Source: Bacteroidota bacterium (GTDB lineage: Bacteria; Bacteroidota; Bacteroidia; Palsa-965). From it: a stretch of DNA of 64,000 bases. The stretch covers positions 50,336-114,335 of the forward strand of contig VBWE01000005.1 of the NCBI GenBank assembly GCA_006218065.1, given 5' to 3'. The stretch's first letter is position 1. Each line of letters opens with the position of its first letter. Below the pieces are notes generated by a model. The model did not search any database. It saw only the letters and a program-made list of their open reading frames with translations, and was not told where the DNA came from. The translations under genes were made by a program, and so were the position numbers. Shown piece after piece: positions 1 to 64,000 of the stretch.

Positions 1-1
1 T

Positions 2-634
2 CACGTTGAACCGCTTCGCGCCGGGCTCCGATGTTTTCTCGTCCATCCTGATCCGCGCAACAAAGAAAATTCCTGCAAACGCGAGCAACGTAAAAGCCGT
101 AAGCATGTTCCGTTCGCTGAACAGGAGCGGGTCGGCGCTGTTGAGCGCCCACACGATCGACGCGCTGAAGATCCCGGCCAGGCTCCAGGTCGAATAACTG
201 AGCGAAATGGCGAGCGTCTGCGTTTCTTTTTTCGAATTGCGGAGGATGAACGGCAGTACGGGAATCTGCATAAACGTAAACGATACGCCCCACAATGCCT
301 GCGAGATTTTAAGCAGCAGCGGATCGTGAACATGCGTGGCGTAGATGATCAGCAATGCAAAAAACGGCACACCGGCGGCGGAAAGATAAAACCAGTTTTT
401 CACCTTTCGTCCCTTGATGAAAAGCCCCAGCGGAAAAGCCAGCAGGAAAACAGCTCCGAAGCGCCAGGAAATAAAATCAGCGATGGAAGCGTCGCTGTAA
501 CCCTCGGCTTTCATGTACAACGGCTGCAGGTTCATGAACGTAGCGTTCACCAGCTGAATAAAAAATTCAGCGATGATCACGTTCATGATCGGTTTTTCAA
601 TTTTTCCGTATGCGCGGATGAAACCGAACGCCAT
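2..634 (-). CDS. MFS-type transporter, N-terminal part (gene runs off the left edge)
   Basis: Absent from the supplied track because it has no stop inside the window. Hand translation of the minus strand from ATG at 634 gives an open frame MAFGFIRAYGKIEKPIMNVIIAEFFIQLVNATFMNLQPLYMKAEGYSDASIADFISWRFGAVFLLAFPLGLF... with serial hydrophobic helices. It starts 27 nt downstream of the miaA stop. Confidence 0.6.
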   Translation of the reverse strand, partial: MAFGFIRAYGKIEKPIMNVIIAEFFIQLVNATFMNLQPLYMKAEGYSDASIADFISWRFGAVFLLAFPLGLFIKGRKVKNWFYLSAAGVPFFALLIIYATHVHDPLLLKISQALWGVSFTFMQIPVLPFILRNSKKETQTLAISLSYSTWSLAGIFSASIVWALNSADPLLFSERNMLTAFTLLAFAGIFFVARIRMDEKTSEPGAKRFNV

Positions 635-661
635 AGTCGTTTTGTTTTCCGGGGATAAATG

Positions 662-1603
662 TCATCCGATAGCTATCGGATTGACATTTGAGTCCGGACA
701 TTCTTCATTTATCGCCGACAACATGCCGGCAATATCCGCCGGTGCAAACCAGCGGATGCTTTTATCTTTCCGGAACCAGGTGAGCTGCCGGCGGGCAAAA
801 TTCCGGGTATGCTGTTTGACCAGGCCGACCGCCGTTTCCAGGTCCGTTTTCCCGTCGAAATGATCGAAAAACTCTTTGTAACCTACTGTTTGCAGCGCGT
901 TGGCCGAACGGTATTTTTCAAGCGAACGCACTTCTCCGGCCAGTCCTGCGCCCACCATTTCATCCACACGGGCATTGATCCGCGCGTACAATGCTTCCCG
1001 ATCCAGTTCGATGCCGATTTTCAGAATGCGGAACGGGCGTTCTTTCGCTGTTCCTTTGCGCTGCTCCGAATATGGTTTGCCGGAAACCGAGCAGACTTCT
1101 ATCGCGCGCATGAGGCGGTGTGGGTTCTGCCGGTCTGCTTTTTCGAAATACACCGGATCGAGCAGGCGCAGTTTTTCCTGCAGGGCGAAAATACCTTCCG
1201 TATCGAAAATCCGTTTCAGTTCCTCGCGCAAAACGTCATCGCGCAGCGGCAGTTCATCAAAACCTTTACAAACCGCATCGATATACATACCCGATCCGCC
1301 GCAAAGCAACTGAACGGGGTTTTCCGAAAAAAGCTGATCGAGTTTCTGCAGTGCATCCTTTTCAAATTTCCCGGCATCGTAAGCTTCGGAAACCGAATGC
1401 GAACCGATAAAATAATGCGGAACGCCCTGCATTTCTTTTTCCGAAGGCGCCGCAGTACCCAGGGGCATCTCGCGGAACAGTTGCCGCGAATCGGCAGAAA
1501 CCACGGAGCAGCCATGCTTCCGGGCCAGCTGGACGGACACGGCGGTTTTGCCCGACGCGGTAGGCCCAAGCACAACAACCAGTAAATTCTTTTTTTGAAG
1601 CAC
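662..1603 (-). CDS. miaA: tRNA dimethylallyltransferase
   Basis: 313-aa ORF with N-terminal P-loop GPTASGKT, followed by SADSRQLFREMPLGTAAPS. Length and layout are typical of MiaA. Confidence 0.93.
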   Translation of the reverse strand: MLQKKNLLVVVLGPTASGKTAVSVQLARKHGCSVVSADSRQLFREMPLGTAAPSEKEMQGVPHYFIGSHSVSEAYDAGKFEKDALQKLDQLFSENPVQLLCGGSGMYIDAVCKGFDELPLRDDVLREELKRIFDTEGIFALQEKLRLLDPVYFEKADRQNPHRLMRAIEVCSVSGKPYSEQRKGTAKERPFRILKIGIELDREALYARINARVDEMVGAGLAGEVRSLEKYRSANALQTVGYKEFFDHFDGKTDLETAVGLVKQHTRNFARRQLTWFRKDKSIRWFAPADIAGMLSAINEECPDSNVNPIAIG

Positions 1604-1645
1604 TATGCAAAAATATAGTCTCTATTCTTTCAGCACACTCAAAAT

Positions 1646-1735
1646 AACGCCGAATGTCGAACACTAAATTTCGAATGCCGAAGTGTATGTGTTTAAGCTA
1701 CGCACTTCGTAATTCATTATTCGACATTCGGCGTT
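1646..1735. repeat. Long imperfect palindrome (16-nt perfect outer arms)
   Basis: aacgccgaatgtcgaa (1646-1661) is the exact reverse complement of ttcgacattcggcgtt (1720-1735). Inner arms cgaagtg/cacttcg extend the stem. Confidence 0.8.
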
Positions 1736-1837
1736 CGATATTTAATTTCAGTTACTGTCCGGAAAGGATAAAATAAAAACGTCATCTCTCCGGGTATAAA
1801 CCGGTACGAAATGACGCTTCCGATTATAATTCTGTAA

Positions 1838-2542
1838 TTAAAAATCTTCTTCTCCGCCTGCTTCAAAAGCGCTCATATCGGCATCATCCGCTCCGCCTTC
1901 TTCCTCTGCTTCGCTTTCTCCATCAGCCGCCGCAACTTCGCTTTCTTCATCCGTACCTTCTGTTTCAACATCTCCGGCGACGTGATCGGTATCGTATTCT
2001 TCTTCGGCCTGGAAGACGCGTTCTTTGGCGGGTTCATCATCGCCGAGATCATCGAATTCGTCATCTTCCACGGGAGGAGCAATGACCACTTTGTATTGTT
2101 TGGGCGCTGCGCCGACGGTTTTCGTACACTTCGGGTAATTGATTTTGCTGTCTTCGTTCACGATTTTCACCAGTTCGATGAGAAAAGTCCAGTGCGCCTT
2201 CGGATCGAATACGTATAGAATTTTCTGGTGCGGGTCGTCGATAAACTCGACCACCTTGCACTTGCTCATTCTTCTCGGTTTGGGTTTCGGATTCCGGTCG
2301 TCCTCGTCGTCATCCTCATTGTATGAAGGTTCGTTCAACGCAATTTCGGTTCCGCGATGCCAGAAATCATCGCTCATGAAAAACGAGGCGTCTTTCGTAT
2401 TGTCGAAACCAATGGCTTCCTGGATGGCGCGGTGCAAATCTTCGAACGTTTGCTTGCCCTGGATATCAATCTCACGATAAACGTCTTCGGCATCCTCGAA
2501 GGTGACGCGAAAGCGGTAAACAGCCATATTTTTTGTAGTCAA
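1838..2542 (-). CDS. pRiA4b ORF-3-like (IS1096 TnpR-passenger-like) domain protein with a strongly acidic C-terminal tail
   Basis: 234-aa ORF. The N-terminus YRFRVTFEDAEDVYREIDIQGKQTFEDLHRAIQEAIGFDNTKDASFFM resembles the PRiA4_ORF3 family pattern. The C-terminal ~70 aa are D/E-rich. Confidence 0.5.
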   Translation of the reverse strand: MTTKNMAVYRFRVTFEDAEDVYREIDIQGKQTFEDLHRAIQEAIGFDNTKDASFFMSDDFWHRGTEIALNEPSYNEDDDEDDRNPKPKPRRMSKCKVVEFIDDPHQKILYVFDPKAHWTFLIELVKIVNEDSKINYPKCTKTVGAAPKQYKVVIAPPVEDDEFDDLGDDEPAKERVFQAEEEYDTDHVAGDVETEGTDEESEVAAADGESEAEEEGGADDADMSAFEAGGEEDF

Positions 2543-2597
2543 AAGCTAAGCGAAGGTAAATAATAGTCCTGAAAAATATATCGAAATATTTCGTCGA

Positions 2598-4034
2598 TTA
2601 TTTGACGGGATTCAACCCCAGTTTTTTGCCTTCGGCGAGCATCAGCCCCCAGGCTTCTTCGCGTTTATTCGGGATAATCCCGTCGAGGATGGCTTCGCGG
2701 ATGGCTGTTTTGATGACACCGACTTCGCGGCAGGGCGGAATTCCGAACACTTCCATGATGTCTTCACCCGTTACCGGCGGCTGCCAGTTCCGCATACGGT
2801 CTTTCTCCTCGATCTCCTTCAGTTTTTCACGCACAAGCGCAAAATTGGCCAGGTAACGCTGTACTTTTTCCTCGTTTTTCGAGGTGATATCGGCCTCGCA
2901 GAGCATCATCAGGTGATCGATATCGTCGCCCGCTTCGTAAAGCAGGCGGCGGACAGCGGAATCGGATACTTCTTCTTTGGATAAAACGATCGGGCGCAGG
3001 TGAAGCTGAACCAGCTTCTGCACGAATTTCATCCGGTCGTTGAGCGGCAGCTTCAGCCGGGTGAAAATCTGCGGAACCATGCGTGCGCCGCGGTCCTCGT
3101 GGCCGTGAAAAGTCCAGCCGTGTCCCGGCTCGAAACGCTTGGTAGCCGGTTTGGCGATGTCGTGCAGGATAGCCGACCAGCGCAGCCAGAGGTCGTCCGT
3201 ATTACGCGAAAGATTATCCAGCACCTGCAGCGTATGGTAAAAATTGTCCTTGTGTCCTTTGCCCTGGATGCGCTCCACGCCATGCAGCAGGGTCATTTCC
3301 GGGAAAATCAGTTTCAGCAGGCCCGAATCGAACAGCAGTTTGAAACCGACCGAAGGAACGGGCGAAAGAATGATCTTATTCAGTTCATCCGTGATACGCT
3401 CTTTCGAAACGATGCCGATCCGCTCGCGGTTTTCGGAAATGGCTTTCAGTGAATTTCCCTCGATGGTAAAATGGAGCTGCGAAGCAAAACGCACGGCCCG
3501 CATCATGCGCAGCGGATCGTCGCTGTACGTGACCGCCGGGTCGAGCGGCGTGCGGATTATTTTTTTATGCAGGTCGCTCACCCCGCCGAACGGATCGAGC
3601 AGGTCGCCGTAATTCAATTTGTTCAAACTGATGGCCAGCGCATTGATCGTAAAATCGCGGCGGTTCTGGTCGTCTTCCAGCGTCCCGTTTTCCACGATCG
3701 GCTTGCGCGATTCGGAGCGGTACGATTCACGCCGCGCGCCTACGAATTCGATATCGTAGTCCTCGTAACGGATCTGCGCCGTTCCGAAATTTTTATAGAC
3801 GTGAACCTGGTATTTGTTCCCGGGCGCGCGCGCAACGGCCTGCGCCAGTTCAATTCCCACCGGGCGCGTTTCCGCACTGCCCTTCCTGCTCACAGCTACG
3901 ATGTCGATGTCCTTGCACGAACGGCCGAGCAAACTGTCGCGAACATACCCGCCGATGGCATAAGCATCAAGGCCGAGCTGGTCCGCTGCACGGCTCACGG
4001 CTTCAAAAACGGGATGTTGCAGAAATTCTTTCAC
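2598..4034 (-). CDS. CCA-adding enzyme / poly(A) polymerase-family tRNA nucleotidyltransferase with HD domain
   Basis: 478 aa. It has the GGYVRDSLLG and DIDIVAV nucleotidyltransferase head motifs, RRDFTINAL, and a downstream HD region (ILHDIAKP). Confidence 0.85.
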   Translation of the reverse strand: MKEFLQHPVFEAVSRAADQLGLDAYAIGGYVRDSLLGRSCKDIDIVAVSRKGSAETRPVGIELAQAVARAPGNKYQVHVYKNFGTAQIRYEDYDIEFVGARRESYRSESRKPIVENGTLEDDQNRRDFTINALAISLNKLNYGDLLDPFGGVSDLHKKIIRTPLDPAVTYSDDPLRMMRAVRFASQLHFTIEGNSLKAISENRERIGIVSKERITDELNKIILSPVPSVGFKLLFDSGLLKLIFPEMTLLHGVERIQGKGHKDNFYHTLQVLDNLSRNTDDLWLRWSAILHDIAKPATKRFEPGHGWTFHGHEDRGARMVPQIFTRLKLPLNDRMKFVQKLVQLHLRPIVLSKEEVSDSAVRRLLYEAGDDIDHLMMLCEADITSKNEEKVQRYLANFALVREKLKEIEEKDRMRNWQPPVTGEDIMEVFGIPPCREVGVIKTAIREAILDGIIPNKREEAWGLMLAEGKKLGLNPVK

Positions 4035-4082
4035 AGTTTATCCTGGAAATTTGCGCAAAGTTAAGTTTTCCCGGCGGGCGTT

Positions 4083-5069
4083 TCAGATATTGCCCATCAC
4101 GTCATCCGCCGGGATTCCCAATGCGCATTTGAAATGGTTTTCGGGACATTCCTTATGCCCGTGAAGGCCGCAGGGGCGGCAAGCCAGTTTTTCTTTCGTT
4201 TCGATGATCCGCGTATGTTCCGAAACGGCGCCGAACCCGTAGGCAGGAATGGTAGAGCAGAAAATTTCCGTAACCGGTGCATTCACCGCGCTGGCCATGT
4301 GCGCGGGAGCGGAATCATTTACGTAATTCATCGCCGCGTCTTTCATCAGCGCAGCTGATTGTAAAAGCGTGAGCTGTCCGCACAGGTTGAACGAGTCCTT
4401 CCGCCCGGCCGTTTTAATGATCTTATCACAGGCCTCCACATCAGCCGGGGCGCCGATCAGGTACACGCGGTATTTCGCAGGAATCATCCTGATGAGTTCT
4501 ACCCATTTCTCCGCCGGCCATTGCTTGGTGAACCAGACCGAAGTGGGCGCCATGCAAACGTAAGGGCCGTGACTTTTATGAAACGAGACTTTCTTTTCAT
4601 CATCGGCGCCCGGGTAAAGTTTCGGGCGCAGCGTTTCCGGACCGGCCAGGTGCGCGATCAGTTCCATGTTCCGCCTGATCTCGTGCTTGCCCGTTCCGAT
4701 CTCGTGCCGGATTTTACGGTGGTAACAAAAAGAGAACGGGTTTTTATCAAAACCCACTTTTTCTTTTGCGCCCGAACGCCATACCAGGAAACCGGATGAG
4801 CCGAAACGGTGCAGGTTTATAACGAGGTCGTATCGTTCTTTCCGGATTCTTCGCGAAAGCGCGAACAGGTTACGAAGTTTCCCGCTTTTCTTATCGAAGA
4901 TGAGCGTATGCCGCAGGAACGGATGGCCGGTGAGCAATCCTTCGTTTCCTTTCCGCAAAAGAAAATCGATCGCCGCTTCGGGATACGTATCATGCAGTTT
5001 CTCCAGCAGCGGCGTCGCAAGTACGACATCGCCGGTAAATGCGGTCTGGATGATGAGTATTTTCTGCAA
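4083..5069 (-). CDS. Glycosyltransferase family 9 (heptosyltransferase-like)
   Basis: The ORF track gives 4083..5147. ILIIQTAFTGDVVLATPLLEKL is the usual GT9 N-terminus. An in-frame TTG at 5069 gives (M)QKILIIQ and removes the overlap with the upstream gene that ends at 5122. Confidence 0.8.
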   Translation of the reverse strand: MQKILIIQTAFTGDVVLATPLLEKLHDTYPEAAIDFLLRKGNEGLLTGHPFLRHTLIFDKKSGKLRNLFALSRRIRKERYDLVINLHRFGSSGFLVWRSGAKEKVGFDKNPFSFCYHRKIRHEIGTGKHEIRRNMELIAHLAGPETLRPKLYPGADDEKKVSFHKSHGPYVCMAPTSVWFTKQWPAEKWVELIRMIPAKYRVYLIGAPADVEACDKIIKTAGRKDSFNLCGQLTLLQSAALMKDAAMNYVNDSAPAHMASAVNAPVTEIFCSTIPAYGFGAVSEHTRIIETKEKLACRPCGLHGHKECPENHFKCALGIPADDVMGNI

Positions 5070-5121
5070 AGCGGAACAAAGATAGGAATAGCATTTTGAG
5101 CCAGTAAGGTAGACCAGTTGC

Positions 5122-5868
5122 TCATGTATTGCCTTGCTGACCGGCATGGTTTACTACATAAGGTGATATTCCTGCAAGCGGATTGAATTCGCGATAGAAT
5201 TCCGCTTCAAACACCCGCGCTTGCCGGATCATTTGAATAGTAAGAAAAATAGACAGGAATTCAAGCGGAAAACCGATAAAAGCTTGGCCAGGCACCATCT
5301 GTTCCGGATCAAGTCTGCTCAGAATATTCGCAGTAAAATTATTAGCGAGATAAATGCCCCACCACCAGCCTACAATGGAGGCGGACTGTATTGGTCGGAC
5401 TATGCCAGTTTTAACCTGGACGGCATGCTGTGTGGCATGCCAGATATCTGACATGATCTGGTAAGGCCAGGCTAGGTTAAGAAAAGGAATGAACCATGCG
5501 CCGGCAGCCCATCCTTCAGTATAACGAAGTGTACGATAATTGATGGCATGTAAATTATAATACGCCCGCCTGAACCACATGATAAAAAACACCATGGTCA
5601 GAATGAGTATTACCAGGTTGACTATACCATGAAACTGGATCGCCAGGCTGGCATAAGCGGTTGCATCTGTATCTGGAAAATAATCATTCTCCATCACGGC
5701 AACCGTGGTGTACAGGTATATCACGAAACCTATGGCAGCAACAGCGAATAGTATCCAGAAAACAAGCATGACTGCTTTGCCGCGAAAATCATTATCGCGG
5801 ACATCTGCATATAGCGGACCTTGTGGGGTTCCCGGATTATTGCCGGGCGGAGTTTGATTTTGCTCCAT
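5122..5868 (-). CDS. DUF4328-like integral membrane protein
   Basis: 248 aa with several TM helices and the motif region GWAAGAWFIPFLNLAWPYQIMSDIW, typical of DUF4328 proteins. Confidence 0.55.
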   Translation of the reverse strand: MEQNQTPPGNNPGTPQGPLYADVRDNDFRGKAVMLVFWILFAVAAIGFVIYLYTTVAVMENDYFPDTDATAYASLAIQFHGIVNLVILILTMVFFIMWFRRAYYNLHAINYRTLRYTEGWAAGAWFIPFLNLAWPYQIMSDIWHATQHAVQVKTGIVRPIQSASIVGWWWGIYLANNFTANILSRLDPEQMVPGQAFIGFPLEFLSIFLTIQMIRQARVFEAEFYREFNPLAGISPYVVNHAGQQGNT

Positions 5869-6407
5869 TATTCTTTCCCTTTATCCCCCACAAAATAATC
5901 CGCGCTGTCGCGGAAGAGTGCGTTGAATGTGGTCAGGCTGCCGTAAATTTTGGTGATGTACTGCTGCATATCCACTTTCTCTTCGTCCGTCATATTCGGA
6001 TGCGCGTTGATTTTTTGTTCCAGCACGCGCAGGCGGTCGCGCACCATCACGATTTTATGAAAGAAGGCTTCGATCGGCACTTCTTTCGGTTTGAGGGAGG
6101 AATCGGAAGGCTGCATCAGCAGCATGCCCTTGTTCCATTTATTGGCGAGTTCAACCGGTTGCTGGATATCGCTGTAGGATTCCAGGACGCGGCGCAGTGT
6201 GCTTTCCAACTGGTCCATCGTAAATGTATTTTCGGAAGTTTCTGTTTCGTCGTCGAGCAGGGTGAGTAATTCTTCCTGCCTTTTGGAAATATCCATCGTG
6301 CCGCGTTTGGGAAAGTCGATGGAATAAAAAAGTTCGTGCACATCGACAACCGTGCCGCGGCCATAATGCTGGTGGTCTATCTTCGAACCGATTACAATCT
6401 GTGACAT
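5868..6407 (-). CDS. Hypothetical protein
   Basis: 179-aa ORF whose stop overlaps the start of the downstream gene by 1 nt (5868). No recognisable motif. Coding is supported by tight coupling and length only. Confidence 0.5.
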   Translation of the reverse strand: MSQIVIGSKIDHQHYGRGTVVDVHELFYSIDFPKRGTMDISKRQEELLTLLDDETETSENTFTMDQLESTLRRVLESYSDIQQPVELANKWNKGMLLMQPSDSSLKPKEVPIEAFFHKIVMVRDRLRVLEQKINAHPNMTDEEKVDMQQYITKIYGSLTTFNALFRDSADYFVGDKGKE

Positions 6408-6493
6408 CTTATTCGTTTGTTTTTTGAACAGAACGAATATACAACATCAGGCAGGGCGAAAGCAAGTAAACCGCCTGTTGAAAATCGTAAGAA

Positions 6494-8368
6494 TCAGTTT
6501 TTGAAATAATTGGAAAGCATCTTCCTGCGCAGCCTGATCACATTCCCGGCAGCATCGGGGTTTTCTTCGATCACGTGCTTGCTGAAAACCGGCACCGTGC
6601 CGGGCGAAGCCGTAACCGTTTTTTCGATATCGTTCCGGATATACCGCAGCGTAACGGTTTCGTTGCCGACCGGCCGGAAAACGGGCTCGAGTACTTTTTC
6701 AAAATTCTTGTACGTGATATTCGTGCCGTTGATGCTCACCAGCCGGTCGCCGTTCTGCAGCTGCAGGCGGTTATTGACCTGCGTACGCGTAACCACCAGC
6801 GCATCCTGGCTGATGTTGAAGTACAGGTTGATCTTGCCGAAACTTTTAGCCGAATCCTGCCGCGTGGCAAAATAATTCCAGCCGATTTTCCCGAAATATT
6901 CCTTGTACGGCAACGGTTTGGCGCCCTGCACGTAATCTTTGAAAAACTGCCCGATCTCCGGGAAAGTCATGGCGGTAATTTCACTGATCAGCTGATCGTC
7001 GCGGAACGGTTTATCGGGTCCGTATTTTACAGCGAGTTTTTCCAGCAGGTCGCGCAAATTCATTTTGCCTTCGCTCAGTTCAATAAGCCTGATATCGAGC
7101 AGGAAGGCGATAAGCGCACCTTTTTCGTACACGTTCAGGTACATGTTCTTGTAATTCTTGTCCAGGATATTCTTACTCATCTCGGTGAAAGAAACATCCG
7201 GGAACGAAGCCGCCTTGATGATTTTCGAGCGGATCACGTCCCGGAATTCCGCATCCGTCATCAGCGAATCGCGAACCTGTATCAGTTGCGAAAAATATTC
7301 CGTTACGCCCTCGTAAAGCCAGAGGTGCTGGGACATATCGGGCGCGGTGAAATCGAAATCCGCCACCTGCTCGCTGTGGATATTGAGCGGTGTGAGAATA
7401 TGCAGGAACTCGTGCGCAGTAACACGATACACGATCGATTTCAGCTGGTTGTCGGAGGCGATTTCCGGCAGGAAATAAAAAGAACAGTAATTATGTTCCA
7501 GCGCGCCGTACCCACCGTACTTCGAAAGTTTATTTTTCTCGCCGGTGGTGAAGTACATGATGAACATATATTTTTTCACCGGCAGCGTATCGAAAAAGTT
7601 CCCGAGCGCATTGCTGAGCGGCATCAGGAAACGGCTGATCTGCTCGGCGTTCACCAGTTTGTTTTCCGAATAAACGGAAACAGTGATGCGCGTATTGGCT
7701 ACGTTGAACCCGGCAGTATCCGGAACATTATACATCACCGGGTTGTCCACCAGTTCCGCATAATCAGTCGCATGGATCACGTCCCGTACAGTCGACTCCC
7801 GGCGGATATCGGCCGTGGTTGATCCGAACAGCGAAGCCGGTTTTAAAATCGTTACCTGGTAAGGCAGTTTCTCATACCCCTGCAGGTAGCCGTAAAACCC
7901 GGGGTGGTTGATGATATAACTTTTCTCCGCTTCAATATTGGTTCCGCCGGGCTGAAAAATGTAGTTGAATTTATCGTCCGTTTCTTTGGCCGAGCGTTTT
8001 TCCGCATCCCAGGTATCGTCGACCCAGTACTCGATTTTCTGGAGCGAATTTTTTCTCGGGTTACGGATAACGATGGTGTTCTGGTCTGTTTTTTTGGCTT
8101 TCAGCGGGGCGCCGTAGATATCGTAAGCTACAAATTCATGCACGAAACGGCCGTAATCTTTGCGCGAATAAGAACCCGGTATAACCGCAGGAAGGATATA
8201 GACGATCTTCTCGTCCCTGATCGCAGGCGTGTTGACGGTAACCTTTACCCTGTCCTTCTCTTGCGTAACGTTCTGGAGATCGATCGTTACTTCATATTTC
8301 ATCTGCGCGCACAAGGGAGTCACCAGCAGCAACGACCACAGGATAACTATGGTGTTTGTTCTGTGCAT
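6494..8368 (-). CDS. Secreted M61-like zinc metallopeptidase with C-terminal PDZ domain
   Basis: 624 aa. It has a signal peptide (ILWSLLLVTPLCAQ), the HExxH motif TAHEFLHIL, and a PDZ-like segment LQNGDRLVSINGTNI. Confidence 0.8.
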   Translation of the reverse strand: MHRTNTIVILWSLLLVTPLCAQMKYEVTIDLQNVTQEKDRVKVTVNTPAIRDEKIVYILPAVIPGSYSRKDYGRFVHEFVAYDIYGAPLKAKKTDQNTIVIRNPRKNSLQKIEYWVDDTWDAEKRSAKETDDKFNYIFQPGGTNIEAEKSYIINHPGFYGYLQGYEKLPYQVTILKPASLFGSTTADIRRESTVRDVIHATDYAELVDNPVMYNVPDTAGFNVANTRITVSVYSENKLVNAEQISRFLMPLSNALGNFFDTLPVKKYMFIMYFTTGEKNKLSKYGGYGALEHNYCSFYFLPEIASDNQLKSIVYRVTAHEFLHILTPLNIHSEQVADFDFTAPDMSQHLWLYEGVTEYFSQLIQVRDSLMTDAEFRDVIRSKIIKAASFPDVSFTEMSKNILDKNYKNMYLNVYEKGALIAFLLDIRLIELSEGKMNLRDLLEKLAVKYGPDKPFRDDQLISEITAMTFPEIGQFFKDYVQGAKPLPYKEYFGKIGWNYFATRQDSAKSFGKINLYFNISQDALVVTRTQVNNRLQLQNGDRLVSINGTNITYKNFEKVLEPVFRPVGNETVTLRYIRNDIEKTVTASPGTVPVFSKHVIEENPDAAGNVIRLRRKMLSNYFKN

Positions 8369-8435
8369 GTGCTATGCACAAAAGTAGGAAGAAACCTGTA
8401 GCTGCCGGTAAAAAAAGCGGGCGGAAGAATTTGTA

Positions 8436-10562
8436 CTATACGATGCTGACGCCCATCACCAGCACATCGTCCACCTGCACGCCGCGGCCGCGCCAGTTGT
8501 CGAAAGCCGTATTCAGCCGTTCACGCTGAGCAGCCATCGGTTCGCGGTGAACCTGGAGCAGGAGTTCTTTGAACCGGCTGCGTTTGAATTTTTTCCCTTC
8601 CGGACCGCCGAACTGATCGGCATAACCGTCGCTGAAAAGATAAATCACGTCACCCTTTTCCAGTTTCATTTCGTGGTGCGCAAAATGGCGGATATCCTCA
8701 TCAAGATAGGCGCCTACGGGGAATTTATCGGACTTGTACTCGATCAGTTCGCCTTTTCGCACGAGGTAAAGCGGGTTGAATGCGCCTGCGAATTCCAGCA
8801 CTTGTTTTTTGAGATCGAGGCGGCAAAGTGCAATGTCCATTCCGTCGCGCACCTTCGATTCTTCGGAACGCTGGCGCAGGGTTTGCGACAATTTTATGTT
8901 TACCTCGTCCAGTATTTCAGCGGGACGCAGCAGGCCGCCTTCGTTCACCGCCTGGGTAAGCAGGTTACTGCAGACAATGCTCACAAAAGCCCCGGGAACA
9001 CCGTGCCCGGTACAATCCACGGCAGCAAAAAGAACATCGTCGGAAATCCGTTCCATCCAGTAAAAATCACCGCTTACGATGTCTTTCGGACGATACAGCA
9101 CAAAAGCGGACGATCCGAAAGTCTGTGCAAACTCTTCTTCGGGAAGAATAGCTTCCTGCAAACGCTTGGCGTAACGGATACTGTCGGTAATGTCTTTGTT
9201 CTTTTCCTCGATCTGCACGTAAGCCGACTGCAGTTCCGAGTTTTTTATTTCGATTTCCTGTTTCTGTTTTTCGAGGCGCGTATTGATCCGTTTACGAACG
9301 ATCGTCCGGTTCCAGAGAAAACCGACGATCACCAGGAGCAGGATAACCCCGATGACCGCAGCAATGGTGATCAGCCTCTTTTCGCCGGTTATTTTTTCGT
9401 TCTCGATCTGGTTTAATTTGTTTTCCGTCTCCGCTTTCTGTACATCAAAACGCGCCTGCATTTCGGCTACGTTTTTTGACATATCGGCATTAAACAGCGA
9501 GTCTTTGTTGGATGCAAAGAGCTTGTAGAATTCCAGCGCTTTCTCGTGGTCGCCTTTTTGTTCGTAGGCCTCGGCAAAACTCTCGTAGAGTTCGCTTTCC
9601 AGGTCGCGGGCCCCGACTTCCCGGGCCAGTTGTAATGCACGCTCAAAATATTCGATCGCCTTGTCTCTTCGGCCCTGGTTCATATTTACAGAACCGAGAT
9701 TGGCAAGTGAACTGATCATTCCTCTTTTGTCCCCGATTTCTTTTCTCAGCTCAAGCGATTGGAAAAAATAATCCATCGCTGTTTCATATTCTTTTTTCTG
9801 AAAATAGACCGCTCCAAGATTGTTCAATGCTCTTGCAATCTGGCCTTTGTTTCCACTTTTTTTCCTGATTTCCAAAGCTTGTTTATGATATTCAATCGAC
9901 TTGTCGTAATTCTTTTGGGCTATATAAACGTTGGCAAGGTTATTTAAACAGGCGGCAACTCCATTTTCATCATTAATCTGCTTACGCAGTTCCATGGAAT
10001 GCTCATATTCACTGACCGCTTTGGAAAAATTATTCAGCCGATAATATATCAGGCCGGAATTATTTAAAGCACGGGCCATTCCTTTTTTATCGTCAATGCT
10101 TTCATAGATATTATAGGCGCTGATAACCTTTTGCAGGGCATCCTGGAATTGCCCCTGGCTTCGCTTGGTTTCCGCAATCTGGATGTAGATCTCGGCTAAA
10201 TCCGATTTTTTATCCAGTTTTTCGTAAATAAATTTGGCTTCGCTGAAGGATTTTAAGGCCGGGTCATAATTGCCCATATTAAAATTGGCCAGCCCGATCC
10301 GCCCGATCGCCTGCCCGGTAAGCATCTCATTGGACAGGTCTTCCGCTATTTTCCGTGCCTCCAGCGCAACAGGAATGGCTTTGGGAGGATCAATATCCAG
10401 ATATTCATCCGAGATCCTGAACAGCAGGGCAATGCGCAGGGAATCTTTTGTGCCCGGCAATATTTTTTTGAGGCTGTCAATTACCCTTTCCTGTCCATGC
10501 AGGTGTAAATTGACAACTGATAAGAAAAGAAAGAAAATGAGCCTTGACAGGTTCATAAACAA
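8436..10562 (-). CDS. TPR-repeat sensor with TM helix and C-terminal PP2C/SpoIIE phosphatase domain
   Basis: 708 aa. It contains about 7 TPR-like units (ALNNLG/ANLG..Y repeats), a TM segment ITIAAVIGVILLLVIVGFLW, and then the SpoIIE-type region SGDFYW...DCTGHGVPGAF...SDGYADQFGG. Confidence 0.85.
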   Translation of the reverse strand: MFMNLSRLIFFLFLSVVNLHLHGQERVIDSLKKILPGTKDSLRIALLFRISDEYLDIDPPKAIPVALEARKIAEDLSNEMLTGQAIGRIGLANFNMGNYDPALKSFSEAKFIYEKLDKKSDLAEIYIQIAETKRSQGQFQDALQKVISAYNIYESIDDKKGMARALNNSGLIYYRLNNFSKAVSEYEHSMELRKQINDENGVAACLNNLANVYIAQKNYDKSIEYHKQALEIRKKSGNKGQIARALNNLGAVYFQKKEYETAMDYFFQSLELRKEIGDKRGMISSLANLGSVNMNQGRRDKAIEYFERALQLAREVGARDLESELYESFAEAYEQKGDHEKALEFYKLFASNKDSLFNADMSKNVAEMQARFDVQKAETENKLNQIENEKITGEKRLITIAAVIGVILLLVIVGFLWNRTIVRKRINTRLEKQKQEIEIKNSELQSAYVQIEEKNKDITDSIRYAKRLQEAILPEEEFAQTFGSSAFVLYRPKDIVSGDFYWMERISDDVLFAAVDCTGHGVPGAFVSIVCSNLLTQAVNEGGLLRPAEILDEVNIKLSQTLRQRSEESKVRDGMDIALCRLDLKKQVLEFAGAFNPLYLVRKGELIEYKSDKFPVGAYLDEDIRHFAHHEMKLEKGDVIYLFSDGYADQFGGPEGKKFKRSRFKELLLQVHREPMAAQRERLNTAFDNWRGRGVQVDDVLVMGVSIV

Positions 10563-10574
10563 TGAAAAAGTGAA

Positions 10575-10607
10575 TGTAAAAAGAAGGCGGGAAAAACCCG
10601 CCTTCTG
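10575..10607 (-). terminator. Rho-independent terminator (minus strand)
   Basis: Stem agaaggcggg/cccgccttct (10582-10591 and 10598-10607), followed on the minus strand by a T-run. It lies just downstream of the 10625..11017 gene. Confidence 0.65.
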
Positions 10608-10624
10608 TAATCTATCAGAATCGA

Positions 10625-11017
10625 TCAGGTATTGATTTCGTTGACATCAATGGCTGTTTCGCCACCTTTGCAAATAATGAGGTCGTAGCGCACGTTATCA
10701 CCCACGGCCAGTTGCAATTCTTTCAGCATCGGCTGGAAGAACGGGATTTTTTTATTCGATCCTTTTTCGGTGATGGTTCCCGTGGTTTCATCATTAATCT
10801 CCGATATAACACCCACGGTACGGCGGCGCACATAGGTTGCCACAGCCGCTTTGGCGTCCGGCGCCATATAAGGTTCGTAGCGTATGATATCGCCTACGTT
10901 CAGGAAAAGTTCGCGATGGAAAGGTTGTTTAAATTGAAGTTCTGCACCTGTTTTTTTGTCGATGATAATTCCGCCATCATCATCTACGATGATTTTTATT
11001 GTACCATTGAGAGCCAT
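10625..11017 (-). CDS. Hypothetical small protein with an internal duplication (two OB/CSD-like halves)
   Basis: 130 aa. The two halves share the pattern G.I.....G.I........F.......L..GD..RY. Confidence 0.5.
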   Translation of the reverse strand: MALNGTIKIIVDDDGGIIIDKKTGAELQFKQPFHRELFLNVGDIIRYEPYMAPDAKAAVATYVRRRTVGVISEINDETTGTITEKGSNKKIPFFQPMLKELQLAVGDNVRYDLIICKGGETAIDVNEINT

Positions 11018-11078
11018 AGTTGTGTAATTTTAGTTAAACCTCCGTTTTTTGTAAATATATGTTCCGGAGATGAAACCG

Positions 11079-12047
11079 TCAAACATTCGTCGAAAACTTT
11101 TTTTCGAGAAATAGACGAATGTTCTTTTCCACCCGATCAGCAACATAATCCTGCGTCGCACGCTCGAATTTTTTGCCGGTTACGTTTTCGTAAAGCTCGA
11201 TATACCTTTCTGAAACGGTTTTGACAAATTCATCGGGCATCTCCGGCGCCTGCTGGCCTTCCTTGCCCATAAATCCTTTTTCAATAAGCCACTGGCGGAC
11301 AAATTCTTTGGAGAGTTGTTTTTGCGCTTCACCTTTCTGCTGGCGTTCGGCATACCCGCCGGCATAAAAATACCGGGATGAATCGGGCGTATGAATTTCA
11401 TCCATCAGGTAAATTTTTCCGTCGGCTCCTTTTCCGAATTCATACTTGGTATCTACCAGGATCAGGCCCTGCTTTGCTGCGAGTTCCGATCCGCGTTTAT
11501 AAAGCGCATGTGTATAGGATTCCAGTTGCGCGTATTCATCCGCAGGCACAATGCCCCGGCTGATGATTTCCGCTTTCGAAATATCTTCATCGTGCCCGAA
11601 ATCAGCTTTGGTGGTCGGCGTGATGATCGGTTCGGGCAGTTTGTCACTTTCCTTTAACCCGTCGGGCATGGAAACTCCGCAGATGCTGCGTTTCCCGCTA
11701 TTATACTCGCGCCAGGCATGGCCCGAAAGATAACCGCGAATGACCATTTCCACTTTATACGGTTTACATAAACGACCTACGGTTACAACGGGATCGGGCA
11801 CCGCGATCACCCAGTTGGGCACGATGTCTTTGGTAGCCCCCAGGAAATGGGCCGCTACCTGGTTCAGCACTTGTCCCTTGAAAGGAATGCCACGGGGAAG
11901 CACTACATCGAAAGCGGAAATACGGTCGCTGACAACCATCACCAGCAATTCGTCATTGATATTGTAAACGTCGCGAACCTTGCCTTTGTAAAAACTTTTT
12001 TGCCCGGGCAGGTTGAATTTGGTTTCCGTGAGTGCCTTATCCATCAT
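11079..12047 (-). CDS. purC: Phosphoribosylaminoimidazole-succinocarboxamide (SAICAR) synthase
   Basis: 322 aa. GKVRDVY...VSDRISAFD and [11 protein letters not shown] are hallmark long-form PurC motifs. Confidence 0.93.
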
Positions 12048-13000
12048 TTTTTGTCGTCGTAAAGCTCAATGATCCGTTTGACCAGTTTGTGACGAATCAC
12101 ATCGCGGTTGTCGAGATAAACAAAGTCGAGTCCTTCGGCGCCGGGCAGCAGTTTCACCGCCTGCAGCAATCCAGAAGGCTGCTTGTTGGGCAGATCGATC
12201 TGCGTTACGTCACCCGTTACTACAAACTTGGCGGAAGGTCCCATACGCGTGAGGAACATTTTCATCTGCGCTTCGGTAGCGTTCTGCGCTTCATCGAGAA
12301 TCACAAAAGCGTTGTCGAGCGTGCGGCCGCGCATAAACGCAAGCGGCGCAATCTGGATGATATTGCTTTCGATATACGTCTTCAGCTTTTCCGCCGGGAT
12401 CATATCGAAAAGCGCATCGTACAGCGGCTGCAGGTACGGATCGAGTTTTTCTTTGAGATCGCCCGGAAGGAAGCCCAGGTTTTCGCCGGCTTCAACGGCG
12501 GGACGCGTCAGTATTATTTTACGCACTTCTTTATTGCGCAGGGCACGAACAGCGAGGGCTACAGCGGTATACGTTTTACCCGTACCGGCCGGACCGATGG
12601 CGAAAACCATGTCGTTTTTGCCCACGCTGTCCACCAGGCGCTGCTGGCCGGGCGTACGGGCTTTCACGATCAGTCCGCTGTTTCCGAATACAATTACATC
12701 CGGTGCGCTTTCGGGATTTTCTTTCGATCCCCCGTTACCATTTCCGTTTCCTTTCCCCATCATATGTTCGATATTGGACTCGGTGAACGAGCCGTAGCGG
12801 TTGAAATGCTTTACAAAAGCATCCACAGCCTGCTCGAAACGATCCAGTTCGGGCTCATCTCCTACCGCTTTGAGCACATCGCCGCGCGCTACTATTTTTA
12901 GTTTGGGAAAATATTTCCGGATAAGTTCGAGCTTCACATCATTCACGCCGTAAATAGTAACCGGATCGATCGAAGTGATTTCAATAATTCTTTCTGCCAA
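12044..13000 (-). CDS. phoH: PhoH-family ATPase
   Basis: 318 aa with Walker [13 protein letters not shown] and ILDEAQN. It overlaps purC by 4 nt. Confidence 0.93.
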
Positions 13001-13096
13001 GAGGATGAGTTTGATTCTGTAAACTGTTCGTGTTATTCTCTAATTTTGATGCGCAAATTACGCGTTTTTGCCCGAACGGCAAACCGGACTGCTAAC

Positions 13097-13867
13097 ATGA
13101 AAGTCATTACACTGACTACCGATTTCGGACTTCGCGATCATTACACGGCCGCTGTGAAAGGCGCCTTGCTGCGGGGCAGTCCCGGCACACCTGTAGTGGA
13201 TATTTCCCACCTTGTTCCCCCGGGCGATATTCTCCAGGCGGCGTTCATCCTGCGTAATTGCTTCAACGAATTCCCGGCCGGGAGCATCCATATCGTGGCG
13301 GTAGGTTCGTCGCTTTCGCCGCGTTATCCGCAGATCGCACTCTTTCTCGACGGTCATTATTTCGTGGGCTGCGACAACGGTATTTTCTCCCTGCTTTCGC
13401 AGAACCGGCCTTCCAGGATTGTTGAACTCGCCCTGCCTGCGGATACTACAGCCACCTTTGCCGCCAAAGACATATATGTTCCCGCCGCCGCCCGCCTCGC
13501 TGCAGGAGAGGAAATCGATACGCTCGGACCGCTCCGCAGCGACGTGTACGAAAAAATGCTGCGCCGCCATCCGCCCGAAGATCATGTGATCAAAGGTACC
13601 GTGGTGTACATCGACGCTTTCGGAAACCTCATCACGGATATTTCTGCGGCGCAGTTCAGGGCCATCGGGAAAGGCCGCCTGTTCAGCATCGGGCTCATCG
13701 GCGACGAGATCACGAAAATCCACCGCGACTACAGCGACGTGGTGGAAGGTGAAAAAGTGGCCTTTTTCAATTCCGCCGGCATGCTCGAAATCGCTATCAA
13801 CCAGGGTAAGGCATCCTCGCTGCTGAACCTGAAACTGCACGATATCGTGCGTATTGAGTTTCAATGA
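13097..13867 (+). CDS. SAM hydroxide adenosyltransferase / chlorinase-fluorinase family (DUF62) protein
   Basis: The track ORF starts at 13046. The internal ATG at 13097 gives the family-typical N-terminus MKVITLTTDFGLRDHYTAAVKG. IDAFGNLITD lies near the C-terminus. Confidence 0.85.
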   Translation: MKVITLTTDFGLRDHYTAAVKGALLRGSPGTPVVDISHLVPPGDILQAAFILRNCFNEFPAGSIHIVAVGSSLSPRYPQIALFLDGHYFVGCDNGIFSLLSQNRPSRIVELALPADTTATFAAKDIYVPAAARLAAGEEIDTLGPLRSDVYEKMLRRHPPEDHVIKGTVVYIDAFGNLITDISAAQFRAIGKGRLFSIGLIGDEITKIHRDYSDVVEGEKVAFFNSAGMLEIAINQGKASSLLNLKLHDIVRIEFQ

Positions 13868-14184
13868 TCACGCGCATCGTTTGCATGACCTTCGCGCCCG
13901 GGAAGGCGGATGATTTTCTCCGCGTTTTCGAAGCGAATAAATTGCTGATCGCCGGTTTTGAAGGCTGCCTGCACCTTGAACTGCACCGCGACGCTGCAGC
14001 CCCGGATACGTTTTTCACCATCAGCCGCTGGCACTCGGAAGACGATCTCGAAAATTATCGCCGCAGCGAACTTTTTCAACGCACCTGGGCGCAAACCAAA
14101 GTTCTGTTCGGCGATAAACCGAAAGCGTGGACGCTGCAGGGAATTTTTGAGTCGGGGAGTTTTTCGTCACAAAATTTTAAATGA
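13864..14184 (+). CDS. Antibiotic-biosynthesis-monooxygenase (ABM) domain protein
   Basis: 106 aa with a ferredoxin-like ABM pattern (FFTISRWHSEDDLENYRRSELF). It overlaps the upstream gene by 4 nt. Confidence 0.7.
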   Translation: MITRIVCMTFAPGKADDFLRVFEANKLLIAGFEGCLHLELHRDAAAPDTFFTISRWHSEDDLENYRRSELFQRTWAQTKVLFGDKPKAWTLQGIFESGSFSSQNFK

Positions 14185-14200
14185 CAAATGCAAAACGACA

Positions 14201-14263
14201 AATGTAAAATGTCAAAGTGGCCGGCCTTTGGAGTTTAGCGTTTGAAATTTTACATTTTACATT
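14201..14263. repeat. Intergenic palindrome
   Basis: aatgtaaaatgt (14201-14212) pairs with acattttacatt (14252-14263) around a GGCCGGCC centre. It lies between convergent genes. Confidence 0.7.
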
Positions 14264-14283
14264 CAGCCCGGCAAAACCCTGAT

Positions 14284-15045
14284 CTATATCCAGCTCAGCT
14301 CTTTCAGGTTAAAATTCCGCTCTTCTTCGCCTGCCGCGAGGCGCAGCAAACCGGCGTCGGTTGTCCCGAGCACGGTGGCTTCAAAAATTTCGCCGGACCT
14401 GTTGAACCGTTTTTTCGCGCCCATTCCGAAAAGGATTGCGTGATAATCGCTGCGCAGCCTGGTTTCGTGCCCGCTGCGAAGCTGCAGGTAACGCGCTTCC
14501 AGCATTTCACAGAGTGATTCGAGGACGGTTTGCAGATCGAACGTTTTCCCGGCCGCATTTTTCATAGATACGGCGTGCACGGCAGAATGAAAAACTTCCT
14601 GGTTCACATTGAGCCCGATTCCAACTACAGCGGCGCTTATCTGCGTATCGCGAAGGATATTTTCGATAAGGATGCCGCACACTTTTCTGCCGTTCACGAG
14701 GATATCGTTCGGCCATTTGATTTTCAGCTCCGCAGCGGGCAGGAAAACGGCAAGCAGGTCTGCAATAGCCAGCGAAACCGCCCGGGTAAGATCAAACTGC
14801 CTGGTAACCTGCAGGAAATGCGGTTTGAAGATAAAACTGACCGTCAGGTTTTTCCCGGGCTCGCTTTCCCAGCTGTTTCCGCGCTGCCCGCGGCCGCCGG
14901 CCTGGTTTTGAGCCACGATCACCGTTCCTTCGGCCAGGTCGTTTTCCCGCAGCCAGTCGAGCGCATAGCTGTTTGTGGAACCTACCGTGTCCACGCGTAG
15001 CAAAGATTGTCCTGTAAACAATGTTTTCATGCGGCTTCCGTGCAA
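14284..15045 (-). CDS. birA: Biotin-[acetyl-CoA-carboxylase] ligase (no N-terminal HTH)
   Basis: 253 aa with GRGQRGNSWES (the GRGRxGR-type biotin-binding loop) and KWPNDILVNGRKVCGILIE. Confidence 0.9.
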   Translation of the reverse strand: MHGSRMKTLFTGQSLLRVDTVGSTNSYALDWLRENDLAEGTVIVAQNQAGGRGQRGNSWESEPGKNLTVSFIFKPHFLQVTRQFDLTRAVSLAIADLLAVFLPAAELKIKWPNDILVNGRKVCGILIENILRDTQISAAVVGIGLNVNQEVFHSAVHAVSMKNAAGKTFDLQTVLESLCEMLEARYLQLRSGHETRLRSDYHAILFGMGAKKRFNRSGEIFEATVLGTTDAGLLRLAAGEEERNFNLKELSWI

Positions 15046-15124
15046 AAGAAATCCTTATTTTTGTGGAATCAAAAACGAACCTAAATTAATCGTTGCCGCA
15101 CTTGTTGCGGCAGTTCATTTTTAA

Positions 15125-15589
15125 ATGGCAACCAAGAAAAAGAAGCCGGCAGCGGCAAAGACTCCGAAAAAAACAGCTCCGCGCAAACCTTCGGGCAAGC
15201 CTGCAAAGGCCAAAACCACCAAGAAACTCAACGAATCGCTCATCCTCGCAGAAAGCGCGGTGCGGGGGATCCTCGAGAAAAAAGGAAAGAACGTAGTTTG
15301 CCTCGATCTGCGCGGAATTGAAAATGCGGTATGTGAATACTTCATTATCTGCGAAGGCGATTCCAATACACAGGTAGAAGCGATCGCCGGTTCGGTGACC
15401 GATTTCGTGCGGAAAGAACTGTCCACCCGGCCCTACCGTTCGGAAGGCTGGCAGAATGCGCTCTGGATACTGATCGATTATGTTACCGTAATTGTGCACG
15501 TGTTTGAAAGAGACACCCGCAGTTTCTACAACCTGGAAAGTCTCTGGGCCGATGCCGAAGCGGTAGAACTGGTCAAGAAACAGGCTTAA
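15125..15589 (+). CDS. rsfS: Ribosome silencing factor RsfS with a Lys/Ala/Pro-rich N-terminal extension
   Basis: 154 aa. The core KKGKNVVCLDLRGIENAVCEYFIICEGDSNTQVEAI...WILIDYVTVIVHVF is RsfS-like. The first ~38 aa are KKKKPAAAKTPKKTAPRKPSGKPAKAKTTKK. Confidence 0.85.
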   Translation: MATKKKKPAAAKTPKKTAPRKPSGKPAKAKTTKKLNESLILAESAVRGILEKKGKNVVCLDLRGIENAVCEYFIICEGDSNTQVEAIAGSVTDFVRKELSTRPYRSEGWQNALWILIDYVTVIVHVFERDTRSFYNLESLWADAEAVELVKKQA

Positions 15590-15659
15590 ACCGCTGTTAA
15601 CAATTGTTAATGCCGGCAATTTTTCCGGTCCGAAAACGACGTAGTCAGAAAACGAATCT

Positions 15660-17852
15660 ATGAGCGATAATAACCAGCAATCGCAGCCGAACGACGAAGA
15701 AAAACGCCTCCGCGACAGGCTTCCCCGCCGCCCGCAGCTCCCGCGTTCGCCGATGGGCTTCTATTGGATATATATCCTGCTGATTGCAGGAATTGCCGCC
15801 GTGTTTTTCTCCACGGCCTTCTCGCCGATGCCCGAAATCAACATGACCCAGTTCGAAATGCTGGTCCGTCATAAAGTGGTTAAAGAAGTCGTGATCAACG
15901 CCAGCGAAAACCGGCGTTTTGAAATCAAACTCGATCCTTCCAAGGCGAAAGACAACCCGATTTTCAAGAACGATTCGCTCAAATTAAGCCAGAACGCCAA
16001 GTGGATACCCACCGGCGAAGGTCCGCACCTGAAACTGCGCGATGGCTACAGCGAGAATATGTGGAACAGGATCGACCAGCTCAACCAGCAGCTCCCGGTC
16101 GCCAACCAGTTCAAATTCTATACGGATACGCCGAAGTCCTTTATGGACAACCTGATCTACATTCTTCCGATCGTCCTGATCATCGTACTCTGGATTTACC
16201 TCATGCGGCGCATGGGCGGCGGCGGCGGAAGCCAGATCTTCAATATCGGTAAATCACGCGCGCAGTTGTTCGACAAGGACACGCGGGTAAGCGTAACGTT
16301 TAACGACGTTGCCGGCCTCGAAGAAGCGAAAGTGGAGATCAAGGAGATCGTCGATTTCCTGAAGCATCCGAAAAAATATACCGACCTCGGCGCAAAAATT
16401 CCGAAAGGCGCTTTGCTCGTAGGTCCTCCGGGAACCGGTAAAACGCTGCTGGCAAAAGCCGTTGCCGGCGAAGCGCAGGTGCCGTTCTTCTCGCTTTCCG
16501 GTTCCGACTTCGTGGAAATGTTCGTGGGCGTGGGCGCTTCGCGCGTACGTGATCTTTTCCGCCAGGCCAAGGAAAAAGCGCCATGTATCATCTTCATTGA
16601 TGAAATTGACGCGATCGGGCGTGCCCGCGGGCGGAGCGTTTCGCAGGGCGCGAACGACGAACGTGAAAACACATTGAACCAGTTGCTCACCGAGATGGAC
16701 GGCTTCGGTACAAACAGCGGTGTGATTATTCTCGCCGCCACAAACCGCGCCGACATTCTCGACCGCGCCTTGCTCCGCGCAGGCCGTTTCGACCGGCAGA
16801 TCTACGTCGATCTTCCCGACCTGAACGAACGTAAAGCGATTTTCCAGGTACACCTGAAGCCGCTGAAGCTCGACGAAAAAGTAGATCTCGATTTCCTCGC
16901 GAAGCAAACGCCCGGTTTCTCCGGCGCGGATATCGCCAACATTTGCAACGAAGCGGCCCTGATCGCCGCCCGCCACGATAAGAAAAACGTGGAGATGCAG
17001 GATTTCCTCGATGCGGTTGACCGGATCATCGGCGGCCTCGAGAAGAAAAACAAGATCATTTCCACCGGCGAGAAAAAAGTAATCGCCTTCCACGAAGCCG
17101 GTCACGCTACTGTGAGCTGGATGCTCGAACACGCCGCCCCGCTGGTTAAAGTTACCATCGTGCCCCGTGGCCGTTCGCTCGGAGCCGCCTGGTACCTGCC
17201 GGAAGAACGGCAGATCACTACGGCTGACCAGATGCTCGACGAAATCTGCGCAGCCCTCGGTGGCCGTGCGGCGGAAGACATCATGTTCGGTAAAGTTTCT
17301 ACCGGCGCGCTCAGCGATCTCGAACGCATCACCAAACAGGCATACGCCATGGTGGTTTTTTACGGGCTGAACGATAAAGTAGGCAATATCAGTTTTTACG
17401 ATTTCAATAACGGGAACGAACTGACCTTCGGAAAACCGTACAGCGAAAAAACGGCGGAACTCATCGACAACGAAGTGAAAGTTTTTGTCGAGAAAGCCTA
17501 CAAGCGCACCAAGGAACTGCTGATCGACAACAAAGCCGGGCTGGAACAATTAGCCAAACTGCTGCTGGAAAAAGAAGTTATCTTCAAAGAAGACCTCGAA
17601 CGCATTTTCGGAAAACGTCCTTATGACAAGGAAGAAACCGTGGATGCCGTCGCCGAAGAAGTGAAAACGGAAACCGTCGAACAGGAGAAAAAAAGCGAAC
17701 CGAATACGGAAATTCCTATTCCTCCCCTGCCGGAACTTCCCGGGAACAATACTCCTTCCGGCGAAGAGAAAAAGCAGGACAAGGACAAAACGGAAACCGG
17801 AGAAAAAGAGAAAGGGAAATCGCCCGACGGCAACCTGCAGCTCTTTGACTGA
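15660..17852 (+). CDS. ftsH: ATP-dependent zinc metalloprotease FtsH
   Basis: 730 aa with two N-terminal TM helices, AAA+ Walker [14 protein letters not shown], the SRH region, and the zinc site HEAGHA. Confidence 0.97.
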
Positions 17853-18499
17853 TGGAAGAATCAACGTCACGCGAAAAAATACTGAAGAAAGTCAGGGCAG
17901 CGCTCATCAACCAATCCAAAAGCGACCCGGCCGACGTCGACTTCGACAGCGCAATCTTTCATGAAGCGGAAGAAACGCCCGAGCTCATTTTTGCGCAGCA
18001 GTTTTCGGATCTCAACGGGCAATTTGTTTTCTGTGAAAACGAAAACGATTTCCGGGACAATATGCTCGCCCTGGTCCAGGAAAATAATTTCGAATCCATT
18101 TTCTGTACCGATTCCAGGCTGCAGCGCATGCTGAAAGATGCCGGCGTAAATTTCAGCAGCGACATGGACAAGATCAACGAAGTCAATGTGGGCGTTACCG
18201 GCTGCGAATACCTCATCGCGCGGACGGGCAGCGTGCTGGTTTCATCGAAACAGGCATCGGGCAGACGGCTCGTTGTTTATCCGAATTACCATATCGTAGT
18301 CGCCTGGACTTCGCAACTCGTGTTCAATATCCGCGATGCGCTGAAAGGCATGAAACAACGATACGGCGAACAACCGCCCTCCTCCATCACACTGATCAGC
18401 GGCCCCAGCCGCACCGCCGACATCGAAAAAACGCTCGTCCAGGGCGCGCACGGTCCGAAAGAAATTTTTGTTTTCCTGGTAGACGATACTCCGATTTGA
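17852..18499 (+). CDS. LUD-domain (LutC/YkgG-like) protein
   Basis: 215 aa. GVTGCEYLIARTGSVLVSS...GPSRTADIE is typical of LutC-like proteins. Its start overlaps the ftsH stop (TGATG). Confidence 0.8.
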   Translation: MEESTSREKILKKVRAALINQSKSDPADVDFDSAIFHEAEETPELIFAQQFSDLNGQFVFCENENDFRDNMLALVQENNFESIFCTDSRLQRMLKDAGVNFSSDMDKINEVNVGVTGCEYLIARTGSVLVSSKQASGRRLVVYPNYHIVVAWTSQLVFNIRDALKGMKQRYGEQPPSSITLISGPSRTADIEKTLVQGAHGPKEIFVFLVDDTPI

Positions 18500-18637
18500 A
18501 AATGAAACCAATTTGAAAATTTGAAGATTCCTGCCGCACAAATCTGCCCCGGAAAAATGCTGATTGGGCAGCATGTGTGTGAGGAATCTTCTAATCGTTT
18601 CATTTTCAAATTTTCAAATTGGTTTCATTTTCAAATC
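18493..18637. repeat. 145-bp hairpin with ~40-nt arms
   Basis: The left arm is gatttgaaaatgaaaccaatttgaaaatttgaagattcct (18493-18532). Its reverse complement recurs at 18582-18637 with a 16-nt insertion. The loop is itself partly self-complementary (cacaaatctgcccc / gggcagcatgtgtg). Confidence 0.85.
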
Positions 18638-18692
18638 CGGAAAACCGAGCCAACCTTTTCCATTTTCATCGTCTTCGGTTTAAACGCCCATC

Positions 18693-19622
18693 ATGATTTT
18701 CCGGATAATACTTGCCGGTGCTGTACTTTGCAGCACCCTGCAATCTGCTGCGCAGGATTCGACCGCAACTAAAAAGCGGGAGCTGATTTCGCTGCAGGCT
18801 ACGCTTGATTTTATGAACTTCTACAATACGCAGGATCATATTTACCAGGTTCTTCCGCTGGCACCGGGCATGGTTATGTTGCATGAGGATAAACCGGGGT
18901 TTACGCAACTTCCTGATCACAACAATCAGCCCGCGTACAAAGGAGGGGAAATCCGTGCTGAAATCCGGATGAAGGAACCTGACACGAACAAGCGGTTCGC
19001 CTCGCGCCTTGTACTCGGATTGGGATACAAATCACGCAAGACGTATTGCCTTTCGTATGCCAAAAACGACCTGGTTCCTTTCGGATCCTTCCTGGCGGCC
19101 AACGGTGATTTGATTTTTTTGGATTCTGTTGTCAAAGAGCAGTATCATTTTTCATGGCGCACAAAAAGTATCGCGCTGCAAGCCGGACAATTGTTCAATT
19201 TTCACGGCCGTAAGCCTTCGCTCGCTTATGCCGGTTACCTGCTGGAGTTCCAGGTTCCTTTCGAAAGCCGGGTCGACGGCCAATATACGTACACAGCGAT
19301 TAAGATTGCTACATTACAGCAATATCCCGATCCCGCATTCGTGACCGAAGGTTACGCGCCCACTTATGTATCAACCGTCTCCGAAAAAAAGAATACACCA
19401 GCCGTACTGATCTGCCGCGCCTCCATCCCGCTGGGCACGCAGCTTAAATGGCGATTCCGGAAAACGAAAACGGCATTTGGTTTCTCGTATGAATTGCGCC
19501 CGGGAGCCGAATTCGTGAAAGTATCGAAGGTCGTGTGGGATTACCATTGGTTTATAAATTTTCATTTCGGGTTCAAGTACTTTTTTCCGCAGCCGGCAGC
19601 GACTGCGAAAACCACCGGGTAA
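18693..19622 (+). CDS. Hypothetical secreted / outer-membrane protein
   Basis: 309 aa. It has a signal peptide MIFRIILAGAVLCSTLQSAAQ, alternating beta-strand-like composition, and an aromatic residue near the C-terminus. Confidence 0.5.
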   Translation: MIFRIILAGAVLCSTLQSAAQDSTATKKRELISLQATLDFMNFYNTQDHIYQVLPLAPGMVMLHEDKPGFTQLPDHNNQPAYKGGEIRAEIRMKEPDTNKRFASRLVLGLGYKSRKTYCLSYAKNDLVPFGSFLAANGDLIFLDSVVKEQYHFSWRTKSIALQAGQLFNFHGRKPSLAYAGYLLEFQVPFESRVDGQYTYTAIKIATLQQYPDPAFVTEGYAPTYVSTVSEKKNTPAVLICRASIPLGTQLKWRFRKTKTAFGFSYELRPGAEFVKVSKVVWDYHWFINFHFGFKYFFPQPAATAKTTG

Positions 19623-19652
19623 AACTGATTATCTTGCATCGCTTATTGCGAA

Positions 19653-20513
19653 GTGATGGACAAAAATCTCATTCAGCGCTGCATTACCGGGTCGCTTTTT
19701 GTTATCGTGCTGGTGGGTTGCATTATCGGGCACCCGCTTTCGTTCGGCGGATTGTTCCTGCTGATTACCATACTCGGTTTATGGGAATTTTACGGCCTCG
19801 CTGAAAAAGCAGGCGCACAGCCGCTGAAAACGTACGGAACTTTGGTCGGCGCGTTTTTGTTTGCACTGGCTTTTCTTGCGAAGCGTGATCATAATTTCGC
19901 CCTGCTGCTTGCGGTTTTGCCGATGATCTTCCTGGTTTTCTTCGCAGAACTTTACCGGAAAAAAGACCACCCGTTTACGAATATTGCTTTTACGCTGACC
20001 GGGATTCTCTATGTTGCCCTGCCTTTTGCTTTATGGTGTCTTGTAATTGTTCCCACGCATACGGCTGTTTCAGGATGGCTTTCGGAACAGCCGCTTTTCA
20101 GCTACCGCTGGCACCTGTTCCTCGGTTTTTTCATCCTGATGTGGACCAGCGACACGATGGCTTACGTTTGCGGCCGGCTTTTCGGGAAACACAAGCTGTT
20201 CGAACGGATTTCACCCAAGAAAACCTGGGAAGGAACTATTGGCGGCGGGCTTTTTGCGCTGGGGGCCGCTTTCCTGGTCGCGCATTTCTGGAAAGACATC
20301 GAACTGGTTCACTGGCTGGTCATCGCCGGTATCGTGGTGGTTTGCGGCAACCTCGGCGACCTTACCGAATCGCTCTTCAAAAGAAGCATCAACATCAAGG
20401 ATTCCGGCAATATCCTGCCCGGTCACGGCGGCATTCTCGACCGTTTTGACGCCGCGCTGCTCGCATCTCCTTTCGTGGCCTGCTACCTCCTGTTTATCCC
20501 TTCAGTTCAGTAA
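19653..20513 (+). CDS. cdsA: Phosphatidate cytidylyltransferase
   Basis: 286 aa, polytopic. It carries the C-terminal signature SLFKRSINIKDSGNILPGHGGILDRFD. Confidence 0.9.
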   Translation: MMDKNLIQRCITGSLFVIVLVGCIIGHPLSFGGLFLLITILGLWEFYGLAEKAGAQPLKTYGTLVGAFLFALAFLAKRDHNFALLLAVLPMIFLVFFAELYRKKDHPFTNIAFTLTGILYVALPFALWCLVIVPTHTAVSGWLSEQPLFSYRWHLFLGFFILMWTSDTMAYVCGRLFGKHKLFERISPKKTWEGTIGGGLFALGAAFLVAHFWKDIELVHWLVIAGIVVVCGNLGDLTESLFKRSINIKDSGNILPGHGGILDRFDAALLASPFVACYLLFIPSVQ

Positions 20514-20603
20514 GCCGCCGAAAACGAGCCGGTATTGGTCTAAGAAAAGCCCGCTACTCATACCTCGGCGGATCCTGCCGAAACAAAACAAGCACATGCC
20601 AGT

Positions 20604-21836
20604 ATGTTTGATGCAGTGCTTGCCCGCCTGGACAAAGCCGCCCAGATTTTCGGCCTTGCTCCCGACATAGCAGAAATTTTACGTCACCCGAAGAAAGAAG
20701 TCGCCGTCAGCCTTCCCATCAAAATGGACGACGGAAGCACCAAAGTTTTCGAAGGTTACCGTACCGTACACTCCACGCACCTGGGTCCCTCCAAAGGCGG
20801 TATCCGCTATGCGATGGATGTGAATGCCGATGAAGTCCGCGCCCTTTCGGCCTGGATGACGTTCAAATGCGCTATCGCCAACCTCCCGTACGGCGGCGCC
20901 AAAGGCGGTATCAAATGCGATCCCCGCAAAATGTCGGTCGGTGAACTTGAACGCCTTACCCGCGCATATACCCGTTCGCTTTCTGATATTTTCGGCGTCA
21001 ATAAAGACATTCCCGCCCCGGATATGGGCACAGGCAAACGTGAAATGGCCTGGCTGCTTGACGAATTCAACCGCATCGTCGGGGAAGATTCGCCCGGCGT
21101 GGTAACCGGTAAGCCGATCACCCTCGGCGGATCGAAAGGCCGTGAAGTAGCGACAGGCCGCGGCGTGATGATTTCCACGCTGGCTGCCATGAAAAAAATG
21201 GGTATCAATTACAAAGCGGCTACCGCGGCCGTACAGGGCTTCGGTAACGTAGGCTCGCATGCCGCCCGCCTGCTGGCTTCCCAGAAAATCAAAGTAGTAG
21301 CGATTTCCGACCATACTGCCGCGTTCCACAACGAGAACGGCATCGATCTCGATAAAGCATTCAAATACGCAGCATCCAACGGCAATATCCTCAAAGGTTT
21401 CGATGGCGGACAACTAATCAACAATAACGAATTGCTCACAGCTTCCGTCGATGTGCTTGTTCCTGCAGCAATCCAGGGCGTGATTACCGCGGCAAATGCC
21501 AACGATATCAAAGCCAAACTCATCGTGGAAGGCGCAAACGGTCCTACGGAAGCCGATGCGGATGCTATCCTGAACGAAAAAGGAATCATCGTGGTTCCCG
21601 ACGTGCTGGCCAACGGCGGCGGCGTAACGGTTTCGTATTTCGAATGGGTACAGAACAAGTACGGACATTACTGGTCCGAAGACGAAGTGAATATGAAACA
21701 CGATGCGTCGATGAACCAGGCTTTCGAAAACGTATGGTTCAATGCCCAGCAGTTCAAAACCAGCATGCGTATCGGCGCTTACATCACAGCCCTTAAAAGG
21801 CTGGACAAAGCGATCCGGTACAAAGGCAATTACTAA
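20604..21836 (+). CDS. Glu/Leu/Phe/Val dehydrogenase family, glutamate dehydrogenase-like
   Basis: 410 aa with the catalytic region LPYGGAKGGI and the dinucleotide fold VQGFGNVGSHAA. Confidence 0.9.
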   Translation: MFDAVLARLDKAAQIFGLAPDIAEILRHPKKEVAVSLPIKMDDGSTKVFEGYRTVHSTHLGPSKGGIRYAMDVNADEVRALSAWMTFKCAIANLPYGGAKGGIKCDPRKMSVGELERLTRAYTRSLSDIFGVNKDIPAPDMGTGKREMAWLLDEFNRIVGEDSPGVVTGKPITLGGSKGREVATGRGVMISTLAAMKKMGINYKAATAAVQGFGNVGSHAARLLASQKIKVVAISDHTAAFHNENGIDLDKAFKYAASNGNILKGFDGGQLINNNELLTASVDVLVPAAIQGVITAANANDIKAKLIVEGANGPTEADADAILNEKGIIVVPDVLANGGGVTVSYFEWVQNKYGHYWSEDEVNMKHDASMNQAFENVWFNAQQFKTSMRIGAYITALKRLDKAIRYKGNY

Positions 21837-21852
21837 GCCTACTGATATTTGT

Positions 21853-21891
21853 AAAAGCCGTTCCGGTTCCCGCGGGACGGCTTTTGTTTTT
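21853..21891 (+). terminator. Rho-independent terminator
   Basis: Stem aaaagccgt...acggctttt followed by gttttt, directly after the dehydrogenase stop. Confidence 0.7.
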
Positions 21892-21936
21892 ATTCACGCA
21901 GCCGGAAAAACCGGCTTCTGAAATAAAATCCGAAAT

Positions 21937-22617
21937 TTGTCCCGCAATATCACACTTATGATCCACCGCGAAGGCTACGCTACTATTCTCTGGACTTTTA
22001 TTTTCCTTGCCATACTCAACCTTGCTGTACATTTCCTGCTGGGCGAATACCTTGTGGCCAAAATCCTGGCGTACGCCGCCACGGTTGCACTTACGTACAT
22101 CATCCTGCAGTTTTTCCGCAATCCCGCACGAAACACGGTTGCTGCAGCCGGGCGAATCATCGCACCCGCCGACGGCAAAGTTGTGGTCATGGAAGAAGTG
22201 AGCGAAACCGAATATTTCAACGGGGAAAAGCGACTGCAGATTTCCATTTTCATGTCGCCTTTCAACGTGCACGTGAATCGTTACCCCATTGCCGGAAAGG
22301 TGAAATATGTAAAGTATCATCCCGGTAAATACCTCGTGGCCTGGCATCCGAAATCATCCACGGAAAACGAACGGACTACGATCGTAGTGGAAGACGACCA
22401 AAACAGGCCGGTTCTTTTCCGCCAGATTGCCGGGGCGATGGCGCGCCGCATCGTGTATTATGCAAAAGAAAACGATCCGGCAACCGCCGGCGGCGAATGT
22501 GGTTTTATCAAATTCGGTTCGCGTGTCGACCTGCTGCTGCCGCCGGGTGTGCAGGTTAAAGTAAAGCTGAACCAGGTAGTTACCGGCGGTGAAACGGTGA
22601 TCGCCGAATTTGCCTGA
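21937..22617 (+). CDS. psd: Phosphatidylserine decarboxylase proenzyme
   Basis: 226 aa, short Bacteroidota-type Psd. The self-cleavage region FGSRVDLLLP (GS motif) lies near the C-terminus. Confidence 0.9.
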   Translation: MSRNITLMIHREGYATILWTFIFLAILNLAVHFLLGEYLVAKILAYAATVALTYIILQFFRNPARNTVAAAGRIIAPADGKVVVMEEVSETEYFNGEKRLQISIFMSPFNVHVNRYPIAGKVKYVKYHPGKYLVAWHPKSSTENERTTIVVEDDQNRPVLFRQIAGAMARRIVYYAKENDPATAGGECGFIKFGSRVDLLLPPGVQVKVKLNQVVTGGETVIAEFA

Positions 22618-22681
22618 TCCATTATTTTTGGTACCTTTATTGCTGTAACTATCCTGAAAAACAACTAAACACATAAAAACC

Positions 22682-22954
22682 ATGAAAAAATTATTTGCAG
22701 TTCTTGCCCTCACCGGTATGATGGTAGCTGTATCTGCTCCCGCAGTACGCGCAGCCAGCAACAATACAACCGCTGTAGCCGGCGACAAAGAGAAAAAAGA
22801 GAAGAAGAAAAAAGCCAAGAAAGGCTGCTGCGCCAAGGATGACCAGACGCGTGCTACTGCCGAAGGCAAAGGTGATGCTAAATCATGCACCAAAGGCGAA
22901 TCAAAATGCTGCAAAGGCAAAACGGAAGCTAAAACCGAAAGCAAACCGCAGTAA
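22682..22954 (+). CDS. Small secreted Lys/Cys-rich protein
   Basis: 90 aa. It has a signal peptide MKKLFAVLALTGMMVAVSAPAVRA and then a K/E-rich mature part with five Cys (GCCAKDD...KSCTKGESKCCKGK). A strong terminator follows. Confidence 0.55.
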   Translation: MKKLFAVLALTGMMVAVSAPAVRAASNNTTAVAGDKEKKEKKKKAKKGCCAKDDQTRATAEGKGDAKSCTKGESKCCKGKTEAKTESKPQ

Positions 22955-22972
22955 TCGATTTACTGATCATAT

Positions 22973-23005
22973 AAAAGGCTGTCCGCGGACAGCCTTTTTC
23001 TTTTT
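22973..23005. terminator. Bidirectional rho-independent terminator between convergent genes
   Basis: Stem aaaaggctgtcc/ggacagcctttt, with a T-run on the plus strand and an A-run upstream (a T-run on the minus strand). Confidence 0.8.
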
Positions 23006-23717
23006 ACGCGTGTTTTCCTGCCCGGAGAATCGGGATAAGCTCGCTGAGATCGTCGATGATATACGTCGCTTCACCTACTGCTTCCACACCATTCCTGAAC
23101 CAGGCCTGGTCCCAGCCGGCATTACGGGCGCCTGAAATATCGATGTCATGATCGTCGCCGATCATGATAGACTCGTGCGCAGCAGCGCCGCTGGCTTTGA
23201 GTGCATACTCAAATATCCGGCGATCGGGCTTGGTGCAGTCGGCGCGCTCGGAAGTAATTACTTCGGTGAAAAAAGATTTTAATCCGCAGTTTTCCATTTT
23301 CACATGCTGCACTTCTTCGAAACCGTTGGTGATGATATGCAGTACGAAAGATTCCGACAGCGCAGTAAGTACTTCCCGCGTTCCGGGAATCAGCCTGGTT
23401 TTAGCAGGCGCTTCGTTCATGTAATCGTCTCCGAACTTTTCCGCCAGCTTTACATCCTTCACACCGAAATGCGAAAACGTTTGCCGGAAACGCAGCGCAC
23501 GCAGCGAAGCTTTATTGATCAGGCCACGCTGGTAACGGTTCCAGAGCAGGTCGTTGTAACGGAGATAGTATTCAATAAAAATTTCGGACGATGCAATTCC
23601 TTTTTCCTGCAGGCCATGCCGCCCGAACAGGTCGCTGAGCGTTTCGCGGGAATTCAGATCCATATCCCATAATGTGCGATCGAGGTCGAAAAAAAGATGG
23701 CGGTACGGCTTGGGCAT
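23004..23717 (-). CDS. HAD-superfamily hydrolase (subfamily IA, YjjG-like)
   Basis: The track ORF extends to 23765. The ATG at 23717 gives MPKPYRHLFFDLDRTLWD (HAD motif I, DxD). Motifs ITNG and GDDHDIDISGARNAG follow downstream. This start abuts the upstream gene's stop at 23719. Confidence 0.85.
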   Translation of the reverse strand: MPKPYRHLFFDLDRTLWDMDLNSRETLSDLFGRHGLQEKGIASSEIFIEYYLRYNDLLWNRYQRGLINKASLRALRFRQTFSHFGVKDVKLAEKFGDDYMNEAPAKTRLIPGTREVLTALSESFVLHIITNGFEEVQHVKMENCGLKSFFTEVITSERADCTKPDRRIFEYALKASGAAAHESIMIGDDHDIDISGARNAGWDQAWFRNGVEAVGEATYIIDDLSELIPILRAGKHA

Positions 23718-23718
23718 G

Positions 23719-24225
23719 TTAATCCACCCCGGGAATTTTATGAGACAGTTGCAGGTATTGGGCAAGTCCGTTCAATACCAGCGACCAGAAAATCAGCGAA
23801 ACGAACAATGCGGAAAAAATCCGGAATTTCTTTTTGAAGAACCGGTTGATCACGAACACCCCGATCGGGATGGAAATGATGCAGGGTGTAACAAACGCAA
23901 GCCCGGCAAGTCCGAAACGGGTTTTGATCCAAACGATCATCCGGTTTACACGTGTAAATTTCCTGCGCGGAATCCGTTCGATCACTTCTGCTTTTTTGTG
24001 CATGAACGGCGCCTTGATGAGCGCAATGAAGTGCCTCCACTTGTTTACAAGAAAATCGCCGACAAAGGTGAATGCCAGGATGCCGATTATTCCGCCGGCC
24101 GTGGTGATGATAAATGATTCCCAGAAATTGTAATGAAATCCTTCCGCCGTAAAAGGAGCGGCAAGAAATTTTGTTGCGGATACAAGCAGGATGACAGCGA
24201 TCTTTTCTATTTCAACAATATCCAT
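23719..24225 (-). CDS. Hypothetical small integral membrane protein
   Basis: 168 aa with about 4 predicted TM helices. No recognisable family motif. Confidence 0.5.
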   Translation of the reverse strand: MDIVEIEKIAVILLVSATKFLAAPFTAEGFHYNFWESFIITTAGGIIGILAFTFVGDFLVNKWRHFIALIKAPFMHKKAEVIERIPRRKFTRVNRMIVWIKTRFGLAGLAFVTPCIISIPIGVFVINRFFKKKFRIFSALFVSLIFWSLVLNGLAQYLQLSHKIPGVD

Positions 24226-24239
24226 GCAATGCGAATCGC

Positions 24240-24887
24240 TTAAAGTTTTATCCCGTACGCGAGATCTCCCGCATCTCCCAGCCCGGGCACGATGTACGAC
24301 TGTGCGGTCAGCTCTTCATCGATGGCCGCTGCCCAGATCGTGGTGTTTTCAGGTAAATGTTTTTTCACGTAATCCACACCGGCCGAACTCGCGATGGCGG
24401 AAACCACATGCAGGTGTTTCGGTTTTCCGCGGGTAAGCATGGCCTGGTAGGTGAGCACCATCGACGTGCCGGTTGCCAGCATGGGGTCGCAAAGAATCAG
24501 CACTTTGTCCGTGAGATCGGGAGTCGACAGGTACTCCACGTGCACATCGAAAGTTCCATCCTTATGATGGCGCCGGTAAGCGGAAATGAACGCATTTTCA
24601 GCGCCGTCGAAATAATTCAGCATCCCCTGGTGCATGGGCAGGCCGGCGCGGAGAATGGTGGAAACTACAGGTTGCTGTTTCAATACCGGCACATGCGCAA
24701 TGCCGAGCGGCGTAGTGATTTCTTTTTCCTGCCAGTCCAGCAGCTTGCTGATTTCATAGGCAAAAATTTCGCCGATGCGTTCCAGGTTCCGGCGAAAGCG
24801 CATGCTGTCGGACTGCACTTCTGTATTCCGCAGTTCTGCAATAAACTGGTTCAGCAGCGAATTGTGTTTTCCAAGCTCGATAATCAT
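24240..24887 (-). CDS. upp: Uracil phosphoribosyltransferase
   Basis: 215 aa with the PRPP-binding loop VLILCDPMLATGTS and the C-terminal YIVPGLGDAGD. Confidence 0.95.
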   Translation of the reverse strand: MIIELGKHNSLLNQFIAELRNTEVQSDSMRFRRNLERIGEIFAYEISKLLDWQEKEITTPLGIAHVPVLKQQPVVSTILRAGLPMHQGMLNYFDGAENAFISAYRRHHKDGTFDVHVEYLSTPDLTDKVLILCDPMLATGTSMVLTYQAMLTRGKPKHLHVVSAIASSAGVDYVKKHLPENTTIWAAAIDEELTAQSYIVPGLGDAGDLAYGIKL

Positions 24888-24901
24888 ATGAAAGAGTTGA
24901 A

Positions 24902-25822
24902 TCAGGGCCGCTTTTTCAGCAGCTTTACCGGCCAGGGAAGTTCGTTCTTCCGGGCCTGTAAATATACGTATTCTTTAGCGCCGAATCCTTTGTAGAAACG
25001 GGCCAGGTTCTCGTCATTCGATCCTTCGAAATCGAGCACGAGATTTTTCTGCGCATTTTCCGAGATAAAATGGTCTACGAGAAAAAACATGGCCCCGCTT
25101 TCGCGTGCTGCGACCGAAGTGCCCGAGAAAAGAAAAATAACCTTGCCGTTCGAATCGGTGAAAAAAGCGCCGGCCTGCAGGTCGCCGCCGGGCCCCTTTA
25201 CCCCGCGCACATGCAGCATACCACGCGCATCCAGCACACGAAGCAGGGTCCGCAGCAAATCATATTGAGGTTCGCGCAGTTGTTCCACGTTACGGCCCCG
25301 CGCCTGCCTGAACAACGTGATAATCTCTTCGTGCGCAATATCCGATGTAATTGTAAGCTGCTGCTGTTGTGACTTTTTAACGTTCCGCCGGGTGTTTTCC
25401 GAATAACCCCGGAACAGTTTTTCGTATGATTCGATAAGATCGAGTTCATGGGTCAGGTTCGGGAACAGCTTCCATTTGCCTTCTACCGGCTTGTTAAACG
25501 TATTCAGGTTCAGCTCGTAGTACCTGAATTTCGGAGGAATGGCTTCGAGGAACCTGCTCACGTCTTCACTGGTGAGCTTCGACACCGAAAAAACGCCGAG
25601 CTGCTGGATAAAGAACGGCGGAAAGAGGTAATGGAATCCGAATTTCTTCGCTGCAGGCAAGGGCATCACGCCCTGGTAATTTTCTTCGACCAGCGCTTCC
25701 CAGGCCGGACAAACCACATCGAGGTACCAGGAGTAAGCATAGATAATTCCGTTGAACGAACGCCTGATACATTCGTCCCAGCGGGCCCTGTCTATTTCGT
25801 TATGACGGACGTAACGGATCAT
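24902..25822 (-). CDS. FemAB-like / GNAT-fold acyltransferase-family protein
   Basis: The track ORF extends to 25885. The ATG at 25822 (MIRYVRHNEIDRARWD) forms an ATGA overlap with the upstream stop. The size and two-lobed layout resemble FemAB/GNAT-type proteins, but the motif match is weak. Confidence 0.55.
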   Translation of the reverse strand: MIRYVRHNEIDRARWDECIRRSFNGIIYAYSWYLDVVCPAWEALVEENYQGVMPLPAAKKFGFHYLFPPFFIQQLGVFSVSKLTSEDVSRFLEAIPPKFRYYELNLNTFNKPVEGKWKLFPNLTHELDLIESYEKLFRGYSENTRRNVKKSQQQQLTITSDIAHEEIITLFRQARGRNVEQLREPQYDLLRTLLRVLDARGMLHVRGVKGPGGDLQAGAFFTDSNGKVIFLFSGTSVAARESGAMFFLVDHFISENAQKNLVLDFEGSNDENLARFYKGFGAKEYVYLQARKNELPWPVKLLKKRP

Positions 25823-27135
25823 GCTTGTTTTTTTTCGGATGCCTGGGTTACGATCCGGAAATACGTATCGCGCCAGCCTTTCCACTGTTTTTCGTCGCTC
25901 AGCGATTCATTGTGCCAGAGCAGCATAAATACGCCCTGCACCGATTTCACTTCTTCGATCAGCGGAGCCACGAGCGCGGGCGCCGCTTCCGGTTCGGTTT
26001 TCATATAATACTTCAGGCTGGCATCCATCACGGCAAAAGGGTGAATGCGCAAACCGGTTTCGAGTTCCTGGTCCAGGTCGTAAAACTTGAACGAAGTACA
26101 AATCCCCGCGCGGAAACCGATCTCGTTTGCAAAACCCATCGAAAAATCATCCGTGATATCGCGTTCGATCAGGTTCCGGTAAGTATCCGGAAATTTAAGC
26201 ATCAGGAAATGCTGCCTGCTTCGCGTGATATCCTGGTGCAGGATCGACCGAAGCCTGCTGATTTCGGTGCGCAGCCGTTCGGGTTCTTTGTTTGAACCGA
26301 AAGACGGGTGAACACCGATTTCGGCATGATCGGCGATGTGTTTGATCAGCGAGCGGAATTTCCTGTTCTGAACGGAAAGGTTTTTATCGTTCACGCCGTA
26401 ATCGCCCACGAGGAAAAAATAAACCGGGCGAAAATGAAACTGTTCCTGCACCTGCAACTGGTAATCATACGTGTCGTACGGATCTTTCTGGAGCCTGAGA
26501 AGCACACGCAGTCGTTCGGAAAACTCGCTGAAATTGAGCTGGAATAAGGCTTTCCCCAGTCCGCCTGCCGCACGTACAATTCCTTTTTCACGATAAGCGT
26601 ATGCATTATCAATATCGATCGTGGGAACAAAACGATACCGTTTTACAGGAAATGTCAATGCCGGGAAATGTGCTGCGAGTATTTTTTTCAGGCGTGCTCC
26701 CCAAAGATTGACGACCGGTTTTTGCAGGAACCCGTTTTGCCAGGCCAGGCTCTGGTGTGCATCGAAACGGTCGAGCGAATCGCGGATATGCGGAAGGTAC
26801 TCTTCGTAACGGCTCACCAGGTAAAATCCTGCGGCGAACAGATCGAAGGGCAAAGCCGATTGTTTACCCGCAGAAAAAAACACCGGTAAATCTTCCCACA
26901 GGCTCACCGGGATATGCTGTTCCGAAATCCCGGTCTCGAAAAGCAGGCCGCAGGAAGCAAAATGCAGTTCATTGGCGAGCGGTTTCTGCCCGTAGCTCAG
27001 TTTCGGACCGGCATGCGCGGCAAATTCGTTCTGATCGGTTGTAAAATGAACAGGCACGCCGAGCATCTCATCAAAATAGAGATGAAAAATATACCGCAGC
27101 CGGTTGGTGATTTTATGCGTATAAACGAGCACCAT
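25819..27135 (-). CDS. Polysaccharide-deacetylase-like protein (Bacteroidota-type, N-terminal extra domain)
   Basis: 438 aa. PTIDIDNAYAY and HPSFGSN resemble NodB-type deacetylase motifs. Its start is coupled to the wecB stop (both at 27135). Confidence 0.55.
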   Translation of the reverse strand: MVLVYTHKITNRLRYIFHLYFDEMLGVPVHFTTDQNEFAAHAGPKLSYGQKPLANELHFASCGLLFETGISEQHIPVSLWEDLPVFFSAGKQSALPFDLFAAGFYLVSRYEEYLPHIRDSLDRFDAHQSLAWQNGFLQKPVVNLWGARLKKILAAHFPALTFPVKRYRFVPTIDIDNAYAYREKGIVRAAGGLGKALFQLNFSEFSERLRVLLRLQKDPYDTYDYQLQVQEQFHFRPVYFFLVGDYGVNDKNLSVQNRKFRSLIKHIADHAEIGVHPSFGSNKEPERLRTEISRLRSILHQDITRSRQHFLMLKFPDTYRNLIERDITDDFSMGFANEIGFRAGICTSFKFYDLDQELETGLRIHPFAVMDASLKYYMKTEPEAAPALVAPLIEEVKSVQGVFMLLWHNESLSDEKQWKGWRDTYFRIVTQASEKKQA

Positions 27136-28283
27136 CAGTTTTTTTTCTGCAGGTGGCGTATCATTTCAGAACAGATGAATTCGGCGGCATGCCCGTCTCC
27201 GAAAAGTTTCGGGAACCCGGGAGTTTCCCCGATCAGTTTTCCCGCTGCGTTTTCAATCCGCATGCTGTCGGCATCGGCGAGTATGGCTGCGCCGCAATCC
27301 ACCAGTTCCACCCATTCCGTTTCAGGGCGGAGAATCACGCATGGTTTTTCAAAAAAGAAAGCTTCTTTCTGAACGCCGCCGGAATCGGTGAAAATCATGC
27401 GCGCATTTTTCTCGAGCAGGATCATTTCAAAAAACGAAGCGGGCGGAATGAGATGAATAAGCGGATTATTTGTCAGCCGTTTGTACAGATCCTTGTGACC
27501 ACTGAGTTGCTTGGTGGTACGCGGGTGAACGGGAATCACGAAAGGGCATTCGTATTTCAGGCTGATTTTTTCAAACGCGGAGAAAATCGCTTCGAGTCTT
27601 TCCGGGATATCCGTGTTTCCGTCGCGGTGCACCGTGGCCAGGAAAAAATTACCGGCGGTAAGCGAGAGGCGATTCAGCAGATCGGATTTCTGTTCGGCAA
27701 GCTGCGCGAAGTACAGGCTGTTGTCGTACATCACATCGCCGCAATGATACGCTTTCGGATTATCGGCGGAAGCAGGCAGGTTATTTTCGGAAACCAATCC
27801 TTCTTTGCGCAGGTTTTCATACCCGGTTTTCGTGGGCGAAAAAAGCAGCGTGGAAACATGATCACAGCCGATCCTGTTTATTTCTTCGGGCATGCGTTTG
27901 TTGAATGAGCGCAGCCCTGCTTCGATATGCACAACCGGCACATGGATTTTGGATGCCGCCACAGCGCCGGCAAGCGTGGAATTGGTATCGCCGTAAAGCA
28001 CCAGTGCGTCCGGTTTTTCCTTCAGCAGGATTTCCTCGATACCGGTGATCATCGCGGCGGTTTGTTTTCCATGGCTGGAGGAACCTACACCGAGATTGTA
28101 GTCCGGGGCGGGAATATCCATCTCCTGGAAAAAAACCTGCGACATGTTCTCATCATAATGCTGCCCGGTATGAATAATAATTTCCCGGATACTGTCGCTG
28201 AAACGAGTCCGGATGGCACGGCTGAGCGCAGCGGCTTTTATAATCTGGGGCCGGGCGCCGATAACGGTGGCGATTTTCAACAT
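27135..28283 (-). CDS. wecB: UDP-N-acetylglucosamine 2-epimerase (non-hydrolysing)
   Basis: 382 aa with N-terminus MLKIATVIGARPQIIKAA, plus HTGQHYD, GDTNSTLAGA, HIEAGLRS and DSGGVQKEA. Confidence 0.93.
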   Translation of the reverse strand: MLKIATVIGARPQIIKAAALSRAIRTRFSDSIREIIIHTGQHYDENMSQVFFQEMDIPAPDYNLGVGSSSHGKQTAAMITGIEEILLKEKPDALVLYGDTNSTLAGAVAASKIHVPVVHIEAGLRSFNKRMPEEINRIGCDHVSTLLFSPTKTGYENLRKEGLVSENNLPASADNPKAYHCGDVMYDNSLYFAQLAEQKSDLLNRLSLTAGNFFLATVHRDGNTDIPERLEAIFSAFEKISLKYECPFVIPVHPRTTKQLSGHKDLYKRLTNNPLIHLIPPASFFEMILLEKNARMIFTDSGGVQKEAFFFEKPCVILRPETEWVELVDCGAAILADADSMRIENAAGKLIGETPGFPKLFGDGHAAEFICSEMIRHLQKKN

Positions 28284-28295
28284 AACACTGCGAAT

Positions 28296-29000
28296 TTACA
28301 GCATCCCGGCGTCCGAAAAGCTGAAATATTCGTGATCGGTGATAATGAGGTGATCTACGACGTTGATTTCGAGCATCCGGCCGCAGTTGACAAGCTGGCG
28401 TGTGATGTTGCAATCCTGGGAACTGGGCTGGCAGTTTCCGGAGGGATGATTATGGCAAAGCACCAGCCCGCAGGCCATGTGATCAAGTGCTACGCGGAAA
28501 ACCAGTTTGGGATCGACCACTGTGCTGGTTACTCCGCCTTTGCTGATTTGCTGCTTTTTAATGACATAATTGGCGCGATTGAGCAGGACAACCCAGAATT
28601 CTTCGTGACCGAGATCGGATAAAAAAGGCCGGGAAAAATGGTAGAGATCAGTGCTGCTCAGCATACGGGGTTTGCGCCCGGGGTTATCGGAGACCACATT
28701 TCGCCGGCGCCCGAGCTCAAAACCGGATATGATACTGAGCGCTTTGGCTTTCCCGATTCCTTTTATGCGGGTGAGTTCATCAATGCCCCAGCGGGCGAGT
28801 TCGTCAATGCTGCCGGCTTGCTGTAAAATGAGCCTGGCCAGTTCGACTGCGGATTCGTTTTTTGTGCCGGAACGTATTAAAATGGCTATGAGTTCTGCAT
28901 CCGATAATGCCTGCCGGCCTTTGAGCATGAGCTTCTCACGCGGCCTGTCGTCTTCTGCCCAGTTTTTTATATTCAACCCGTTTCTCATCCCCACAAACAT
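28296..29000 (-). CDS. radC: RadC-family JAB-domain protein
   Basis: 234 aa with an N-terminal HhH region (DAELIAILIRSGT, LTRIKGIGKAKA) and the JAMM motif HNHPSGN. Confidence 0.9.
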   Translation of the reverse strand: MFVGMRNGLNIKNWAEDDRPREKLMLKGRQALSDAELIAILIRSGTKNESAVELARLILQQAGSIDELARWGIDELTRIKGIGKAKALSIISGFELGRRRNVVSDNPGRKPRMLSSTDLYHFSRPFLSDLGHEEFWVVLLNRANYVIKKQQISKGGVTSTVVDPKLVFRVALDHMACGLVLCHNHPSGNCQPSSQDCNITRQLVNCGRMLEINVVDHLIITDHEYFSFSDAGML

Positions 29001-29150
29001 ACAACACCTTTATCCTTTCAAAACAAATTTCCACCACTTTTAACTAAAATTTTAATAAAAAAAACAAATTACTTTATATATAATATAGTATTCATTAATT
29101 ATACGTACTATATATTATATAGTACTACCTTTTTCCCGGGCATGCTGCAA

Positions 29151-29185
29151 ATGAAAAGCCGTTCCCATACGCAGATGAGAACGGC
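29151..29185 (-). terminator. Rho-independent terminator of rpsT (minus strand)
   Basis: Stem gccgttc/gaacggc (29158-29164 and 29179-29185), followed on the minus strand by TTTTC. Confidence 0.6.
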
Positions 29186-29206
29186 CGTCAGAAAAAAAGC
29201 TATGGT

Positions 29207-29464
29207 TTATTTCCCGAGCTTAGCCACCTGTTTCATGACTTTAGACTTCAGGTTGGACGCTTTGTTCTTGTGGATTACCTTGTTCTTTGCCAGTTTATCA
29301 AGCATCGATACAATCTTGGGCAATTCTTTCGCTGCAGCCTTCTGATCTTTCTCATCGCGAAGCTTTTTCAAAGCGGTACGGGCTGTTTTCGCCTGGTAGC
29401 GGTTGCGTGTACGCTTGCTGTCGGTTGAACGGATGCGCTTCTGTGCTGATTTGTGATTAGCCAT
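29207..29464 (-). CDS. rpsT: 30S ribosomal protein S20
   Basis: 85 aa. MANHKSAQKRIRSTDSKRTRNRY is the classic S20 N-terminus. Confidence 0.95.
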   Translation of the reverse strand: MANHKSAQKRIRSTDSKRTRNRYQAKTARTALKKLRDEKDQKAAAKELPKIVSMLDKLAKNKVIHKNKASNLKSKVMKQVAKLGK

Positions 29465-29534
29465 TGATGTTTTTTTATTTTTGAGGGGGCAAATATACGT
29501 ATTTTCTCTTTTACATCAAACTTATACCGATCAC

Positions 29535-30569
29535 GTGTCCGAATCATTGTCCATTACGGAGTTCCTGGCGCAATCAGCAGCAGTTCCGCTCATTGATGTC
29601 CGATCCCCGAAAGAGTTCGCCCAGGGACATATTCCGGGCGCCGTGAACATTCCGCTGTTCGATGACGACGAGCGTGCCCGGGTCGGAACAACCTACAAAC
29701 AAAAAGGAAGCAATACCGCGCTGCTCGAAGGGCTCGACATCGTCGGTCCCAAAATGAGCGGTTTTGTCCGCCAGGCTCAGAAAATCGCAGCCGGCGGAAA
29801 AATTCTTGTGCATTGCTGGCGCGGAGGCATGCGCAGTTCTTCCTTTGCCTGGCTGCTGAACTCCGCAGGCATGCAGGCCTTCGTTCTTCGCGGAGGTTAT
29901 AAAACGTACCGCAACCATGTTATTTCCGGCTTTTCGGCCCGGTTCCGGCTCCTCATAGTGGGCGGGGAAACCGGCAGCGGGAAAACCGAAATAATCAGCC
30001 GTATCGCCGCTGCTGGTGAACAAGTGATCGATATCGAAGCCATAGCGAAACACCGCGGCTCGGCATTCGGTGCGCTCGGCCAGGATTTGCAGCCAGGCGT
30101 GGAGCAATTTGAAAACGACCTGTTTGCCGCTTTTGCGAAACTCGATTACAACCGGACCATCTGGCTCGAAGACGAATCGCGGAGCATCGGGCGTGTATTC
30201 ATACCGGCCGCCTTATGGGAACAAATGGAACATGCGCCCGTTTTCAGGATCCGCATTCCGCAGGAAATCCGGTTGAAAAGGCTGCTCCGCGAATACGGCA
30301 CTTTTGCCGTGCAGGACCTGGAAGCCTCCGTAATGAAGATCCGGAAAAGGCTCGGCGATATGGCCGCACGCGAAGCCGTTGATGCGCTGCACCAGGGAAA
30401 CCTGGAAGAAACCGCGCGGATTGCACTCACTTATTACGATAAAGCATACGATCATATGCACGCCCGGAAGAAATATGAAAACGTATTTTTCTGCGACAGC
30501 GCAACTGACGATGCACAGGTAAATGCAAATAATATTCTTAAGCTTGCGGCAGAAACCGGGACAGCATAA
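29535..30569 (+). CDS. selU: tRNA 2-selenouridine synthase
   Basis: The track ORF starts at 29481, only 16 nt from the divergent rpsT start. GTG at 29535 (VSESLSITEFL..PLIDVRSPKEFAQGHIPGAVN) fits the rhodanese-domain N-terminus. The rhodanese Cys is in VHCWRGGMRS and the P-loop is GGETGSGKT. Confidence 0.88.
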   Translation: MSESLSITEFLAQSAAVPLIDVRSPKEFAQGHIPGAVNIPLFDDDERARVGTTYKQKGSNTALLEGLDIVGPKMSGFVRQAQKIAAGGKILVHCWRGGMRSSSFAWLLNSAGMQAFVLRGGYKTYRNHVISGFSARFRLLIVGGETGSGKTEIISRIAAAGEQVIDIEAIAKHRGSAFGALGQDLQPGVEQFENDLFAAFAKLDYNRTIWLEDESRSIGRVFIPAALWEQMEHAPVFRIRIPQEIRLKRLLREYGTFAVQDLEASVMKIRKRLGDMAAREAVDALHQGNLEETARIALTYYDKAYDHMHARKKYENVFFCDSATDDAQVNANNILKLAAETGTA

Positions 30570-30584
30570 AAACAGGAGAACAGC

Positions 30585-31631
30585 ATGGAAGAGAAAACCG
30601 AAACAATTCGCCTTACCCAGTTCAGCCACGGTGCCGGCTGCGGATGCAAAATCGCCCCGGCTGTGCTCGACAGTATGCTCAAAAGCAACCTGGAACCGCA
30701 GCACGATCCCCGGCTCCTCGTAGGTCACGATAAAAAAGACGACGCAGCTGTTTATGATCTCGGCAACGGGAAAGCAATAATCAGTACGACCGATTTTTTT
30801 ATGCCGATCGTGGATGATGCGTTCGACTTCGGCAGGATTGCTTCTGTTAATGCGATCAGCGATATATATGCCATGGGCGGACGGCCGCTGGTTGCCATTG
30901 CTGTACTCGGCTGGCCGGTAAATACCGTACCGGTTGAACTCGCGAACCGCGTGCTGGAAGGAAGCCGGACAGTTTGCCGGGAAGCAGGGATTGCCCTTGC
31001 CGGAGGGCACAGTATCGACAACCAGGAGCCGCTTTTCGGCCTCGCCGTAACCGGGGAAGTGGAAATAAAAAATCTGAAACAGAATTCGACTGCTCGAAAA
31101 GGCTGCAGGCTTTTTCTCACCAAACCGCTCGGTGTAGGCATTATCACGACTGCGCAGAAAAAAGGACTGGTCAGTACAACCGACTACCTGCAGGCCGTAA
31201 ACAGTATGCTTAAACTGAATAAAGCCGGCGAAGTTTTCGGGAAACTGGACTATGTGCGGGCGCTGACGGATGTTACGGGCTTCGGCCTGCTGGGGCACCT
31301 GGGTGAAATGTGTGAAGGAAGTAATCTTTTCGCCGTGGTTGAATTTTCGAAAGTGCCGCGCCTGGATAACCTGGACTATTATATTGAACAAAAATGTATC
31401 CCGGGCGGAACGAAGAGAAACTGGGACAGTTACGGAAGCACCGTTTCCGGGATTGACGATTACCGGAAAAGCATCCTGTGCGATCCGCAAACCAGCGGCG
31501 GACTGCTTGTGGCGGTGGACGAAAGCGCGGCGGCTGAATTCAAAAACCAATGCAGCATGCTTGGCCTGGAATCAGAATCACTGGGATACCTTACGGATGC
31601 CGGCGAGTACCGGATCACTGTAACGGGTTGA
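30585..31631 (+). CDS. selD: Selenide, water dikinase (Cys form)
   Basis: 348 aa with the glycine-rich N-terminus FSHGAGCGCKIAP. The relevant codons are TGC, not TGA. Confidence 0.93.
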   Translation: MEEKTETIRLTQFSHGAGCGCKIAPAVLDSMLKSNLEPQHDPRLLVGHDKKDDAAVYDLGNGKAIISTTDFFMPIVDDAFDFGRIASVNAISDIYAMGGRPLVAIAVLGWPVNTVPVELANRVLEGSRTVCREAGIALAGGHSIDNQEPLFGLAVTGEVEIKNLKQNSTARKGCRLFLTKPLGVGIITTAQKKGLVSTTDYLQAVNSMLKLNKAGEVFGKLDYVRALTDVTGFGLLGHLGEMCEGSNLFAVVEFSKVPRLDNLDYYIEQKCIPGGTKRNWDSYGSTVSGIDDYRKSILCDPQTSGGLLVAVDESAAAEFKNQCSMLGLESESLGYLTDAGEYRITVTG

Positions 31632-31680
31632 ACAATTAGCGACCTGGCTTGTTTTAGCCTACTCCGATATACCCGTAAAT

Positions 31681-32580
31681 ATGCCCGCGAAGTACACCAT
31701 ACGCGATCTTGAACGTCTTTCAGGAATAAAGGCCCATACCCTGCGCGTATGGGAGCAGCGCTATGGCATTCTTGTCCCTGAACGCACAGCCACCAATATC
31801 CGCTGGTACTGTGCCGATGAACTGAAAAAACTGCTCAACATCAGCATGCTCAACAACCACGGGCTGAAAATTTCGCGCATTGCACAAATGAGCCCCGAAG
31901 AAATTGCGCGCCAGGTTGCGGAACTGATCGATAAGGAAGGCGTCGATTCTGAGCATGTCACCACCATGATCATCGCCATGATCGAACTGGACGAGGCCCG
32001 CTTCGAGAAAATTTTCGCCGGCTGCGTGCTGCGCCAGGGTTTCGAGAGCACGGTCATCCACATCATTCTTCCCCTGCTCCGGAAAGTCAGCATCATGTGG
32101 CAAACAGGATCGATCAACCGCGCCCAGGAACATTTCATTTCCAACCTGATCCGTCAGAAAATCGTAGTCGCTATCGACGGGTGCCTGAGCCGCCCCAGTC
32201 CTGATGCACAGCGTTTCCTGCTTTTCCTTCCGAACGGTGAAATGCAGGAACTGCACCTGCTTTTTTATCATTATATGATCAAAAACCGCGGGCACCATGT
32301 AATTTACCTGGGACAATCCGTTCCGTTCGATGATATCGCTGCCAGCAATGAAATACAAAAGGCGGATATTTTACTCACCGTAATTACAGGAGAACCCAAG
32401 GAAATCGGGACAAAAGGCTATCTCGAAAGGCTCCACAAAACGTTTATGAATCACCATATCCTGCTCTCGGGACACCGGATCATCAACAAACACCCCGAAA
32501 TTCCCGAAAACATGCAGGTTTTTCATGGCCCCGAGCAATTACAGGCTATTATCGAACAACTGGATAAGCCGGGAAACTAA
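31681..32580 (+). CDS. MerR-family transcriptional regulator with a C-terminal B12-binding-like domain (CarH/LitR-like architecture)
   Basis: 299 aa. The N-terminal MerR HTH is YTIRDLERLSGIKAHTLRVWEQRYG. The C-terminal Rossmann-like part has a degenerate ExHxxG position (ELHLLF). Confidence 0.8.
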   Translation: MPAKYTIRDLERLSGIKAHTLRVWEQRYGILVPERTATNIRWYCADELKKLLNISMLNNHGLKISRIAQMSPEEIARQVAELIDKEGVDSEHVTTMIIAMIELDEARFEKIFAGCVLRQGFESTVIHIILPLLRKVSIMWQTGSINRAQEHFISNLIRQKIVVAIDGCLSRPSPDAQRFLLFLPNGEMQELHLLFYHYMIKNRGHHVIYLGQSVPFDDIAASNEIQKADILLTVITGEPKEIGTKGYLERLHKTFMNHHILLSGHRIINKHPEIPENMQVFHGPEQLQAIIEQLDKPGN

Positions 32581-32695
32581 GCACATCTTTTCACTTATTC
32601 TTTTTCAAAGCCCTGATAATCAGGGTTAAGGCTATTTTGTTTAATTGTTGATAAAAATCATTACACAGAAATTTGGATTTTGTTTAACGAGTGTA

Positions 32696-32703
32696 TATTT
32701 TTG
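32696..32703 (+). promoter_or_regulatory. Bacteroidota-type -7 promoter box (TAnnTTTG)
   Basis: TATTTTTG at 32696-32703, with a TTG at 32672-32674 (21-nt spacing). It lies 23 nt upstream of the ATG at 32726. Confidence 0.5.
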
Positions 32704-32725
32704 CTTCAACAAACAAATCACCACC

Positions 32726-33232
32726 ATGACTACCATAGAATTCAACACCCAGCTGATTGCCCAAGGCCAGTCGCTGAAAAATTTTGCGCTCAGCCTCACC
32801 GCGAATAACGATGATGCCCAGGACCTGCTCCAGGAAACTTACCTGAAAGCATTGGTTAACAAAGATAAATTTGCCGAATCGACCAACCTGAAAGCCTGGT
32901 TATACATGATTATGAAAAACACGTTCATAAACACGTACCGGAGAGCCGTTAAAACCCGCGAAATCCTTGCAAAAACAAAGGATTACTCCTCGCCTGCCCT
33001 CGCCAAGAACTACCAGAAGAACACGGCCGAGTCGGAGATGCATCAGAAGGAAATCAATTCCGCGATCAACGGCCTGGAAAAAGACTACCAGGTTCCTTTC
33101 AAGCGTTTTTTCGACGGATTTAAGTATAAAGAAATCGCCGAAGAACTCGATTTGCCCATCGGCACCGTTAAAAGCAGGATTTTCATCGCACGCAAAAAGC
33201 TGATGTCTTCTTTGAAGGATTACGAGAACTAA
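32726..33232 (+). CDS. ECF-type RNA polymerase sigma-70 family factor
   Basis: The track ORF starts at 32645. The ATG at 32726 lies behind the -7 box. Region 2 is [13 protein letters not shown] and region 4 is [26 protein letters not shown]. Confidence 0.85.
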
Positions 33233-33256
33233 TTTTCGTTAATCAAACATTAAACA

Positions 33257-33287
33257 AAAGGCTTTCTTACGAAAGCCTTTTGTTTTT
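33257..33287 (+). terminator. Rho-independent terminator
   Basis: Stem aaaaggctttc/gaaagcctttt with loop ttac, followed by a T-run. Confidence 0.8.
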
Positions 33288-33324
33288 AATCAAAATACGA
33301 CCGATCCCTTATTATATTTGGCTT

Positions 33325-34074
33325 ATGATCCGTGCCGTTATTATAGACGATGCTCCCGATGCACGTCAAAGTCTTGCCGATGATATCGAAAAACACTGCC
33401 CGCAGGTAAATGTGGTTGCCGAAGCAGAAAGTGTGGCTTCGGGAATAAAAGCCATTCAGCAATTCCAGCCGGAACTTGTTTTCCTGGATATCCAGCTCGG
33501 CGATGGTACCGGTTTCGATATGCTGGAGCAGATCGGCAACACAACGGCAAAAGTGATTTTTACTACCGGCCTGGATAACCAGGGCATCCGCGCAATCAAA
33601 TTCAGCGCGCTGGATTACCTGCTGAAACCCGTTGACCCGGACGAACTGGTGGCGGCAGTTGAAAAAATGAAAAGCGCACAGACTTCCGGCGGCGCACTGG
33701 AAAGCCTCCGCCTGCTCACCGAAAACCTGCGGCAGTCGCAGCAAAGTCCGAAACGCATCGCACTCAACAGCGCCGACCGGGTACACGTGGTACAGGTAAG
33801 TGAAATCATCCGCTGCACGTCCGAGCGCAATTACACGATCTTCTTTATAAAAGGAGGAAAACAAATCGTGGTAACGCGTACGCTGAAGGAATACGAAGAA
33901 ATGCTCGAACCATCCGGCTTTGTGCGTGTTCACCACTCGCACCTGATCAACCTCGAACACCTGCGCGAATTTGTAAAAGCCGATGGCGGCTATGCCCTGA
34001 TGAACGACGGTTCACACGTCCCCGTTTCCGTCCGCAAACGTGAAGAGCTGATGAAAGCGCTCGGTCTCGATTAA
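33325..34074 (+). CDS. LytTR-family response regulator (no cognate kinase adjacent)
   Basis: The ATG at 33325 gives MIRAVIIDDAPDA. The receiver Asp is in LVFLDIQL, and a C-terminal LytTR domain is present (FVRVHHSHLINLEHL). Confidence 0.88.
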   Translation: MIRAVIIDDAPDARQSLADDIEKHCPQVNVVAEAESVASGIKAIQQFQPELVFLDIQLGDGTGFDMLEQIGNTTAKVIFTTGLDNQGIRAIKFSALDYLLKPVDPDELVAAVEKMKSAQTSGGALESLRLLTENLRQSQQSPKRIALNSADRVHVVQVSEIIRCTSERNYTIFFIKGGKQIVVTRTLKEYEEMLEPSGFVRVHHSHLINLEHLREFVKADGGYALMNDGSHVPVSVRKREELMKALGLD

Positions 34075-34295
34075 AGAATTCCGTTTACACTTGTGTTTGA
34101 TTTTCTTCTGCACGATAAGCATTTCCATACGCTTATTCGAAACGCCTGCTTTATAACGTAAGGTGAAATTACTTTCGGATCATGTTTCATGATTTGTAGT
34201 AGTTCTGGTGTTCCCCATGTTCCCGGCTTTGTCGCGAGATGAATCCGGGGCATGGCGGAAAATTGTAAAAGCAAATTCGCAAAAACCCTTCATAC

Positions 34296-34949
34296 ATGAT
34301 CCGCTTAACTATCATACTCTGCAGCGCAGGTGCATTGACGCTTCTTGTTTTCGGCATCGTACACAAATCCGGCAAGCAAAGCGAACAGGAATGGTTCGAA
34401 AGTCTCATCGGCCGGCAAGCGCTCGATTCGGCACGGCTGGCCGATTCCATGATCGTTGCAGAAGAGGCCGCAGCTCTCGCAACAGCCGAAGCAGCAGCAA
34501 CCGACGAAACAGTTAATCCCACACACGCACTGGCCGATTTCAACGGAGATCATAAAACGGATTCCGCTTTTTCATGGAAAAATGCTGCGGGCGGCGACAG
34601 TTCTTTATTCGTACGCTTCACCGGTTGTGTTCCTTCGCTGTACATCGACAAGCGATATCGCGGCATCGTCGCCATTCAGTCACCGGGTGATATCGACGAG
34701 GACGGCAAAGCGGAAATTTTCGTCGTGCCGCAACCGGGCAGCAACTGCGAGGCGGAAGCCGGGCTTTATACTTTCAAGGAAAACCGCTGGAGCCTGGTGG
34801 AATCGGTACCTGCGTATGCCTGCGACAGTAAACACAATTACGCGAGCAAAATAAATCTCAACCAGTACTCGATTCATTTTTATGCGTCCGATTCCTGGTC
34901 GCGGGAAAAAACCGGCGAGATGACACCGGTCACAGTTGTCGCGCGTTGA
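34296..34949 (+). CDS. Hypothetical membrane-anchored protein with an FG-GAP/VCBS-like segment
   Basis: 217 aa with an N-terminal TM helix LTIILCSAGALTLLVFGIV, followed by DFNGDHKTD and GDIDEDGKAEIFV. Confidence 0.5.
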   Translation: MIRLTIILCSAGALTLLVFGIVHKSGKQSEQEWFESLIGRQALDSARLADSMIVAEEAAALATAEAAATDETVNPTHALADFNGDHKTDSAFSWKNAAGGDSSLFVRFTGCVPSLYIDKRYRGIVAIQSPGDIDEDGKAEIFVVPQPGSNCEAEAGLYTFKENRWSLVESVPAYACDSKHNYASKINLNQYSIHFYASDSWSREKTGEMTPVTVVAR

Positions 34950-35034
34950 ACAACTGATATTCAATGAAGGTGACCAATTATCCCGTTTGGGTCGAATAAA
35001 AAAATGCGCGAACCTACTTTTGAAAAAAAACACC

Positions 35035-36381
35035 ATGAAAAACCTCGCCCTGCTTCCTTTGTTCGCACTGCCTGTGCTGCTTTCGTGCAACGGGGAAGAA
35101 AAAAAAGAAACGAAACTGCTTGCCGATGCCGGAGCACCCGTGTTCGACAGCCTGCTGATTATCCGGGATACTGCCGACGCCAATCTCTTCAAACATAACG
35201 AAGCGAGCGTCGGTGTTTTCAGGGAACTGTACCGCGATCTCAGCGCAGCGGCAAAACTCGACAAACCCTTACGCATATTGCACTACGGCGATTCGCAGAT
35301 TGAAGCCGACCGCATAACCGGGGCTTTCCGGAATAAAGTCCAGGAGCGCTTCGGCGGATTCGGTGCAGGACTGCTTCCCGTTTCAGAAGTATCCGAAGCG
35401 CGGGTAAATGTAATCCGTGAGTACTCGGACAATTGGGAGCATTATGACCTCCGGCTGAAAAAAAATAAAGAGGTCCCCGACAACTGTTTCGGATATGCCT
35501 GCACCGTACATCGTTTTTCATCACTGGCAAAAAACGCGGGAAGCAATACGTACCTCGAATCCTGGCTGAAGCTGAAAAGCAATTCGCAGTCGCGGCTGAA
35601 TGAACGGAAAGCGGAGCACATCAGTATTTTTTACCGGAACATGTTCGACAATGCATCCTACACCATTCAAAGCGACACGGCTTTACTCGCACAGGGAGAA
35701 CTTGTGAAAAGCAATGGGTTTTCGGTAATCCGCACGAAGCTTCCCGCGACCGATCTCGGGAAACTACAGGTGACGCTGTCGGCAACACAAAGCCCGGATA
35801 TATTCGGCATTTCCCTGGATGCGGCGAACGGCGTTTCGGTCGATAATATTTCGCTCCGCGGAAGTTCCGCCATCGAGTTCACCAATATGGATACGTTGTT
35901 CCTGAGAGAACAGCTGGCCGGGATCAATGCGCGGCTGCTCATTTTCCAGTTCGGCACCAACCTGGTTCCGAACATCGTAAAAGATTACAGCTATTACGAA
36001 GAACTTTTTTACAAGCAGCTCGCCATGTTCCGGCGGATCGCTCCGAATACGGCTATCGTGGTCATCGGCGTTCCCGATATGGCGCGAAAAGTAAAAGGCA
36101 AATACGTTTCCTATCCCAATATCGAAAAAGTGCTGGCCGCACAGGAACGCGCTGCAGATCGCGCCGGCTGTGCATTCTGGAACCTGTACAAAATCATGGG
36201 CGGACAGAATGCCATGTCTACCTGGGTGAAGAACGGGCTGGCCAACAGGGATTATACACACTTCAGCAACAAGGGAGCTGAACATGTAGGCACACTTTTA
36301 TTCGATGCATTGATCAAAGATTACGAGCGTTTCAACAGGCAGGAAAAAGACCTGGGTAAAAAACAACTGGCAACACGCTAA
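35035..36381 (+). CDS. SGNH/GDSL-type hydrolase family protein (secreted)
   Basis: The ATG at 35035 gives the lipoprotein-like signal MKNLALLPLFALPVLLSC. SGNH block I is ILHYGDSQIEADRITG, and the block V-like region is DYTHFSNKGAEHVG. Confidence 0.7.
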   Translation: MKNLALLPLFALPVLLSCNGEEKKETKLLADAGAPVFDSLLIIRDTADANLFKHNEASVGVFRELYRDLSAAAKLDKPLRILHYGDSQIEADRITGAFRNKVQERFGGFGAGLLPVSEVSEARVNVIREYSDNWEHYDLRLKKNKEVPDNCFGYACTVHRFSSLAKNAGSNTYLESWLKLKSNSQSRLNERKAEHISIFYRNMFDNASYTIQSDTALLAQGELVKSNGFSVIRTKLPATDLGKLQVTLSATQSPDIFGISLDAANGVSVDNISLRGSSAIEFTNMDTLFLREQLAGINARLLIFQFGTNLVPNIVKDYSYYEELFYKQLAMFRRIAPNTAIVVIGVPDMARKVKGKYVSYPNIEKVLAAQERAADRAGCAFWNLYKIMGGQNAMSTWVKNGLANRDYTHFSNKGAEHVGTLLFDALIKDYERFNRQEKDLGKKQLATR

Positions 36382-36412
36382 CCCTGTCTTGTTGCCCTTA
36401 ATCCCAAATGAC

Positions 36413-36449
36413 AACGGCCCTTCTCGAGGAGAAGGGCCGTTGATTTTTT
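36413..36449. terminator. Terminator hairpin between convergent genes
   Basis: 13-bp stem aacggcccttctc/gagaagggccgtt followed by gatttttt. Confidence 0.8.
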
Positions 36450-36463
36450 CAAAGTATCTGTGA

Positions 36464-39400
36464 TCAACCGCCTTTGCCGGTCGGTGCAGTGCTTCCTTTG
36501 CCGGTCGGGCCGGTTGCCCCGGTCGAGCCGGTAGAACCTTTGCTGCCGGTTGTCCCGGTAGCACCGGTTGCGCCGCCTTTGCCGTTAGGAGGCGTTGTAG
36601 TGGTGGTTGTTTTTCCGCCGCCGCTTCCGCCTTTGCCGTTGTTCGGTGTAGTCGTCGTCGGTGCGTTGTATGTAATGGTCAGTGTTTTGGTCGTTGCACC
36701 CACCGTATTTTTACCCCTGATTTCGATCGTATTCGCACCGCTCTTCAGTGTTACGGTCATCGTCAGCGTACCGTCGTTCACGTTGTAGTTGAAAAGCGTA
36801 ACACGGGATCCGTTCACTTTCACGCCTACATCTGCCGAACTTACTACACCGGTCACTTTTGCAGTGAACTGCATGGACGATGTGGTGGTGCTCGAAGTCA
36901 GTGTCGACGGCGTGATCAGTGTGATCACCGGGTCCACGCTCTGGTTTCCGTTACCGGATGAAGATCCGCTACCGGCGCCCGATCCGCCCTGCTGCTGCAC
37001 CACTTTCACGGTAATGCTCTCGCTGTCGGTTCCGAAATTATTCGTTCCGGTTACCGTGTACTGCACAGCGCCCGACTGGTGTGTCGCGTTGAACGTAACT
37101 TCATGCGTGGAAGCATTGAAGTTAAACGGCACCTGCTGGTTCGGGAAAGCGATAACCTGTACCTGGTTCGCAGCAGTTACATTGGTTACGGTAGCCGTTA
37201 TGCCGGTAGTCGTGTTGCTGGTGATGTACGGGTTGCCGGTCGGTCTGGTGATCGTAACTACCGGCGGAGCTCCCTGTGGCACAACCAGTACGACATTCTG
37301 CGTCTTGCTGTCCGTTCCGTTTGCATTTGAAGCCGTAACAACAAATGCCGTTGTACCGTTGCCGAGTGTGTGAACGAAGTTCAGCACCTTGGTCGTCATG
37401 TTGTACGTGAAGTTCGTAACCGGCTGGCCGTTTGCCTTTACCGTAATCTCGTTCTGCGAATTCACGTTATATACATTCGCGGTAAACGGAAGTACGGTAG
37501 TTGATGTTGAATACGGGTTGCCGGTCGGACTGCTGATCACCACCTGCGGCGGTGTGGCTTTCGGCAGTTTGTACAACACGTTCTGCGTTTTGCTGTCGGT
37601 ACCGTTTGCATTGGTTGCAGTTACCTGGAACGCGGTGTTCCCGGGATTGAGCGTGTAACCGAAGTTTAGCACCTTCGTCGTCATATTATACGTGAAGTTC
37701 GTAACCGGCATGTTGTTCGCCGTAACGGTAATCTCGTTCTGCGAGTTTACGTTAAACACATTGGCGGTTATGACAATCGGTGCAACGCCGGTGGTGTGCG
37801 GATTTCCGCTTGGGCTGGTAATCACTACCTGCGGCGGTGTAGCTACCGGTATTTTGTACTGTACGTTCTGAATCTTCGTATCGCTTCCGTTTGCATTGGT
37901 TGCAGTTACCTGGAACGCCGTGTTCCCGGGACTGAGCGTATAGCTGAAGTTCAGCACCTTCGTCGTCATATTATACGTAAAGTTCGTAACCGGCATATTG
38001 TTCGCGGTAACGGTGATCTCGTTCTGGGAATTCACGTTAAACACGTTTGCAGTTACGGCAATCGGGGCAACGGCAGTGGTGTACGGATTTCCGCCCGGGC
38101 TGGTGATTACCACCTGCGGAGGATTCTGCGGAATAACCACGTAATTGATCGTGCAGGTCCTGATATCTTTTCCGTAATTGTTGCTGGCTGCAATACTCAG
38201 CGCATTCGCACCGGGATTAAGCGTTACCGGCAGTGTCAGCTGTTTCGTCGTGGCATTCCAGGTGAAATTGGTTGTCGCTACGTTATTCCAGCCTACCGTG
38301 ATCTGCGACGATGAGGTCACATTCTGAACCGTCGCCGTAATCGTCATAGCCTGCTGGCTGCTCTGCGCGGGACATGCAGCCGGGTTCGTGATCGTTACGA
38401 TCGGGGGAGCGCCGGTGGGCTGCACGGTGATGTAGTTAATGGTAACCGCATCCGTCGCGATACCGGCGTTGTTTGTACCGATCACTTCGATGACCGTAGT
38501 TCCGGAAGGAAGGATCACGGGAAAACTTACCACGTGCGTGGTTCCGTTATATGCAAAGTTGGTTACCGGTGCGCCGTTATTGCGTACCATGATATTACCG
38601 GCTCCGGCCACGTTCAGCACCGTGGCGTTGATGTTCACGCTGTTGGTAGGCGACGTGTACGGATTGGTTCCCGGGTTGGTAATGGTGACCTGCGGCGGCA
38701 ACTGTACGTTCTGCTGGCCGAGAATAATCGTTTGTGAAGCGGCGTCGGAACCAACGGGGTTGGTTGCGGTAATATTGAACACGTTATTGCCGGGCATGAG
38801 CGTATAATTCACCGTCATCACTTTGCTCGACGGGTTCCAGCTGAAATTACTGTTCGGGTAACCGTTCACCGAAAGCTGGATCTGGTTCTGCGAAGTAATG
38901 TTCAGCACCTGCGCCGTCAGTTGTATGGGCGGAGCAGTCGCAGTGAAAGGATTCTGTCCCGGGTAAGTAACGCGCACGATGGGAGGCTGCATGCCGCCGT
39001 TCTGCGGGTTGTTGTTATTGTTGTTGTTCGGGTTGGTATTGACAACCGTCGTATTGTTGTTGTTATTCGGGTTGTTGTTATTGTTCGTGTTGTTCGTATA
39101 GTTGTTCGGATCCGTCGTATGATTATTCGGCGGAGGCAGAACACGTTCTTTTTCTTCGCGGAAGCGCCAGATCAGTTTTACACCGGTGTAGTGATACCAG
39201 TCGTTACGTGCAGTAGCGGTATTGTCGCTGTTGAAGCGCTGACCGTCGATAAGATCGTTGAGTGAAAACGTCACTTTATGCTCGAGTGCAACACCCCATC
39301 GGTTATTGAATGTTTTGCCGATGCCGATACCCACCGAAGGCATGAATTTGAATTCCGGCTTTGCACTTCCTTCGGCAACGGTTTCATACGTATCATCCCA

Positions 39401-39982
39401 CAGGTTGCCCAGCTGATCTTTTACAATTCCTTTACTTCCGGAACTGTCGATGAGCGAATAATTATACATGTTGCCCAGGGCATCGCGCTGGTTGATGCGG
39501 GTTTCGGTTTTGGAAATACCGAGACCGCCCCAGCCGTAAAGCAGGATGCCGTGCTTGCGGAGCGCATTGCTTCCAATCTGAAGTTCGAAAGCAAGTTCAT
39601 CGAGCTTCATTTTATAGTTAGAGAAAATATACCCGGTTCCGCCCTGGTAATAGTTCAAGGTGGAATCGCTGGTTCCGTTCAATACGTCGTTGTCCTTGAT
39701 GCCGCGGAAACGGGAATAATCTTCCCCGTAGTTCACACCGTGCAGGTAGCGGAAACGGGCTCCCCACCAGAGTGCGCGGTTTTCGCGGTAGCGTGACATG
39801 TTTCCTACCGTGATACCCCAGCCAAGACCGGGTTTCATTTTCATATCACTGGTCTGCCAGGTAGCGCCGGCATTTACACCCCACCACCAGGGATTCGTCA
39901 TTCGTTTGGCTTGTGCCGATGCAGGAATTTCCAGTAGCAGGAAAGTGATCAGCGCGAGGAGAATAGTAAGATTACGTTTCAT
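36464..39982 (-). CDS. Large secreted surface protein: N-terminal OMP-like beta-barrel, Asn-rich linker, eight ~95-aa Ig-like repeats and a Gly-X-Y collagen-like tail
   Basis: 1172 aa with signal peptide LLLEIPASAQA. The barrel-like first ~270 aa include WWWGVNAGATW, GWGGLGISK and VGIGIGKTF, and end in YHYTGVKLIWRF. Next come NNYTNNTNNNNNPNNNNN and repeats that start PP(Q/I/V)V(V)IT.P.GNPY. The tail is GATGATGTTGSKGSTGSTGATGPTGKG. Confidence 0.85.
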   Translation of the reverse strand: MKRNLTILLALITFLLLEIPASAQAKRMTNPWWWGVNAGATWQTSDMKMKPGLGWGITVGNMSRYRENRALWWGARFRYLHGVNYGEDYSRFRGIKDNDVLNGTSDSTLNYYQGGTGYIFSNYKMKLDELAFELQIGSNALRKHGILLYGWGGLGISKTETRINQRDALGNMYNYSLIDSSGSKGIVKDQLGNLWDDTYETVAEGSAKPEFKFMPSVGIGIGKTFNNRWGVALEHKVTFSLNDLIDGQRFNSDNTATARNDWYHYTGVKLIWRFREEKERVLPPPNNHTTDPNNYTNNTNNNNNPNNNNNTTVVNTNPNNNNNNNPQNGGMQPPIVRVTYPGQNPFTATAPPIQLTAQVLNITSQNQIQLSVNGYPNSNFSWNPSSKVMTVNYTLMPGNNVFNITATNPVGSDAASQTIILGQQNVQLPPQVTITNPGTNPYTSPTNSVNINATVLNVAGAGNIMVRNNGAPVTNFAYNGTTHVVSFPVILPSGTTVIEVIGTNNAGIATDAVTINYITVQPTGAPPIVTITNPAACPAQSSQQAMTITATVQNVTSSSQITVGWNNVATTNFTWNATTKQLTLPVTLNPGANALSIAASNNYGKDIRTCTINYVVIPQNPPQVVITSPGGNPYTTAVAPIAVTANVFNVNSQNEITVTANNMPVTNFTYNMTTKVLNFSYTLSPGNTAFQVTATNANGSDTKIQNVQYKIPVATPPQVVITSPSGNPHTTGVAPIVITANVFNVNSQNEITVTANNMPVTNFTYNMTTKVLNFGYTLNPGNTAFQVTATNANGTDSKTQNVLYKLPKATPPQVVISSPTGNPYSTSTTVLPFTANVYNVNSQNEITVKANGQPVTNFTYNMTTKVLNFVHTLGNGTTAFVVTASNANGTDSKTQNVVLVVPQGAPPVVTITRPTGNPYITSNTTTGITATVTNVTAANQVQVIAFPNQQVPFNFNASTHEVTFNATHQSGAVQYTVTGTNNFGTDSESITVKVVQQQGGSGAGSGSSSGNGNQSVDPVITLITPSTLTSSTTTSSMQFTAKVTGVVSSADVGVKVNGSRVTLFNYNVNDGTLTMTVTLKSGANTIEIRGKNTVGATTKTLTITYNAPTTTTPNNGKGGSGGGKTTTTTTPPNGKGGATGATGTTGSKGSTGSTGATGPTGKGSTAPTGKGG
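36665..38990 (-). repeat. Array of eight in-frame ~285-nt (95-aa) coding repeats
   Basis: Repeat starts fall at about 38987, 38697, 38407, 38122, 37837, 37552, 37267 and 36936. The spacing is exactly 285 nt between the middle units. Confidence 0.8.
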
Positions 39983-40215
39983 ATTGATTTGTGTTTTACT
40001 GGGACGAAACCAGTTTTGCAGGAATCATGCCTGAAATAGGGCTTGCGAAAATCGGGTATTTTAAAAGACTGGCTTACAGGCGATTAAAATGTTAATTTTC
40101 TATAATAAACACAAATCTACAAAACAGTTCGTAACCCGGAACACGTTCTTTATCGTAACAAACAAAACGTTCATCCCGGCATCGATTTTGTACCTTCGCA
40201 GCATCCGCACGATTA

Positions 40216-40800
40216 GTGGCAGAACAGGCATCACATATCCGCAACCTGAGCGATACCGAACTGGTGGCTCTTTATAAAAACACAGGTGAAAGCATCTGCG
40301 TCGGGGAACTCTTTTCCCGTTACAGGCACCTGGTGTACGGCGTTTGCATGAAATACCTGGGCGACGAGGACGAAAGCCAGGATGTGCAGATGCAGGTTTT
40401 CGAAAAGCTTCCCGCCGACCTGGTCCGGCACGAGATCAGTCAGTTCAAGGGCTGGCTGTACGCTGTGGCACGCAATGAATGCCTGATGTATCTCCGCCGG
40501 AACAAGTCGATGCTCGAGAAACAGAAAGAATTGCAAAAAGATGCCCAGGCGCTTATGGAAAACGAGGTTTCCGAGCATCCGGGAGGTATAACAGCCAAAG
40601 AACATCAATTGCAGAAGATGGAGGAAGGCATCAAACAGCTGAATGAAAACCAGCGGATCTGTGTCGACCTCTTCTACCTGCAGGAAAAATGTTACAAGGA
40701 AATTGCGGATATCACGGGATACAGCCTCAACGAAGTAAAAAGTCATATCCAGAACGGTAAACGCAACCTGAAGATTTATATGAGTAAGCCAAATGAATAA
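40216..40800 (+). CDS. ECF-type RNA polymerase sigma factor
   Basis: 194 aa with a GTG start. Region 2 is ESQDVQMQVFEKL...WLYAVARNECL and region 4 is YKEIADITGYSLNEVKSHIQNGKRNL. It is divergent from the large surface-protein gene. Confidence 0.85.
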   Translation: MAEQASHIRNLSDTELVALYKNTGESICVGELFSRYRHLVYGVCMKYLGDEDESQDVQMQVFEKLPADLVRHEISQFKGWLYAVARNECLMYLRRNKSMLEKQKELQKDAQALMENEVSEHPGGITAKEHQLQKMEEGIKQLNENQRICVDLFYLQEKCYKEIADITGYSLNEVKSHIQNGKRNLKIYMSKPNE

Positions 40801-42274
40801 CGAGTCGCTGAAATATCATCCCCTGCCCGAAGAGCCATGCCTCACCGAGGAACAGCTTTACGGGTACATCGACGGCAAACTTTCGCCCGCCGATCAGCAC
40901 GCTGTTGAAAAACACCTGCTCGACTGCGGCATGTGCAGCGATGCGCTCGACGGCCTCGGACTGGTGAAAAACCGGGACAAAGCCGCATTCATTCCTCCCC
41001 TGGTTCACCTGGTGAATACCGGGGATAAAAAAGAAGACACGAACGGCAGCGAAAAAGGCAAAGTGGTTCCGCTTTTCACCCGCCGTCATTATGCAGCAGC
41101 TGCAGCCGTGATTATGATTGCCGCAGTTGCCTGGTTCCTGCGCGGTAATCTTTCCGATACAAACAAAGAAACGGCGGACAATGCCAAATCGGTAACCGTT
41201 GCCGCTGCCGACTCGATGGTCCGCGCGGATTCTGTGGAAACCATTGCCGAAGCCGGCAGCAGCACGACCGTAAATGAAAAAGATAACGACGGAAAATTCG
41301 CCCCGCCGCCCCCGCCCGCACAGGAAGAAATTGCCGCAAATGGCGGCGTAATGGAGGATGAAGCCGACAAATCGGTAAACATCTCCGCCGAAGGTTCGAA
41401 AAATGCGGATTTCGTACTCGCTGACCGGAAAGCCGACGCACCGCCTGTCGACCAGGATGCTCCTTCCTTGAAAAAAGAAGAAGCAAAAGCTGATCCCAAC
41501 CTGCCGGGCTATTATAAAGCGCCTGCAGATGAAAAACAAAACAAAGAAACGGAAAGCAAATTGTTCGAAAGGAGTCGCGACAAAAATCTGTTCAGTGCGA
41601 ACCAGAAAAAAAGCAAAACCAACGCGTTCGAAGTTTCCGGGAAAGACAAAAGCAAAAACCGTTCTGCATACGGCGGCACATCGTCCAGCCCGAAATCTGC
41701 AGAAGCCGGCGACGCTGAAACATTCAGCAGCTACCGCAGCGGCAAGGATTCAATGGTCACGAAATCCGGTTTTATCACGCAGGACAATTCAACCAACAAA
41801 CTGGTTGTAACCGATTCCGTTTCATCCACAGTCGCAAACGGGCAGGGCGTTACGCTGAATACTGCCGTGGGCGGCAGCGGTACGTATACCTGGACCAATA
41901 CGGTTCCGGTCAATTCGACAACAACAGGAACGGTTACCAATGCCAGCGAATACAGCGTTACAGTTACCGACGTGAACGGTGCCACAACGGATACGCGAAA
42001 TACCCCTGTAAAAGATCCGGTTCCTACCGAAGCGCAGCAATACGAGCAGGGCATGAAATTCGTGCAGAGCAATATGCAGCAGGCCGCCATCGTCTCTTTC
42101 GACGAAGTGCTGAAAAACCCGAAGAACGCGCATTTCGAAGATGCGCAGTGGCAAAAATCCATCGCGCTGCTCAAACTGAATAAAAAAGCGGAAGCCAAAG
42201 TTCTGCTCAATGCCATCGTGAAAAAAGGCGGCAAATACAAAGCCCTCGCCGAATCGCAGCTTAAGCAGTTGTAA
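40793..42274 (+). CDS. Anti-sigma factor (zf-HC2) with TM helix, low-complexity periplasmic region and TPR-like C-terminus
   Basis: 493 aa, overlapping the sigma gene by 8 nt. It has the HC2 zinc finger VEKHLLDCGMCSDALDG and a TM segment AAAAVIMIAAVAWFL. Confidence 0.75.
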   Translation: MNNESLKYHPLPEEPCLTEEQLYGYIDGKLSPADQHAVEKHLLDCGMCSDALDGLGLVKNRDKAAFIPPLVHLVNTGDKKEDTNGSEKGKVVPLFTRRHYAAAAAVIMIAAVAWFLRGNLSDTNKETADNAKSVTVAAADSMVRADSVETIAEAGSSTTVNEKDNDGKFAPPPPPAQEEIAANGGVMEDEADKSVNISAEGSKNADFVLADRKADAPPVDQDAPSLKKEEAKADPNLPGYYKAPADEKQNKETESKLFERSRDKNLFSANQKKSKTNAFEVSGKDKSKNRSAYGGTSSSPKSAEAGDAETFSSYRSGKDSMVTKSGFITQDNSTNKLVVTDSVSSTVANGQGVTLNTAVGGSGTYTWTNTVPVNSTTTGTVTNASEYSVTVTDVNGATTDTRNTPVKDPVPTEAQQYEQGMKFVQSNMQQAAIVSFDEVLKNPKNAHFEDAQWQKSIALLKLNKKAEAKVLLNAIVKKGGKYKALAESQLKQL

Positions 42275-42313
42275 GCCAAACACTATATTCCTTCCAGGGA
42301 ACCTCTGAAAACT

Positions 42314-42350
42314 AAAAGACCTGTCTTCTTATTGAAGACAGGTCTTTTTT
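42314..42350. terminator. Terminator hairpin between convergent genes
   Basis: 15-bp stem aaaagacctgtcttc/gaagacaggtctttt followed by a T-run. Confidence 0.85.
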
Positions 42351-42405
42351 ACCCTTTTACTTTTCCGAAGTGTATCGGTCAGGTGTTTGGTCAGGGAAAT
42401 GCTGA

Positions 42406-43209
42406 TTATTTAGATGCTTTTTCCATAGCAGGAACGCTTGCTTTACCGGTCAGGAAATCAGGATCCACGAGGATACGTCCGCAATGTTCGCAAACGATCA
42501 CTTTTTTGTGCAGGCGGATATCGAGCTGGCGCTGGGGCGGAATTTTGTTGAAACATCCTCCGCAGGCGTCGCGCTGAACCGGGACCACACCAAGGCCGTT
42601 GCGCACGTTGCTCCGGATACGCTTATAAGCGATCACCAGGCGTTCTTCGATTTTGCCTTCGGCTTTTTTGGAACGTTCGATCAGTTCTTCTTCTTCTTTT
42701 TTCGTTTCGGAAACGATGTCTTCCAGCTCTTCTTTTTTAAGCTTGAGCGCAGTTTTGCGGTCGTCGAGCTGCTCCTGTGAATTGGTGATGATTTCGCGTT
42801 TGGCTGCAATCTGCGCCTTGAATTCCTTGGTGCGTTTTTCAGCAAGCTGGATTTCCAGGTTCTGGAATTCGATTTCCTTGGTCAGTGAATCGTATTCGCG
42901 GTTGTTCCGCACTTTGCCCTGCTGGGCTTCGTATTTCTTGATGGCAGCCGCAGATTCTTTCACGGCATTCTTGCGTTCGATAATCTGGTTTTCCAGCGAT
43001 TTGATCTCCGCTTCCATATTGTCGGCACGGGTCTGCAGACCGGCTACTTCATCCTCCAGGTCGCGTACTTCCAGTGGAAGCTCACCGCGAACGGTACGGA
43101 TACGGTCGATCTGCGAGTCGATCACTTGAAGTTCAAATAATGCACGGAGCTTTTCTTCTACCGTAACATCTGACTTTTCGTCGGCTTTGCTTTTTACTTT
43201 GGTGCTCAT
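42406..43209 (-). CDS. Coiled-coil protein with a C4 zinc-ribbon (DUF164-like)
   Basis: 267 aa with a long heptad-rich region and a C-terminal CGGCFNKIPPQ...CEHCGRIL. Confidence 0.8.
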   Translation of the reverse strand: MSTKVKSKADEKSDVTVEEKLRALFELQVIDSQIDRIRTVRGELPLEVRDLEDEVAGLQTRADNMEAEIKSLENQIIERKNAVKESAAAIKKYEAQQGKVRNNREYDSLTKEIEFQNLEIQLAEKRTKEFKAQIAAKREIITNSQEQLDDRKTALKLKKEELEDIVSETKKEEEELIERSKKAEGKIEERLVIAYKRIRSNVRNGLGVVPVQRDACGGCFNKIPPQRQLDIRLHKKVIVCEHCGRILVDPDFLTGKASVPAMEKASK

Positions 43210-43210
43210 A

Positions 43211-44314
43211 TCAGGTATAATAGTTGATCGGATTCGTGTTTATTCCGCTTAAGCGGACGGCAAAGGTAGGAAATTTTTTATTTATGAGGCTTCCCAGCAG
43301 GTCTTTCGTGAATTGTTCGCTTTCATAATGCCCGATATCCGCAATAACCAGCCTGTTTTCCCCGTCGAAGAACTGGTGGTACTTGAAATCGGCGGTAACC
43401 AGCACATCCGCCCCCGCCCCCATCGCCGCGCCCAGCAGGAAGCTGCCCGAGCCCCCGCAAACCGCCACTTTTTTCACGGTTTTACCCTCCACCGGCGTGT
43501 ACCGGATACAAGCCGTTTGCATGTCTTTTTTAAGCTTTTCGAGAAAAACCGGCAGGGAAACGGCCTCGGGTAGTTCGCCCACCATGCCCGACCCCGCCTG
43601 CGCCCAGGAATTGGCCAGCGGAACCAGGTCGTAAGCTACTTCCTCGTACGGGTGGGCTTTCAAAAGTGCCGAAACCAGCCGGCCCTCGATATGCGCCGGG
43701 TAAACCAGCTCAATACGGGTTTCCGGCTCTTTATGGAGTTCCCCTTTTTTCCCTACATACGGATCCGTGTTTTCGCCGGCGCGGAAAGTTCCCGTTCCCG
43801 CAGTATTGAAACTGCAACTGTCGTAATTCCCTATCTGCCCGGCCCCGGCGGCAAACAGGGCTTCGCGCACCTCATCCGCTTTATTATCCGGGCAAAAGGT
43901 AATGAGCTTGCGCAGCAAACCGTTTTTCGGTGCGAGGATCTGCATATTCACAAGGCCCAGTTTCTCCGCAATTTTCGCGTTTACCCCGCCCGGCACGTTA
44001 TCCAGGCTGGTATGAATCGCGTAAATGGCGATGTCGTTTTTGATCGCTTTTATAATGACGCGCTCCACGTAATTCTTCCCGTTGATTTTTTTCAGCCCGC
44101 TGAATACGATCGGGTGATGCGCGATAATGAAGTTGCATTTGTTGGCGATGGCTTCATCCACCACCGCTTCCGTGCAATCGAGCGTTACCAGCGCGCCGTT
44201 TACTTCCATATCGCGATGCCCGGTGATCAGGCCGCAATTGTCATACGATTCCTGCAAAGCAGGCGGAGCAATGGATTCGAGATAATCCGTGATTTCGGAA
44301 ATTTTCATAGACAA
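43211..44314 (-). CDS. Nif3-like dinuclear metal centre protein (GTP cyclohydrolase I type 2 homologue)
   Basis: 367 aa with NFIIAHHPIVFSGLKKI, AIYAIHTSLD and GGSGSFLL...ADVLVTADFKYHQF. An inserted PII-like middle domain is typical of long Nif3 proteins. Confidence 0.88.
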   Translation of the reverse strand: MSMKISEITDYLESIAPPALQESYDNCGLITGHRDMEVNGALVTLDCTEAVVDEAIANKCNFIIAHHPIVFSGLKKINGKNYVERVIIKAIKNDIAIYAIHTSLDNVPGGVNAKIAEKLGLVNMQILAPKNGLLRKLITFCPDNKADEVREALFAAGAGQIGNYDSCSFNTAGTGTFRAGENTDPYVGKKGELHKEPETRIELVYPAHIEGRLVSALLKAHPYEEVAYDLVPLANSWAQAGSGMVGELPEAVSLPVFLEKLKKDMQTACIRYTPVEGKTVKKVAVCGGSGSFLLGAAMGAGADVLVTADFKYHQFFDGENRLVIADIGHYESEQFTKDLLGSLINKKFPTFAVRLSGINTNPINYYT

Positions 44315-44328
44315 ATGTAGCGAGACGG

Positions 44329-44564
44329 TTTAAAATTCCTCTGCGTACCTGTTACAAAACCAGGAACGACTACATCGGAATAGTTTTTACGAAGCGGCAG
44401 TCGGCAGCAAATAGCCTGCGTAAATCAGACGCAGCTAGTCGAAGTCTGAGACTTCGACTAACGAAGAACTCGTTTCCAAAGACTGTTTGCTGCCGACTGC
44501 CGCCGGATCTATTCCGAGATACAAAAAGACTTTTCTGTAAAACGCTCTCCGAAGGAATTTTAAA
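44329..44564 (+). mobile_element. MITE-like nested palindromic element, copy A (non-autonomous, no ORF)
   Basis: The ends are TTTAAAATTCCTC...GGAATTTTAAA. Subterminal GGCAGTCGGCAGC / GCTGCCGACTGCC motifs are present. The first ~80 nt are near-identical to copy B. Confidence 0.6.
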
Positions 44565-44641
44565 CCGACTCATTACCTAAATATGGGTATTCATTTTACC
44601 GCAAATACGGTATTGCCGTCAACGTTTTTTCCCTGTCGACT

Positions 44642-45829
44642 ATGCTTGCCTCTGCGCAGGCCGTCATTACCGACACCGTTTCACTCGGGGCCGGTTATGC
44701 CAACCAGGTTTGGTACAGTTTAGCCAACGATAACCAGGGCAGCGCGCCGAAAAACAACTGGGATATCGCTTTCGACTGTTCCACCTACGGATCATCTATC
44801 CTGATCAATTCGGTTACAGGGACTAAGCTCTGGGTATATCCCGGCGACAGCGCGAACTGGACTACGCTCGATACTACGGGCATGGCCGCAGGCTGGACCA
44901 GCAACTACAATTCGGATACATCCTGGGCGCTCGGCGCATTCAGCCAGGGCGCAAGTTCGCAGTTCGATCTCGGCTGGGGAATTTATAACCCGGTTACGCA
45001 TTATGTAGACGGCGATTCGCTTTACGTGCTCAAACTGGCAAACAACAGTTTCCGGAAAATCCGCATCATCCAACTGGCCAACGGCAGCTTTACGTTCCGC
45101 TACGCCATGCTCGACAACAGCGGCGATCAAACCGTTCAGTTGATGAAATCGAACTACGCGGGAAAAAATTTCGCGTACTACTCGCTGCAGAACAGCGCCG
45201 CCCTCGACCGTGAACCGGTTGCGGCGAACTGGGATTTGCTTTTCACGCAATACACCGCTTTTATTCCGCAGCCGTATACCGTTGCCGGCGTACTTTCCAA
45301 CATCGGCGTTACTGTTGCCGATGCGCGCCCGGTGGATGTGAATACCGTTTCGCATACCTCGTACATCTTCATCACGCCGATGAATGAGATCGGTTACGAC
45401 TGGAAAGCCTTCGTGAGTAGCGCCTGGGTGATCGAAGATTCGCTCGTGTATTTCGTGCAGACTGTCGCCGGCGATATCTGGAAAATGATCTTCACCGGTT
45501 TCGGCGGAAGTTCCAGCGGCAATTACATTTTCACCAAGCAACTGGTAAGTGCAGCGGGCCTGGAAGAAAACAGCAACCCGGTGAGCATGACCGTTTATCC
45601 GAATCCCGCTTCGAACGGGCAGGTCAATATCCTGTTATCAGCAATTGAAAACACAACATCCGTGATGACGATTACCGACATCACCGGTCAGCTCGTTCAC
45701 CGTGAACAGGTGCAGGGACAAGGCCTTCAGCAGATCGTGATCGGTACGGGAACCTGGGCAAGCGGCGTGTATTTCGTTACCGTTTCATCCGGCGGGTTTT
45801 CCCGGACACAGAAACTGATCATCCGTTAA
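44642..45829 (+). CDS. HmuY-like protein with a T9SS C-terminal sorting domain (5' end possibly frameshifted)
   Basis: 395 aa. NNWDIAFD matches the HmuY-type motif also seen in the 49970 gene (SNWDLGFE). The C-terminus VYPNPASNGQVNI...GVYFVTVSSGGFSRTQKLII is a T9SS CTD. The signal-peptide h-region lies upstream of the first in-frame ATG. Confidence 0.7.
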   Translation: MLASAQAVITDTVSLGAGYANQVWYSLANDNQGSAPKNNWDIAFDCSTYGSSILINSVTGTKLWVYPGDSANWTTLDTTGMAAGWTSNYNSDTSWALGAFSQGASSQFDLGWGIYNPVTHYVDGDSLYVLKLANNSFRKIRIIQLANGSFTFRYAMLDNSGDQTVQLMKSNYAGKNFAYYSLQNSAALDREPVAANWDLLFTQYTAFIPQPYTVAGVLSNIGVTVADARPVDVNTVSHTSYIFITPMNEIGYDWKAFVSSAWVIEDSLVYFVQTVAGDIWKMIFTGFGGSSSGNYIFTKQLVSAAGLEENSNPVSMTVYPNPASNGQVNILLSAIENTTSVMTITDITGQLVHREQVQGQGLQQIVIGTGTWASGVYFVTVSSGGFSRTQKLIIR

Positions 45830-45844
45830 AAAACATAACGACAC

Positions 45845-46792
45845 ATGAAAACACGCCTGATCATTATGCTTGCCCTGGTGTTCGCCGGCCTTACAGGTTT
45901 CATCAGTTCCTGCAAAGACAGTACGGCAAATCCTGCGGGTGCTGCCGGTGCAAAACAAAAAACCGGCGTATTGCTGGTGAATCACGGTTCACGTTCGGCT
46001 ACCTGGCGCCAGGCTTTGCTGGACCTCGAAGCTTCCGCAAAAGATTCGATACTGGCCGGGGGTGACGTACACGGCGTAAAAACGGCGTTTATGGAATACA
46101 ATGAACCGTCGATCGCCACGCGCCTGAAAGAGTTCGACGCCGAAGGATGTACGGATGTGATCATCGTTCCCGTATTCCTTACCGTCAGCCCGCACTCCTT
46201 CGATGACATTCCCACCATCATCGGCCAGAAAGAAGATCCGCAGTCCATGGAAGTACTGAAAATCGAAAAGATCGAACGGTACACGCCGAAAGCGAAAACG
46301 CATATCACGCCGCTGCTCGATTTCACCGACATCGTGCAGAAAAATATTTTGCGCCGGGTGAAAGCGATTTCAAAAGACACGGCAAACGAAGGACTCGTCA
46401 TGATCGCATACGGCGATGAAACATATACGAAAGAATGGTCGGCTCTCCTGAACGGCGTGGGCGAATATGTAAAAGCCAATGCCGGGATAAACGCGCATGC
46501 GCACGGCTGGTGCGGGCATATCGCGCATTACAATCCCGATTCCACGACCGTGGCCATCAACCGCGTGCTCAGCAAAAAACCGAAAGCGATCGTCGTTCCC
46601 GTGCTGGTTGCACACGATGAAATGTTCCAGGTGAAAATTATCGGCGACGGGATCAACAAGATTGAGAACGTTGCGGAGAAAATCACTTATAAACCGGATG
46701 CAATTCTCCCTGATCCGAATGTCACGAATTGGGTAATCAATATCTCGAGAGAATATGTCATGAAAGTGCAGAACCGCACGGCGCAGAAGTAA
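45845..46792 (+). CDS. CbiK/CbiX-like class II chelatase-fold lipoprotein
   Basis: 315 aa with the lipoprotein signal LALVFAGLTGFISSC and two chelatase-like halves (GVLLVNHGSRS..., GLVMIAYGDE...). Confidence 0.6.
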   Translation: MKTRLIIMLALVFAGLTGFISSCKDSTANPAGAAGAKQKTGVLLVNHGSRSATWRQALLDLEASAKDSILAGGDVHGVKTAFMEYNEPSIATRLKEFDAEGCTDVIIVPVFLTVSPHSFDDIPTIIGQKEDPQSMEVLKIEKIERYTPKAKTHITPLLDFTDIVQKNILRRVKAISKDTANEGLVMIAYGDETYTKEWSALLNGVGEYVKANAGINAHAHGWCGHIAHYNPDSTTVAINRVLSKKPKAIVVPVLVAHDEMFQVKIIGDGINKIENVAEKITYKPDAILPDPNVTNWVINISREYVMKVQNRTAQK

Positions 46793-46793
46793 T

Positions 46794-47366
46794 ATGGGAA
46801 AGTGGCAGATGAAAAATATCCGTAGCCTGAACGTAGCGGCACACCGCGACTTCGGCTATTTTTTTTCTTCGCTGATTATCGTGTATTGCCTGTCGGGAAT
46901 TGCGCTGAACCATGTGAACGACTGGAACCCGGATTTCATCATCACGAAGGAAAATGTATCGCTCGGGAAAACGTACACCAAAGAACAGGTTACGCGCGAG
47001 GTGATCCTCGGCTTCGGGAAAAAAGTCGGTGAAACGAATTTTAAAGTCTTCGATTTCCCGACGAACAACCAGGTTAAAATTTATTACGACAACGCCTCGC
47101 TTCACCTGAACCTGGAAAGCGGGACGGGTGTGTACGAAAATGTTTCGCGCAGGCCGGTTTTTTACCAGGCCAACGTAATTCACCGCAACAGCCTGAACGG
47201 ATGGAAATGGGCTTCGGACATTTTCGCCCTGATGCTGATCGCGATCAACATCACCGGTCTTTTTATCCTGAAAGGGAAATACGGCTTGAAAGGCCGCGGT
47301 AAATGGCTGATCGCCGCCGGAACGGTTCCGCCGCTGGTCGCCATTCTCCTCATGGAATTCCTTTGA
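46794..47366 (+). CDS. PepSY-associated TM-helix family membrane protein
   Basis: 190 aa. AHRDFGYFFSSLIIVYCLSGIALNH is at the N-terminus and a second TM pair lies near the C-terminus. Confidence 0.6.
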   Translation: MGKWQMKNIRSLNVAAHRDFGYFFSSLIIVYCLSGIALNHVNDWNPDFIITKENVSLGKTYTKEQVTREVILGFGKKVGETNFKVFDFPTNNQVKIYYDNASLHLNLESGTGVYENVSRRPVFYQANVIHRNSLNGWKWASDIFALMLIAINITGLFILKGKYGLKGRGKWLIAAGTVPPLVAILLMEFL

Positions 47367-47377
47367 TAAAAAACGGC

Positions 47378-47701
47378 ATGTATAAACTGGCAGAAAAATA
47401 CGATGAACTCCTCCGGCAATACCGGTTCCGGTCGCACAAACTGCGGCTGCTGGTTCTTCGTACGCTCTGCATGCATACCGATTTTACCGACGTCGCCGGA
47501 TTGTGGCAATTACTCGCGGATTCCGGTATTGAATCGGAAAAAGAAAAACTGCGGATGATCATCAAACGCCTGCATGAAACCGGTTTCCTGGAACGAAAGA
47601 AAGTCAGCGGGAAGAATAAATTTCTTTTCCGGCTGCGGCCTTACGAAGACTTGCTGAAAGAATCGACCACCTGGGGAAAAAGCAAAAATGACATCGAGTA
47701 A
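47378..47701 (+). CDS. Fur-like winged-helix DNA-binding protein lacking the metal-binding/dimerisation domain
   Basis: The ATG at 47378 gives 107 aa. RSHKLRLLVLRTLCMHTDFTDVAGLWQLL....LRMIIKRLHETGFLERK resembles the Fur N-terminal wHTH. There are no His/Cys clusters. Confidence 0.55.
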   Translation: MYKLAEKYDELLRQYRFRSHKLRLLVLRTLCMHTDFTDVAGLWQLLADSGIESEKEKLRMIIKRLHETGFLERKKVSGKNKFLFRLRPYEDLLKESTTWGKSKNDIE

Positions 47702-49973
47702 ACATCATATGATCCGGCCGCAGCTTCTTTTTTCCCTCGCTGTTTTCCTGCTCATCAGCCGGCTTACCGCTGCGCAGGAAATCGTGGTGCGGGATGCGTA
47801 TACCGGCGAAAAACTACAGGGTGCGCTGGTTTCACTTCAATCGGCCGCAACTGCGGAAACCCGGCGGCAGTTTTCAGACGCCGACGGAAAAGTCGTTTTT
47901 ACCGCCGCCGGGAAGCAGGTACTTTCGGTGCGCTTTACCGGCTATCATACCTACCGCGATACACTGGAAAACGGAATGGAAAAATTCACCGCACGGCTCC
48001 TGCCCGCCATCGACAGCATGCCGGTGGTTGTAGTTACCGCGCAGTACGGTGCGGCCGATCCGGATGAAGCCGTGCAGCAGGTGAAAATCATTTCGCGCGA
48101 AAAGATCGACGCGCGCGGTGCGCAGAATTTACGTGAACTGCTGAACAGCGAAACCAATATCCGCATCGCGCAGGACCAGGTACTCGGCAGCAGCATGAGC
48201 CTCCAGGGACTGTCGGGTGAAAACGTCAAAATACTGATCGACGGCGTTCCGGTGATCGGGCGGCTCAACGGGAATATCGATCTCTCGCAGATCAACCTGG
48301 GCAACGTGGAGCGGATCGAGATCGTGGAAGGTCCGCTTTCGGTGAACTACGGCACCAATGCGCTGGCCGGCGCGGTGAATCTTATTTCAAAACGCACGCA
48401 GGCTTCGCCGTTTTCCATCCAGTCGGATAATTACTACGAGAGTTCGGGAAACTATAATTTCACCGGGCGCACCGGCGGGCGTTTAAAACGTTCCATGGTC
48501 TCGCTTTCCGGCGGAAGAAATTTTTTCGACGGATGGTCCGCCGCGCACGATCCGTTTTACGTGGACTGGCAACCCATCGCCGATTCCACCCGTTTCGACG
48601 AGTGGAAACCGCGGGAGCAGAAATTCGCCACGTTTTACTTCTGCCGTTATTTCGATCGCGCATCGCTCGGGCTGACAGCCGATGTTTTCCGTGAACAGAT
48701 CGTGAACCGCGGATTGCCCCGCGCACCGTATGGCGAAAGTGCTTTTGATGATTATTACCGGACCGCGCGCCGGTCGCTTGTGCTGAATTACAAACACCGG
48801 CTTTCATCGAAATACAATTTCAGCACAACGGCGAGCGCGGGATTTTTCGGGCGGATCAAGAATAGGTATTTCCGTGATCTCACGACTTTGCAGGATCAGC
48901 TCGTGAGCGACGCGGGGCAACAGGATACTTCCGTTTTTTCGCTCTTCATGTTCCGCCCGGTAATCACGCGCAGCGCCGATTCGCTCCGTTTCCGTTTCGA
49001 AGCCGGCCTCGATATGAATTACGAAACCGCCTCCGGTCTGCGCATCGAAGGAAGAGAAAAACAGATCGGCGATTACGCCGCTTACGCTTCCGCAGAATAT
49101 AAGGTGTATAAAAAACTGGCGCTTCGTCCCGGCCTGCGTTATTCCTGGAATTCGGTTTTCAAAACCTCCCCCGTTCCTTCGCTCAGTCTTCGTTACGAAG
49201 CGACTGATCGCTGGACGCTGCGCGCTTCCTATGCGCGGGGATTCCGTGCGCCGGCGCTGAAAGAACTGTATTTCTACTTCGTCGATATCAACCATAATAT
49301 TCTTGGAAACACCGCGCTTCTGCCCGAAGAATCGGATAATGCGCAGGTCTCGTTCACGTATAAAAAAGCGGGCAAATCAAATGCATGGCGGCTGAATTTT
49401 TCCGGTTTTTACAACGACATGCACAACATGATCACGCTCGCCTTAGTGACCGGAACGGAATACAGTTATATCAATATCGGGCGGTATAAAACCACGGGAG
49501 GCGGCATGAATGTTGCGCTGCAGCGGAAACAGGTACAGGTTTCTGCGGGCGCACTTTATGCCGGGCGGTACAATGAACTGTCTGCCGAAAATGATGTCCC
49601 GGTATTCAGCTGGTCGCCGGAACTGAACGGTAGTTTCGACTGGAAGATCGCGAAGACGGAACTGATGCTCGCCGGTTTTTACAAATACACCGGCCGCCTG
49701 CCCGGCTATACGATCAATGCTGCCGGCGAAACGGAACTGCTGCGCATGAACGATTATCACACCGCCGATCTTACTTTGTCGCGACGCTGGTGGGAAAAAC
49801 GGCTGATGACCGAAATCGGGCTGCGCAACCTGTTCGACGTGAAAAACGTAGCCTCGTCGATCAGCAGCGGAAATGCACACAATGCTTCCGGAAGCAGCGC
49901 ACCAATCGCCACCGGGCGCCAGTATTTTTTCCGCGTGCTCTGGGATCTCTCGTTTGAAAAAAAGAAGTCATGA
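47688..49973 (+). CDS. TonB-dependent receptor (HmuR-like)
   Basis: 761 aa with a signal peptide, a carboxypeptidase-regulatory-like N-domain, a plug (VEGPLSVNYGTNALAGAVNLISK) and a barrel ending in an aromatic-rich C-terminus. Confidence 0.9.
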   Translation: MTSSKHHMIRPQLLFSLAVFLLISRLTAAQEIVVRDAYTGEKLQGALVSLQSAATAETRRQFSDADGKVVFTAAGKQVLSVRFTGYHTYRDTLENGMEKFTARLLPAIDSMPVVVVTAQYGAADPDEAVQQVKIISREKIDARGAQNLRELLNSETNIRIAQDQVLGSSMSLQGLSGENVKILIDGVPVIGRLNGNIDLSQINLGNVERIEIVEGPLSVNYGTNALAGAVNLISKRTQASPFSIQSDNYYESSGNYNFTGRTGGRLKRSMVSLSGGRNFFDGWSAAHDPFYVDWQPIADSTRFDEWKPREQKFATFYFCRYFDRASLGLTADVFREQIVNRGLPRAPYGESAFDDYYRTARRSLVLNYKHRLSSKYNFSTTASAGFFGRIKNRYFRDLTTLQDQLVSDAGQQDTSVFSLFMFRPVITRSADSLRFRFEAGLDMNYETASGLRIEGREKQIGDYAAYASAEYKVYKKLALRPGLRYSWNSVFKTSPVPSLSLRYEATDRWTLRASYARGFRAPALKELYFYFVDINHNILGNTALLPEESDNAQVSFTYKKAGKSNAWRLNFSGFYNDMHNMITLALVTGTEYSYINIGRYKTTGGGMNVALQRKQVQVSAGALYAGRYNELSAENDVPVFSWSPELNGSFDWKIAKTELMLAGFYKYTGRLPGYTINAAGETELLRMNDYHTADLTLSRRWWEKRLMTEIGLRNLFDVKNVASSISSGNAHNASGSSAPIATGRQYFFRVLWDLSFEKKKS

Positions 49974-50935
49974 AAAAAACTGTCGCCGCAGTCGCCGTTT
50001 TATTGCTGCTTGCTTCCTGCGAGAAAGCCGAACTGCCCGTTCCCGCGCACGATCCCGGCACGGTGATCACGAATACCGTGAACATGGAGATCAATTACAA
50101 ATGGCAGATTTATTTCGACCTCGGAACGAACAGCGTGGTCGGGCAAAACCTGAAAAGCAACTGGGATCTCGGTTTTGAAACGTCGGCAAACGGTTTTCAC
50201 GTGGTGCTCAATTCCGCCAAAGCGATGTATGCGCTGAACAGTGGCGATACGGTTTTTGCGCAGGTAACGGATACCGCCGGGTTCGCGTTCGGCAAGCGCT
50301 GGGATGAAGCTTCCGGCAATTTCGATTCAACCGCTGTCGGCGACTGGACAACGGTGCGCCCGGTGTACATCATCGACCGCGGGTATAATGAAAACGGCCA
50401 GCACCAGGGATTCCGGAAACTGCGGATCGAAAGCGGCGACGCGGTTTCTTATACGATCCGCTTCGCAGCGATGAACGGTTCGGGCGAAACCGTACTGACC
50501 GTTCCGAAAGACAGCGCGTATAATTTCACGTTTGTTTCGATGAGCGGCAGCGGGCAGATCGTGCAGGCGGAACCGCCGAAAGCCGACTGGGATATTGTAT
50601 TTACGCAGTTCACGCATATTTTTTACAACCCCACCACGCCGTACCTCGTTACGGGCTGCTTGCTGAATCGCCATACTACTGCGGCTGCGCGCGACAGTAC
50701 CCGTGATTTCAGTGAAATTACTTTGGGAGATACGGGTAACTATGTTTTCTCAGGCGCGATCAACACCGTCGGTTACGACTGGAAAAGTTTTTCCGGCAGC
50801 ACGTATGTCACGCATCCCGAAAAGAATTTCATCATCCGCGACCGCGAAGGATTTTATTACAAGCTGCATTTCATCGACTTCTACGACCAGGCGGGGAATA
50901 AAGGAAACCCGAAGTGGGAGTTTCAGCGGCTTTAA
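49970..50935 (+). CDS. HmuY-family lipoprotein
   Basis: 321 aa with the lipoprotein signal VAVLLLLASC. It has SNWDLGFE and GYDWKSF (the paralogue has IGYDWKAF). An ATGA overlap links it to the receptor gene. Confidence 0.75.
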   Translation: MKKTVAAVAVLLLLASCEKAELPVPAHDPGTVITNTVNMEINYKWQIYFDLGTNSVVGQNLKSNWDLGFETSANGFHVVLNSAKAMYALNSGDTVFAQVTDTAGFAFGKRWDEASGNFDSTAVGDWTTVRPVYIIDRGYNENGQHQGFRKLRIESGDAVSYTIRFAAMNGSGETVLTVPKDSAYNFTFVSMSGSGQIVQAEPPKADWDIVFTQFTHIFYNPTTPYLVTGCLLNRHTTAAARDSTRDFSEITLGDTGNYVFSGAINTVGYDWKSFSGSTYVTHPEKNFIIRDREGFYYKLHFIDFYDQAGNKGNPKWEFQRL

Positions 50936-50941
50936 TAGTTG

Positions 50942-51185
50942 TTTAAAATTCCTCCGCGTACCTGTTACAAAACCAGGAACCGCTAACATCGGAATAGTTT
51001 TTACGAAGCGGCAGCCGGCAGCGGCAGCATGCAGTCTCCGATTTACAGCAATGTCCCCGGAAAATCCAGGCAACATGCGAAGCGTACTCCGTTGACTGCC
51101 TCCTGCCACTGCCTCCTGCCGCTGAATCTACTCCGACGTATAGCAACAGTTTTCCTGTAAAACGGCTCACCGGAAGAGTTTTAAA
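50942..51185 (+). mobile_element. MITE-like nested palindromic element, copy B
   Basis: Same orientation as copy A. The first ~80 nt differ from A by about 4 substitutions and one 1-nt indel (hand alignment). The right end is ...GGAAGAGTTTTAAA. Confidence 0.6.
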
Positions 51186-51214
51186 CAGTTCCTAAAATCG
51201 TATCTTCGTTCGCA

Positions 51215-52330
51215 GTGAAATTCCTGCGACTTCTTGCCTTTCCATTTGCAGTACTATTCGGTCTTATCGTCAGGCTGCGCAATAAACTTTTCGATCTCGG
51301 CGTGCTGCCCGTGCGCGAGCATAATGACATTGCGCTGATCGGCGTGGGTAACCTGAGCGCGGGCGGAACGGGAAAAACGCCGCACGTGGAATACCTCGTG
51401 CGCCTGCTCCGGGCCAAATATAAAATCGGTACGCTGAGCCGCGGCTACGGGCGTAAAACGTCGGGATTCGTGCTCGCGCAGGAAAACGCGACAACGCTGG
51501 ACATCGGCGACGAACCGAAACAGTTCCGTCACCGTTTTCCTTCCACCATTCCCGTTGCCGTTGACGGGAACCGCAACCGCGGAGTAAAAAAATTACGGGA
51601 ACATTTTTCTGATCTCGAAGTCATCGTGCTCGACGACGTATTCCAGCACCGCAGGATCAAGCCGGGCCTGAACATCCTGCTCACGGATTACGCACAACTG
51701 TATTATACCGACCAGATGCTGCCCACCGGCAACCTGCGCGAACCGAAAGGCGGAGTAAAGCGCGCCGACATCATCGTGGTAACAAAAACGCCCGCCATGT
51801 TTTCGCCGCTGGAGCGCAAACGCATCATCAAAGAAATCAATCCACAGCCGTACCAGAAAGTTTATTTCTCGTACATCCGTTACGGCGATTTTTTCCCTTT
51901 CGGCGACAAGCCCGACAAGCGGCTGATCAGCAAGGAATATTATTTCGACCGCAATTATTCCATCGTGCTGCTTACCGGGATCGCCAATTCGCATTCGCTC
52001 GAATACTTTCTGAAAGACAAGGTGAAGCAGCTGATCCCGTTCCGTTTCAAAGATCACCACGAATTCAGTCCGAACGACCTGGTGCGTCTTCGCGAAATTT
52101 TTGATAGTATTGCGGGCGAAAATAAAATCATACTAACTACCGAAAAAGACGCGATGCGGCTTGAAAAGCCGGGATTGAAAGACCTGATAAGCGAATTGCC
52201 GCTTTTCTATATCCCGATCGAAATAGCTTTTCACGACAAGGACGCGGAAGAATTCGACCAACAAATCCTCGATTATGTACGATCAAATCAAAGCCACCGC
52301 CGCCTTCATAAAGGAGAAAACGCAGTTTAA
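51215..52330 (+). CDS. lpxK: Tetraacyldisaccharide 4'-kinase
   Basis: 371 aa with a GTG start and the P-loop VGNLSAGGTGKTP. Confidence 0.9.
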   Translation: MKFLRLLAFPFAVLFGLIVRLRNKLFDLGVLPVREHNDIALIGVGNLSAGGTGKTPHVEYLVRLLRAKYKIGTLSRGYGRKTSGFVLAQENATTLDIGDEPKQFRHRFPSTIPVAVDGNRNRGVKKLREHFSDLEVIVLDDVFQHRRIKPGLNILLTDYAQLYYTDQMLPTGNLREPKGGVKRADIIVVTKTPAMFSPLERKRIIKEINPQPYQKVYFSYIRYGDFFPFGDKPDKRLISKEYYFDRNYSIVLLTGIANSHSLEYFLKDKVKQLIPFRFKDHHEFSPNDLVRLREIFDSIAGENKIILTTEKDAMRLEKPGLKDLISELPLFYIPIEIAFHDKDAEEFDQQILDYVRSNQSHRRLHKGENAV

Positions 52331-53087
52331 CCCGGAAATCGGGATCGTGCTCGGCACCGGGCTCGGCGGGCTTGTGCAGGAAATCGACATCGCACATACG
52401 CTTCCTTACGAGGCCATTCCGAATTTCCCGCTTTCCACGGTCGAAGGACATACCGGGCAGCTCATTTTCGGAAAACTCGGCGGGAAAAACGTGGTGGCGA
52501 TGAAAGGCCGCTTCCACTTCTACGAAGGTTATACCATGCAGCAGGTTGTTTTTCCCATCCGCGTGATGAAACTGCTCGGCATTACGCACCTCATCGTATC
52601 CAACGCCAGCGGCGGCGTGAATCCCTATTTCGAAATCGGCGACCTGATGATCATCACCGATCATATCAACATGCTGCCCGGCAACCCGCTTATCGGGAAA
52701 AACATGACGGAATTCGGCCCGCGTTTTCCCGACATGAGCGAAGCCTACGACAAAGCCTTGGTCACGCTGGCCAAAGAAGTTGCGGAAGAAAACAAGATCA
52801 GCGTGCAGGAAGGCGTTTACCTCGCACTTTCCGGTCCGACCTTTGAAACACCCGCGGAATACCGCATGGTACGCGTACTCGGCGCCGACACGGTAGGCAT
52901 GAGCACCGTTCCCGAAGTCATCGCTGCGAAGCATGCGGGACTTAAATGCTTCGGTATTTCCATCATCACCGACCTCGGCGTACCCGGGAAAATCGTCGAA
53001 GTTACCCACGCCGATGTCCAGCACGTAGCCGCGCTGGCGGAGAAAAAAATGACGGTGATTATTAAGGAAATGATTCGTAGGGTTTAA
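52275..53087 (+). CDS. Purine nucleoside phosphorylase (trimeric PNP-I type)
   Basis: 270 aa with GIVLGTGLGGL, EGHTGQLIFG, GRFHFYEG and VGMSTVPEV. It overlaps the lpxK 3' end by 56 nt. Confidence 0.9.
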   Translation: MYDQIKATAAFIKEKTQFNPEIGIVLGTGLGGLVQEIDIAHTLPYEAIPNFPLSTVEGHTGQLIFGKLGGKNVVAMKGRFHFYEGYTMQQVVFPIRVMKLLGITHLIVSNASGGVNPYFEIGDLMIITDHINMLPGNPLIGKNMTEFGPRFPDMSEAYDKALVTLAKEVAEENKISVQEGVYLALSGPTFETPAEYRMVRVLGADTVGMSTVPEVIAAKHAGLKCFGISIITDLGVPGKIVEVTHADVQHVAALAEKKMTVIIKEMIRRV

Positions 53088-53121
53088 AGACTGTATAACG
53101 AGTCTTCGTTATAGGGTCTTC

Positions 53122-53150
53122 GCTAGTCGACGACTAAGTCGTCGACTAGC
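53122..53150. repeat. Perfect 29-nt palindrome
   Basis: gctagtcgacgact-a-agtcgtcgactagc has 14-nt perfect arms. It is flanked by gagtcttc/ggtcttc/gagactc word repeats and lies directly after the PNP stop. Confidence 0.85.
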
Positions 53151-53269
53151 AGAGACTCATTTCCACAAGAGCCTTTTCCATCAAGTCTTCTTTCCGAAAG
53201 CATACGTAAAAGCAAACTGAAATTCGTATCTTTATCCTTAGCATCCTCGCAAATAATCCGAATCCTCGC

Positions 53270-54679
53270 ATGAAAAAAATTTATCTTACACTCGTTCTTC
53301 TCCCTTTCATTTTTTCTGCTTCGGCGCAGAATTACAACTCACAAAACGTTAGTCTGCTCGGTCATTTCAATGATCCGACGGTTCCGGCGGAGCCTTTTTA
53401 CGGCATCCGTTACCAGGGCGTCTGGGGCTGGAAGGACACGGGCAACGGGAATGAATACGCCCTGATCGGTGCATCCACAGGTGTGTATTTTATCAACGTA
53501 ACCAACCCGGGAACGCCTGTCCAGTGCGATTTTCTTCCCGGCTGCCGCGTGGATTGCATCTGGCGTGAAATCAAAACCTACGATCATTACGCGTATATCG
53601 TGAGCGACGACGGTTCGCCGAACTGCTTCCAGATCGTTGACCTGAACTACCTTCCGGATTCCGTTCACGTAGTACACCAGGGCACGAATATTTTCGAACG
53701 CAGCCATACCATTTACGTGGACGGCAGCAAACTTTACTGCGGCAGTGTAACCACCACAAGCGACTATTACTCGATGGCGGTGTACGAACTTTCCGTCACT
53801 CCCGAAAACCCGCAACTGATTCGCACGCTCGACCAGGATTTTGTAACGCCGTCGACCGTGCACGATATGTTCGTGCGCAACGATACAGTGTATGCTTCGG
53901 GCGGGTACGATGGTCTGCACATCTTCAAATTCAACGGGGCTGCACCGTTCACGCAATTAGCCACGATGACCAATTACCAGGAACAGGGTTACAACCACAG
54001 CAGCTACCTGACGCCCGACGGGAATACGCTCATTTTTATGGACGAAGTTCCGGCTGGCATGGGCGTAAAGTCGCTCGACGTAAGTAATTTCGGCAACCTG
54101 ACGATGAACCAGATTTTCCGGTCCACTACAGGATGCACGCCGCACAACCCGTATATCCTCGGTGCAAATACATTGATTGCAGCCTATTACCAGGACGGCG
54201 TGCAGATTTTTGACATTTCGAATCCTTCGGCCGTAGTCCGTACCGGTTATTTCGATACCGATACGCTCAACAACGCGAGTAACGGTTACCCCGATCCGTA
54301 TCACGGTTGCTGGGGCGCTTACCAGGACCTGCCGAGCGGCAATATCCTCGCTTCCGATATGCAGAACGGCCTGTACATTCTCAACATCACGCAGTCCATG
54401 AGCGTACCGGCCGCGCAATCAGCCGTGAGCAGCGTTTCGGCTTACCCGAACCCGTTCAACGAAAACTTCATGGTGAACATCAGCCTGGAGAAAGCGCAGG
54501 AAATCACGTATCGCATTTACGACAATGCCGGCCGCCTGGTGTTTGAAGAAATGCAGAACCTTCCTGCGGGAAATTCGCTGCTCGACGTGACGGCGGATAA
54601 CCTGGCTGTCGGTTGTTATTCCATGACTATTTCCGGGGAGAATTTTAAAGGGAATGTGAAATTGGCGAAGGTGAAGTGA
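53270..54679 (+). CDS. Choice-of-anchor-B / LVIVD-repeat-like beta-propeller protein with a T9SS C-terminal sorting domain
   Basis: 469 aa with a signal peptide. NVSLLGHF...GVWGWKDTGNGNEYALIG is typical of choice-of-anchor B. The CTD is AYPNPFNENFMVNI...GNVKLAKVK. Confidence 0.7.
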   Translation: MKKIYLTLVLLPFIFSASAQNYNSQNVSLLGHFNDPTVPAEPFYGIRYQGVWGWKDTGNGNEYALIGASTGVYFINVTNPGTPVQCDFLPGCRVDCIWREIKTYDHYAYIVSDDGSPNCFQIVDLNYLPDSVHVVHQGTNIFERSHTIYVDGSKLYCGSVTTTSDYYSMAVYELSVTPENPQLIRTLDQDFVTPSTVHDMFVRNDTVYASGGYDGLHIFKFNGAAPFTQLATMTNYQEQGYNHSSYLTPDGNTLIFMDEVPAGMGVKSLDVSNFGNLTMNQIFRSTTGCTPHNPYILGANTLIAAYYQDGVQIFDISNPSAVVRTGYFDTDTLNNASNGYPDPYHGCWGAYQDLPSGNILASDMQNGLYILNITQSMSVPAAQSAVSSVSAYPNPFNENFMVNISLEKAQEITYRIYDNAGRLVFEEMQNLPAGNSLLDVTADNLAVGCYSMTISGENFKGNVKLAKVK

Positions 54680-54733
54680 TTTTGATGAACCGATTCAGTC
54701 AATTTGAAAATTGAGAAAATTATCTTCTTTATT

Positions 54734-54768
54734 AAATCCCGGTTTCTAAAGAACCGGGATTTTCATTT
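54734..54768 (+). terminator. Rho-independent terminator
   Basis: Stem aaatcccggtt/aaccgggattt followed by tcatttc. Confidence 0.7.
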
Positions 54769-54906
54769 CGTCTCTGCGATCGCAACTTTTTTAAGAATTA
54801 TTTTTCAAAAACGTTTGTGCTGCACTTGTTCGCAATGACCTGCTTGTGTGTTTACACCGCTTCAATTAGTGCAATCTAAATAAACCCGGGATTTTTTTCT
54901 GTTCGC

Positions 54907-54936
54907 TTGACAAGCCCCCCTCCTCGTTCGTATATT
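54907..54936 (+). promoter_or_regulatory. Enterobacterial-consensus-like promoter TTGACA-N18-TATATT
   Basis: TTGACA at 54907-54912 and TATATT at 54931-54936, 55 nt upstream of the radical SAM gene start. Confidence 0.35.
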
Positions 54937-54991
54937 AGCCCATCTTATCTTTTTTGCTGTATATATTTTTTGATTTTAGTTTTTAGAGACC

Positions 54992-56062
54992 ATGTCCGAA
55001 GAAAAACCCAACGACTACTTCAAGGGTAGAGGTGCGCAAATCAATACGCACAACCGTTTCCTGAAACAGCGCGTAGTACAGGAGCATATCGAGATGATCG
55101 ACGAACCATTCCTGCAGGAAGAGAAAACCGAGCTCATCGAAACGCACGCCAAAACGATCATCAACCGGATCGACAGTCCCGACATCCAGGGCTTGTCCAT
55201 GAACCCGTACCAGGGCTGCGAGCACGGCTGCATTTACTGCTACGCACGTAATGCCCATGAATACTGGGGTTACAGCGCCGGGCTGGATTTCGAGCGCAAG
55301 ATCATCATCAAGCGGAATGCGCCCGAACTGCTGGAAAAAGCGCTGAGCAACCCGCGCCACGAACCGGAGCCGATCATGTTTTCGGGCAATACGGATTGCT
55401 ACCAGCCGGTGGAACGCAAACTGGAAATCACACGGAAAATGCTGCAGGTACTCCTGAAGTTCCGCCATCCTGCGTCGATGATCACCAAGAACAGTCTCAT
55501 CCTCCGCGATATCGACATCCTGCAGGAAATGGCGAAACACCGGCTGGTACACGTGATGGTGAGCATCACCGGGCTCGATGAAAACATGCGCCAGAAACTA
55601 GAACCGCGCACCTCCACATACAAAAACCGGCTGAACACCGTCCGCGAACTGAACAAGGCCGGCATTCCCGTGGGCGTGATGGTTGCGCCGATCATCCCGG
55701 GACTGAACAGTCACGAAGTAGCAGACGTGATCGAAGCGGCGGCCGAAGCCGGGGCGCAGGAAGCGGGTTTTACCATCGTGCGGCTGAATGGTGCGATCGG
55801 TGATATTTTCAAAGACTGGCTTTTCAAAAATTTCCCCGACCGCGCGTCGAAAGTCTGGAACCAGATATGCGACTGCCACGGCGGGCAGGTGAACGACAGC
55901 CGCTGGGGAACACGCATGCGCGGGGAAGGCAATATCGCCGCGTCCATCAAACAACTGTTCCGCGTGGCTGTTCAGAAGCACCGGCTCAACCGCAGCGAGT
56001 TTATTTTCAACGTGGACGATTTTAATCCGAACGCCGGGAAAGCGCAACTGAGTTTGTTCTGA
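54992..56062 (+). CDS. PA0069-family radical SAM protein
   Basis: 356 aa with the family-typical N-terminus KGRGAQINTHNRF and the CxxxCxxC cluster CEHGCIYCY. Confidence 0.88.
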   Translation: MSEEKPNDYFKGRGAQINTHNRFLKQRVVQEHIEMIDEPFLQEEKTELIETHAKTIINRIDSPDIQGLSMNPYQGCEHGCIYCYARNAHEYWGYSAGLDFERKIIIKRNAPELLEKALSNPRHEPEPIMFSGNTDCYQPVERKLEITRKMLQVLLKFRHPASMITKNSLILRDIDILQEMAKHRLVHVMVSITGLDENMRQKLEPRTSTYKNRLNTVRELNKAGIPVGVMVAPIIPGLNSHEVADVIEAAAEAGAQEAGFTIVRLNGAIGDIFKDWLFKNFPDRASKVWNQICDCHGGQVNDSRWGTRMRGEGNIAASIKQLFRVAVQKHRLNRSEFIFNVDDFNPNAGKAQLSLF

Positions 56063-56240
56063 TCGATGTTTTTTTCTCCGTTTAAGTTACTCTTTGTGAT
56101 TCTTTGTGGCTTCGTGCCTTCGTGGCAGGAAACAAACAGGACTACAAAGGCGCCCCAAATTGATTCAAACACGGGTACCGGCTGACAGACTTGACTTGCA
56201 TCAGATTTTAGTTTATTTTTAGTTTTCCATTTCAGCCCCG

Positions 56241-56711
56241 ATGCGTAAACGGATTGTTTCTTTCCTGCTTATTTCGGTCACCACCTTCGGTTTCGTTTCC
56301 TGCCATAAGGACGAACTTCCGGCGGAACCTTCCGAGTATTTTGTAGAGGGTACCTGGGAAGTCGTAGAAATCTGGTCGAGCGACGGTTACCTTTTAAACA
56401 GCAGTTACGGCATAGGTCTCGGCGATATTTTCAAATTCACACACGACCGCAAGCTGACCTTTGATGTTACGGCACTAAGCGGAATCCAGGCGGATGGCAA
56501 CTGGGATTTATCGACGTACACATCCACTGATCCGAACGACACACTTTTTTATAATATGAGTGTGCTCGAACTGACCGGCAATATGAATTACATCTCGAGC
56601 AACTATTCGAGAAGCTTCGTTTGGAAAAACCTGCTCGAAGAATCCTACACTTCAGGGACCTGGCTCTCGTTTTACTGGAATAGCGAGCAATTTTACCTGA
56701 AGAAGCTCTGA
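56241..56711 (+). CDS. Hypothetical lipoprotein (lipocalin-like size)
   Basis: 156 aa with the lipoprotein signal FLLISVTTFGFVSC. Confidence 0.5.
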   Translation: MRKRIVSFLLISVTTFGFVSCHKDELPAEPSEYFVEGTWEVVEIWSSDGYLLNSSYGIGLGDIFKFTHDRKLTFDVTALSGIQADGNWDLSTYTSTDPNDTLFYNMSVLELTGNMNYISSNYSRSFVWKNLLEESYTSGTWLSFYWNSEQFYLKKL

Positions 56712-56773
56712 TCATCCGGGTGACTTGCGCGGATTTTCCTTCCAGAATCTTACTTTTATACAAAGCCAATTTC

Positions 56774-57286
56774 ATGGACCAGGTAAAATGGATCGAACGC
56801 AAATTCAGCTTCGACAGCAAAGAGAATATTTTTCCTTCCGTTGTTGATCGCCTGGAAGGAACCGTTATCCGCCTCAGGCACCGGCTCCAGTCGGTTGATG
56901 AAAAAACGCTCCGTCACCAGCCGGAAGGCCGCTGGTCCATCCTCGAGCATATCGGCCACCTCGCCGACCTGGAAACCCTCTGGCAAACACGCCTGGAAGA
57001 AATACTGGAAGGAAAAGAAACCATGTCAGCCGCCGACATGACCAACGCCAAAACCCACGCCGCCCGGCACAACGAAAAAGAAGTCCACTGGCTGATCCGC
57101 GAATTCGAAGACCTGCGGAACGAAACCCTGCAAAGCCTGCACGAATTAAAAGAAGAAGACGTTTTCCGCTCCGCTTTCCATCCGCGCCTGCAGAAACCGA
57201 TGCGCATCATCGACCTGTTCCTTTTCGTCGCGGAACATGACGATCATCACTTGGTTTCTATTAAGGAAATAGCCAAAACTGTCTAA
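56774..57286 (+). CDS. DinB-family protein
   Basis: The ATG at 56774 gives MDQVKWIERKF. WSILEHIGHLADLE and VAEHDDHH are the DinB-type His triad regions. Confidence 0.8.
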   Translation: MDQVKWIERKFSFDSKENIFPSVVDRLEGTVIRLRHRLQSVDEKTLRHQPEGRWSILEHIGHLADLETLWQTRLEEILEGKETMSAADMTNAKTHAARHNEKEVHWLIREFEDLRNETLQSLHELKEEDVFRSAFHPRLQKPMRIIDLFLFVAEHDDHHLVSIKEIAKTV

Positions 57287-57481
57287 AATTCCTCCGCAGA
57301 GCCGTTTTACAGGAAAACTGTTGTTATAGGCCGGAATAGATCCAGTGGCAGTCGGCAGTCGGCAGCGGCAGTCAGTCTGGTTAAACCTGGAGCAGGTAAA
57401 TCTTGACGACATTCCTGTAATACCAAGACTGCCTCCTGCCGACTGCCGCTTAAGTCAAAACTATTACGAAGGAATTTTAAA
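57283..57481 (-). mobile_element. MITE-like nested palindromic element, copy C (inverted relative to A/B, shorter)
   Basis: Its left end matches the reverse complement of the A right end (aaaattcct..gttttacag..cggaatagatcc..ggcagtcggcagc). Its right end is ctgccgactgccgctt...ggaattttaaa. The DinB-gene stop TAA (57284-57286) lies inside the terminal repeat. Confidence 0.55.
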
Positions 57482-57490
57482 CCCAACTAT

Positions 57491-59119
57491 TTATTTCCGC
57501 ATAATCATATCACGCTGGTACACATCCATTTTTACCGCGGCGGGTTTGATCGTATTCGAATTGTTGCTGATCGTGATGGAAACTTCGGCGGGTAATTTTC
57601 CATCGCTGAAATGAACATAGTACAACCCGTCGAACGCTTTTTCTTTGTGCGGGATTTTTGTAAAACCGCCCTGCGCAGAATACACGCTGTAAAGCCCCCA
57701 GTTTTCGCCGCCGCTTACTTTGTGCCGGTCAAGCGAATTCCAGTTCTCGCCTTTGGAAATGCACATTTGCGCCAGCCGCATAAGACTTACATTCAGCGAA
57801 AATTTTTCACCCGCCCTGATGTAAACGCATTTCGATGTGGAACCTGCGCTGATAAAAAGTACGGCATCGTACTTCGATTTGTTCGTAACGCGGAACACCG
57901 TCCCCGAATCAACCCAGGCATCTCCGCCGGAATACTGCAGTCGGTAGGGATCGTCGCCGGTTTCTGGTCTTCCGTACTCTGCGGAAGAACTGTCATTTTC
58001 GCCGGTACTGAGCCTGACCACGTCAAAAAGAGCTGTGGCTGTCGGCTTCGCCATTTCAAACTGCTTGAAATTTTCCCGCTGTTTCGACCATTGCTGCGCC
58101 TGGCGCATGATCTCATCAAGCCGTTTCTGCTGGTCGGTATTCCAGCCTCTGCCGAATCGCGACGATCCGCCCGAGCCGCTTTTATCCGTGGATCTCATGA
58201 TCATAACAATGACGGCTATCAAGCCGACGGCAAGAACGATCCGCTGGTATATTTTCAGCCCATTGGATTTATACGGACGTTCATAACCGGGATCCGGCTC
58301 CGGTTTGCCCCGCTCCCCGGCTTTGGGGTTTTTATGCGCGAAAATCAGTTCATTCACCATCCAGCCCTGCATGCCGAAAAGCGGGCGGGCTTTCCGTGCA
58401 CATTCGACCAGCTTGTCGAGAACAACATCCGGTATGCGCCGGCGGAACATTAAATCGTAATAGCTGCAATATATTTTAGCGAGGTCTTTGACTTCGGAAA
58501 AAAACGCGACCCAGAATAAAATCGTTTTTTCATCGCTCAGCTTCCGCAGGAATTCACTCACCACCCCGGCATTGTCATAATGTTCCAGGTCGTCGTTCAG
58601 AGACTGCACAAGCAGTTTTTCTTTCTCCGAGGTATAGCGCAATTCTTCCTGCAGAATTTCGGCCGGGGCGTCAGCAGTCATTTCCGACAATCGATTCACC
58701 GCTTCTGTATCTTCGCTGTTCCAGCATTGCCGGAGCCGTTCACGATAGGCATCTACCAGCATCCGGGTGATTTCGGTTTTTTGCTTACCCGTAACCTGCC
58801 CGTAGTCAAGCTGGTCCCAGGCAATGCCCTCGCTGTTCCCGGTTTCCAGGAAAGCGGGCAAACCGTAAACGGAGTGAATCGCTTTATGCAGCAGCAGGCG
58901 GTCTTCCTGCGCACATTCGTCAAGCGCCTGGAGCAGGTCGTTTTTGGTACGGCTGATCCCGTTCACCTCCACGGATGCGCCGCCGTTCAGTTCCAGTTCC
59001 GCCAGCCAGCGCTTTTTAGCCTCACGCAAAAGCACGGCAAACTCCGCGGGATCATCCGGGAGATCGGTTCGGAAAAGCAGGGTGCTCAGGGCTATATAGG
59101 GCACCATCAAAGTTACCAT
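57491..59119 (-). CDS. Single-pass membrane protein, paralogue 2 (cytoplasmic ~290-aa domain, TM helix, ~230-aa beta-rich ectodomain)
   Basis: 542 aa. The N-terminal domain is alignable to the upstream 371-aa protein (VPYIALSTLLFRTDLPDDPAEF..AKKRWLAELEL..GISRTKNDLLQALDEC). The TM segment is IVLAVGLIAVIVMIM. No HPD/J-domain motif. Confidence 0.7.
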   Translation of the reverse strand: MVTLMVPYIALSTLLFRTDLPDDPAEFAVLLREAKKRWLAELELNGGASVEVNGISRTKNDLLQALDECAQEDRLLLHKAIHSVYGLPAFLETGNSEGIAWDQLDYGQVTGKQKTEITRMLVDAYRERLRQCWNSEDTEAVNRLSEMTADAPAEILQEELRYTSEKEKLLVQSLNDDLEHYDNAGVVSEFLRKLSDEKTILFWVAFFSEVKDLAKIYCSYYDLMFRRRIPDVVLDKLVECARKARPLFGMQGWMVNELIFAHKNPKAGERGKPEPDPGYERPYKSNGLKIYQRIVLAVGLIAVIVMIMRSTDKSGSGGSSRFGRGWNTDQQKRLDEIMRQAQQWSKQRENFKQFEMAKPTATALFDVVRLSTGENDSSSAEYGRPETGDDPYRLQYSGGDAWVDSGTVFRVTNKSKYDAVLFISAGSTSKCVYIRAGEKFSLNVSLMRLAQMCISKGENWNSLDRHKVSGGENWGLYSVYSAQGGFTKIPHKEKAFDGLYYVHFSDGKLPAEVSITISNNSNTIKPAAVKMDVYQRDMIMRK

Positions 59120-60167
59120 TTTGCCCGAAGTCCGCTAAAGTGAAAAACTGCGGATAACAGGTATTTGCCGAAAAGGAACGGGAACGCTTTCCCGGTTTGC
59201 GCGGCTTATCCCGTTTAATAAAGATGGAAGCAATGATGAGGCATCCGAAGATTATTAAAACTAAAATGGCCATTTTGAATCTCATCCCGTCCACATTGCC
59301 CGGGGAGGCATAATGCTGCGCCAGGTTCTTTCCAAGATCCGTTTGCATGGGAGCCGGAGACTGCCCGGCGAGCCCGAACCAATGCGCCCGGGCAAGTTCC
59401 CTGATCTTCCAGTCGTCGGAACCGGCAAGCGGCATCGCTTTTTTAGCATAGCGGATGAGTTCCCGCAATTGGGATCTTTTTGCGCCGCGCCTTTTCATCG
59501 CCTTGTAATACCGGCTGTATATTCTTACTATTTCCGTTACCTCGCCGAAAAAGGAATTCCAGTATATCAGCGCCTGCTCATTTTTCAGCAGGACCAGGTA
59601 CGAACGGACTTCTCCGGTCTCTTCAAAATGGAGCAAATCCTCTTCGAGCACCTCGATCAGAAACTTTTTCCTCGCTTTTCCGAATTCGATATTGGCCTGT
59701 ACGATCTCCTCCGGCGCTCCATCCGACATATTGCCGAGCTCTTCGGTTGCACGGATATCGAAATTATTCCAGCAGGCCCGCATCCGTTCGAGGAAAACTT
59801 CGGCCGTCATTTTCAGGATTTCCTTCTGCTGGACCCTGCTGATCCGTTCATCGTCGAGCTTTTCCCAACTGATCGTACGGATGGAACGGATCTCGAGAAA
59901 ATCTTCCAGCCCGGGAACAAGCGACACGGCCTCCCGAAACCGCAGGCGTTCATCGTCATGACATTCGTCGAGCGCCGCCAGGATATCGCTTTTCCGGAAA
60001 GAAATACCGTCGATAACCGTGCTCGTGCCATCGGCCAGTTCGAACTCGGCAGACCAGCGTTTGCGCGCGTCACGCACCATCTGCGCCCGCATGGCGGGAT
60101 CATCGGAAAGCGGTTTGCCGAAGAAAAGGGTTTTAAATGCAATGTAGGGCACTGACAAAAATAGCAC
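59052..60167 (-). CDS. Single-pass membrane protein, paralogue 1 (same cytoplasmic domain and TM helix, ectodomain missing)
   Basis: 371 aa with a GTG start. It has VPYIAFKTLFFGKPLSDDPAMR..ARKRWSAEFEL..GISFRKSDILAALDEC and the TM segment ILVLIIFGCLIIASIFI. Its 3' end overlaps the next gene by 68 nt. Confidence 0.65.
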   Translation of the reverse strand: MLFLSVPYIAFKTLFFGKPLSDDPAMRAQMVRDARKRWSAEFELADGTSTVIDGISFRKSDILAALDECHDDERLRFREAVSLVPGLEDFLEIRSIRTISWEKLDDERISRVQQKEILKMTAEVFLERMRACWNNFDIRATEELGNMSDGAPEEIVQANIEFGKARKKFLIEVLEEDLLHFEETGEVRSYLVLLKNEQALIYWNSFFGEVTEIVRIYSRYYKAMKRRGAKRSQLRELIRYAKKAMPLAGSDDWKIRELARAHWFGLAGQSPAPMQTDLGKNLAQHYASPGNVDGMRFKMAILVLIIFGCLIIASIFIKRDKPRKPGKRSRSFSANTCYPQFFTLADFGQNGNFDGALYSPEHPAFPNRSPG

Positions 60168-60174
60168 GTTTTCT

Positions 60175-60281
60175 GTTTACCGTTTTTCGTTCACCGTTTA
60201 CGGTTTACCGTTTTTTGGCATTTTATAAATCGCCGGCGGATAACTATCCCGGAATTGCGGAAGGAAAACGGTAAACGGTGT
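60175..60281. promoter_or_regulatory. Divergent control region with GTTTACCG-type direct and inverted repeats
   Basis: gtttaccgttttt (60175-60187), caccgtttacgg (60192-60203), gtttaccgtttttt (60203-60216) and the inverted copy aaaacggtaaacggtg (60266-60281). A TAACTTTG -7 box lies at 60296-60303. Confidence 0.5.
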
Positions 60282-60327
60282 TTCTATAAAAACAATAACT
60301 TTGGAGGTACCCCAACAGGGCATTATC

Positions 60328-60657
60328 ATGATCATTCATAACCAGGAGCAATTGCTCAAAATCGTGAACCAGGTATATGACCTGGAACGTAAAACCGCCG
60401 CGAAAGAAGAGTTCGCCGGCCTTCAGCGAAACATCGGCCGCATCCGGGATGCATTTTCCGAAATGGGCCTGCACTGGGCGAGTCCCGAAGGCGAGCCGTA
60501 CAACGATACCCGCACCGACTGCGAAGCCAGTATCGCGGGCGAATCGTCCGAAAACCTGTATATCAGTGAAGTATTAAAACCGATCGTCTGGATAAAAGAC
60601 GGCGGACTGCAATACATCATCCAGAAAGCCGTCGTCATTGCCGAATCCCAAACGTGA
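60328..60657 (+). CDS. Minimal GrpE-like nucleotide-exchange-factor candidate
   Basis: The ATG at 60328 gives 109 aa. A helical N-part is followed by a C-terminal segment SPEGEPYNDTRTDCEASIAGESSENLYISEVLKPIVWIKDGGLQYIIQKAVVIA, which resembles the GrpE beta-domain pattern (G..FDP..H.A......V..V...GY.....++.A.V.V). Its stop lies 8 nt before the Hsp70 start. Confidence 0.55.
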   Translation: MIIHNQEQLLKIVNQVYDLERKTAAKEEFAGLQRNIGRIRDAFSEMGLHWASPEGEPYNDTRTDCEASIAGESSENLYISEVLKPIVWIKDGGLQYIIQKAVVIAESQT

Positions 60658-60664
60658 ACACAGT

Positions 60665-63187
60665 ATGAGCAATACCATCAATTACGGCATCGACCTCGGG
60701 ACCACCAATTCGGTGATCGCCCGGTACAACGCCGGCAAAGTAGAGATCTATAAAAACCCGGTCGGCCATAAAGAAACCCTGCCGTCGGTGGTCGCTTTCC
60801 GCAAGGAACGTATCATCGTGGGTGATAAGGCGCGCGAGTATCTTGAAAAAGATCCCGAAAACGTGGCCGGTTCCTTCAAACGAAAAATGGGAACTACCGA
60901 AAGCTTTTTCTTCAAAAGTATCGGCGAGTTTAAAACGCCGCAGGAACTTTCGGCCATCGTGCTCAAAGAGCTGAAAAATTTCGTGTACACCGGCGAGAAA
61001 GTAAACGCGGCCGTCATCACCATCCCCGCATCATTCGATACCATCCAGTCGAACGCCACCAAGAAAGCGGGCTACGATGCCGGTTTCGAAGAAGTGCTTT
61101 TGCTGCAGGAACCGATCGCGGCGAGCCTTGCTTATGCCAATAAGGACGACCAGCAGGAAGACAGCGAAGGCCAGTGGCTCGTGTACGATCTCGGCGGCGG
61201 AACTTTCGACGTGGCGCTGGTGAAAATCGGCGACGGCGAAATGAAAGTGGTCGATCACCAGGGCGATAATTTCCTGGGCGGACTCGATTTCGACAACCGC
61301 ATCATCGACAAGATCATTATCCCACATCTCGAAAAAACAGGCCGTTTCGATAATCCCGGGCAGGAATTAAAAAGCGCCAAGGGAAAATACAACCGCCTGT
61401 ATTACCAGTTGCTCGCCAAAGCCGAAGAAGCGAAAGTGCTTCTTTCTGCGAAAGACAGTATCGAAATCGAGTTCGAAATCGAAGACCGGAACGGCGAGTC
61501 CGTGGAAATGGTAATCGTTATTACAAAAACGGATTTCGAAAACAGCATCCGCGACCTGGTCACGTCCACCATCGACATGACGCGCCAGATCATCGAGCGG
61601 AACAACCTGGATGTTTCGAAACTCAACCACGTACTCATGATCGGCGGCAGTACGTACATGCCGATCGTGCGCAGGATGGTGGGCGAGGCCTTCGGCATTC
61701 CCGTCAATTGCAATATCGATCCTACTACGGCCGTCGCTGTGGGCGCTGCCTATTATGCCGGCACACGCACGCGCACGCGTTCGTCCATCAACCTGAAAAA
61801 GCACGACAACGCCCCGGGCGAAGCCGTTCCGGATAACCTGCAGCCCGCACCGGTGAAGATCCGCGTGGCTTACCAGAAAACGAGCCAGGACGCGCAGGAA
61901 TATTTCACCGCTGCCGTGGAAGGAAATTTCCAGGGATTGTTTTACCGCATTACGCGCGACGACGGCGGGTTCGACAGCGGGCTGAAAGCGCTTGCCGCAC
62001 GGATCAGCGAGATGCTCCAGCTCATACGCTCGACGGTGAACAATTTCACATTCCGCATTTACGATGCACAGAATAACCCGATGTCGTGCGACGTTCCGCC
62101 GATCAGCATCGTGCAGGGCAAATACAATGTGCTCGGGCAACCGCTTCCGAACGATATCTGCATCGAAGTGGACGATTACGAAAACAATACCACGCGGCTG
62201 GAAGTGATCTTTGAAAAAAATTCCATCCTTCCGCTCAAGCGCACGATCACGAAGAACATCACCAAAACGCTGCGCAAGGGAAGTACGGACAGCGTAATGA
62301 TCAATATCGTGGAAGGCCAGCACACGGCACACCCGAGCACCAACCCGTCCATCGGCTGCATCCAGGTAGTGGGCAAAGACCTGAACCGCGACCTGCTGAA
62401 AGGAACGGATATCGAAATCACGCTCGAGATGTCGGAATCGCGCGACCTGCGCATCAGCACCTACCTGCTGATGACCGACCAGGAATTCACCAACCTGTTC
62501 AGCCCGTCGGAACGGCAGGTGAACATCGACAAACTGCGCGACGAAATTCACGACATGATGAAACGGATCGCTGCGGATACGAAAGATGCCGAACGGAGAG
62601 AAGATTACGAACTCGCGCAGAAACTCACCATGCTCGGTCACGAGTTCGAAGACCTGGCCGCGGAAATAAACGCACTCAGTACCGACGATATCACCGATCG
62701 AAAATACCAGCTGGAAGACCGGAAACGGAAACTGGCGCAGCGTGTCGACGCACTTACGCGCGACAAGCATATCACGGAAGCGATGCAGGAATATTTCGAG
62801 TACAAGGAATGGTGCAAAGACCTGATCGACGCGCACGGAAACCCCGACGAGAAAAAACGTTACGAAGAACTGGTCGCGCGCGAAAAGCAGGTGATGTCGG
62901 CCAATAGCGTGATCCGCGTACGCGATGCGGTGAAAGATTACAGCAGGCTCGGCGGTCCCATCCAGTGGCGCATCCCGGAAAAATTAGTCGGCATTTTTTA
63001 CTGGCTCGCTACTACCCGGAAAGATGAACTGCGCGACCAGACGAAAGCCGACCGGTATATTGAAATGGGCGACAAAGCCATCGAGCGCAAAAATTACGAA
63101 GAACTCCGCGTAGTGATCAACAACCTCGTGCAGTTGCTTCCCCCGGATAAACAGTTTATCGACATGAAGGGAACGGGAATAGGATAA
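60665..63187 (+). CDS. Atypical Hsp70-family ATPase (~840 aa) with an insert after the NBD and an extended helical C-terminus
   Basis: The ATG at 60665 gives MSNTINYGIDLGTTNS. Other motifs are VITIPASF, LQEPIAASLAY, VYDLGGGTFDV, MIGGSTYMP and DPTTAVAVGAAYYAG. An SBD-beta-like stretch (VMINIVEGQH...GTDIEITLEMSESRDLRIS) appears only after a ~130-aa insert. Confidence 0.85.
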   Translation: MSNTINYGIDLGTTNSVIARYNAGKVEIYKNPVGHKETLPSVVAFRKERIIVGDKAREYLEKDPENVAGSFKRKMGTTESFFFKSIGEFKTPQELSAIVLKELKNFVYTGEKVNAAVITIPASFDTIQSNATKKAGYDAGFEEVLLLQEPIAASLAYANKDDQQEDSEGQWLVYDLGGGTFDVALVKIGDGEMKVVDHQGDNFLGGLDFDNRIIDKIIIPHLEKTGRFDNPGQELKSAKGKYNRLYYQLLAKAEEAKVLLSAKDSIEIEFEIEDRNGESVEMVIVITKTDFENSIRDLVTSTIDMTRQIIERNNLDVSKLNHVLMIGGSTYMPIVRRMVGEAFGIPVNCNIDPTTAVAVGAAYYAGTRTRTRSSINLKKHDNAPGEAVPDNLQPAPVKIRVAYQKTSQDAQEYFTAAVEGNFQGLFYRITRDDGGFDSGLKALAARISEMLQLIRSTVNNFTFRIYDAQNNPMSCDVPPISIVQGKYNVLGQPLPNDICIEVDDYENNTTRLEVIFEKNSILPLKRTITKNITKTLRKGSTDSVMINIVEGQHTAHPSTNPSIGCIQVVGKDLNRDLLKGTDIEITLEMSESRDLRISTYLLMTDQEFTNLFSPSERQVNIDKLRDEIHDMMKRIAADTKDAERREDYELAQKLTMLGHEFEDLAAEINALSTDDITDRKYQLEDRKRKLAQRVDALTRDKHITEAMQEYFEYKEWCKDLIDAHGNPDEKKRYEELVAREKQVMSANSVIRVRDAVKDYSRLGGPIQWRIPEKLVGIFYWLATTRKDELRDQTKADRYIEMGDKAIERKNYEELRVVINNLVQLLPPDKQFIDMKGTGIG

Positions 63188-63223
63188 GTATTGGCTGTAC
63201 AGTGAAATAAAAACACTCAACGC

Positions 63224-63285
63224 CAAACGCTCAACACTCAATGATCATCGGACAAATTCATTGTTTATTGGGCGCTGAGCGTTTG
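63224..63285. repeat. Intergenic compound hairpin
   Basis: caaacgctca (63224-63233) pairs with tgagcgtttg (63276-63285). The inner pair is caatga/tcattg. ctcaac word repeats lie on the left arm. Confidence 0.65.
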
Positions 63286-63441
63286 ATATTGTGCGTCTTC
63301 TTCAGAAGGAATACGTAACGCTGCACGAACGCAATCCCCGAAACCGGTACGCGGCAGCTTGAAATAAAATCTGAACAGGCATCCATAAAAATAAACGCGC
63401 CTATCCCTCTTAGTACAGAATCCTATATAGGAAAGGACAGA

Positions 63442-63906
63442 TTATTTACATGATGCGCTATCGGTGCTGGGGTTGATAGAATTTTGAAACTCTAAATCTC
63501 GTGTGTTCTTTTGGTAATTGAGTATAAGGTTGCCAACAACGACTATAAAAGTTAATATGGCTATTAGTTTTACTACAACCTCAATTATCTTACTTCTTTT
63601 CTCTGTTTTCAGAAGTTTAGAATATCCGCCCTTATGTTGAAATTTTATTCCTCTAAAGGTGACTTTTATTTGATAAGGGAAATCTCCCCGAAGTTTATGT
63701 TCTTTTTTTTCATAAAATGCATCCACGTATTGCCCTCGAACTAAATGTAAAACTATCGGCAAGTGTTCATTGTCATCTATGCCTTTACTTTTTAGATGTT
63801 CTTTAAATTTGATCGAATCTGGATATAGATAACTTCCTTCGTTTTTTTGTACGAGAAAAGTTAATGCAATGTCTAATTTATCTTCCGGGGTTAAACCTTT
63901 TTTCAT
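63442..63906 (-). CDS. Hypothetical small protein with a C-terminal TM helix (AT-rich gene)
   Basis: 154 aa with a soluble ~105-aa N-domain and then IIEVVVKLIAILTFIVVVGNLIL. Sample 60-nt lines hand-count to 25-30% GC, against ~57% in the neighbouring Hsp70 gene. Confidence 0.6.
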   Translation of the reverse strand: MKKGLTPEDKLDIALTFLVQKNEGSYLYPDSIKFKEHLKSKGIDDNEHLPIVLHLVRGQYVDAFYEKKEHKLRGDFPYQIKVTFRGIKFQHKGGYSKLLKTEKRSKIIEVVVKLIAILTFIVVVGNLILNYQKNTRDLEFQNSINPSTDSASCK

Positions 63907-63937
63907 GCACTATCCGTTTGTAAACGCTTGTTGTCGC

Positions 63938-64000
63938 TTATTGTACTAAGTCAACGACGGTAACACCAAGAGCCTTTGCAATTTTCAGCAACGTCTTGGC
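63938..64000 (-). CDS. XRE-family helix-turn-helix regulator, C-terminal end only (gene continues beyond the window)
   Basis: The minus-strand translation of the window edge reads AKTLLKIAKALGVTVVDLVQ*, the typical HTH_3 recognition-helix/C-terminal pattern. The stop is at 63938-63940, 31 nt before the downstream gene start. Confidence 0.5.
   Translation of the reverse strand, partial: AKTLLKIAKALGVTVVDLVQ

Follow-up and report, generated by a model that had tools for sequence, protein, structure and literature searches.

Does an Hsp70 encoded beside a very small GrpE-like protein and two membrane paralogues form a chaperone system of its own, and what would act as its recruiter when none of these proteins has an evident J-domain? 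This question is raised by a locus in a stretch of 64,000 nucleotides from a Bacteroidota bacterium (hereafter, the window). The function that we infer for it, with a probability of roughly 0.6, is that of a dedicated Hsp70 system tethered to the membrane, in which a mini-GrpE serves as exchange factor and a non-J protein as recruiter. The Hsp70-like protein is referred to here as H, the small protein as S, and the family of the two membrane paralogues (parA and parB) as P. The features of the locus, with the evidence for each, are as follows.

57491-59119, minus strand: parA, long-form P-family membrane partner, 542 aa (ORF, paralogy to parB, P-family HMM, TM prediction)
59052-60167, minus strand: parB, short-form P-family paralogue, 371 aa (ORF, identity to the partner gene of related locus L001, AF2)
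60168-60327, no strand: divergent control region (sequence, repeats)
60328-60657, plus strand: S, minimal protein with a predicted GrpE fold, 109 aa (homologues, AF2, Foldseek)
60665-63187, plus strand: H, Hsp70-like ATPase, 840 aa (ORF; ATG start at 60665)
60665-61765, plus strand: H nucleotide-binding domain (NBD), residues 1-367 (Pfam HSP70, PDB, catalytic columns)
61766-62134, plus strand: H variable linker and family-specific insert domain, residues 368-490 (DnaK/HscC alignment)
62135-62500, plus strand: H region resembling, weakly, the substrate-binding SBD-beta, residues 491-612 (hhalign against the DnaK SBD)
62501-63187, plus strand: H charged helical C-terminal extension, residues 613-840, to the stop codon (composition, family alignment)

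The four ORFs (parA, parB, S and H) are genuine at these coordinates. The start codon of S is the ATG at 60328, and the start ATG of H is backed by the alignment of orthologues. The intergenic gap between them is 7 nt in the window; the sequence-only reading had the order of the genes and the 109-aa size right and the spacing, given as 8 nt, wrong. Its description of two tandem paralogous genes divergent from the Hsp70 pair holds, since parA and parB both lie on the minus strand, with S and H on the plus strand, and their alignment of about 330 aa shows 36% identity (E 1e-69). parB runs with its 3' end 53-68 nt into the 5' end of parA, and the family consensus MxYxSP places the probable start of parA at 59107 or 59104 and that of parB at about 60152. 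Between parB and S there are 160 bp (60168-60327), earlier described as a repeat-rich control region of 130-160 bp, which indeed carry 5 of the 24 ACCGTTT heptamers of the window (13.5 expected), as direct copies at 60179, 60193 and 60207 (plus strand), 14 nt apart, and inverted copies at 60266 and 60273 (minus strand). These heptamers were not conserved in the intergenic regions of related loci. About 25 nt 5' of the S start codon lies TAACTTTG (60296-60303), retained in L001, which resembles a Bacteroidota -7 promoter box and may be taken as a candidate for one because the published consensus is TAnnTTTG. The module as a whole is a conserved bacterial gene set without annotation in public databases, and we found no paper describing this Hsp70/mini-GrpE/P system.

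By its sequence, H is an Hsp70-family ATPase with fully conserved catalytic residues. Pfam HSP70 matches it at 2.3e-75, in the NBD only (profile positions 3-376 of 599), the PDB match is to the DnaK NBD (1e-57), and the canonical NBD motifs first read from the DNA (GIDLGTTNS, DLGGGTFDV and IGGSTYMP) are all present. The equivalents of DnaK D8, K70, E171, D194 and T199 are invariant in the family alignment. The residues R167, N170 and T173 of DnaK, which we take to be its J-domain contact surface, are replaced: the R167 equivalent is V, I or L in 106/120 family members, that of N170 is Q and that of T173 is I or V. A VLLLDV-like interdomain linker, found in DnaK at 389-394, was absent in 118/118 H-family members, and residues 368-490 of H, extra in the alignment with DnaK and HscC, take the place of the canonical DVLLLD linker. 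With boundaries chosen on the DnaK alignment, the extra segment between NBD and SBD-beta is ~123 aa long, made up of the variable linker and an insert of ~95 aa that is conserved family-wide; the insert of ~130 aa proposed from the sequence survives as an extra segment, with its length revised to about 95-125 aa. The assignment of residues 491-612 to an SBD-beta is weak, as hhalign of the H family against the E. coli DnaK SBD aligned 80 columns of the beta-sandwich core at 21% identity (E 0.0026, probability 11.6%), and the family profile matched none of the DnaK SBD sequences of the PDB significantly. The helical tail is as highly charged as had been noted (39% of the final 215 aa) and measures ~215-230 aa, not ~250 aa; no match to it was found in the PDB. 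The stop codon of H comes right after a conserved GTGIG motif, and GTGIG or (K/R)IGFG(L/I) forms the extreme C-terminus in most of 122 H-family members.

The P family (1,097 clusters at 50% identity, unannotated) comprises proteins with an N-terminal all-alpha domain and one TM helix, which either serves as a tail anchor or precedes a conserved outer domain. parA is matched by the family HMM (E 6e-46) and by nothing in Pfam, NCBIfam or PADLOC; after its N-terminal, presumably cytoplasmic, all-alpha domain come the TM helix (residues 290-308, 58196-58252) and the C-terminal outer domain (residues about 313-519, 57563-58183), which is common to 69/79 long-form members. parB, 40% identical to the divergent partner gene of L001, the closest related locus, shares the N-terminal domain; its TM helix spans residues 299-317 (59217-59273), and a basic tail of 54 aa follows in place of the outer domain. 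A single hydrophobic helix after about 290-300 aa in each paralogue agrees with the cytoplasmic domain of ~290 aa plus one TM helix proposed beforehand. In the tail-anchored forms, the K/R bias (2.57 vs 0.54; N > C in 23/28) favours an N-terminus on the cytoplasmic side, and the basic C-terminal tail of parB (8 K/R in 15 aa) runs counter to this family trend. The AF2 model of parB residues 1-300 (mean pLDDT 79, about 90 over residues 10-160) is all-alpha plus one beta-hairpin at 49-58, with no fold match by Foldseek in PDB and BFVD. Overall, the N-terminal domain of P had no significant relative by sequence or structure in Pfam, NCBIfam, PADLOC or Foldseek (PDB/BFVD).

The lack of an evident J-domain, inferred at the outset from four proteins without HPD, extends to the P-family members searched. 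No HPD, HPE or HPN occurs in any of the four module proteins, HPD is found in 0/147 P representatives, Pfam DnaJ matches 0/49 P members even at E<=10, and the P HMM has no match to DnaJ, DjlB or DjlC. No J-domain appeared among the 50 best Foldseek matches listed per search (PDB, BFVD), in which the query was the whole 300-aa P model, something that disfavours a local match to a 70-aa J-domain. At the site equivalent to HPD, the P family conserves [ED]-L-S-D. It is nevertheless possible, if on the unlikely side, that the N-terminal domain of P is a genuine, highly diverged J-domain that stimulates H in a J-like manner without HPD; Pam16, the HPD-less J-like protein associated with the mitochondrial Hsp70 motor, is a precedent at the membrane. 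Its parts would be helix I, helix II, a loop with a beta-hairpin insertion, and helices III and IV; the AF2 model has a short helix, a long helix, the hairpin and two further helices. The P consensus NPxE[LI]L...IKKAK[RK][KR]LLAE[IF]ELSD parallels, with equal spacing, the J pattern YYEILGV...EIKKAYRKLAxKYHPD, and hhalign recovers exactly this register, although with a probability of just 2.5%, which is not significant. The failure of Pfam DnaJ, of the P HMM and of the whole-model Foldseek searches to find any J-domain also speaks against it. Since ELSD replaces HPD, and H lacks the linker as well as the R167, N170 and T173 residues, the chemistry of the proposed H-P coupling would have to be non-canonical.

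The exchange factor of the dedicated system that we favour would be S. Its residues 6-45 form a helical hairpin and residues 48-107 a beta domain of six strands, and its 43 homologues in the clustered protein database, every one unnamed or "hypothetical," share the motif ETRTDCEASIAG, invariant throughout the family alignment. The AF2 model (pLDDT 91, pTM 0.80) retrieved GrpE structures as all of its 12 best Foldseek matches in the PDB (4ani, 9a81, 9bls, 9blt, 8gb3, 3a6m and 1dkg; probability 0.66-1.00, TM up to 0.62), and the matches beyond these were noise (probability < 0.1). Sequence profiles gave no significant link between S and GrpE by any method used: a Pfam search of the window protein found nothing, GrpE included, a weak GrpE match was obtained for 1/37 family members (E 0.029), and hhalign produced the expected register below significance (E 0.068), setting the invariant S motif opposite the FDPxxHxA motif of GrpE. 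The GrpE likeness first proposed for this 109-aa ORF was thus recovered in the predicted fold and not in the sequence profile. As modelled, S is a small GrpE-fold protein with hairpin and beta domain and without the long N-terminal helix; because this predicted fold is GrpE-like, it may be a nucleotide-exchange factor dedicated to H, and it would dimerise via a four-helix bundle in the GrpE fashion. It is distinctly unlikely, in our opinion, that S is no exchange factor and that the fold serves as an inhibitor, as a lid or substrate mimic, or as an adaptor bridging H and P. The missing N-terminal helix (109 aa vs about 200), the absence of a sequence counterpart of ETRTDCEASIAG in GrpE, and the specialised HscA and HscC, thought to be independent of such factors (PMC8215388), would fit this idea. 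However, the entire S superposes on the part of GrpE that contacts the DnaK NBD (four-helix-bundle hairpin plus beta domain), and its tight, near-universal pairing with H is that of an obligate co-factor.

This pairing, and the linkage of the module in general, was borne out by a survey of related loci. S lies 5' of H in 58/60 loci retrieved through H alone, with an inserted gene or IS66 element interrupting the pair in 6 of those 58, and directly adjoins H in 57/57 well-flanked loci. Most loci have a gap between -4 and about 30 nt, and a 4-nt overlap of S and H occurs in many relatives. A P-family gene was found at <=3.5 kb in 45/57 well-flanked loci, in four arrangements (upstream on the same strand, divergent, or downstream, the last convergent or, in two loci, co-directional); such variety points to selection for proximity and away from inherited synteny. 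The norm is a single P in a P>S>H operon, and a minority of loci have the divergent two-paralogue layout seen in the window. P is not obligatory, since none was detected within 3.5 kb in 12/57 well-flanked loci, and in about 7 loci without detectable P a YegS/DAGK-like lipid kinase gene adjoins S. A TerB-like gene follows H in 10/57 loci, with P present every time; the window itself has no TerB gene. S relatives are encoded in 237 of about 185,000 GTDB species genomes, and outlier hosts of the module (Methylococcales/Crenothrix, KSB1 and Calditrichaceae) suggest horizontal transfer.

That the module is instead an anti-phage or conflict system, in which NTP would drive H as a sensor or switch and the P proteins would sense or act at the membrane, on the model of the conflict systems with an Hsp70 known from comparative genomics, seems to us quite improbable: its patchy spread with outliers, its otherwise unrelated gene neighbourhoods (one locus sits inside an ATP synthase operon), the fast evolution and variable copy number of P (1 to 3 per locus), the TerB-like gene at some loci, and the precedents of GAP1-N2 GTPase conflict systems that include Hsp70 and GrpE (PMC7159879) and of CoCoNuTs with the Hsp70-like CnuD (PMC11090510) point that way, but PADLOC matched none of the four module proteins, no GTPase, tubulin, McrBC, nuclease, protease or other effector domain was found in or beside the module, the window neighbours are ordinary (a T9SS cargo protein, a radical SAM enzyme and a DinB-family protein), and a defence-island context was not seen at module loci, bar one DNA methylase in L012.

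The dedicated chaperone system shares with canonical DnaK-DnaJ-GrpE an Hsp70 ATPase with conserved catalytic residues and an upstream-encoded GrpE-fold partner. It differs in having neither a J-domain protein nor the DVLLLD linker, in the substituted R167, N170 and T173 positions, and in an S that is half-sized, with no long N-terminal helix and no significant sequence similarity to GrpE. The grpS-sglK pair of Myxococcus xanthus, a DnaK-like gene with a dedicated GrpE-like gene and a specialised function, recalls H and S; however, GrpS can be recognised as a GrpE homologue and SglK is close to a canonical DnaK, and the pair is not known to have a P-like membrane partner. In the PAM import motor (mtHsp70, Mge1/GrpE, Pam18, the HPD-less J-like Pam16 and Tim44), an Hsp70 is also held at the membrane by dedicated partners, one of them J-like without HPD, and served by a GrpE-type exchange factor. 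PAM is eukaryotic and organellar, though, Pam16 works with the HPD-bearing Pam18, which has no counterpart in the module, and the two systems are not known to be homologous. DjlA likewise ties a TerB-like domain (presumably CDD cd07316) to a membrane Hsp70 co-chaperone, as does the TerB-family gene after H at some loci, but there it is fused to a real J-domain in a protein that serves DnaK. HscC of E. coli, like H, is a specialised, non-essential Hsp70 paralogue beside tandem paralogous partners, DjlB and DjlC, which resemble P in their N-terminal Hsp70-interacting domain (a putative one in P), large helical cytoplasmic region and C-terminal membrane anchor (PMC8215388). Compared with E. coli DnaK, the NBDs of HscC and H share a deletion. 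In contrast, HscC has 556 aa, 26% identity to H, no insert domain and no long tail, keeps the R167-equivalent arginine and is thought to be GrpE-independent (PMC8215388), whereas H comes with a GrpE-fold gene; a J-domain is recognisable in DjlB and DjlC (HPE in K-12), and the P HMM shows no homology to them. A 2026 review describes the "DnaK derivates" of Myxococcota as largely unexplored "dark matter" (PMC13580251).

The sequence-only reading had named signalling beside chaperoning as a possible role of such a membrane-tethered system, and either may apply. In the working that we propose for it, the N-terminal domain of P would dock H on the inside of the cytoplasmic membrane, filling the recruiter or activator role that the membrane J-proteins DjlA, DjlB and DjlC have for DnaK and HscC, and S would speed nucleotide exchange on H as its obligate partner. 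The outer domain of long-form P proteins such as parA may couple a client or input on the envelope side to cytoplasmic remodelling powered by ATP, and parB would be a tail-anchored-like paralogue devoid of that domain. If this is true, the module would be a specialised chaperone machine that departs from the usual DnaK/DnaJ/GrpE rules.

The locus consists of two plus-strand genes, coding for a small GrpE-fold protein (S) and an Hsp70-like protein (H), and of two paralogous minus-strand genes divergent from them (parA and parB), which code for membrane proteins of a family that we call P.

57491-59119, minus strand: parA, ORF of 542 aa
59052-60167, minus strand: parB, ORF of 371 aa
60328-60657, plus strand: S, ORF of 109 aa, from the ATG at 60328
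From the ATG at 60665, plus strand: H, 840 aa, with a start that agrees with the N-termini of its orthologues

The sequence-only reading had described these four genes accurately, apart from the gap between S and H, which is 7 nt (one base off its figure), and a certain uncertainty in the start codons. ParA and ParB are 36% identical over ~330 residues (E 1e-69), each with a single strongly hydrophobic helix after ~290-300 residues, and their genes overlap by 53-68 nt (59052-59119), parB with its 3' end and parA with its 5' end. The upstream neighbors (53270-57286) code for a T9SS-sorted protein (Por_Secre_tail), a radical SAM enzyme, a DinB_2 family protein and a small protein with a hydrophobic N-terminus and no Pfam match, and look unrelated to the module formed by S, H and the P genes. 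Downstream (63442-63906, minus strand), there is a gene for a 154-aa protein with a C-terminal anchor and no family match, in a region of lower GC content (0.467). The divergent intergenic region spans 160 bp and contains five ACCGTTT heptamers, three direct with a 14-nt spacing and two inverted, in the part with the divergent promoters (60179-60279). Over the whole window, 24 such heptamers occur against 13.5 expected. These repeats are genuine in the window but were not found in the equivalent intergenic regions of L001 (the related locus closest to this one), L005 and other divergent loci, which speaks against a conserved operator, so that they may form a lineage-specific one. The same region carries TAACTTTG, ~25 nt before the start codon of S and similar to the consensus of the Bacteroidota -7 promoter box.

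H matched the Pfam HSP70 profile (PF00012, 2.3e-75) over residues 17-378 of the 849-aa ORF, a match confined to the nucleotide-binding domain (NBD; profile positions 3-376 of 599), and its best PDB sequence matches were DnaK NBDs (1e-57). When it was aligned with two orthologues and with DnaK and HscC of E. coli (29% and 26% identity, respectively), the catalytic and phosphate-binding columns D10, K72, E149, D175, G177-179, T180 and D182 were invariant and, therefore, ATP hydrolysis by H should be possible. Where the canonical hydrophobic linker would follow the NBD, there is instead a segment of variable sequence and then an insert of ~95-125 residues (depending on the choice of boundaries) that is conserved and specific to this family. 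Past this insert, hhalign aligned 80 columns with the beta-sandwich core of the DnaK substrate-binding domain (SBD) (21% identity, E 0.0026, probability 11.6%), and a search of PDB sequences with the H-family profile found no DnaK SBD; we consider this region SBD-beta-like with moderate confidence. The C-terminal 215-230 residues are helical (39% charged over the last 215) and gave no match in the family profile search of the PDB. Most of the 122 H-family members end in a conserved GTGIG or (K/R)IGFG(L/I) motif, found at 63170-63184 in the window and reminiscent of the EEVD docking motif of eukaryotic Hsp70s.

H also departs from canonical Hsp70s at sites where a J-protein would act. An interdomain linker of the VLLLDV type is missing in all 118 of the H-family members searched, with a pattern that does pick up 389-VLLLDV-394 in DnaK. 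Where DnaK has R167, 106 out of 120 members have V, I or L and only one has R, while the equivalent of N170 is always Q and that of T173 is I or V. According to DnaK-DnaJ genetics and the structure of the complex, R167, its neighbors and the linker are the target of the HPD loop of the J-domain, and H has lost them.

Nothing in Pfam, NCBIfam or PADLOC matched ParA or ParB, and a word-indexed homology search with ParB recovered only ParB. An HMM of the P family was built from the genes neighboring S in related loci, with ~60 members recovered beside S-H pairs, and an exhaustive profile search then gave 1,097 representatives (50% identity clusters, E<=0.001), with the P domain N-terminal in nearly all of the best 150 of these 1,097 matches. 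Most members have a cytoplasmic region of 220-450 aa and then one transmembrane (TM) helix, and are either tail-anchored or continue into a C-terminal domain of ~180-230 aa, replaced in a few of them by TPR or BatD domains. A profile built on the post-TM segments only indicated that this C-terminal domain is homologous to ParA 313-519 in 69 of the 79 long-form proteins. Tail-anchored forms have a mean of 2.57 K/R on the N-side of the TM helix versus 0.54 on the C-side, a bias that places the N-terminus of P in the cytoplasm. The ParB tail past the TM helix, unusually basic (8 K/R in 15 aa), is an exception to this trend. From this survey of architectures, it follows that ParA is a typical long form and ParB a truncated paralogue, perhaps one that is decaying or has been re-purposed.

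No J-domain had been evident in the sequence-only reading, and the broader search agrees: HPD, HPE and HPN are all absent from the four window proteins, none of the 147 P representatives has an HPD tripeptide (the site is a conserved [ED]-L-S-D), and a Pfam scan of 49 P members gave no DnaJ (PF00226) match. By a rival reading, the N-terminal domain of P would be a diverged, cryptic J-like domain. The P consensus, M-x-[FY]-I-N-P-x-E-[LI]-L ... I-K-K-A-K-[RK]-[KR]-L-L-A-E-I-E-L-S-D, closely resembles the helix I plus helix II pattern of J-domains, with ELS(D) at the position of HPD, and hhalign against a J-domain alignment (assembled partly by hand) matched it in that same register. Besides the missing Pfam match, what speaks against it is the probability of that alignment, 2.5%, and the fact that the P HMM did not match DnaJ, DjlB or DjlC of E. 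coli. It should be noted that the J-domains of DjlB and DjlC of E. coli K-12 (L085:1416-1715 and 4213-4512) read HPE rather than the canonical HPD. An AlphaFold2 model of ParB 1-300 (mean pLDDT 79, ~90 over residues 10-160) has a short helix, a long helix, a beta-hairpin and more helices; Foldseek searches of PDB and BFVD with the whole 300-aa model gave only generic helical repeats, with no J-domain among the top 50 matches listed per search. Canonical J coupling seems to have been lost on both sides, in P with its lack of HPD and in H with its lack of the linker and the R167 surface. This two-sided loss is the most informative new point, and it suggests that the system uses a different coupling chemistry rather than a J-protein encoded elsewhere.

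The protein database contains 43 homologues of S, of ~100-135 aa, all of them unnamed or "hypothetical" and all with an invariant ETRTDCEASIAG motif. The sequence-only reading had called this small ORF GrpE-like, a similarity that profile searches failed to recover or left below threshold. S had no Pfam or NCBIfam match to GrpE (PF01025), and nothing was found among PDB sequences by phmmer or by hmmsearch with the family profile; scanning 37 family members one by one against Pfam gave a single weak GrpE match (E 0.029), and hhalign against a three-sequence GrpE alignment was sub-threshold (E 0.068, probability 0.8%), albeit in the expected register, with GLxxxNPLGEPY facing GVExIxxxGxPFDP. What stood was the fold. 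The AlphaFold2 model of S (pLDDT 91, pTM 0.80) shows a hairpin of two helices (6-24 and 27-45) and a six-stranded beta domain, and its best 12 Foldseek matches in the PDB were all GrpE chains, from five organisms and mostly in Hsp70 complexes (probability 0.66-1.00, TM up to 0.62), with noise below them. Since these best 12 matches are GrpE chains only, S is predicted to correspond to the part of GrpE that forms the four-helix bundle and contacts the NBD. The model begins at the hairpin and, hence, the long N-terminal paired helix, the dimer stalk and thermosensor of GrpE, is missing; S has 109 aa versus 197 aa in E. coli GrpE. As for its activity, S could, though less probably, be something other than a nucleotide-exchange factor (NEF); what favors exchange on H is the linkage of the two genes.

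A scan with the S profile, in which each GTDB species was represented by a single genome, found relatives in 237 species genomes, mostly Bacteroidota (Chitinophagales, Cytophagales, Saprospiraceae and Sphingobacteriales), with a few carriers elsewhere (Calditrichaceae, KSB1 and Methylococcales/Crenothrix). Cultured Niastella, Chitinophaga, Fulvivirga and Pinibacter are among them. As an independent test, metagenome contigs were searched with a profile of the H C-terminus, providing 60 loci with a complete H and sufficient upstream sequence. S was directly upstream of H in 52 and separated from it by an insertion in 6 more (58/60). Two of these loci can be described individually. At L155 (2400-4790), an IS66-type element (a 121-aa accessory gene and a 507-aa transposase) lies between S and H, while L104 (3009-4817) has an additional 238-aa gene there and, also at L104, the outer domain of P is encoded separately as a 234-aa membrane protein. 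Pooling the loci in which H is flanked on each side by 3.5 kb or more gave 57; S adjoins H in all of these, and a P gene is found within 3.5 kb in 45, upstream on the same strand (24), downstream and convergent (15), upstream and divergent (4) or downstream and co-directional (2). Of these 45, 39 have a single P copy, 5 have two and 1 has three. The prevailing order is P>S>H, and the divergent arrangement with two paralogues seen in the window is a minority variant shared with L001.

Other genes accompany the module less often. A TerB-family gene (Pfam TerB 3e-5 at L002) follows H in 10/57 pooled loci, with P present every time, and in ~7 S-H loci with no detectable P, a gene for a YegS/DAGK-like lipid kinase (Pfam DAGK_cat plus YegS_C) is directly upstream of S (L004:7048-7962, L050, L068 and L081 among others). 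This kinase may be an alternative membrane-related partner. Beyond the module, the surroundings are unrelated housekeeping genes, and the module evidently moves as a unit. At the distantly related L002 (6384-11371), and also at L003, a complete P-S-H-TerB module is located within the F-type ATP synthase operon, between atpH (OSCP) and atpA, and this location could either reflect insertion by chance or point to the client. A metagenomic H homologue at L141 (4138-7317) has an N-terminal extension (971-aa ORF, frame open to ~1,060 aa). Upstream of it there are two divergent P-family genes, in one of which part of the P domain occurs as three repeats, but S was not detected there.

The closest analogue is HscC/DjlB/DjlC of E. 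coli, and the likeness is in architecture only: a specialized Hsp70 and tandem paralogous partners that have their interaction domain at the N-terminus and a TM anchor at the C-terminus. HscC-type proteins, however, have ~550-580 aa and no NEF, whereas H has 840 aa, its own GrpE-fold gene and 26% identity to HscC; likewise, DjlB and DjlC carry a J-domain, while P has no J-domain match and no detectable homology to either of them. A 2021 review recognized only DnaK, HscA and HscC as prokaryotic Hsp70 types (PMC8215388), and one from 2026 referred to other "DnaK derivates" as unexplored "dark matter," asking in which cases J-proteins and GrpE are still used (PMC13580251). A description of this module was not found in full-text literature searches. 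In RefSeq and UniProt, H is named "Hsp70 family protein," and the S and P entries that we looked up are "hypothetical" or uncharacterized. A conflict or defense system would suit the patchy distribution and mobility of the module, but this was rejected, as no effector domain was found and none of the four window proteins matched PADLOC-DB v2 at E<=1. The module is not among the Hsp70-containing conflict systems of PMC7159879 and PMC11090510 either.

The most economical reading is that the module is a dedicated Hsp70 system. H would be its ATPase, S the minimal GrpE-type exchange factor belonging to H, and the P proteins membrane anchors and recruiters, with their cytoplasmic N-terminal domain in the place of a J-protein; the outer domain of the long forms would provide envelope-side input or contact with the client. 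From the gene content, folds and linkage found here, we infer exchange activity, binding of P to H and tethering to the membrane. A bolder version, to which we would give only about three chances in ten, has the N-terminal domain of P as an Hsp70 co-chaperone of a new class, in the place of the J-domain, which would tether and activate an Hsp70 devoid of both the canonical linker and the HPD-binding surface. P, H and the mini-GrpE would together constitute a bacterial membrane-bound Hsp70 motor, a prokaryotic functional analogue of PAM or Sec63-BiP, which could remodel or extract membrane or envelope-spanning clients according to what the outer domain of P senses.

The module, whose functional roles we infer, is of solid interest to chaperone specialists, as a concrete and widespread case of an Hsp70 other than DnaK, HscA or HscC with a defined set of partners. 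H has kept the ATPase and dropped the J-coupling apparatus, S has a stripped-down GrpE fold invisible to sequence methods, and the module includes members of a membrane protein family that has no annotation and comprises ~1,100 clusters at 50% identity. How small a functional GrpE can be, and whether an Hsp70 cycle can be driven without a J-domain, would become testable questions. The partnerships, if confirmed, would provide a function for the S and P families.
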